Origin: a virus
Taxonomy: Duplodnaviria; Caudoviricetes
Strand: one strand, 5' to 3'
IMG/VR virus record: IMGVR_UViG_3300023105_000131
Span: 1 to 29,256 of that record
Length of the DNA stretch: 29,256 nucleotides
The position numbers and the translations under genes were made by a program. The notes under the pieces were generated by a model that searched no databases, was not told the origin of the DNA, and saw nothing but the letters and a program-made list of their open reading frames with translations. How positions within the stretch are numbered: the first letter of the stretch is position 1; every line of letters starts with the position of its first letter. This document shows positions 1 through 29,256 of the stretch, in pieces.

Positions 1-602
1 CCGCTTGCTGGTGATCCATCAATTTTCATACCTACACCATCGCTAGTGATACTCGAGCAGTTTTGTACGTAAGGACTTGTAGTAATTGCTCCTGCACCTG
101 CTGCTGGAAATGCTACTGCCGCAGCACCAGTTGTGTGTCCACGGAACGTGACACCAGCAATATAGCAAGCATTGTTTAAATGTAAAATGTCATTGGTTGC
201 AACCGCACCCCGTATAGTTGTGCTTCTAAGATTATCGCCAATAATAGTAACACCTGCAGGAATAACTAATGGATTATTTGCAACTGTATGATCGCCTGAT
301 TTAACAAAAATTGTATCACCTGATGTTGCAACTGCAACGGCAGCGTTTAATGTAGCAAACGCTTCTGCAATAGTGTCACCGTCTAGTGTGTCGTCACCAT
401 TTTCTTTAACGTAATAAACATTTTCAGCACTGTCTGGTCTACCAACTTCTACGATAGATACTGCTCCACCAGTGCTTGTTTGATCTTGTTTGAAAAACAT
501 AACACCGTCATGGGTGTTGATTGCAACTTCACCTAGAGCAAGTTGTGCTGTTGTAGGCACTTTTCCAGGAGTCGCACTTCTTCTTAACTTAATCGTTGAC
601 AT
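1..602 (-). CDS. Virion structural/fibre protein, truncated by the window edge; Mtd_N-like N-terminus followed by a pectin-lyase-like beta-helix
   Basis: Not in the ORF track; translated by hand from the ATG at 602: MSTIKLRRSATPGKVPTTAQLALGEVAINTHDG...VYYVKENGDDTLDG...AFATLNAAVAVATSGDTIFVKSGDH...VTIIGDNLRSTTI...SPYVQNCSSI. The frame is open to the window edge. AGAAGG SD-like sequence upstream. Confidence 0.75.
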   Translation of the reverse strand, partial: MSTIKLRRSATPGKVPTTAQLALGEVAINTHDGVMFFKQDQTSTGGAVSIVEVGRPDSAENVYYVKENGDDTLDGDTIAEAFATLNAAVAVATSGDTIFVKSGDHTVANNPLVIPAGVTIIGDNLRSTTIRGAVATNDILHLNNACYIAGVTFRGHTTGAAAVAFPAAGAGAITTSPYVQNCSSITSDGVGMKIDGSPAS

Positions 603-621
603 TTGTCTTACCTTCTAACAC

Positions 622-654
622 GGCTATATAGCCAGGCCCGGGGTTATATAACCC
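622..654. repeat. Two tandem perfect palindromes, GGCTATATAGCC (622-633) and GGGTTATATAACCC (641-654), in a gene leader
   Basis: Read directly; centres are 20 bp apart; they lie between the late promoter (670-676) and the ATG at 602. Confidence 0.8.
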
Positions 655-669
655 ACTTTAGCTTAATAC

Positions 670-676
670 TATTTAT
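670..676 (-). promoter_or_regulatory. T4-type late (gp55) promoter ATAAATA
   Basis: CATAAATAG on the minus strand in the intergenic gap upstream of a structural gene; resembles the T4 late consensus TATAAATA. Confidence 0.65.
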
Positions 677-677
677 G

Positions 678-3600
678 TTAGTAAGTACCGCCGTCAATGT
701 CACCTTCAAATAGTCCTGCTTCAATAGTGTCACTACCAGCAGTCCATTTGTCATTTGTTTCGTCCCAGATAAAGCTCTTTGTAGGTTCAGAACCACGTAA
801 CACTTCAATACCAGAATCTTCAGTTGGTGAAGTAACATTAGTAATGTCAGCATTTAGTGTAATAATATTATCGCCAACATTTAACGTTGTAGTGTTAATA
901 TATGTTGTTGTACCGCTAACTGTAAGATCACCAGTAATAGTTACATTTCTAGTAACTGACAAATCACGTGATACAGTAGCATCATTTCCTACTGTCAGAT
1001 CGTTTGTAATTTGTGCAGTATTGCCTACACCTAAATCATTTAATATTGTTGCATCAGTACCAACTTGTAATGTTGTACCAATAGTTGCGGCTGCAGTTAC
1101 ACCTAAATCATTAGATACTGTTAAATCATTAGTAATAGTAACATCGTCTGGTAAACCTATTGTAAGTGTCTGATTAGCTGCAGATGTTTCGATTTCATTT
1201 GCTGTGCCTGACAATGTAAATGTTTGTGTTCCAAGATTAACTGTACCACTAGTTGGTCCATCGCCATTAAAGTTTAAATCAACATTACCTACACTACTGT
1301 CAACATATGCTTTGATACTTTGTTGTGTGGCAAGTGCAACATCGCTGTCGCTCGCCATATTATCTTCATCTAAAATTCTATCGATTGTAGTGGTACTTGC
1401 TACATTTGCCATAGCAAGAGCAGTGATAGTAGTTGTTAGTACACCTGTAGTAGAGTCTAATACTATTAAGTCGTTTGTTCCGTCACTTATACTTAATGCA
1501 TCAGCAGTATTAGCTGGTATTAGTATTCTATTTTCGCCTGTTGCACCCAAGAACTGAATATCTTCAGTAATGAATAAATCTCTCCAGCCTTTAGTTGCAC
1601 TACCTAAATCATATGTATCTGTGACGTCTGGAATAATATGACTTGTTAGTTCGCCGCCTAGCGAAATATTATCTGTATCGGAATCACCAATGGTAATATT
1701 TCCACCAAGTGTCAAATTACCAGTAATATCTGTGTTACCTGTCAGTACATTAACTTTAAATGTTTCTGTTCCTGCAGCACCTATCATGAAATCTGTGCCA
1801 TCATAACGTAGGTTGGAATCGCCTTCTAGTTCACCAAGTGCACCAGCAACAACAATTTGATTATCTGTTAAATCTTCTACGTTGGCACTTGCTAATGTTG
1901 CTTGGCCGTCAGTTTCAAGTGTACTTACCGTATATACTGCACCAGTTGCTCCATCAACAGTAAAGTTTGCATCAACTTCAATGCCGCCGTCTAAACTAGA
2001 CACGCCAGTAACAGTTAATGTGCCTGTCACTTCTGCATCATCGTCAATAGTAACAGTACCATCTGCGCTGTCGATTGTTAAATTGCCAGAGCTAGTATCT
2101 ATTTCATTATCACCAGTAATACCAATTTGTATATTGCCTGCTGTAGCACCTGTAAATGTACCATCACCAAATGCAACATTACCTGCTGTACCACTAAAAA
2201 CTTCACTGGCATTAGTTGCATCGGGAATAAATGTAAACACTTCAGCACTATCATCATAACCAAAGAAGCCAAGTTTTGCACTAACACCATCATGCCATTT
2301 AAATTCAATACCTCTATCTTTGTTATCGTCTCCTGCAGGAGTTTGATCTCCCCCAAGTGTAAAGATAGGATCATCAATTGTAACTACTGTACTATTAACA
2401 GTAGTTGTTGTTCCATCAACTTGTAAATTACCTGCAACTTGTAAATCACCGGCTGTGTATGTATTACCACTTGCTTGTTGTACTGTAAAGTTACCAGCAC
2501 CGATATTAAATTCGGTACCATCAAATGTTAGATTAACATCATCTTCTAGTTCGCCGGCGGTACCGACGATAACAATACGATTGTCTGTTAAGTCCTCGAC
2601 ATTTGCACTAGCAAGAGTTGCTTGGCCGTCTACATCAAGTGTGCCTGCAATTGCTGTATTACCATTTGCAACTGTTACATCAAATGTTTCACTACCAGAT
2701 GGACCAATATGAAAATTAGTACCATCGAAACGGAAGTTAGCATCGTCTTCTAATTCGCCTAAGTTACCCGCAATAACAATTCTATCATCGGTTAAGTCTT
2801 CTACATTAGCACTTGCTAGTGTTGCTTGCCCGTCAGTTTCTAATGTACCTGCTGTATAAACATTTCCTGTTGCATGTTGCACTGTAAAGTTAGTAACACC
2901 AACTGCTAGTTGTGTTCCGTCCCAAACTAAGTTAGCATCACCGTCAACAGATCCTGCTGTACCTGCAAACATAATGTGTGTTGCTGTAACATCACTGATT
3001 GTTGCACTTGCTAGTGTTGATTCACCTGTTACATCAAGTGTGCCTGTGATAGCTGTATTCGGTGTGATTGTTATTAAATTAGCGCCTGTAGTACTATTAA
3101 AAACTATAAAGTCATTAGTTCCGTCTGTTATAGACAGCCCATCTGCTAAGTTAGTTGGAAATACAATTTCGTTTTCAGTAGTAGCACCTTCAAATGTTAA
3201 TGCTTCTGTTAGATATATGTCTCTCCATGCTTTACCTGTAGCACCTAAATCATATGAGTCTGTTACATCTGGCAATACATCAGAACGTATATCACCATTA
3301 ATTGTAATTGTGTCAGTATCAGCATCACCAATTGTAACATCACCTAATAGCTGTGTAGTACCACTAACAACTAAATTTGTTAAACTTGCTGCGCCAAAGT
3401 CAACATCGCCTACTGTTCCGCTAAAAACTTCGTTTGTATTAGTTGCATCTGGAATAAATGTAAATTTACCAGTGCTATCATCAAAACCAAAGAAACCAAC
3501 TTTTGCAGATGATGTAGGAGTATCATACCACTGGAATTCAATACCTCTATCTTTATTGTCATCTGTAGTTGGTGCTGCATCTCCACCTAATGTAAAAATA

Positions 3601-4682
3601 GGATCATCGATAGTAACAACTGTGCTGTTTACTGTAGTTGTGATGCCATCAACTTGTAAATCTCCTGTGATTGTTAAGTTACCAGAAATTGCAGTATCAC
3701 CTGTATTTCCATCAACAGTAAATTCTGTTAAATTAAGTCCAAGTGCTAGATTTCCATTTGAATTAAGTTGCATAACATGTATGCCAGCAGCATAAAAATC
3801 TATTTCGTCGTTGTCTGCACCTGCACTTGTTTCAGCAATAATATATGTATCACCGTCAACATCTTTAACACCACCAAGTGACCCCCAGTTAGTTCCATCA
3901 TAACCTTCAAATGTTGCATCTGTTGTGTTATAACGGATCATACCTTGTTCTAGTGGTGTTGGTCTTTCTAATGTTGTGCCAGCTGGAATAGTAAGTGCAC
4001 CTGTACCAGTAATACTAACATTGTCTGCTAATACTGAAAGTTTACCAGTGCCGTCAGGATCTAAAATAATATCGCCATTGGTGTTTGTAACACCAATAGT
4101 ATTACCATTAAATGTAAAATTAGCAATTGTTGCACTAGAAAGATTAGACCCTTTATTGCCAGTGTAACGTGCACCAACTACATATATAACTTTACCTGCT
4201 ATGCCAGATGGTAAGTTATCTCCAATAAAGTTAAGAACACCGCTTTGATAATCAAAATACCATTCATCGTTATTACCGCTACCTGCTGCGAATAACTGTG
4301 TTCCTGTTGATTGTGGGGTTGCAGCACCACTATTATCTAAATAAACTTTAATCTGATATGTACTTCCAAATTCAGTAGGTATCCAGTCTATAGAGTTTGT
4401 TTTCCATGTTCTGTTAGGACTAGCTGTCAAGTCAGGTGTACACTGAACAGTTGCTTGACCATTGCCACTGTCATCATATATTTCTACAGTAGTTGTTGAC
4501 GCTGTTGGTTTTGTTGATGGAATTTGAGATGCATCTTGCCAAATGTTATCACCACGTATTAATAGTGGACTAGCAATACTTTCGTTAGTTGCAGCCTTAA
4601 TGCTATTAATATCTGTTTTTGCTATACCGTAACCTAACTTTTTCCAAAGCCAGTCTACTTTTTGTGATTCATTTATAGCCAT
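678..4682 (-). CDS. Large repeat-rich virion structural/tail fibre protein (1334 aa)
   Basis: G/T/D/N-rich. Internal repeats: ATLASANVEDL x3 plus one degenerate copy, DDNKDRGIEF module x2, YDLG module x2. Shares the QGMIRYN..FEGYDG..WGSLGGVKDVD module with the neighbouring gene. Confidence 0.75.
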   Translation of the reverse strand: MAINESQKVDWLWKKLGYGIAKTDINSIKAATNESIASPLLIRGDNIWQDASQIPSTKPTASTTTVEIYDDSGNGQATVQCTPDLTASPNRTWKTNSIDWIPTEFGSTYQIKVYLDNSGAATPQSTGTQLFAAGSGNNDEWYFDYQSGVLNFIGDNLPSGIAGKVIYVVGARYTGNKGSNLSSATIANFTFNGNTIGVTNTNGDIILDPDGTGKLSVLADNVSITGTGALTIPAGTTLERPTPLEQGMIRYNTTDATFEGYDGTNWGSLGGVKDVDGDTYIIAETSAGADNDEIDFYAAGIHVMQLNSNGNLALGLNLTEFTVDGNTGDTAISGNLTITGDLQVDGITTTVNSTVVTIDDPIFTLGGDAAPTTDDNKDRGIEFQWYDTPTSSAKVGFFGFDDSTGKFTFIPDATNTNEVFSGTVGDVDFGAASLTNLVVSGTTQLLGDVTIGDADTDTITINGDIRSDVLPDVTDSYDLGATGKAWRDIYLTEALTFEGATTENEIVFPTNLADGLSITDGTNDFIVFNSTTGANLITITPNTAITGTLDVTGESTLASATISDVTATHIMFAGTAGSVDGDANLVWDGTQLAVGVTNFTVQHATGNVYTAGTLETDGQATLASANVEDLTDDRIVIAGNLGELEDDANFRFDGTNFHIGPSGSETFDVTVANGNTAIAGTLDVDGQATLASANVEDLTDNRIVIVGTAGELEDDVNLTFDGTEFNIGAGNFTVQQASGNTYTAGDLQVAGNLQVDGTTTTVNSTVVTIDDPIFTLGGDQTPAGDDNKDRGIEFKWHDGVSAKLGFFGYDDSAEVFTFIPDATNASEVFSGTAGNVAFGDGTFTGATAGNIQIGITGDNEIDTSSGNLTIDSADGTVTIDDDAEVTGTLTVTGVSSLDGGIEVDANFTVDGATGAVYTVSTLETDGQATLASANVEDLTDNQIVVAGALGELEGDSNLRYDGTDFMIGAAGTETFKVNVLTGNTDITGNLTLGGNITIGDSDTDNISLGGELTSHIIPDVTDTYDLGSATKGWRDLFITEDIQFLGATGENRILIPANTADALSISDGTNDLIVLDSTTGVLTTTITALAMANVASTTTIDRILDEDNMASDSDVALATQQSIKAYVDSSVGNVDLNFNGDGPTSGTVNLGTQTFTLSGTANEIETSAANQTLTIGLPDDVTITNDLTVSNDLGVTAAATIGTTLQVGTDATILNDLGVGNTAQITNDLTVGNDATVSRDLSVTRNVTITGDLTVSGTTTYINTTTLNVGDNIITLNADITNVTSPTEDSGIEVLRGSEPTKSFIWDETNDKWTAGSDTIEAGLFEGDIDGGTY

Positions 4683-4691
4683 CTCTCACCC

Positions 4692-7600
4692 TTATGTTAT
4701 ACTCAATCCTGTTATACTTTGGTTTGTGTTTAATGCAATACGCACTAGTGCTACATTTCCTGTAGCATTTGTTAAGTTTTCGGTACCTAGCGTCATAGTG
4801 AACCCACCACTTAATGCTGTATTATTTGCAATAATATCTCCACCTGTTACTGCACATCCGTTGCTTCCGTTACCGCCATTGCCAGTATCTGCACCTGGTA
4901 CACCAGAGCCAGCATACTGTATACCGCAGTCTAGCCAACCGTTAATTGTACTTGCACTGTCTATTGCTGTACCTGGTGCTGCAATCCAAACACCACTAAC
5001 GCCTGTTGTACTTGTAATATTAATCGTAAAGTTAGCAACAACTGTTCTGCGGAATGCAAATGTAAAATATTGCACTCCAGTATCGCCGCTTCTGTCTGGA
5101 CCGGCTGGTAAAAATGTACTGTAGTTTTCTACATTATGTTCTAACACACCTAATCGTATTGTTGCTTCTTTTGTTCCTGTTACTCCAGGGTCTGCTGCTT
5201 CTGTATATAAATTGTTTGTATAAAAATTTGTTGCACCTGGTATTACAGGGTTATCTGTAGTTGCTGCACTAAAGTCAAATATACGAACACCATTATCTGT
5301 ATATGTTGAACCTAAGCTGTTATTAACATCGATTGCAATTTCATTAATACCGCTTTGGTTAGCAGTATGTACTGCAACTGATTCTGATAATATTTGATAG
5401 CCACCAGAACCATTAACATTAGTTGCACGGTGTTGTAAATTTTCAATTGTTCTAACACTGCTACTGGTAATGTTAACTGTTACATCTCCAATTGCATAAG
5501 GTGTTCCATTTCCTGTGTCTGCATTTGGAATTCCACCTGTTAAGAAGGTAACAGTTCCGTCAATATCTGAGTAAGAATAATTTTGTGTACTAATTGCACT
5601 AGACCCAGTACCTTCTAAATTTGTACCACTAGAAACTTCAAATACATTGGTTGTATTTCTATATGTTTGTCCGATAAAGTCTTCAATTGTAACTCCGCTT
5701 AGTGTCAATGAACTACCAGTGTCGTAATAAGGAACACCACTGATGTATTTGTAGTTTCCTACATTTTCTGTTAGTGTTCCGCCGGCTGTTGTTGGTGTAC
5801 TTGTTAAGTTATCTACAACAAATTCTACAGTATTTGTATTTCCTGTTGTACTATGACTTAACTGATAATCGTTTGTACCTGCTGTGAAACTTGCACCACT
5901 TTTACTAACTTGTGCTTTAAATCCTGTATATAATCCTGGATGATAGATACTACTATTAAATGTTGTACTACTGCCTCCTGAATTTAATAAGTTATAATCT
6001 TCTTCATCTGTAACAACAAGACTTGTATATGTGCCTGTTTGATTTGTATTACTAAATGTCACATTACCGTCGTCTACACCATTAACTAGTGCAGTAAGTG
6101 TACCAGCATCTGCATCGTATGCATATGTTGAAATAACACTAGATGATATAGTGCCACTATTAACAACACGTGTTACAGAAGAGCCTGCTGTTGTAGAACT
6201 GGTATTGTTGTTTGTAAATCCAGATGTTAACAATGGATCTGTTCCTGTACTACTAGGTCCACTAATAGTTTTTGTGCTTAACCCATCTGGTACAGCAATA
6301 TTTGGATCGTATACTTTTAATGGCAGCGTTACTAATGATGGTATTGTTGACGGGTCTGCTGTACTATGAGAAGTCAATGTTAGTAATAAATTGTCTCTAC
6401 TGGTTCCAGAACTTGTTCCTGGTCCCCATGTATGTTGTAATCTTGTACCATTAACTCCACCAGGATCATTGTCGCTAGCAATATTGTCTACTGCAGTGCC
6501 GTCTCCCCAATCCATTGTATATGTAACACTGGCTCCACCAGTATTACTGGTATTGTTTTGCATATATAAACTGTCGCCTTCAATCACATATAAATCGTTT
6601 CCTGTTAAATCAGTACCGCCAGTTACTACACGATAGAGTTCAAATGCGGCAACTGCATTTGCTGTAAAGATCACAATGTAATCTTCACGTGTAGAACTTG
6701 CTTCGCTACCGGCACTGCCACTAATAGCATTGTCATTGTAAGCTCTGACTGTTACAGTAAATGGACTGTTTACGTTTGAATTATATGTATAACTAGGCGT
6801 ACTATCGGTTGTACCAATAGTAGTACCACCATCTCCCCATGTAATATCGTATTTGTTTGCATTACCATCTACATTTAAAGTAAGTGTAATAGTTGACCCA
6901 GCACCTGCCGAAGTTGGCGTACCAGTAAATGTTATTGCACGTACAAATGTATTGTTGCGTACATTTTCTAAAGACTCGTTTAATTCGTCTAGTACATCAA
7001 CAACTTTATCAGTATCAACAAATCCCAAGTAGGCACCATCTTGCCATGTGCCGTCTGTTGGTGTACCTGCTGTAGCTGATAAACTATTTTCAACCCAGTC
7101 TTTTGTTACTAAATCTTGTGCATTTGTTGGTATATATGTTGCTTCTGCTGTGATTTGACCTGTACTATCAATAGTCATTCTATTAACACCGCCAGTATAA
7201 AAATCTAACTCGTCATTATCTGCACCAGGACTGTCTTCTGCACTAATATAAGTATCTTGGTCAACATCTTTAACACCGCCTAGCGATCCCCATGCTGTAC
7301 CATCATAACCTTCAAAAGTTGTATCATCGCTATTATAACGAATCATACCTTGTGCTGGTGCGCCAGGACGTTCTGCAACTGTGCCGACTGGTAGCACAAG
7401 AGATCCTGTTACATCAACTGTAATTGTTTCTGTATTACTGTCTAGTGTTTGAACATATGCTGTACTCCAATTTTGTAGTGTACTTCCTAAATCATATGTC
7501 GCATCTGTATTTGGAATAACGTTACTATTAACATCAGCGTTAAACACGACATTATCTGTGTCATCATCACCAACATTGATTGTACCGCTAGTACCTGCTT

Positions 7601-8042
7601 TTAATGTTGCTATGCCGTCAACTGTTAGTGTACCATTAACTTGTAAGTTACCACCAACAGTTGTATCTCCTGTCGCTCCATCAATTGTGAATTCAGCAAG
7701 GGTATCACCCATTGCAATAATACCAGTAGCACCAATTTGCATACGCTGTGTACCATCAGTATAAAAATCTATTTCATTATTGTTGACACCTGGAGAAGTT
7801 TCTGCTATAACATATGTGTTACCATCAACATCACGAACACCGCCGAGTGAACTCCATCCGGCGCCATTGTAGCCTTCAAAGGTTTGTTGTTGACTGTTGA
7901 AACGAATTTGACCTGTGTTTAATACAGCTGGTCTTTGTGCTGTGTTTCCAACTGGAATTGTAAAAGCACCAGTGGTGTTTAATGTTAATGTTCCACTACT
8001 TGTGCTAATTCTATCTCGTTGATGATCAAAATTAATAGCCAT
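4692..8042 (-). CDS. Large virion structural/fibre protein with PKD/Ig-like domains (1116 aa)
   Basis: Two copies of the (Q/M)IR(F/Y)N..FEGY.G..W.SLGGV(R/K)DVD..TY module; YDITWGDG and YTMDWGDG resemble the PKD WDFGDG motif; T/G/S-rich. Confidence 0.75.
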   Translation of the reverse strand: MAINFDHQRDRISTSSGTLTLNTTGAFTIPVGNTAQRPAVLNTGQIRFNSQQQTFEGYNGAGWSSLGGVRDVDGNTYVIAETSPGVNNNEIDFYTDGTQRMQIGATGIIAMGDTLAEFTIDGATGDTTVGGNLQVNGTLTVDGIATLKAGTSGTINVGDDDTDNVVFNADVNSNVIPNTDATYDLGSTLQNWSTAYVQTLDSNTETITVDVTGSLVLPVGTVAERPGAPAQGMIRYNSDDTTFEGYDGTAWGSLGGVKDVDQDTYISAEDSPGADNDELDFYTGGVNRMTIDSTGQITAEATYIPTNAQDLVTKDWVENSLSATAGTPTDGTWQDGAYLGFVDTDKVVDVLDELNESLENVRNNTFVRAITFTGTPTSAGAGSTITLTLNVDGNANKYDITWGDGGTTIGTTDSTPSYTYNSNVNSPFTVTVRAYNDNAISGSAGSEASSTREDYIVIFTANAVAAFELYRVVTGGTDLTGNDLYVIEGDSLYMQNNTSNTGGASVTYTMDWGDGTAVDNIASDNDPGGVNGTRLQHTWGPGTSSGTSRDNLLLTLTSHSTADPSTIPSLVTLPLKVYDPNIAVPDGLSTKTISGPSSTGTDPLLTSGFTNNNTSSTTAGSSVTRVVNSGTISSSVISTYAYDADAGTLTALVNGVDDGNVTFSNTNQTGTYTSLVVTDEEDYNLLNSGGSSTTFNSSIYHPGLYTGFKAQVSKSGASFTAGTNDYQLSHSTTGNTNTVEFVVDNLTSTPTTAGGTLTENVGNYKYISGVPYYDTGSSLTLSGVTIEDFIGQTYRNTTNVFEVSSGTNLEGTGSSAISTQNYSYSDIDGTVTFLTGGIPNADTGNGTPYAIGDVTVNITSSSVRTIENLQHRATNVNGSGGYQILSESVAVHTANQSGINEIAIDVNNSLGSTYTDNGVRIFDFSAATTDNPVIPGATNFYTNNLYTEAADPGVTGTKEATIRLGVLEHNVENYSTFLPAGPDRSGDTGVQYFTFAFRRTVVANFTINITSTTGVSGVWIAAPGTAIDSASTINGWLDCGIQYAGSGVPGADTGNGGNGSNGCAVTGGDIIANNTALSGGFTMTLGTENLTNATGNVALVRIALNTNQSITGLSIT

Positions 8043-8067
8043 ATATTACTCTCACAATACTTTTAAG

Positions 8068-8074
8068 TATTTAT
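8068..8074 (-). promoter_or_regulatory. T4-type late promoter ATAAATA overlapping the heme oxygenase stop codon
   Basis: GCATAAATACT on the minus strand, about 25 nt upstream of the ATG at 8042. Confidence 0.65.
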
Positions 8075-8622
8075 GCAGTAACACTGATTGATAATTTCTC
8101 TAAATCTTGGAATTGACGTATAGCAAATTGAAAACATATACCAGCTTCGGTTGCCATTTCGTCTGTTGTTCTTGATCGAATTTCATTTTTAAGTAGCTCT
8201 ACATCACCATCAAAAACATACATACGCCCATTACCAGGAACACGGTTTTTAATAATTTGACCACCACTCAAATCTCCCATATGATGCACATATATATGCG
8301 CAAATATATCATCTTTATTTGTTAATGAATTTATATGATCAATATAATCCAATGTACTCCCAAATGTCATTGGCTCAAACTTGTTTTTCCAAAGCTCTTT
8401 AAAGTCAGCATTAATGTGCTTTACTCTCAATGCACTTTCTATACCATCAAACAGATTGTTTTCCATGGCTACACGTTCAAGTTCAGTGTACTTTAAACTT
8501 TGATTCCATAAAAAAGTTGCATATAGTGCATCACTAATATTACCACCAAGAAGTGTTTTTACAAAGCCACATCTCTCTGCAGCCTTGTGGTGCTCCATAG
8601 TTAATTCTTTTATGTTGCTCAT
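8071..8622 (-). CDS. ho1: Heme oxygenase (biliverdin-producing, HO-1/HemO family)
   Basis: N-terminal KELTMEHHKAAE contains the proximal His; HIYVHHMGDLSGGQII is the distal-helix signature; C-terminal EA..CF..AI; 183 aa. Confidence 0.88.
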   Translation of the reverse strand: MSNIKELTMEHHKAAERCGFVKTLLGGNISDALYATFLWNQSLKYTELERVAMENNLFDGIESALRVKHINADFKELWKNKFEPMTFGSTLDYIDHINSLTNKDDIFAHIYVHHMGDLSGGQIIKNRVPGNGRMYVFDGDVELLKNEIRSRTTDEMATEAGICFQFAIRQFQDLEKLSISVTA

Positions 8623-8625
8623 TAA

Positions 8626-11313
8626 TTAAACACGTTTTCTTCTGCGTATTCTTCTGCGTGGGTATGCTACACCTGACCTCGGACGACCTCTATGCTGTTT
8701 TGGCCATCTAGGTCTATTTTCATTTGTAGAGCTTGGCATCCATAATATTAAGTTTGCAGAACCTTCTAAACTATTAGCAAAGTCAAATGTTCCTGGAGGA
8801 TCATCATATATTTGATCCGGTTTGCTGATAACTCGTAACATTTCTCTAGCTTGTCTTTGTGTCATGTCTGGATATTCTTCAAGCATACATGCAAGTATAC
8901 CACAAACCTGTGGGCCACTCATACTAGTACCACTTACTTTAGCATAGTAGTTACCGCCGCCTCGATCTGCTTTAGATCTACTTGATAAAGATGGCATCGA
9001 ACTTTGAATATAATGTCCTGCTGCATATATGTCAACATTTTCTCCAAAATTACTAAAATAAACTCTTTGCTCTTTATCATTCAAATGTGTATTATCTAAT
9101 GCGCCAACACAAATAACAGCACTGTCTGTACCATTACCTGCACCCGCAGGTGATTGTGGTCTATGATAGTAAGAATTACTTCCGCCAGTTGTTGTTATAT
9201 AGTTATTATAATATGGGTGATCTGAGCTATACATTGGCACACGACCGTTGCCTGCACTAGCTACTACAATAACGCCGTCTGCTATTGCATCAACAATATC
9301 TGCATCAGTAGAAAGGTTAGTAGCAGTGTGTCTACCACCAGTGTTATAACCAAAACTTTGTAATTCAGCATTTGTAAATGTAGTTCCTCCGCCTGAAATA
9401 GTTTTGGCTCCATTTTGTTCCCAATTTATTTCATATTCATTAGGTGAATTTTCGAAAAATGTTAATTCCCAACGCATATTTGGCGATTCAGGAGTATTAA
9501 TATAATAACGATCATGACCTTCCCATACAACCCTATATTCTCTATTAGGAGTAATTCCTGAAACTCCGTGCCAGATACTATAACCTCGTCTATCTCTGGC
9601 GCCTATCATAATTTTAGGTAACAGCGGGTTGGATGCAGACACGTTATATGTACTAGAACCACTACCAAATGTAACATAGCTGTTAGTTCCAACATGTATT
9701 GTATTGTATGTAACACCTAAATACTGAATGTCAAATGGTAAATTTAATGTCCAATATCCGTCATCATTATTACCTGATGTTGGTGAACTGTCTGCGGTTA
9801 ATCCTGTTATGTTAATTGCTGTGTGAGGAAGAGTTATTACTGAACCAGATGCGTTAGGATCTGCTGCTGGATTATCTTCTGTAAATTCTTCAAACTCATC
9901 GTTTCCTAAATCTGCATTAAAATCGCTAAAGAACTGTCCTCGCTCACCTGTTGTAACAGTCCATGCAACATCAAATGTAAATTCATCACCGTCTGCAGGA
10001 TATGTTTCTACAATATATCTAATTGTAACGTTACCTGTTGGACCAAAGAAACTAAATCCAAAACCACCAGTTAGTTCAAAATCAATCTCTGGACCTCTAA
10101 CTGTTGTAGCAATACTTGCACCGTTGTTAACAATACGTCTAATAATCATATAACTATCTTCACTGTTACAACTTGCAACAATTCTACTATTCTGTCTAAC
10201 ATCACATGGTGTTAGTACTGTAATCTCATAGTTGTCTGCTGGATCAGTTTGCGTAAAGCTAAATGTTTGGTTTACAATTTTATCCCATTCGTCTGGCCAT
10301 GCTACCATTCTATCAGTAACACTGGTTGCAGTACCTGTAGTTGTAAATCTATTTTTACTATTTTCTGGATCACCTACTCTAGCTACAATTTGTCCTGTAG
10401 TGCTGTATGCACCGTAAAATCCATTATACTCAGTATCTTGAGTACCACCAGGTGTATGTGTTGTACCATCAAATGTAATAGATGCAATGCTAGATGCTGA
10501 AGTAGCACTACGACTATAACCCCAACTGTTGTTTACGATAGTTGGATTTTTATATCCAGTATCAGGATTAATCGGCTTATTATTATGAAATTCTCTTATG
10601 TAGTCAAATGCTAGAGAAGGAGAAATACTGTTGTTTGCATCATTGCCGCTAAAATTTAATGCAAAGAAATAAATGTTTGCATCCTTTGCCCAACCTTCTT
10701 CACGCCCTGCTACTGTTCCTGCACAGTGAATATTATGAAAGTTACTACTTGTACCACGCTGGGCATATGTTCTTCCAACGTGTGAACTATCACCAACTGC
10801 AGAGGCATGTTGCCACCAGTTGTAATCTACAACTCTGCTAACACCATTACCATCTAAAAATTCTCTATGATTTGGTTCCCATGCTTGGTCATCTAAGATT
10901 ACAACGTCAACATTTCTTCCTGTGTATTGATAGTTAATTGTACCATTGATAGTATCAGATGCGCTATCAAAATTGTTATTGTTTTCCCCAGCAATGTGTC
11001 TCCATAATCCCCATTGGTTATGGTTTGCATTTAAACTTGAACTTCTTGAAAACTGTCCTGTTTGTGTAAACATTCTTTCCGGTGGACTATCATCTACTAT
11101 TTCTACAAATTGTACTCTTGCATCGTTTACAACTTCTAAGGCTTCTTGTGGTGTTAACATATAATGTGTAACTCGACTTTTAGGTTTTCTCAATTCAACA
11201 TCTACTGCTCTGTCTGGAATAGTAACAGAGCCGCCGTCTGTTTCCATATCGTTATAAAAGTCGTCTAAGTCTTCGTAGTTGTGTAATACAACAGCATATT
11301 TGTGTAAGTTCAT
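8626..11313 (-). CDS. Subtilisin-like serine protease (peptidase S8) with a large internal insertion
   Basis: Catalytic motifs in order: VDVVILDD (Asp), HNIHCAGTVAG (His), VVASAGNG (oxyanion Asn), SGTSMSGPQVCG (Ser); also FSNFGENVDIYAAG. Confidence 0.9.
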   Translation of the reverse strand: MNLHKYAVVLHNYEDLDDFYNDMETDGGSVTIPDRAVDVELRKPKSRVTHYMLTPQEALEVVNDARVQFVEIVDDSPPERMFTQTGQFSRSSSLNANHNQWGLWRHIAGENNNNFDSASDTINGTINYQYTGRNVDVVILDDQAWEPNHREFLDGNGVSRVVDYNWWQHASAVGDSSHVGRTYAQRGTSSNFHNIHCAGTVAGREEGWAKDANIYFFALNFSGNDANNSISPSLAFDYIREFHNNKPINPDTGYKNPTIVNNSWGYSRSATSASSIASITFDGTTHTPGGTQDTEYNGFYGAYSTTGQIVARVGDPENSKNRFTTTGTATSVTDRMVAWPDEWDKIVNQTFSFTQTDPADNYEITVLTPCDVRQNSRIVASCNSEDSYMIIRRIVNNGASIATTVRGPEIDFELTGGFGFSFFGPTGNVTIRYIVETYPADGDEFTFDVAWTVTTGERGQFFSDFNADLGNDEFEEFTEDNPAADPNASGSVITLPHTAINITGLTADSSPTSGNNDDGYWTLNLPFDIQYLGVTYNTIHVGTNSYVTFGSGSSTYNVSASNPLLPKIMIGARDRRGYSIWHGVSGITPNREYRVVWEGHDRYYINTPESPNMRWELTFFENSPNEYEINWEQNGAKTISGGGTTFTNAELQSFGYNTGGRHTATNLSTDADIVDAIADGVIVVASAGNGRVPMYSSDHPYYNNYITTTGGSNSYYHRPQSPAGAGNGTDSAVICVGALDNTHLNDKEQRVYFSNFGENVDIYAAGHYIQSSMPSLSSRSKADRGGGNYYAKVSGTSMSGPQVCGILACMLEEYPDMTQRQAREMLRVISKPDQIYDDPPGTFDFANSLEGSANLILWMPSSTNENRPRWPKQHRGRPRSGVAYPRRRIRRRKRV

Positions 11314-11314
11314 T

Positions 11315-11860
11315 TTATGTTTCCAATGGTAAAATTAATAGTGTTGTTGTTATTGTATTTGTGCTGCCTGATTTGTTAGTTACTGCCAAATAAATTGTAT
11401 CTGTTACAGGATTTTCATCGTTCCAGCCAACACTTGACGGTGTAAATTTAACAGTAGTTGCACCAGTTGTAATAATTTCAGCGTGTACGCCAGCATCTGG
11501 ATCTGGGTCAACACCTTCAGAACGTCCGCTGTCGTTTGTTCTTGCTGCAGCACTGCTATAAACTCTAACCCATGCTGCTTGGTCTACTTCAATTGATAAC
11601 ACACTGTATGCTTTTGCTGCACTTGTGATATCAACATCGTCCGATGCTGCATTTGCAATACTAGCAGTTGTACCGCTTACAGTTGTACGTGGGGCTGTGC
11701 CTCCACCACCACCGCCAGAACCTGTAACTTCGTTACCGCCCGCAGTGGCGCCATCTCCTACATACACTTTCTTAGTGTCTGTTGTGTAGATTAATTCGCC
11801 TTCAGCAGGAGTAATTCCTGATCTGTCTGCGTCTACACCTCTTCTTAATAATAAAGCCAT
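11315..11860 (-). CDS. Small virion/fibre protein with an Mtd_N-like N-terminal domain (probable start 11860)
   Basis: MALLLRRG..ADRSGITPAEGELIYTTDTKKVYVGDG..GG is typical of fibre N-termini. A GGAG SD precedes the ATG at 11860; the track start at 11908 overlaps the upstream gene and the promoter. Confidence 0.7.
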   Translation of the reverse strand: MALLLRRGVDADRSGITPAEGELIYTTDTKKVYVGDGATAGGNEVTGSGGGGGGTAPRTTVSGTTASIANAASDDVDITSAAKAYSVLSIEVDQAAWVRVYSSAAARTNDSGRSEGVDPDPDAGVHAEIITTGATTVKFTPSSVGWNDENPVTDTIYLAVTNKSGSTNTITTTLLILPLET

Positions 11861-11885
11861 TTTTTTCTCCAAAGAGTTATTAATA

Positions 11886-11893
11886 TATTTATA
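11886..11893 (-). promoter_or_regulatory. T4 late promoter TATAAATA (perfect consensus)
   Basis: Plus-strand TATTTATA at 11886-11893, overlapping the stop codon of the upstream gene. Confidence 0.7.
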
Positions 11894-12494
11894 TTGATCC
11901 CATATCAATCGTTAGTGCATTAGGTGCAGCATATGATCCCATGTCAATATCTGATCCGAGAGATAATAGATATCCGGTTGCACTTGTGTGGTAGTTTGTA
12001 TTATAATAACCAAAGTCAAAAGAACTAATACCAGAAGTGCTGCCAGTACCATTTAAATTAACCCATTCTCTTGTAGCAAGAGTTCCGTCTTCGTCTGGTA
12101 AAATTACATTTCTGTCTGCAGTTGCAGCAAGTGCTTGTAATTTAATTTCGTAATCATCTGGTACAGTACCTTCAAAAATTAACTTAGTTTGTTGTTTAAT
12201 CCAAATGTTTCCTGTAGGATATAATGCAATGTCAGCACCGCTATGTATGTCTAGATCATCACCACTAACACTGTTAACTTTACTTGTAAAAACTTCACGC
12301 CATGATTTTGTAGATGTACCTATGTCGTAAGTAGCATTAACATCTGGAACAATATTGCTAGTAATGTCTGCTGTTAAACTAATACTATCAGTGTCAGCAT
12401 CACCTAGTATCACATTACCATTTGCTGTAACATTTCCTGAGAGTGTAATATTACCAGTAACATCCAAATCTTGTTTAAATTTTGTCGAACTCAT
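11889..12494 (-). CDS. Virion structural protein (201 aa) sharing the GDADTD...PD...YDIG...W module with the large fibre genes
   Basis: ILGDADTDSISLTADITSNIVPDVNATYDIGTSTKSWREVF; TADRNVILPDEDGTLAT; GGAG SD; own late promoter. Confidence 0.7.
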   Translation of the reverse strand: MSSTKFKQDLDVTGNITLSGNVTANGNVILGDADTDSISLTADITSNIVPDVNATYDIGTSTKSWREVFTSKVNSVSGDDLDIHSGADIALYPTGNIWIKQQTKLIFEGTVPDDYEIKLQALAATADRNVILPDEDGTLATREWVNLNGTGSTSGISSFDFGYYNTNYHTSATGYLLSLGSDIDMGSYAAPNALTIDMGSI

Positions 12495-12515
12495 ATCTTA
12501 TCTCCGTACTAAAAG

Positions 12516-12522
12516 TATTTAT
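12516..12522 (-). promoter_or_regulatory. T4-type late promoter ATAAATA
   Basis: GCGATAAATACT on the minus strand, directly after a terminator and upstream of the ATG at 12494. Confidence 0.7.
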
Positions 12523-12534
12523 CGCATAGAGATA

Positions 12535-12563
12535 AAAAAAGCTAGCACAAGGCTAGCTCTTTT
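12535..12563 (-). terminator. Intrinsic terminator closing the non-coding unit
   Basis: Minus strand AGCTAGC-CTTGT-GCTAGCT followed by a T tract. Confidence 0.75.
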
Positions 12564-12590
12564 GTAGTCATCAATTTGAAAGGAAAAGCA

Positions 12591-12697
12591 ATTATAGTGT
12601 TTTAGTATACACACTCACTTGATAGCCTCTCGGCCCTTGTCCTATGCACAGGAAAGCAGGTGCATCTACTCTGGCGTGTATACTAAAACACTATAAT
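12591..12697. repeat. Perfect 22-bp inverted repeat (12591-12612 / 12676-12697) around a 63-nt structured spacer
   Basis: ATTATAGTGTTTTAGTATACAC and its exact reverse complement GTGTATACTAAAACACTATAAT. Confidence 0.95.
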
Positions 12698-12912
12698 ATA
12701 TGATAGGAGGGACTCGAGAATACCCTCAACCTAGGTTTACAGTCTCGCTGTCTAATACCCAGGAGCCTAGCATTGGATAGTTACTTCCAAAATACGCATC
12801 TTCATGTCTCCATGCTCATGCGCTGCTACTACAGCTACTAGCCAAGTTCGGAGCCTGTCTACTCCTCTTCCTTGCACTATCTAACTCGGACCGTCGTCTC
12901 TGTTATGTTTAT

Positions 12913-12941
12913 AATATAGTATATACAGAAACAAATGTCAA
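12913..12941 (-). promoter_or_regulatory. Sigma70-type promoter TTGACA-N17-TATATT with an A-rich UP-like region
   Basis: -35 at 12941-12936, -10 at 12918-12913, 17-nt spacer; predicted start near 12906; no ORF follows. Confidence 0.75.
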
Positions 12942-12963
12942 CACTTTTTTTAAAAAAAGTCAC

Positions 12964-12990
12964 AAAAAAAGGCACCGAAGTGCCTTTTTT
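12964..12990 (-). terminator. Intrinsic terminator of the major capsid gene with a C(UUCG)G tetraloop
   Basis: Minus strand AAAAAAGGCAC-TTCG-GTGCC-TTTTTTT, 20 nt after the capsid stop codon; potentially bidirectional. Confidence 0.9.
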
Positions 12991-13009
12991 CTTATTGTGT
13001 GAAAACCTA

Positions 13010-14170
13010 TTACTGGAATGATAGGTTGTTTGTTGTAACAGCAATTTTACTTAGGTAATCTGCTGCGTTACCTAGCGATGATGCTTGGTTGCTTAGTTCA
13101 ACATAACCATAACGTGTCATGAAGCTAACAACTGGCTCGAATGTCGCTGGGTCTAGTACTGTACCGCTTGACATTAGTGGGATGTATGGGCAATAGAACG
13201 CTGCTGCGTCTGTTTCTGTTGAACCCTTGTAACCTACTAGGATGTCGTCGTTTGCTGCGTACTGGTTTACATAAACACGCATAGTACCGTTTAGTGTACC
13301 TACGAATTTTGTGTTTGTTGGTGCCTCGAAAGGACCTTCAGTTGTACGTGCAAATGCGCTTGTTGTTGCTGACTGTAGAACAGTTAGAACGTCTGGGCTT
13401 ACAACTGCCCAGTTACCTGCGCCACGGCGTGTACGTGCTGCAATTGTGTTTGCATTTTTGTTGATTAGAACTGCTAGTGCTGCATGTTCGTCACCAACGA
13501 AAGTAGCTGTACCACTTACACCTGCTTGGTTGTATGTGTCAGCTGCTGCGCCTGCTAGACTTGTTAGAGATGCAATGATCTCTTGGTCGATTTCAGCAGT
13601 AATTTCTTGTGCAAGTGCTTGCATAATTTCTGCTTCGACGTCTAGGCCGTGCATTGAGTTAGCGTCTTGCGCTGCTTCAAATGTCCAACGTGCTGATAGC
13701 TTACGTGTTTTAGCTTCAACAGTTTGCTTTAGGACTTGAATACTCATTTTCTTACCTGCTTCACCTTCTAGTGTTGCAGTTGCATCCGCTCTGTTTGTTG
13801 TTGCGTTACCTGAGTAACCTGTTGCAATTGCGAATGGGCTTAGTGCTTCATCACCTGCAGTTGCGCTGTCAAATGTTTCAGCGTAACGTACACGTAGTGT
13901 GTGAATCTGACCAACTGGGCCTGTCATAGGCTGTACACCAACGATCTCGTTAGCAATAACAGTTGGCATTACACGGCGAATAACTGGAAGAATCACTTTG
14001 TTAAGTGTTGCAACGTTGCCTGCTTGAGTTGCACCAGCACTTGCACTTTCTGACAAGTAACGCTTAGTGTTTTCAAGTGTTGTTTCCATCACTTTTTTCT
14101 TTGTTCCAGTTAGACCGTCTGTTAGGGCTGTTTTAGTTTCTGCCCAATTTTCCATTAGGTTGTCTGCCAT
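13010..14170 (-). CDS. gp23: Major capsid protein, T4 gp23-like
   Basis: LPVIRRVMPTVIANEIVGVQPMTGPVGQIHTLRVRY; VEAKTRKLSARWTFEAAQD...HGLDVEAE; AFYCPYIPL; F.PVVSFMTRYG; follows the scaffold and protease genes. Confidence 0.95.
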   Translation of the reverse strand: MADNLMENWAETKTALTDGLTGTKKKVMETTLENTKRYLSESASAGATQAGNVATLNKVILPVIRRVMPTVIANEIVGVQPMTGPVGQIHTLRVRYAETFDSATAGDEALSPFAIATGYSGNATTNRADATATLEGEAGKKMSIQVLKQTVEAKTRKLSARWTFEAAQDANSMHGLDVEAEIMQALAQEITAEIDQEIIASLTSLAGAAADTYNQAGVSGTATFVGDEHAALAVLINKNANTIAARTRRGAGNWAVVSPDVLTVLQSATTSAFARTTEGPFEAPTNTKFVGTLNGTMRVYVNQYAANDDILVGYKGSTETDAAAFYCPYIPLMSSGTVLDPATFEPVVSFMTRYGYVELSNQASSLGNAADYLSKIAVTTNNLSFQ

Positions 14171-14181
14171 TTTCGGTCTCC

Positions 14182-15273
14182 TTAACTTATACCGGCTAAT
14201 TTGCGAAGGTTAACAATGTTAGTATCTACCGCAGCTTCTGCTTCAGTTGATTTTCCACCAGTGACTTCTTTTGTAGATTCACTTAGCACCTTCTTAGTTT
14301 GAGGTTTAGCATCTTCCTTCAATACTGACGGTAGATACTTATTGAATGCATTTTGTAGATCTGCTGTTTTAGTAGATTCTAGTAGTGCACCCATAATCTC
14401 TTTTTGTTGTTTTGAAAGCGGTGCCATCATTTCATTCATGACTAGCTTGCGCTCTGCTTTATCTTCAGCAACACGTGCTTTACGTGTTGATTCAGTTAGC
14501 TGAACTTCTTTCTCCACTACGGCTTTGTTTGCTTCATCAAGCTGTGACTTTAGTTCGTCCATTGCTTTGTTCATTTTAGCAACTTCAGTACCTTCATTAA
14601 GGTAGCTGCTCATGAACTCTGCTGCAAATGTTTCAAAGATTTTACGTCCAAATGTGTTTTCTTTTGCCACTTGGATGTCTTCTCTTAGTGTTGTTAGTTC
14701 GTTCTTGATTGTTGATTCTAGAACTTTTTCAACTTTAGTTGCAGCACCTTCAATGAACTTACGTTTAGTCTGCTCAATGACTTCTTTGCCTTCTTTGATC
14801 ATTTTGACTTTTGCTTCAACTAGTGAGCGTTTGTCTTCATGAAACTCGTTGAGCTCTTTAGTAAGTTGTTCAAGTACAAAGCCTTCTAATTCGGCCATGT
14901 TCTTGTCTTGTGCCTCACGGTCTTCGCGAAGTTCATTAATTTCTTTGCGAAGTGTTTCCATCACAAACTCATCAAGAACACCTGCATGTTCTTTCATATG
15001 CTTACGATATTCAACACGATCTTCTGCTACTTTGGCTTTGTCTGCTTGGAACTCTTCAAGTTCTTTTGCAATAACTTCGCCAATCATTGTGTCCATTGCT
15101 TCTACGATTTGCGCTTTGTCATTTTCATAACGTTCCGCAAATTCTTCACGTAGTTCTGCTGCAACTTCTTCACGTAGTTCAGTTTGCTTGGTTTCCCACG
15201 CTTCACTGATAGAAGATCTAACCTCTTCGGAGAGCGCACCTGAGCTTAATAGTTCATCAATTGAGTGAGCCAT
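14182..15273 (-). CDS. gp22: Prohead core scaffolding protein, gp22-like
   Basis: E/K-rich predicted coiled coil, FGRKIFETFAAEF, several L-X-E sites; lies between the protease and capsid genes. Confidence 0.8.
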   Translation of the reverse strand: MAHSIDELLSSGALSEEVRSSISEAWETKQTELREEVAAELREEFAERYENDKAQIVEAMDTMIGEVIAKELEEFQADKAKVAEDRVEYRKHMKEHAGVLDEFVMETLRKEINELREDREAQDKNMAELEGFVLEQLTKELNEFHEDKRSLVEAKVKMIKEGKEVIEQTKRKFIEGAATKVEKVLESTIKNELTTLREDIQVAKENTFGRKIFETFAAEFMSSYLNEGTEVAKMNKAMDELKSQLDEANKAVVEKEVQLTESTRKARVAEDKAERKLVMNEMMAPLSKQQKEIMGALLESTKTADLQNAFNKYLPSVLKEDAKPQTKKVLSESTKEVTGGKSTEAEAAVDTNIVNLRKLAGIS

Positions 15274-15274
15274 A

Positions 15275-15916
15275 TTAATCTCTCCTATACTTCAGGTTGT
15301 TTATAAAGTTTGTCACCTCTTCCTGGAGATAACGTTGTGCTCTGTCGTCGTGCTTAACAGCCGAAGCAACATCCATCAGTACATTACCCCTTCTATGATT
15401 CATAATTCTTTCATAGATTGGATCGGGATAAGCATCTGGAGCACTTGGATTGGCAACAATGTCTACAGTAATAATCTCAAAATCTTTGACTTTACCGCTT
15501 TCATTTACATTGCCACTGCCTCTGCTTGACACGCCTAGTTTAACACCACTCTCCAGTAGGGTTTTACAAATGTTTCCCATTGGAGTTGGTAATATTTTAA
15601 GTTTGCCGATACCATTGGCACCATCAATATCCATTTCAGTGATCATGTGACTTACACGATCCAAATTGATATTAAGGTCGTCTGGGTGATCAGCTTCACC
15701 TAATACTGAAAATCCTTTTTTGATTTTTTCATTTAGCGTTTTAACTGCATTATGAATTTCATCTTTAGGATAAACTCTACCATTTTGGTTTTGTACATCG
15801 CCTTCAATAAAGATACCTTTCATATACAGGCTTTTGCCACCGCTAGCTTCTTCGATAGCTTCGGTGACAATGTTTGCCTGACTATATGTTAAGTGCTCTT
15901 GTAATGACTTGTACAT
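15275..15916 (-). CDS. gp21: Prohead core protein protease, gp21-like
   Basis: LYMKGIFIEGDVQNQNGRVYP; LGEADHP; KILPTPMG; LGVSSRGSG; DIVANPSAPDAY. Confidence 0.93.
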   Translation of the reverse strand: MYKSLQEHLTYSQANIVTEAIEEASGGKSLYMKGIFIEGDVQNQNGRVYPKDEIHNAVKTLNEKIKKGFSVLGEADHPDDLNINLDRVSHMITEMDIDGANGIGKLKILPTPMGNICKTLLESGVKLGVSSRGSGNVNESGKVKDFEIITVDIVANPSAPDAYPDPIYERIMNHRRGNVLMDVASAVKHDDRAQRYLQEEVTNFINNLKYRRD

Positions 15917-15919
15917 AAC

Positions 15920-16687
15920 TTATTTCATTTCTCTTTTTGGTGCCGGTGCTGGCTTTGGGTCGCCTGCTTCTTGTGGACCTGTTACACCCATGTCTTTAGC
16001 TGCAGGTGCTGCTGCACTTGATTCTTCAGCTGTATCTGTTGGATGTGGTTTGCCCATGTCGTTGCCTGCATTGTTTACCGGTGAACCTTTGCTGTCGCTA
16101 CCATCTGTGTGGCTTACGCTAACTGCTTTTAGTTCTGCACCTTCTTCAAGACCTTCGACTTCTTCGTCTAGCTCTTCTTCGTCATCTTTTGACTCTAAAG
16201 CAACTTCTTCCATTTCTGGTTCTTCAGCTGGCTCTTCGTCCATAAGATCTGCAAATGCAGCACGTAGTTCTGCAATTGCATCTTCAACATTTGCCATTGC
16301 TTCTTCAGCGTCTGCTTCTTCAGCTTCTTCGCCTTCGTCGTCCATTGACATTTCTAGATCATGCTCGGCTTCTTCTTCACCGTCATGCTCGTCTTCACCA
16401 AAAACTTCTTCGGCTTCGATTTCGTCTTCTGCTGACTCAATGTCATCTAGAAAATCTTCTTCTGCATCATAGTTGTCGATTGCCTCTTCAACTTCAACGT
16501 CATATGTTTCGTCAAGGTCTTCTTCTTGAATATCTTCTTCAACACTCTCATCGCTTTCGCTAAGTGCTGCCCAATGATTTTTTGCTTTCTCAACGAAAAC
16601 ATCGTGTAGAAGATCAGCTGCCTTCTCACGCTCTTCATTTACAAGATACTCAAGGACTTTAACTAGTGAATCTTTGTGATTACTCAT
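15920..16687 (-). CDS. Highly acidic prohead core-like protein
   Basis: Extremely D/E-rich low-complexity sequence; lies between the portal and protease genes, where T4 has gp67/gp68; GGAG SD and its own late promoter. Confidence 0.6.
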   Translation of the reverse strand: MSNHKDSLVKVLEYLVNEEREKAADLLHDVFVEKAKNHWAALSESDESVEEDIQEEDLDETYDVEVEEAIDNYDAEEDFLDDIESAEDEIEAEEVFGEDEHDGEEEAEHDLEMSMDDEGEEAEEADAEEAMANVEDAIAELRAAFADLMDEEPAEEPEMEEVALESKDDEEELDEEVEGLEEGAELKAVSVSHTDGSDSKGSPVNNAGNDMGKPHPTDTAEESSAAAPAAKDMGVTGPQEAGDPKPAPAPKREMK

Positions 16688-16735
16688 CCTTTATCTCCTT
16701 AAAATTCAGGCTTACCGTTATTGGTTTACAAGTAT

Positions 16736-16742
16736 TATTTAT
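16736..16742 (-). promoter_or_regulatory. T4-type late promoter ATAAATA for the head operon
   Basis: GGTAATAAATAATAC on the minus strand upstream of the ATG at 16687. Confidence 0.65.
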
Positions 16743-16762
16743 TACCAATACGTTTTACCATA

Positions 16763-16826
16763 GAAAAAAGGCGTAAAAACTGTACTTTTTGACTAAAAAG
16801 TCAAGATAAGTAGTTTTTACACCCTT
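16763..16826 (-). terminator. Long imperfect hairpin with a U-tract after the portal operon
   Basis: Minus strand GGTGTAAAAACT...TTGACT-TTTT-AGTCAA...AGTTTTTACGCC followed by TTTTTT. Confidence 0.6.
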
Positions 16827-16837
16827 AAAAATGTTTA

Positions 16838-17038
16838 TTATTGTGCTGATCGACGATAAATTTGCTGTACTTTTTCAGTACGGCTAGCATGTTCTACTTT
16901 TTGAACTTCACGTTGTTTACGCAATCTATTAAGATGTTTTAGTGTTAATCTACTACGTCTAACATCATCAATTTTACGATTTTCATACTCGTCATCTTGT
17001 GCATCATAATACTCTACTAAAAATTCGTTACTACGCAT
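16838..17038 (-). CDS. Small hypothetical head-module protein (66 aa; probable start 17038)
   Basis: MRSNEFLVEYYDAQDD...RRSRLTLKHLNRLRK; the ATG overlaps the end of the portal gene and GGAGG lies upstream. Confidence 0.7.
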   Translation of the reverse strand: MRSNEFLVEYYDAQDDEYENRKIDDVRRSRLTLKHLNRLRKQREVQKVEHASRTEKVQQIYRRSAQ

Positions 17039-18719
17039 TAGGCGGTCCTCCTGCTGGTGCTGTTGGTGCGGTTGCATTTTCTGCTCCGCTAATTGGCGAT
17101 TCACCGCCTTCAGTATCACCTGCTTCTAAATCATCTCCAGCTGGTAAATCATTACCAGCATCTATGTCAAAACTACGTACACCAACACCGCCAAGACCAG
17201 GTTCACTGTCAGATTCTGGTGCTGTTCCTGATTTGTTTTCTTCTAGCCACATACGTTCGTTTTCTAGAATTTCATCTTCACTTAATCCAAGATACTTTTT
17301 AAGCATAAAGCGTCTGCTCAAGTAGTCCACACCTTCTAGTCCACTGAATACATTAGCACGAGCAGCATGTACTTCAATTTCTTTATACTCACTAAAGCTC
17401 TGTGGCTCAACAAACTTAAGATTAAAGATACTACTATCAATACTAATACCTTTGTTTTTCATAAACAGTTTGAACTCTTTATCAAAAACTGGTGCAATTA
17501 TACTTTGCAGTCTCTGACAATATTGATTAAATCGATACTCTTGAATAAATGCTGTGCCTACTCTACCATCTACATAAGTCGCTGTACCATCGTCTGGTCC
17601 AGTTGGTAAGTAGCTGCTAGGAACACGAAGTGCTCTCAACATTTTATTTGTAAAGTAACGCAAGTCATCAATCTGTCCTAGGTTTTCACCACCTGGCAAC
17701 ACTTCAACTTTACTGCCACGCCCTTCTGCAGTTTGTGCAAAAAAGTAGTCTTCCATAATCGACAGCGGATTATATGCGGCATCCATAATGCTGTTACCAC
17801 CACCAGTTTTACTTGGAATACGTTTTTGGTGTATTTCGTTTTTAACACGTTCAACAAATCCCATGGCTTTGTTTGCTGGCATGTTGCCTACATCTACATA
17901 AAACACACGGCGCTCTGGTGCACGTTGCACACGATAGATAATGATACTATCTTCTAACAGTTCTTTTTGTTTGTAAGTTTTAAAAATTGGATCAAGAATA
18001 CTTGCACCAAATGGGAAATTGCTGTCCATGCCTTCTGTAAGTGCGGCATGCACAACATGTTCTGCATCAACGTTGTATTCTTGTATGTTACCCATTGTAC
18101 TATGCTGACCACTACCAGTTCCATATCCGTTTTGTCCTGTTGACTGGCCACGCATCATACTGTTAACACTACTATAAGTTTCACTATGTCTAATAGGTTC
18201 GCTTACAGTTTTGTTTTGCATGTTTAAATCTAAATTTTTAAACACATACTGTTCTGGTTCTTTGCCCGCTGCTTCATTAATAATAACTTTAGTAACATCT
18301 ACTGGGTTTGCATAATATAATTCCCAGGTTTCTGGATCACGAATAAAAAATTGGTCACCATACTTAATACTGTTACGAAACGTTTTAAAAATGCGTTTAT
18401 CCCAATCTTGTAAGTTACACCATTGACGAAGTGTTTGCTCTAAAATTTTTGCTTCACTCTCAGTAACATCACCTGAGTAGTTTAAATTAAAAGGAAGATC
18501 AGTTGTTTCATCTAATTGTGTACTGAATTCGCTGATAATGTCAAGGGCAGCATTGATTTCACTGTCCATGTCCATTTGGTCATACTGTGCGTATCTTTCA
18601 ACACGATTAGGTTGACCGCTGTATACTTCAGGTAGCCAACTTTGGAAACGGCTAGCACTGCTAGGTTTCATTTCAGATGTTTGTCCTTGATATACAGTAA
18701 AGTGTTTTTTCCAACTCAT
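17031..18719 (-). CDS. gp20: Portal vertex protein, gp20-like
   Basis: LLEDSIIIYRVQRAPERRVFYVDVGNMP..KA; EDYFFAQTAEGRGSKVEVLPGGENLGQIDDLRYF..K..RALRVPSS. Confidence 0.95.
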   Translation of the reverse strand: MSWKKHFTVYQGQTSEMKPSSASRFQSWLPEVYSGQPNRVERYAQYDQMDMDSEINAALDIISEFSTQLDETTDLPFNLNYSGDVTESEAKILEQTLRQWCNLQDWDKRIFKTFRNSIKYGDQFFIRDPETWELYYANPVDVTKVIINEAAGKEPEQYVFKNLDLNMQNKTVSEPIRHSETYSSVNSMMRGQSTGQNGYGTGSGQHSTMGNIQEYNVDAEHVVHAALTEGMDSNFPFGASILDPIFKTYKQKELLEDSIIIYRVQRAPERRVFYVDVGNMPANKAMGFVERVKNEIHQKRIPSKTGGGNSIMDAAYNPLSIMEDYFFAQTAEGRGSKVEVLPGGENLGQIDDLRYFTNKMLRALRVPSSYLPTGPDDGTATYVDGRVGTAFIQEYRFNQYCQRLQSIIAPVFDKEFKLFMKNKGISIDSSIFNLKFVEPQSFSEYKEIEVHAARANVFSGLEGVDYLSRRFMLKKYLGLSEDEILENERMWLEENKSGTAPESDSEPGLGGVGVRSFDIDAGNDLPAGDDLEAGDTEGGESPISGAENATAPTAPAGGPPNA

Positions 18720-18743
18720 TGTTTTCTCTTTTTCTATTAAGTG

Positions 18744-18750
18744 TATTTAT
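18744..18750 (-). promoter_or_regulatory. T4-type late promoter ATAAATA for the portal gene
   Basis: AAGATAAATACAC on the minus strand, about 25 nt upstream of the ATG at 18719. Confidence 0.7.
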
Positions 18751-18763
18751 CTTGATTTGTTAG

Positions 18764-20710
18764 TTAGTTATTTCCATTACTATTAAATGGTACAGACGAA
18801 CTAGAGATATGCACATTAAGTGCATCGCCTGTAAAACTAAATGCGTCTCTCAATGATTGTGCATCAACTGTTGCCATTGCACCAGCACCTAAACCTGCTC
18901 CCGCTAAGAAAGGCATCAATCTTGAGAAATTTTCATTTCCCATAAAGCTACTACTGTTAGGATTCATTTGATCTCTAATATTTTGTCTTGCAGCGTCACG
19001 GCTTGCTCCGCCAGGGCCGCCACCAGGACCCATTCTAGCTCTATCAAATAATCCTGAACCACCTTGGAATAAAAGCATTGCAGCAGGTCCTAATGCATTA
19101 ATAATATGATCCATGGTATCATTATTACCTATACCAGCTATTCCCGCAACGAACTGTGCACCAGATAGTAATGTAGTACCTTGTATCATAGCATTTATAA
19201 AACTAGTAAATGCACCGTCTGGTTTAGTAGCATCCATCATTGCTTCCATTAGTTTACCAAGTCCACTGTTGGTAACATCGTCAACATTAAATGCATCTAA
19301 GAAGCCATCAACAATACCAGCTCTTACTTGTTCTCCAATAACCGCACTATCAAGTGCAATTCTAGATGCCGACAAATCACCATTTTCCAGTGCTGTTGCA
19401 AAATTATTTAAACCTTTTTGTAGCCTGTCCATTGCCTCCTGGACAGTGTCAGTACCATCTGAAAACGATTCAACACTTGCTTGTACTGCTAACAATGCAC
19501 TTGGTACACCAGCTTGTGCTTGTGCTAGATCACTTGCACTAAATTCAATATTTTTAATTTGTCCGGCCAGTGCCATGCCAGCAGCTTCAATTTCTTGTGG
19601 ATCTATACCAGCATTAATACCAGCTGCGCCAGCCTGCAGTGCATCTCTAATATCAACTCCACGTGCTGCCAATCCTGCTGCTAACTGTGTAAATTCCTCG
19701 TTAGCATAATCCATTGGCAATCCAGTAATTAAGTTAGTTAATGCCTTTGATAGTATTGGAGAAACAGTAGGCCCAAGTTGATTAAAAGTTTCGACTAGTT
19801 TATTTTGTGCAGCTACTTGATCTTCAGTCATTGATCTAGCTTTGGCTGCTACAACTGCTTGGCGTCTAAATTCGTTACGTGCAGCAATTCTATCTTGTAT
19901 GTCTTCACCTGTTATACTTGCTGCAACTTCGTTTAACTTTAGGTTTTCTTTTAAACTTTCAATTACATCTTGACGAGCAGTTTTCTCATTTAAACGTTCC
20001 GCACTTTCTAAACGTCTTAATTCAAGCTCGTCTACCAAGAAGGCTGCCATTTCATTTGCACCCATTCCAAAGTATCCGGCTTGTCTAGTTGCATCTTGCA
20101 TTTCTCTTGAAAACTCAATAAAATTGTTTGTGCCTTCAACCATGTTATCGCCTAGCATTCTAACAGCAGGGCCATTTTCAGTAACAATTTTTGCAAGCGT
20201 TTCCATTCCTATGCCGACTGTTGCTGCTTGGTTACGTAGTTCAATAAAGTCCATTCCCAAGCCAGCACCAGTTCTTCTTAGTGCATTTAAACTGCTTCCA
20301 AATTCTTCAAGTATACCAACTAGTGTGCCAATTTGTGCACCCATGACGCCTAGTCCAAGCGTACCAAGTATACCTCCACGTCCTATTAAATCACTAAACT
20401 TTTCTTTACCACTCAAACTCATTGCTTGTGTTAGTGGCTTTTGTAAGCCCCTTGCCAAGTCTTCAAATGACATTTGATTTTTTCGTTGTTCTTCTTTAGA
20501 CGTTTTTTCTAGTGTGTCTGTTATCTTTTTAGTTTGTGATTGATCGTTTTGTATCTGTGCACCAATTTTACCAGCAATTGCTTGCAGAGCATCAGTTTGT
20601 CGTTGTGCTTGTGATAGCACATCTTGCTGTGTTGCTTCCATAGCAAAATCAGGGACTTCCACCCCTACAGCTTGACCTCCAGGTCCAAAAGGTATGTTTA
20701 CTACTGCCAT
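18764..20710 (-). CDS. Putative tape-measure/baseplate-hub-like protein (648 aa)
   Basis: A/G/Q/L-rich, helical-looking sequence with glycine-rich hydrophobic segments; late promoter; adjacent to the gp26-like chaperone. Function is inferred from composition and context only. Confidence 0.45.
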   Translation of the reverse strand: MAVVNIPFGPGGQAVGVEVPDFAMEATQQDVLSQAQRQTDALQAIAGKIGAQIQNDQSQTKKITDTLEKTSKEEQRKNQMSFEDLARGLQKPLTQAMSLSGKEKFSDLIGRGGILGTLGLGVMGAQIGTLVGILEEFGSSLNALRRTGAGLGMDFIELRNQAATVGIGMETLAKIVTENGPAVRMLGDNMVEGTNNFIEFSREMQDATRQAGYFGMGANEMAAFLVDELELRRLESAERLNEKTARQDVIESLKENLKLNEVAASITGEDIQDRIAARNEFRRQAVVAAKARSMTEDQVAAQNKLVETFNQLGPTVSPILSKALTNLITGLPMDYANEEFTQLAAGLAARGVDIRDALQAGAAGINAGIDPQEIEAAGMALAGQIKNIEFSASDLAQAQAGVPSALLAVQASVESFSDGTDTVQEAMDRLQKGLNNFATALENGDLSASRIALDSAVIGEQVRAGIVDGFLDAFNVDDVTNSGLGKLMEAMMDATKPDGAFTSFINAMIQGTTLLSGAQFVAGIAGIGNNDTMDHIINALGPAAMLLFQGGSGLFDRARMGPGGGPGGASRDAARQNIRDQMNPNSSSFMGNENFSRLMPFLAGAGLGAGAMATVDAQSLRDAFSFTGDALNVHISSSSVPFNSNGNN

Positions 20711-20730
20711 TAACTGCTCACTTTATAAAG

Positions 20731-20758
20731 ATAAATAAACGTATATAAAGTATTTATA
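20731..20758. promoter_or_regulatory. Pair of face-to-face late promoters (+ ATAAATA 20731-20737; - TATAAATA 20758-20751)
   Basis: Both motifs lie in the 56-nt gap between the two divergent genes. Confidence 0.65.
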
Positions 20759-20766
20759 GGTGAAAA

Positions 20767-21603
20767 ATGCCCAGTGCACTAACTGACTATTATAGAACAA
20801 AAGAGATATTTGTCAAGTTACCTACACAAGGAAAATGGTACAAACAACAGCTAAGATTAACTGATGATGGCGAAATTGGTGTTATGCCTCTTAGCTTCAA
20901 AGATGAAATGTTGTTGCAAGTGCCTGACAGTATCTACAATGGCGAAAGTTTATTTGAAATACTAAAAAGTATTTTACCTGATATGGATGATCCATATGAG
21001 ATATGCATGCCTGATGTGGATGTAGTTCTACTTGCAAGTAGAATTAGCAGTAACAACGGTAATGTACAAGTTGATGCTACATGTCCAGAATGTGTAAAAG
21101 CATCCAGTTATGATTTGAATATATTAGATATATTGAGCCAAGTCAAAACAATCGAAACAGTTGAAACTGAACTACCAAACGGATTAAGAGTTATTTTTAA
21201 GCCTAACACACTAAAGTCAGTTACTAGTAATCAAATTAAAATAACCGAAAATGCAAGAATGATGCGAAAACTATCTGACACAGACGATCCTAAAATGTTG
21301 CATGATATGTTTAGAGAGAGTTTAGAAAAGTCTACAGCCGCAAACATGGTAATACTTGCAGATACTATTGAAAGTATCACAACACCTAACGACGAAGTTA
21401 TAACAGATGTATCGGAAATTATAGAATGGCTGTCAAATAGTAATAGTACAGTTATACGTCAACTACAAAAAGCAAACAAATCTATAAACAAAAACGGTAT
21501 AAACAACGAGTTTAAATTTGTTTGTAGTGATGAAGAATGTGGACACGAATTCAAAACCGCTGTAGAGTTAAACCCAACTTTTTTTTTCATCGACAACTCG
21601 TAG
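20767..21603 (+). CDS. gp26: Baseplate hub assembly protein/chaperone, T4 gp26-like
   Basis: IFVKLPTQGKWY; DVDVVLLASRISS; CPEC and CSDEEC cysteine pairs; C-terminal ELNPTFFF. Confidence 0.75.
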   Translation: MPSALTDYYRTKEIFVKLPTQGKWYKQQLRLTDDGEIGVMPLSFKDEMLLQVPDSIYNGESLFEILKSILPDMDDPYEICMPDVDVVLLASRISSNNGNVQVDATCPECVKASSYDLNILDILSQVKTIETVETELPNGLRVIFKPNTLKSVTSNQIKITENARMMRKLSDTDDPKMLHDMFRESLEKSTAANMVILADTIESITTPNDEVITDVSEIIEWLSNSNSTVIRQLQKANKSINKNGINNEFKFVCSDEECGHEFKTAVELNPTFFFIDNS

Positions 21604-21827
21604 TATCACCTGATCCCGAAAAAATTATCAATGACATGAATACAACATTAAAGTTGTTGAGAAAACAAATATATGATATTGTCATATATAGCGAAGGTGC
21701 TTTTACTATGAAAGAATTATATCAACTTCCTGTGTATCAAATAGACGAAATTTTAGATTCGTTTAAGGAAAGAAATCAAAAGCAACAAGAAGCAATAGAT
21801 CAATCAAAAGGTAAAAGATCTTTTTAA
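21579..21827 (+). CDS. gp51-like small ORF, possibly expressed as a -1 frameshift extension of the gp26-like protein
   Basis: The -1 frame is open through the T9 run (21579-21587) to the TAA at 21827; GAFTMKELYQLPVYQIDEIL resembles gp51/tail-chaperone C-terminal motifs; no clear SD before the ATG at 21636. Confidence 0.6.
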   Translation, partial: FFFHRQLVVSPDPEKIINDMNTTLKLLRKQIYDIVIYSEGAFTMKELYQLPVYQIDEILDSFKERNQKQQEAIDQSKGKRSF

Positions 21828-21829
21828 CT

Positions 21830-22189
21830 ATTATCTGATGAACTACGTTCATCATCAACCTTCACTGTCGTTCGGTTGAATTTTATTTCTTCGAAATAAT
21901 CTAGTTTCATGTAGATTGTTTCAGTCAGACGGAACCTGAAATCGGTTCCGCCGTCTTCGCTTCATGTGAGGAGTCACAGCCGAGACATAGTGGAAGTAGG
22001 TGTTTTAATTACACAAGTTCAATGGGCTTTGACCTTTCCCAACCTACGTCAACATCGCTTTCGCTACCTCCCGCCTCGTTCCTAGTGCTAAGGAGTTTTT
22101 ATGAACTTATTGTATGTGTATCCCTCAGCAAGATCCGCTGGCCACGAGCATTACCTCGGCTAACTCAATGCTTTTACAAGGAGGGTATA
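21830..22189 (-). ncRNA. Putative large structured non-coding RNA or cis element downstream of the GIY-YIG gene
   Basis: About 360 nt with no credible ORF; higher GC than the flanks; many hairpins and at least two long-range pairings; G-U pairs and a GAAA loop favour the minus strand. Confidence 0.6.
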
Positions 22190-22609
22190 TTATTTTTTGA
22201 GAGATTCTGTAAGTGCCTTGGATCCGCCTACACGGACGTTTATAATGCCATTATAATATTCTTCAGTAAGTAATACTTCTCTGTCGAATTGTTCTTTAGC
22301 CTCTAGATAAGACAGTTGTCCTCTAGTTGTACAAAAATATAAGATTTCTCTAGTAAAGTTTTCTTCGCCTAGTTCATTTACGTCTGCTTGTAGTTTATCT
22401 GACGATCCCCAATAGTCACGCCAGTCACTTTCTACAGTACTTCGCCTTTTACGTTTTTTGCCTTTGAGCGGTGGTTTGGTTCTCTTAAATTGTGCTAATT
22501 TTTTGCCAATATACTTTTTGCCGTTAGTCAGATTTGTAATGAGGTATACAAAGCCAATAATTCCTGAAGGAATTTCTTCTACAAGTTTTCCTTGGTATGT
22601 CCAATGCAT
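22190..22609 (-). CDS. Stand-alone GIY-YIG family endonuclease (Seg-like catalytic domain only)
   Basis: GFVYLITNLTNGKKYIGKK; YWGSS; FTREIL; YLEAKEQ (catalytic Glu); YYNG (conserved Asn); 139 aa. Confidence 0.8.
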   Translation of the reverse strand: MHWTYQGKLVEEIPSGIIGFVYLITNLTNGKKYIGKKLAQFKRTKPPLKGKKRKRRSTVESDWRDYWGSSDKLQADVNELGEENFTREILYFCTTRGQLSYLEAKEQFDREVLLTEEYYNGIINVRVGGSKALTESLKK

Positions 22610-22654
22610 ACGTTGTATATATCATTTATCCTCATAAATCTACTGATTATGGTA

Positions 22655-23356
22655 TTAAAAATTACTTTTTAGAATTTCATAAGTGTGTTGCCAATTTTCT
22701 ACTTGATATACCGTGCCATTGTTCAAGTTAGTAACTGCACCCGCTAGTGCAAAATCATTGCCACCAGGATTGCATTTGTCGCCAAAAAAGTAAATGTCTT
22801 GCTCTTTATCTATGCCATTTAATACTTGTGACTTATCCTTGCCCTTTTCAAAAATATCAATACCAGTTTCTCCACCAATAACAGCATCTAACCTTGAAAA
22901 CTTTTGGTTAATTTTTGCTGCTAGTATGTTTCTCGCATTGTGTTTTTCGTCCCAGGGTATAAAGATTTTTCTGTCTTCTACTGTTGCGTTTCTGCCAGGG
23001 ATACTTACGTTTACTGTGCCTATTCTTTTTTCTATATGTCTGCCAGTTTTATGTGGATAATTAAGTTTTTCAAGTTCGTTAATAAAGTATTGTTCTTCTT
23101 GTTCGTTTATTTGCCAGTCTGATTTATATGTTTCTATGCCTTTAACAAAGTGATGATTGCCACTACATGCAAATATAGCTACAAACTTGTCACTTAAATC
23201 TTTGCCTAATTGTTCTTCTACTTTTGGATAATCACTACCAGTACAAATATAGCACGAGTTTTTGCCGGCAAATTCATGCATAAATTGTTTGAATTCTGTG
23301 TCGATATATTGACGAGCATCTGTCAATGTACCATCTAAATCAAAAAGGTAGTTCAT
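22655..23356 (-). CDS. HAD-IIB hydrolase of the eukaryote-type phosphomannomutase family
   Basis: FDLDGTLT (motif I), CTGSDY, GGETGIDIFEKGKDK, YFFGDKCNPGGNDF. Confidence 0.8.
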   Translation of the reverse strand: MNYLFDLDGTLTDARQYIDTEFKQFMHEFAGKNSCYICTGSDYPKVEEQLGKDLSDKFVAIFACSGNHHFVKGIETYKSDWQINEQEEQYFINELEKLNYPHKTGRHIEKRIGTVNVSIPGRNATVEDRKIFIPWDEKHNARNILAAKINQKFSRLDAVIGGETGIDIFEKGKDKSQVLNGIDKEQDIYFFGDKCNPGGNDFALAGAVTNLNNGTVYQVENWQHTYEILKSNF

Positions 23357-23609
23357 CGTTGTCTTCTATAACTCCATTGTTATACAACTTAGCCCAGATG
23401 TCAATCGGAATTTTACCATTATTTCTTACATCTGTTCTTTTTTTACTTGTATTGATTTCAATATTTTTCCAATCAATACTATAATCTGTTGTGCCTGCGA
23501 TACTACCAATGTCAACTGTATCAACTGTTAAGCTACCTATGTCAAATGTAGTGTCTGATGTGGTAGTTACATCAATTGTATATGTGTCTTCATTCATGTC
23601 ATTTTGCAT
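23340..23609 (-). CDS. Hypothetical protein (89 aa)
   Basis: Fills the gap between gp46 and the PMM-like gene with short overlaps at both ends; T/D-rich N-terminus. Confidence 0.55.
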   Translation of the reverse strand: MQNDMNEDTYTIDVTTTSDTTFDIGSLTVDTVDIGSIAGTTDYSIDWKNIEINTSKKRTDVRNNGKIPIDIWAKLYNNGVIEDNDELPF

Positions 23610-25371
23610 CTACTACCTCCGTATCAACGCTAAATGTTGTGAAGCCATTTTCCTTAATGACTTGTAGTATTGTATTAACACGGCCCTGTAATTCGTCTCT
23701 GTGACTAATTAGGAAAATGTTTTTATTACGTTCTCTTTCTATCTTCTTTAAGATACCTAATGCAGCGTCAACACCATTCGTGTCCATGCCACTGTCAACG
23801 AGTTCGTCGATAGCCAAAAAGTTTAATGGTGTGTTCATTGTTTCAAAAACATCTCTAAACGACCAACTTAAACCTAGTATTAGTCTGTTTCGTTCACCAC
23901 GTGACAGGTTATCAAAGTCCAGCTCACGACCTAGTTCTGTAATTTCTACAGTTAAGTCTGGCTGGAAAGCAACTTCGTGTGGTAATCCTAGTTTAGTTAG
24001 ATAATAAGCAAGTCTGCTATTCAAGTATTGTAAGTTTTGTTCAATAATACGTTTACGTATAAAACTATCTTTGTTGGTTAGTAGTTTGTACAAAAAGTCC
24101 TGGTGTTCTTTTAATTGTACAAGATCATTCATTGTTTCCCAACTTACTTCTTGTAATGCAGTTTCTTTAAGACTATCAATCTGCTCTTGATATGTGTCTG
24201 ATTCGTTTTCTTTGTTTTTGTATTCTGTACGCAAACTATCAACTTGATTTTGATGCTGATATGCTTCTTGTTCTGTGTTATACAATGTAGCCGGTATTTG
24301 CCCCAGATCACCTAACTGTTCGAGTGCACTTTGGTATTCTGTTTTAAATGTAAAGTCGTTGTTAATTAAGTCTTGTGATTCTTCTACTGCTAAACGTTTT
24401 GCTTTAAGTATTTCGCCGTGTTTTTCATCGTGGATCTTTTGACCACACGCATAACATTCGTGTTGCTCAGTTGCTAGTAAATCTTGTTTAGCTTTGTCCA
24501 GACGTTTTTGTTCTCTAGTAATACTATTGGACAGTTTTGTAATTTCAGATTCAAGTGTGTTTACTTGTGTTTTCTTTTCGAGGTAATCAGCTAATAGTTT
24601 ATGATTTGCTAGTTCTTGTTCAATATCAATTTTTTCTAATACGTTAATAGCGTTTTCTAATTCTTGCAGTGACTCTGCTTTTTTAGTTTTCCAAAGATTT
24701 TGTCTACGTTCAAGGTCACCGATACTTTTCGTAATTGTGGCATTTGAATCTTCAACTGCTTTAATACGATACTCTTCTTCTTTAATTGCATCTTTTGTCA
24801 GCCTTTGCTGTTCTTTAAGAGCTTCTGCTTTTTCACTAAGCATAGTAATGCCAAGTAGTTGTTCGATAATAGCTCGCTGGTCGTTAGCTCGCATACTAAG
24901 GAATGGCTCTGTATATGTATTTAATGCGACAACATGTTTAAACATATCATGCGACATACCAAATAGTTTGTCTACTTGTTCTTGAGTTTGGCGATTTTCG
25001 CCTTGCGCTTCATTACCATCATCAGTGTTAATATTGTCAACATAAAATTTAAATATATTTGGCTTACGTCCTCGCTCAATACGATACTGTATGCCATCTA
25101 TTTCAAAATCAAGCGTAACCAACATTCCTTTACCGTTAGTTTTGTTGATTAAGTTGTCTTTACGTATATTAGTTAGCGCATTACCGTACATTGCATACGA
25201 TAATGCATTGATTATTGTAGTTTTTCCTGTTCCGTTACGTGAACCGTCTCCACCCAAGTCCATGTTATTACCCAACACTAGGGTAAGACCGTTATCACTA
25301 AAGCGAACTGCCTGTGTAACGTTACCAACGCTCATAAAATTTTTGATTGTGATGTCTTTAATTGTAATCAT
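23599..25371 (-). CDS. gp46: Recombination endonuclease ATPase subunit (gp46; Rad50/SbcC-like)
   Basis: Walker A RNGTGKTT; coiled coil with CYAC zinc hook; signature LSRGE; Walker B FLAIDE; ISH switch. Confidence 0.93.
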   Translation of the reverse strand: MITIKDITIKNFMSVGNVTQAVRFSDNGLTLVLGNNMDLGGDGSRNGTGKTTIINALSYAMYGNALTNIRKDNLINKTNGKGMLVTLDFEIDGIQYRIERGRKPNIFKFYVDNINTDDGNEAQGENRQTQEQVDKLFGMSHDMFKHVVALNTYTEPFLSMRANDQRAIIEQLLGITMLSEKAEALKEQQRLTKDAIKEEEYRIKAVEDSNATITKSIGDLERRQNLWKTKKAESLQELENAINVLEKIDIEQELANHKLLADYLEKKTQVNTLESEITKLSNSITREQKRLDKAKQDLLATEQHECYACGQKIHDEKHGEILKAKRLAVEESQDLINNDFTFKTEYQSALEQLGDLGQIPATLYNTEQEAYQHQNQVDSLRTEYKNKENESDTYQEQIDSLKETALQEVSWETMNDLVQLKEHQDFLYKLLTNKDSFIRKRIIEQNLQYLNSRLAYYLTKLGLPHEVAFQPDLTVEITELGRELDFDNLSRGERNRLILGLSWSFRDVFETMNTPLNFLAIDELVDSGMDTNGVDAALGILKKIERERNKNIFLISHRDELQGRVNTILQVIKENGFTTFSVDTEVVDAK

Positions 25372-26375
25372 AGGGAATTATATATATCTACTAGCAGTTT
25401 TTTATCTATCATTTCGCTGTCAACAGCATTAAGGCTATTATACACTATCTGGTCAACATTTTCAACCTCTAAATCGTCTACTTGTCGCCAATCCTGTGCA
25501 TGTTCTTCCTTTTTACTTGGCATAAGTGTGATGTCACGTAAATTATACTGGTTAGCAAATGTTTCTTTAATAAAATTTGCTTCTTCATATGTAATGTTTA
25601 CATCTAGTACTGCACGACAGTATGTTTTGTTGTTTAATATTCTATCTGCATCGTCAATAAGAGCACTGAGTGGGGTGGTTCTATATCTTGGACCGTCAAA
25701 GTCGATATATTCAGGCTCACCACCCCACGTCAGCTTCATCATACCACGATCATCGTCCCAAGCGTCAGCATAGTTGTGCGGAAAAGGAGACCCTAAGTAA
25801 TGAATATTACCTTTTTGCTGTCGTTTGTGAAAATGTCCGCTAAACACGTATTCTGGCCCTAAAAGGTGCTCAGTGTTTAGCCCGCCGTGGTCCGGCATCT
25901 CTACCATTGCATTCATTTTAAAATAAGGAAGCTCAAAATGTCCAAACATATAACGAGCTTTTATTTTATTAATCTTTTTCCACTCATCACCAACTAACCA
26001 GGGTACAAGTGCAACGTCATCTTGTACGAGTGTGTCTTCAATTAATGTTACATTGTTGAATAACCCAGCATAAGGCAAACTGTTAAGGTCTCGCTTCTCT
26101 CGATAGTACAGATCGTGGTTTCCCATAATCATATACACATGTTCAAAGTTTTCGCTTAGTTTGCGAACGTTTTCTACGCTGTAGTTAAGGGTGCTTACAT
26201 TAACACCAGCTCTGTGATGGTGCCAGTCACCTAAAAATATACAAGTTTCACAGTCTTCACTTTGTTGGATAAACCAATTAATAAAGTCTTGACAGTCATT
26301 ATTATGCTGTCTACTATTATTTTTGTTGCCAAAGTGAATGTCTGTAAAACAGGCGGCTCGATTAAAAAATGTCAT
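25368..26375 (-). CDS. gp47: Recombination endonuclease nuclease subunit (gp47; Mre11/SbcD-like)
   Basis: Metallophosphoesterase motifs DIHFG, LGDWHH, GNHD, GHFE, SGHFH; ATGA overlap with gp46. Confidence 0.93.
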   Translation of the reverse strand: MTFFNRAACFTDIHFGNKNNSRQHNNDCQDFINWFIQQSEDCETCIFLGDWHHHRAGVNVSTLNYSVENVRKLSENFEHVYMIMGNHDLYYREKRDLNSLPYAGLFNNVTLIEDTLVQDDVALVPWLVGDEWKKINKIKARYMFGHFELPYFKMNAMVEMPDHGGLNTEHLLGPEYVFSGHFHKRQQKGNIHYLGSPFPHNYADAWDDDRGMMKLTWGGEPEYIDFDGPRYRTTPLSALIDDADRILNNKTYCRAVLDVNITYEEANFIKETFANQYNLRDITLMPSKKEEHAQDWRQVDDLEVENVDQIVYNSLNAVDSEMIDKKLLVDIYNSL

Positions 26376-26381
26376 AAGTTC

Positions 26382-26410
26382 AGAATATAACTAACCTGTT
26401 GATAAGTCAA
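26382..26410 (-). promoter_or_regulatory. Sigma70-type promoter TTGACT-N17-TATTCT, 6 nt before the gp47 ATG
   Basis: -35 at 26410-26405, -10 at 26387-26382; no SD before the ATG. Confidence 0.5.
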
Positions 26411-27289
26411 CTAGAAATTAGACCCAGTTGCTTCTTTACGTTCTTTTTCCATTTGCTCATCCCACTTAGCTTTTTCAGCAGCTTCATGATCAAGTTGTCT
26501 ACTAAAACTAGGATTAAATCCATTTTCTTGTAACAAGTCATCTCTAATGTTTTGGTTACGTTTTTCCAAGTTTAGTATTCTTGTAAAACTATTAGTTACA
26601 ACGGCGGTGTAATATGCAAATGGGTTTTGGCTCTTTGCTTCGTTAAATTTTAAGCCAATTTGACTTAGTTGAAGCAGTGCATGACTGCGCATTTCATCTA
26701 CATATGTATAACCTCTCCAGTTACTACGCATACTATAACGCTCACACAGTTTGATATACATTTTTGCAAGTTCATTTGTTGTTTTTCCATGCTGTGTATT
26801 AAATTTACCATTGTCTAGACCACCTTCCCAATGGCTACGAACTACTTCACGCATTTCACCACTGTGTGTTGCATAATGCTTGAATGGCGGAAAGTTAGTT
26901 TTTGCATGTAAGTCAGCTTCAGACTTTGGGTTAGTTTTTCTTTTAGGTTCTTCAGGAACGTGCTCAAAAGTCATAACACGATATATAAGTGTATTTGGAT
27001 CAATATCGTCTGGGCTAACACGTGAGTCAGCCTGTTTAGGTTTATCTTTAGCTTTTCTTCCGTTTTCTTGCCATTCTCTGTATGAACGTTCGTAACCTTC
27101 ACTGCTTAATTGGTGTGCTCTATTTTCTTTTGCTTGTTGAACAACTGCAGGATCAAAAATATCCTGGTAGTCTTCTACAATGATGTCAAATCTAGAATAT
27201 TCATCATCTAGCAAGTAACAATATGTCATTTTGCTTTTGTGTATTTCTTTTAGCATATCTTTATTGTTTAGATAATTTTGTTTCCTCAT
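26411..27289 (-). CDS. gp55: Late-transcription sigma factor, gp55-like
   Basis: NYLNNKDML; ELAKMYIKLCERYSMRSNWRGYTYVDEM; KFNEAKSQNPFAYYT....NSF.RIL..EK; gene order gp55-gp47-gp46 as in T4-like phages. Confidence 0.85.
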   Translation of the reverse strand: MRKQNYLNNKDMLKEIHKSKMTYCYLLDDEYSRFDIIVEDYQDIFDPAVVQQAKENRAHQLSSEGYERSYREWQENGRKAKDKPKQADSRVSPDDIDPNTLIYRVMTFEHVPEEPKRKTNPKSEADLHAKTNFPPFKHYATHSGEMREVVRSHWEGGLDNGKFNTQHGKTTNELAKMYIKLCERYSMRSNWRGYTYVDEMRSHALLQLSQIGLKFNEAKSQNPFAYYTAVVTNSFTRILNLEKRNQNIRDDLLQENGFNPSFSRQLDHEAAEKAKWDEQMEKERKEATGSNF

Positions 27290-27313
27290 TAAAAATTCCT
27301 TTAAATCTTTTAT

Positions 27314-27341
27314 ATTATAACATTGTCAAATAAAATGTCAA
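27314..27341 (-). promoter_or_regulatory. Consensus sigma70 promoter TTGACA-N16-TATAAT with extended -10 TG, upstream of gp55
   Basis: -35 at 27341-27336, -10 at 27319-27314; AGGA SD before the ATG at 27289. Confidence 0.75.
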
Positions 27342-27366
27342 CATTAAAATAGCACTTTACAAAACA

Positions 27367-27373
27367 ATAAATA
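27367..27373 (+). promoter_or_regulatory. T4-type late promoter ATAAATA
   Basis: CAATAAATAGT followed by an AGGAG SD and the ATG at 27392. Confidence 0.7.
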
Positions 27374-27391
27374 GTCATATAGGAGACTACT

Positions 27392-27982
27392 ATGAGATAC
27401 TCACAACTTATCGAAGCACCTGCAAATAATATCGCCGTGTTTTATGGCGGTAGGTTTCAACCTATGCACAGTGGACACAATAAAGTGTATATGAACCTTG
27501 TACGCAAGTTTGGTAGTGATAACGTATTTATCGCTACTATGGTTGGTAAGAATGCAACACCAGAAAAAGACCCTTTTACTTTTGATGAAAAGAAAATGTT
27601 AATGCAAAAAATGTTTGGTATACCAGGATCAAACATTATTAATACTATGCCTTATAGACCAGATGTTTCTGCTGCTGGCAGAGACCCAAATAACACAGCA
27701 CTAATAGTTGTGTTTAGCGAAAAAGACGCTGGTAGACTCCAACCAGGAAACTATTTTAAAATGTATAGTGATGGTGAACAATTGTTGTCAAGTGACGAAG
27801 CAGGATACATTTATACTGTGCCTGTTGAAGATGACGGACGCAGTGCAACTACATTCCGTAATGCTATGCGTATGCCAGGATTAACTGAAAAGCAAAAGCA
27901 AGAAGCATTTGAAGATTTTTTTGGTAATTTTAATCCAGAAATATATGATTTTGTTAAGGACAAATTAAATGTCGGTAAGTGA
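27392..27982 (+). CDS. Cytidylyltransferase-like (HxGH) nucleotidyltransferase
   Basis: AVFYGGRFQPMHSGH; DPFTFDEKK; RSATTFR resembles the ISAT.IR motif of NMNAT/PPAT-type enzymes. Confidence 0.75.
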   Translation: MRYSQLIEAPANNIAVFYGGRFQPMHSGHNKVYMNLVRKFGSDNVFIATMVGKNATPEKDPFTFDEKKMLMQKMFGIPGSNIINTMPYRPDVSAAGRDPNNTALIVVFSEKDAGRLQPGNYFKMYSDGEQLLSSDEAGYIYTVPVEDDGRSATTFRNAMRMPGLTEKQKQEAFEDFFGNFNPEIYDFVKDKLNVGK

Positions 27983-28571
27983 CAATAAACGAGCAAGGTT
28001 AACAGTACGTGGAAGTAGTGGCTTTTATTTTGGAGGCCCTGCAGTTGCGCTTACACCTACACAAGGAATAGTTTTTCCTAACCAGCCAGATATTGTTTAC
28101 AACCAAAGTGTAAATTACACTCCGTACAACTTAACACACACAAACTATACAACGTATGCATATGCAAGTACTCCTAGTCCTACACTACAGATTACTGCAC
28201 AGTTTAGTAACGTAACTGCAGAAGAACACAGATATACACAAGGTGTAATACACTTTTTACGCAGTGTAACTAAAATGTTTTATGGTTTGGGCGATGTACC
28301 ACAAACACCAACAGCAGGTACTCCACCGCCTGTACTAAGTTTCAGCGCATTCGGAGAAACACAATTTAACCAAGTACCAGTTGTTGTTGGAAATGTTAGT
28401 ATACCCTATCAAAGTGACACTGATTTAGTTGAGCATGAAGGTGCTGCACTACCAGCAGTACAAACCGTTGCATTAGATCTGCTAGTAACTGTAAATCCTG
28501 CAAAACAAAAACAACAATTTAGTAAAACTGCTTTTGTAAATGGTAATTTATATCAGGGAGGATTTATTTAA
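27969..28571 (+). CDS. Baseplate tail-tube initiator/cap-like protein (gp48/gp54-like)
   Basis: GIVFP.QP; HFLRSVTKMFYG; GTPPPVLSFSAFG...F..VPVVV resembles tube-initiator folds; directly upstream of the gp53-like gene. Confidence 0.55.
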   Translation: MSVSDNKRARLTVRGSSGFYFGGPAVALTPTQGIVFPNQPDIVYNQSVNYTPYNLTHTNYTTYAYASTPSPTLQITAQFSNVTAEEHRYTQGVIHFLRSVTKMFYGLGDVPQTPTAGTPPPVLSFSAFGETQFNQVPVVVGNVSIPYQSDTDLVEHEGAALPAVQTVALDLLVTVNPAKQKQQFSKTAFVNGNLYQGGFI

Positions 28572-28870
28572 TGACAGCCTATAAAGACTCTAGTAATTAT
28601 TCAGCAACAAAAATGAATAGAAAATACTTAGATGTTTATTCTCCTAAAATTACAATAGACAATTTAAGTCAAGAAACTAAAAAAATTCGAGTAGGCAACA
28701 GGTATAATAGACGTCCTGACCTATTAGCATTTGATATGTACGGCAATGCCAGATATTGGTGGATATTTGTACACTATAACAGAGACATTTTAAAGGATCC
28801 AATAAATGATTTTGTTGCAGGAACTATTATTAATGTCCCTAGCAAGAAAATAGCTACTGGAGTTAGTTAA
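28571..28870 (+). CDS. gp53: Baseplate wedge protein, gp53/LysM-like
   Basis: YNRRPDLLAFDMYGNARYWWIF...N...DPI.DF..G..I.VP. Confidence 0.75.
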   Translation: MTAYKDSSNYSATKMNRKYLDVYSPKITIDNLSQETKKIRVGNRYNRRPDLLAFDMYGNARYWWIFVHYNRDILKDPINDFVAGTIINVPSKKIATGVS

Positions 28871-29256
28871 TGGTTCAAACTAAAGACGGAGCACCATCCC
28901 TTGAAGCACAACTTGGGTTTCTCGTTAATGAAATGGGAACAGGTAATGGCGGAAACGTTAATGATTACCTAAACCCAAACATGAGTTCACGTGACGCTGC
29001 AATAGCATTTGAACAGCGTTACGAAAGAAGTGGCGGTTCTGCACTTAACAGAAGAATAAACAATGCAACAGAAGTTAGACAGGCAGCAACTAACGGAACA
29101 CTGTCTTCTATTAGCCCTAACGTAGCTACATCATACAATTACCTAGTAAGTCGAGGATACACACCAAACCAAGCTGCCGGGATTGTTGGAAACTTAATGG
29201 CAGAAAGCGGCAGGAATCTAGATCCAAACGCATTTAATCCAGCGGGTGGTAATTTA
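28870..29256 (+). CDS. Baseplate-associated protein with a phage tail lysozyme (Phage_lysozyme2-like) domain, truncated by the window edge
   Basis: Not in the ORF track; translated by hand from the TAATG overlap: MVQTKDGAPSLEAQLGFLVNEM...AAIAFEQRYERSGG...RRINNA...YNYLVSRGYTPNQAAGIVGNLMAESGRNLDPNA. Confidence 0.75.
   Translation, partial: MVQTKDGAPSLEAQLGFLVNEMGTGNGGNVNDYLNPNMSSRDAAIAFEQRYERSGGSALNRRINNATEVRQAATNGTLSSISPNVATSYNYLVSRGYTPNQAAGIVGNLMAESGRNLDPNAFNPAGGNL

Follow-up and report, generated by a model that had tools for sequence, protein, structure and literature searches.

The manA motif was described by Weinberg et al. in 2010 (PMC2864571) as a candidate riboswitch in potential 5' UTRs, with examples from cyanophages, from two gammaproteobacteria and from metagenomes of marine origin; the corresponding Rfam family, RF01745, is of the cis-regulatory type. 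Its covariation has been re-analysed since (PMC7779021; 10.1101/2020.02.04.933952), and the accessible sections of PMC9964418 call its regulatory role unverified. According to the accessible part of a recent preprint (10.64898/2026.07.01.735769), manA RNAs of fewer than 200 nt form 8-, 10- and 60-mers by cryo-EM, with all five named variants oligomerising. The L5-L7' and L8-L9' contacts are pentamer interfaces of the icosahedral 60-mer cage of manA_A0F1, other variants giving 8- or 10-mers through other contacts; the cages were formed in vitro at about 3 mg/mL from constructs without genomic context, and manA is still termed putatively cis-regulatory there. A second precedent is provided by GOLLD and ROOL, whose loop pairings, first seen by covariation, proved to be intermolecular (accessible part of 10.1101/2024.12.08.627333). 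No report of manA as a stand-alone transcript was found in the literature searched, in which subscription journals are sparsely covered.

The locus considered here lies in a stretch of 29,256 nucleotides (IMG/VR record IMGVR_UViG_3300023105_000131), referred to below as the window. It represents part of the genome of a T4-superfamily-type myovirus and carries genes for portal, prohead protease, capsid, tail-related proteins and a late sigma factor. The major capsid protein gp23 (386 aa, 13010..14170, minus strand; PHROG 138, E 3e-104) is encoded immediately upstream of the RNA and finds its best cultured match, 70% identical, in the Pseudomonas jumbo phage PA5oct; since relatives with 77-80% capsid identity sit on contigs of up to 200 kb, estimated to be 57% complete, a jumbo phage is the likely source. 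Downstream on the same strand is a 201-aa gene with weak tail-fibre-like similarity (11889..12494; PHROG 25747, E 8e-6). Between the two we find a manA-type RNA of 206 nt with helices P1-P9 (12701..12906, minus strand). Our favored reading, to which we assign a probability of roughly 0.55, is that this is an early, free-standing manA-type RNA whose copies join with one another to make a multivalent scaffold or decoy. Host polymerase would transcribe the cassette early from a sigma70-type promoter, the transcript would fold as manA, and copies would then pair loop to loop between molecules (L5-L7 and L8-L9), giving pentamers and closed cages. Such an oligomer would serve in this capacity and not as a riboswitch, either by sequestering host factors (nucleases or defence sensors, for example) or giving shelter from them, or by retaining small RNAs transcribed along with it; the early timing and any decoy or anti-defence function are inferred. 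Taken by itself, the assembly-plus-scaffold mechanism has in our analysis about an even chance of being correct.

That the RNA is of the manA type is highly probable. In E-value mode the minus strand matches RF01745 over the whole model (1-192) at 12904-12697 with 34.7 bits and E 2.7e-7, and all nine manA helices are found in order; the other 15 matches obtained in this mode in the region are weak and fall on terminators, on the stalk of a second module described below or on the promoter region. A gathering-level Rfam scan of the window returns no matches, the score of 34.7 bits lying under the manA threshold of 55.2. Among 17 homologous loci 14 match manA at E<=0.01, three of the 17 being above the cut-off; the scores of homologues range from 28.5 to 78.6 bits and four reach 55.2, so that routine Rfam annotation passes over most members of the subfamily. 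The preliminary description, made from the sequence by eye, had left the RNA unrecognised apart from setting aside tRNA, tmRNA, RNase P and 6S RNA, and had suggested an Rfam scan including the IMES families, an nhmmer search and a covariation test. None of the four classes is matched by Rfam or ARAGORN, and at E<=10 neither these nor the IMES and known ribozyme families match anywhere in 12450-13050; ARAGORN finds no tRNA or tmRNA gene in the window. GOLLD and ROOL, which like the present RNA are phage-borne and often near tRNAs but are several times longer and unrelated in fold, have no Rfam match in the window either.

With RF01745 the RNA shares the P1-P9 order, a GACG-capped P1, a four-way junction, a GNRA-capped P6, complementary L5/L7 and L8/L9 loops and a marine phage source. 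It differs in the conserved letters of P2, of the P3 internal loop and of L5/L7, in a longer P6 that carries an internal loop, and in its occurrence in PA5oct-related uncultured phages as opposed to T4-like cyanophages or Photobacterium; at 206 nt it is also longer than the RNAs in the accessible part of the cryo-EM preprint. Its genomic setting is a transcription unit of its own, separated by a terminator and a late-promoter motif from a tail-fibre-like gene, and it does not occupy the 5' UTR of a gene for metabolism, a chaperone or photosynthesis. Because it is both below the Rfam cut-off and outside a 5'-UTR context, we regard it as a variant that shares the fold of manA, short of formal membership of RF01745.

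Folding energy alone is a weak guide to the structure of the 207-nt minus strand (z -2.0, with 9 of 200 shuffles equally good; -61.8 kcal/mol for the manA-type fold against -63.7 for the MFE), and the case for structure therefore rests on covariation. In an alignment of 35 sequences of <93% identity, onto which the manA-type structure was mapped from the window, 85.8% of 2367 cells are paired, as compared with 71.1% after shuffling (0/500 shuffles as high) and 36-45% when the structure is slid along the alignment. Two-sided changes occur at 54 of the 70 pairs, and RNAalifold independently gives 39 pairs, 31 of them with compensatory changes. P1 is the 5' hairpin with its GACG loop, also present in the manA consensus (12882..12905; 85.5% and 89.5% paired); P2 closes the structure by pairing 12881-12877 with 12706-12702 (97.1%); and P3 (12843..12874) is a hairpin with an internal loop, its proximal helix 97.9% and its distal helix 58.8% paired in the MAFFT alignment. 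There follow the P4-P7 four-way junction (12767..12841), including L5 (12832-12828), the GNRA-capped P6 and L7 (12785-12778), with 91.9% of cells paired in P4, 93.3% in P5, 86.1% and 97.1% in P6 and 89.1% in P7; P8 (12730..12763, loop L8 at 12747-12743), three of whose pairs are among the six best of 19,701 by MI-APC; and P9 (12707..12727, 100%). The pair 12720/12715, which brackets a 4-base code in L9, is 91.4% paired with 14 two-sided cells. An additional covarying pair, 12842/12765 (G-C or A-U; MI-APC rank 10), lengthens P4 across a bulged G.

Covariation is thus seen on all helices among homologues, and six of the seven stems drawn in the preliminary description are indeed part of the conserved fold, the weakest of them being GGAGU/GCUCC (58.8% paired in the unrefined alignment). 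The seventh, CCGAGUU/AACUUGG, is complementary in the window yet would exclude both P1 and the CAAG/CUUG helix (97.9% paired); it was rejected, with 79.8% of cells paired, only 2 two-sided cells and one pair broken in 15 of 35 homologues. A pseudoknot had also been suggested between GAUAG near the 5' end and an internal ACUAUC. This pairing was likewise rejected: it reaches 80.4%, whereas GAUAG closes with the terminal CUAUC at 12706-12702 (97.1%), and the ACUA of the internal copy pairs instead with loop L5.

Two loop-loop pairings complete the predicted structure. L8 and L9 (12746-12743 with 12719-12716) are 82.4% paired with 38 two-sided cells over the 4 pairs, and the cognate score of 9.8 compares with 6.69 on permutation, no permutation of 10,000 being as high; control loop pairs are far weaker, at 128 to 7279 of 10,000. 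At least 4 contiguous pairs form in 26/35 homologues and only 3 in the other 9/35, four of which have a short, A-rich L8. Covariation runs through at least six different 4-base codes: of 14 code classes, 6 match their own partner over four bases, as against 2 of 182 cross combinations. As relatedness inflates permutation tests, a tree was built without the loop columns; this tree requires 13 or more changes of the code, and two loci at zero branch length on it (L085 and L095) carry different codes. One L8-L9 pair also ranks 20 of 19,701 in an unguided MI-APC scan of 43 representatives in which that pair was not modelled. The L5-L7 pairing (12831-12828 with 12781-12778) is 93.6% paired and varies little, with one covarying pair, A-U to G-C in 6/35 homologues, and fewer than 4 pairs in 9/35; its permutation value, 307/10,000, is no better than that of an L5-L9 control at 128. 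In the window 5 contiguous pairs are possible at each interface. Both complementarities are visible in the Rfam manA consensus and in the seed rows examined, and are therefore traits of the manA family and not new to this subfamily; the supplementary alignments of the preprint may already contain the loop covariation. In four loci (L090, L155, L178 and L180) L8 is short and A-rich, L9 is changed and the 4-base L8-L9 pairing is lost, and this subgroup may assemble differently.

From the sequence, L5-L7 and L8-L9 seem to correspond to the contacts from which the 60-mer manA cage is assembled, the helix numbering having been matched to manA_A0F1 by inference. Self-assembly of the window RNA draws support from the oligomers and matching interfaces in the accessible part of the preprint; natural selection, on this reading, has preserved complementarity at a predicted cage interface while its code changed many times. 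The main rival is a free-standing monomer in which the two pairings are intramolecular pseudoknots and a compact fold binds a host or phage protein as a decoy or sponge. Covariation alone does not separate intramolecular from intermolecular pairing, and all of the sequence evidence for a stand-alone unit and for the loop pairings fits a monomer equally well; the accessible part of the 2010 paper (PMC2864571) had drawn a 'pseudoknot?' in manA, and the cage data of the cryo-EM preprint (10.64898/2026.07.01.735769, as accessible) are in vitro only. What tips the balance is that in the solved manA structures these contacts are intermolecular and all five named variants oligomerise (same preprint, same portion), and that the covarying pairings of ROOL and GOLLD turned out to be intermolecular (10.1101/2024.12.08.627333, in its accessible part), so that we give the monomer about one chance in four by comparison. 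The natural L8-L9 code variants are ready pairs for testing intermolecular pairing and, if orthogonal, could serve programmable RNA assembly.

The capsid transcript ends at an intrinsic terminator (12964..12991, minus strand), followed by a sigma70-type promoter (12913..12941; -35 at 12941-12936, -10 at 12918-12913) of sequence TTGACA-N17-TATATT, 11/12 to consensus, both just as first described, and transcription would start near 12906. A sigma70-like pattern, which is loose and was chosen after the data had been seen, occurs in 71/71 distinct homologues against 444/14,200 shuffles (3.1%) and 27/780 window segments. Its spacing is fixed, with 51 homologues having it 28 nt from the anchor. The further arguments that a host-sigma unit stands out here and that all neighboring genes use ATAAATA late promoters are not supported: there are five other sigma70-like sites in the window, and the late motif precedes only 6 of the 14 minus-strand genes examined. 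The late sigma-factor gene has a strong sigma70-like promoter of its own at 27312-27341 on the minus strand, consistent with an early-to-late cascade.

In 53 of 71 homologues a terminator lies 10-22 nt past the RNA without overlapping the fold, and it is formed in 53/53 whole-transcript folds as compared with 8/2130 shuffles. The immediate terminator is absent in the remaining 18, the window included, most of which carry further sequence modules. In the window the cassette is closed by an intrinsic terminator at 12535..12563 (inverted repeat I5 with a T run behind it; the hairpin is present when the whole transcript is folded), giving a predicted primary transcript of about 372 nt. Relative to three relatives with 90-91% capsid identity, the stretch at approximately 12965-12541 stands as a single clean insertion of 425 nt with T runs at its edges; the ATAAATA late-promoter motif of the next gene (12516..12522) aligns with the same motif in relatives without the cassette. 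The cassette is gained or lost as a unit among relatives, and because the five closest capsid relatives have no RNA at the site behind the capsid gene the RNA is probably dispensable. On other contigs it lies within a tRNA array (L147) or before an hsp20-like gene (identity by eye). The varied settings and the clean insertion fit a portable RNA gene and not a leader, and with the promoter in 71/71 and the terminator in 53/71 homologues there is good support for a phage ncRNA of ~205 nt with a promoter of its own. For manA, listed as a candidate riboswitch ever since 2010, this subfamily supplies the context of a self-contained mobile unit, which suits an RNA acting in trans more than a switch.

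Between the manA-type RNA and the terminator the window holds a second structured module of ~107 nt (12591..12697, minus strand), a perfect 22-bp stalk (12697-12676 with 12612-12591) around a conserved core of 63 nt, with a folding z of -6.83 and no credible Rfam match in an E-value search. It had been overlooked in the preliminary description, as had the manA match, both loop-loop pairings and the downstream terminator. A 17-nt core pattern of the module is found in 76 viral loci: 31 have tmRNA-spacer flanks, 21 lie behind the window-type manA subfamily, 11 lie between a different manA and tRNA-Pro, 2 are of another type and 11 are unclassified by the flank rule, the last including several alpha-type tmRNAs and one group that is a false match; a relaxed pattern gives 67 loci, all on contigs already found. 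The ~100-nt module (L201-L276) moves among three settings: the spacers of tmRNAs, arrays of tRNA genes and the flank 3' of manA. On phage contigs the spacer of two-piece (permuted) tmRNAs of the alphaproteobacterial type shares its core, the window module differing in the lack of tmRNA halves, in its own 22-bp stalk and in its position behind manA; the accessible portion of PMC11915505 does not describe a tmRNA spacer of this type. The core can be drawn as two adjacent short hairpins with complementary 6-base loops or, alternatively, as a pseudoknot. A proposed structure for the module did no better than shuffles (394/500), the core being nearly invariant and two helices out of register. At least four other recurring modules occur between manA and the terminator (L087, L099, L101, L104, L110, L141, L162, L178, L180, L185, L198), with no credible Rfam match in the four loci examined (L099, L104, L110, L141), and a further example is at 1830-1945 of L400.

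The second module is likely to be released by processing. In another reading of the locus, manA would be a 5' leader that stabilises, or a platform that helps to process, a variable string of small RNAs and tRNAs transcribed behind it, with the downstream module as the active product. The 18 homologues without an immediate terminator, the tRNA-Gly that follows the RNA in L026, the tRNA array of L147 and the recurrence of the window module as a tmRNA spacer all lend themselves to such a view. It is nevertheless doubtful, since 53 of 71 homologues have the terminator right after the RNA with nothing behind it, which makes manA itself the usual product. A bolder version of the self-assembly reading, which we consider speculative and improbable as a whole, would have these marine phages build a cage of RNA alone inside infected cells, beginning in the first minutes of infection, with L8-L9 as a lineage-specific self-recognition code by which kin RNAs alone co-assemble, the cage sheltering or presenting co-transcribed small RNAs (the tmRNA-spacer module, tRNAs) against host nucleases and defence.

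Less probable still than a leader for small RNAs is a metabolite-sensing riboswitch or other cis-regulatory leader of the downstream gene, the role in which manA was first annotated, in Rfam as cis-regulatory and in the accessible part of PMC2864571 as potential 5' UTRs. A terminator does separate the RNA from the next gene, which speaks for such a leader; however, it never overlaps the fold and is formed in all 53 folds, leaving no overlapping expression platform. Moreover, a late-promoter motif follows the RNA in 60/71 homologues (a count made without a control comparison), the types of downstream gene vary and the commonest also follows the capsid gene where there is no RNA, and the cassette behaves as a clean indel; in L007 a gene with an N-terminus closely similar to that of the window's downstream gene comes directly after gp23. 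Finally, that the locus is a small peptide gene or antisense RNA with incidental structure is very improbable, for although there is a 36-aa ORF inside the RNA and sense-strand ORFs of at least 25 aa occur in 25/43 homologues, all ORFs inside the RNA are, as noted at the outset, tiny (<=36 aa), the sole ATG column conserved in >40% of homologues (0.56) is the start of frames that differ in length, most often 5 or 12 codons, RNA lengths of 201-212 nt do not keep frame, and covariation follows base pairing.

Returning to the manA-type RNA itself, its distribution was established in several ways. Of 80 viral loci collected by capsid similarity, 20 match the region by nhmmer and 23 by a custom model built here, some of the latter by construction, and the RNA is present in 21 of the 62 loci having at least 450 nt after the capsid stop. 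A 17-nt pattern gives 120 viral loci, 121 with the window, of which 18 were truncated and 3 unparsed, leaving 100 sequences, 71 of them distinct; selection by this pattern biases the homologue set toward one subfamily. The same pattern has 120 matches in GTDB, of which 119 were scored (L396 was left out), the best at 18.4 bits against at least 88 for real members, so that no cellular copy was found. Against cultured phages blastn gives only short terminator-like matches, and the custom model finds nothing in 3/3 cultured relatives (PA5oct, Vibrio phage 2.275.O and Phosso), although, as a positive control, the same search over 5 viral records matched the 2 in which the RNA was already known. 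As to the host, an alphaproteobacterial-type tmRNA is present on two contigs with the same manA subfamily, but neither fragment has a capsid gene that would tie it to the window.

Metatranscriptome contigs lie on the RNA in 7/7 runs examined, the runs having been chosen for containing this stretch and the contigs showing neither strand, ends nor level. One 182-nt contig covers 12700-12875 without differences and one X6 piece crosses the promoter, while 12528-12691 is uncovered in the 7 runs, an absence that carries no weight. We take these contigs as presence only, a weak hint of expression.

Several minor observations concern the neighborhood of the cassette in other phages. In L134 (479-672) the manA copy breaks off after L7, where a late-promoter motif follows directly, possibly a decaying cassette. 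The post-capsid site is also one where glutamine riboswitches and freshwater-2 leaders cluster, lying between the capsid gene and manA in L020, L028, L068 and L075 and downstream at many loci. In L400, IF3-like, ribosomal S21-like and hsp20-like ORFs (identities by eye; 699-1459 and 2149-2649) flank the RNA cassette, and an alpha-type two-piece tmRNA is located 8 kb from it.
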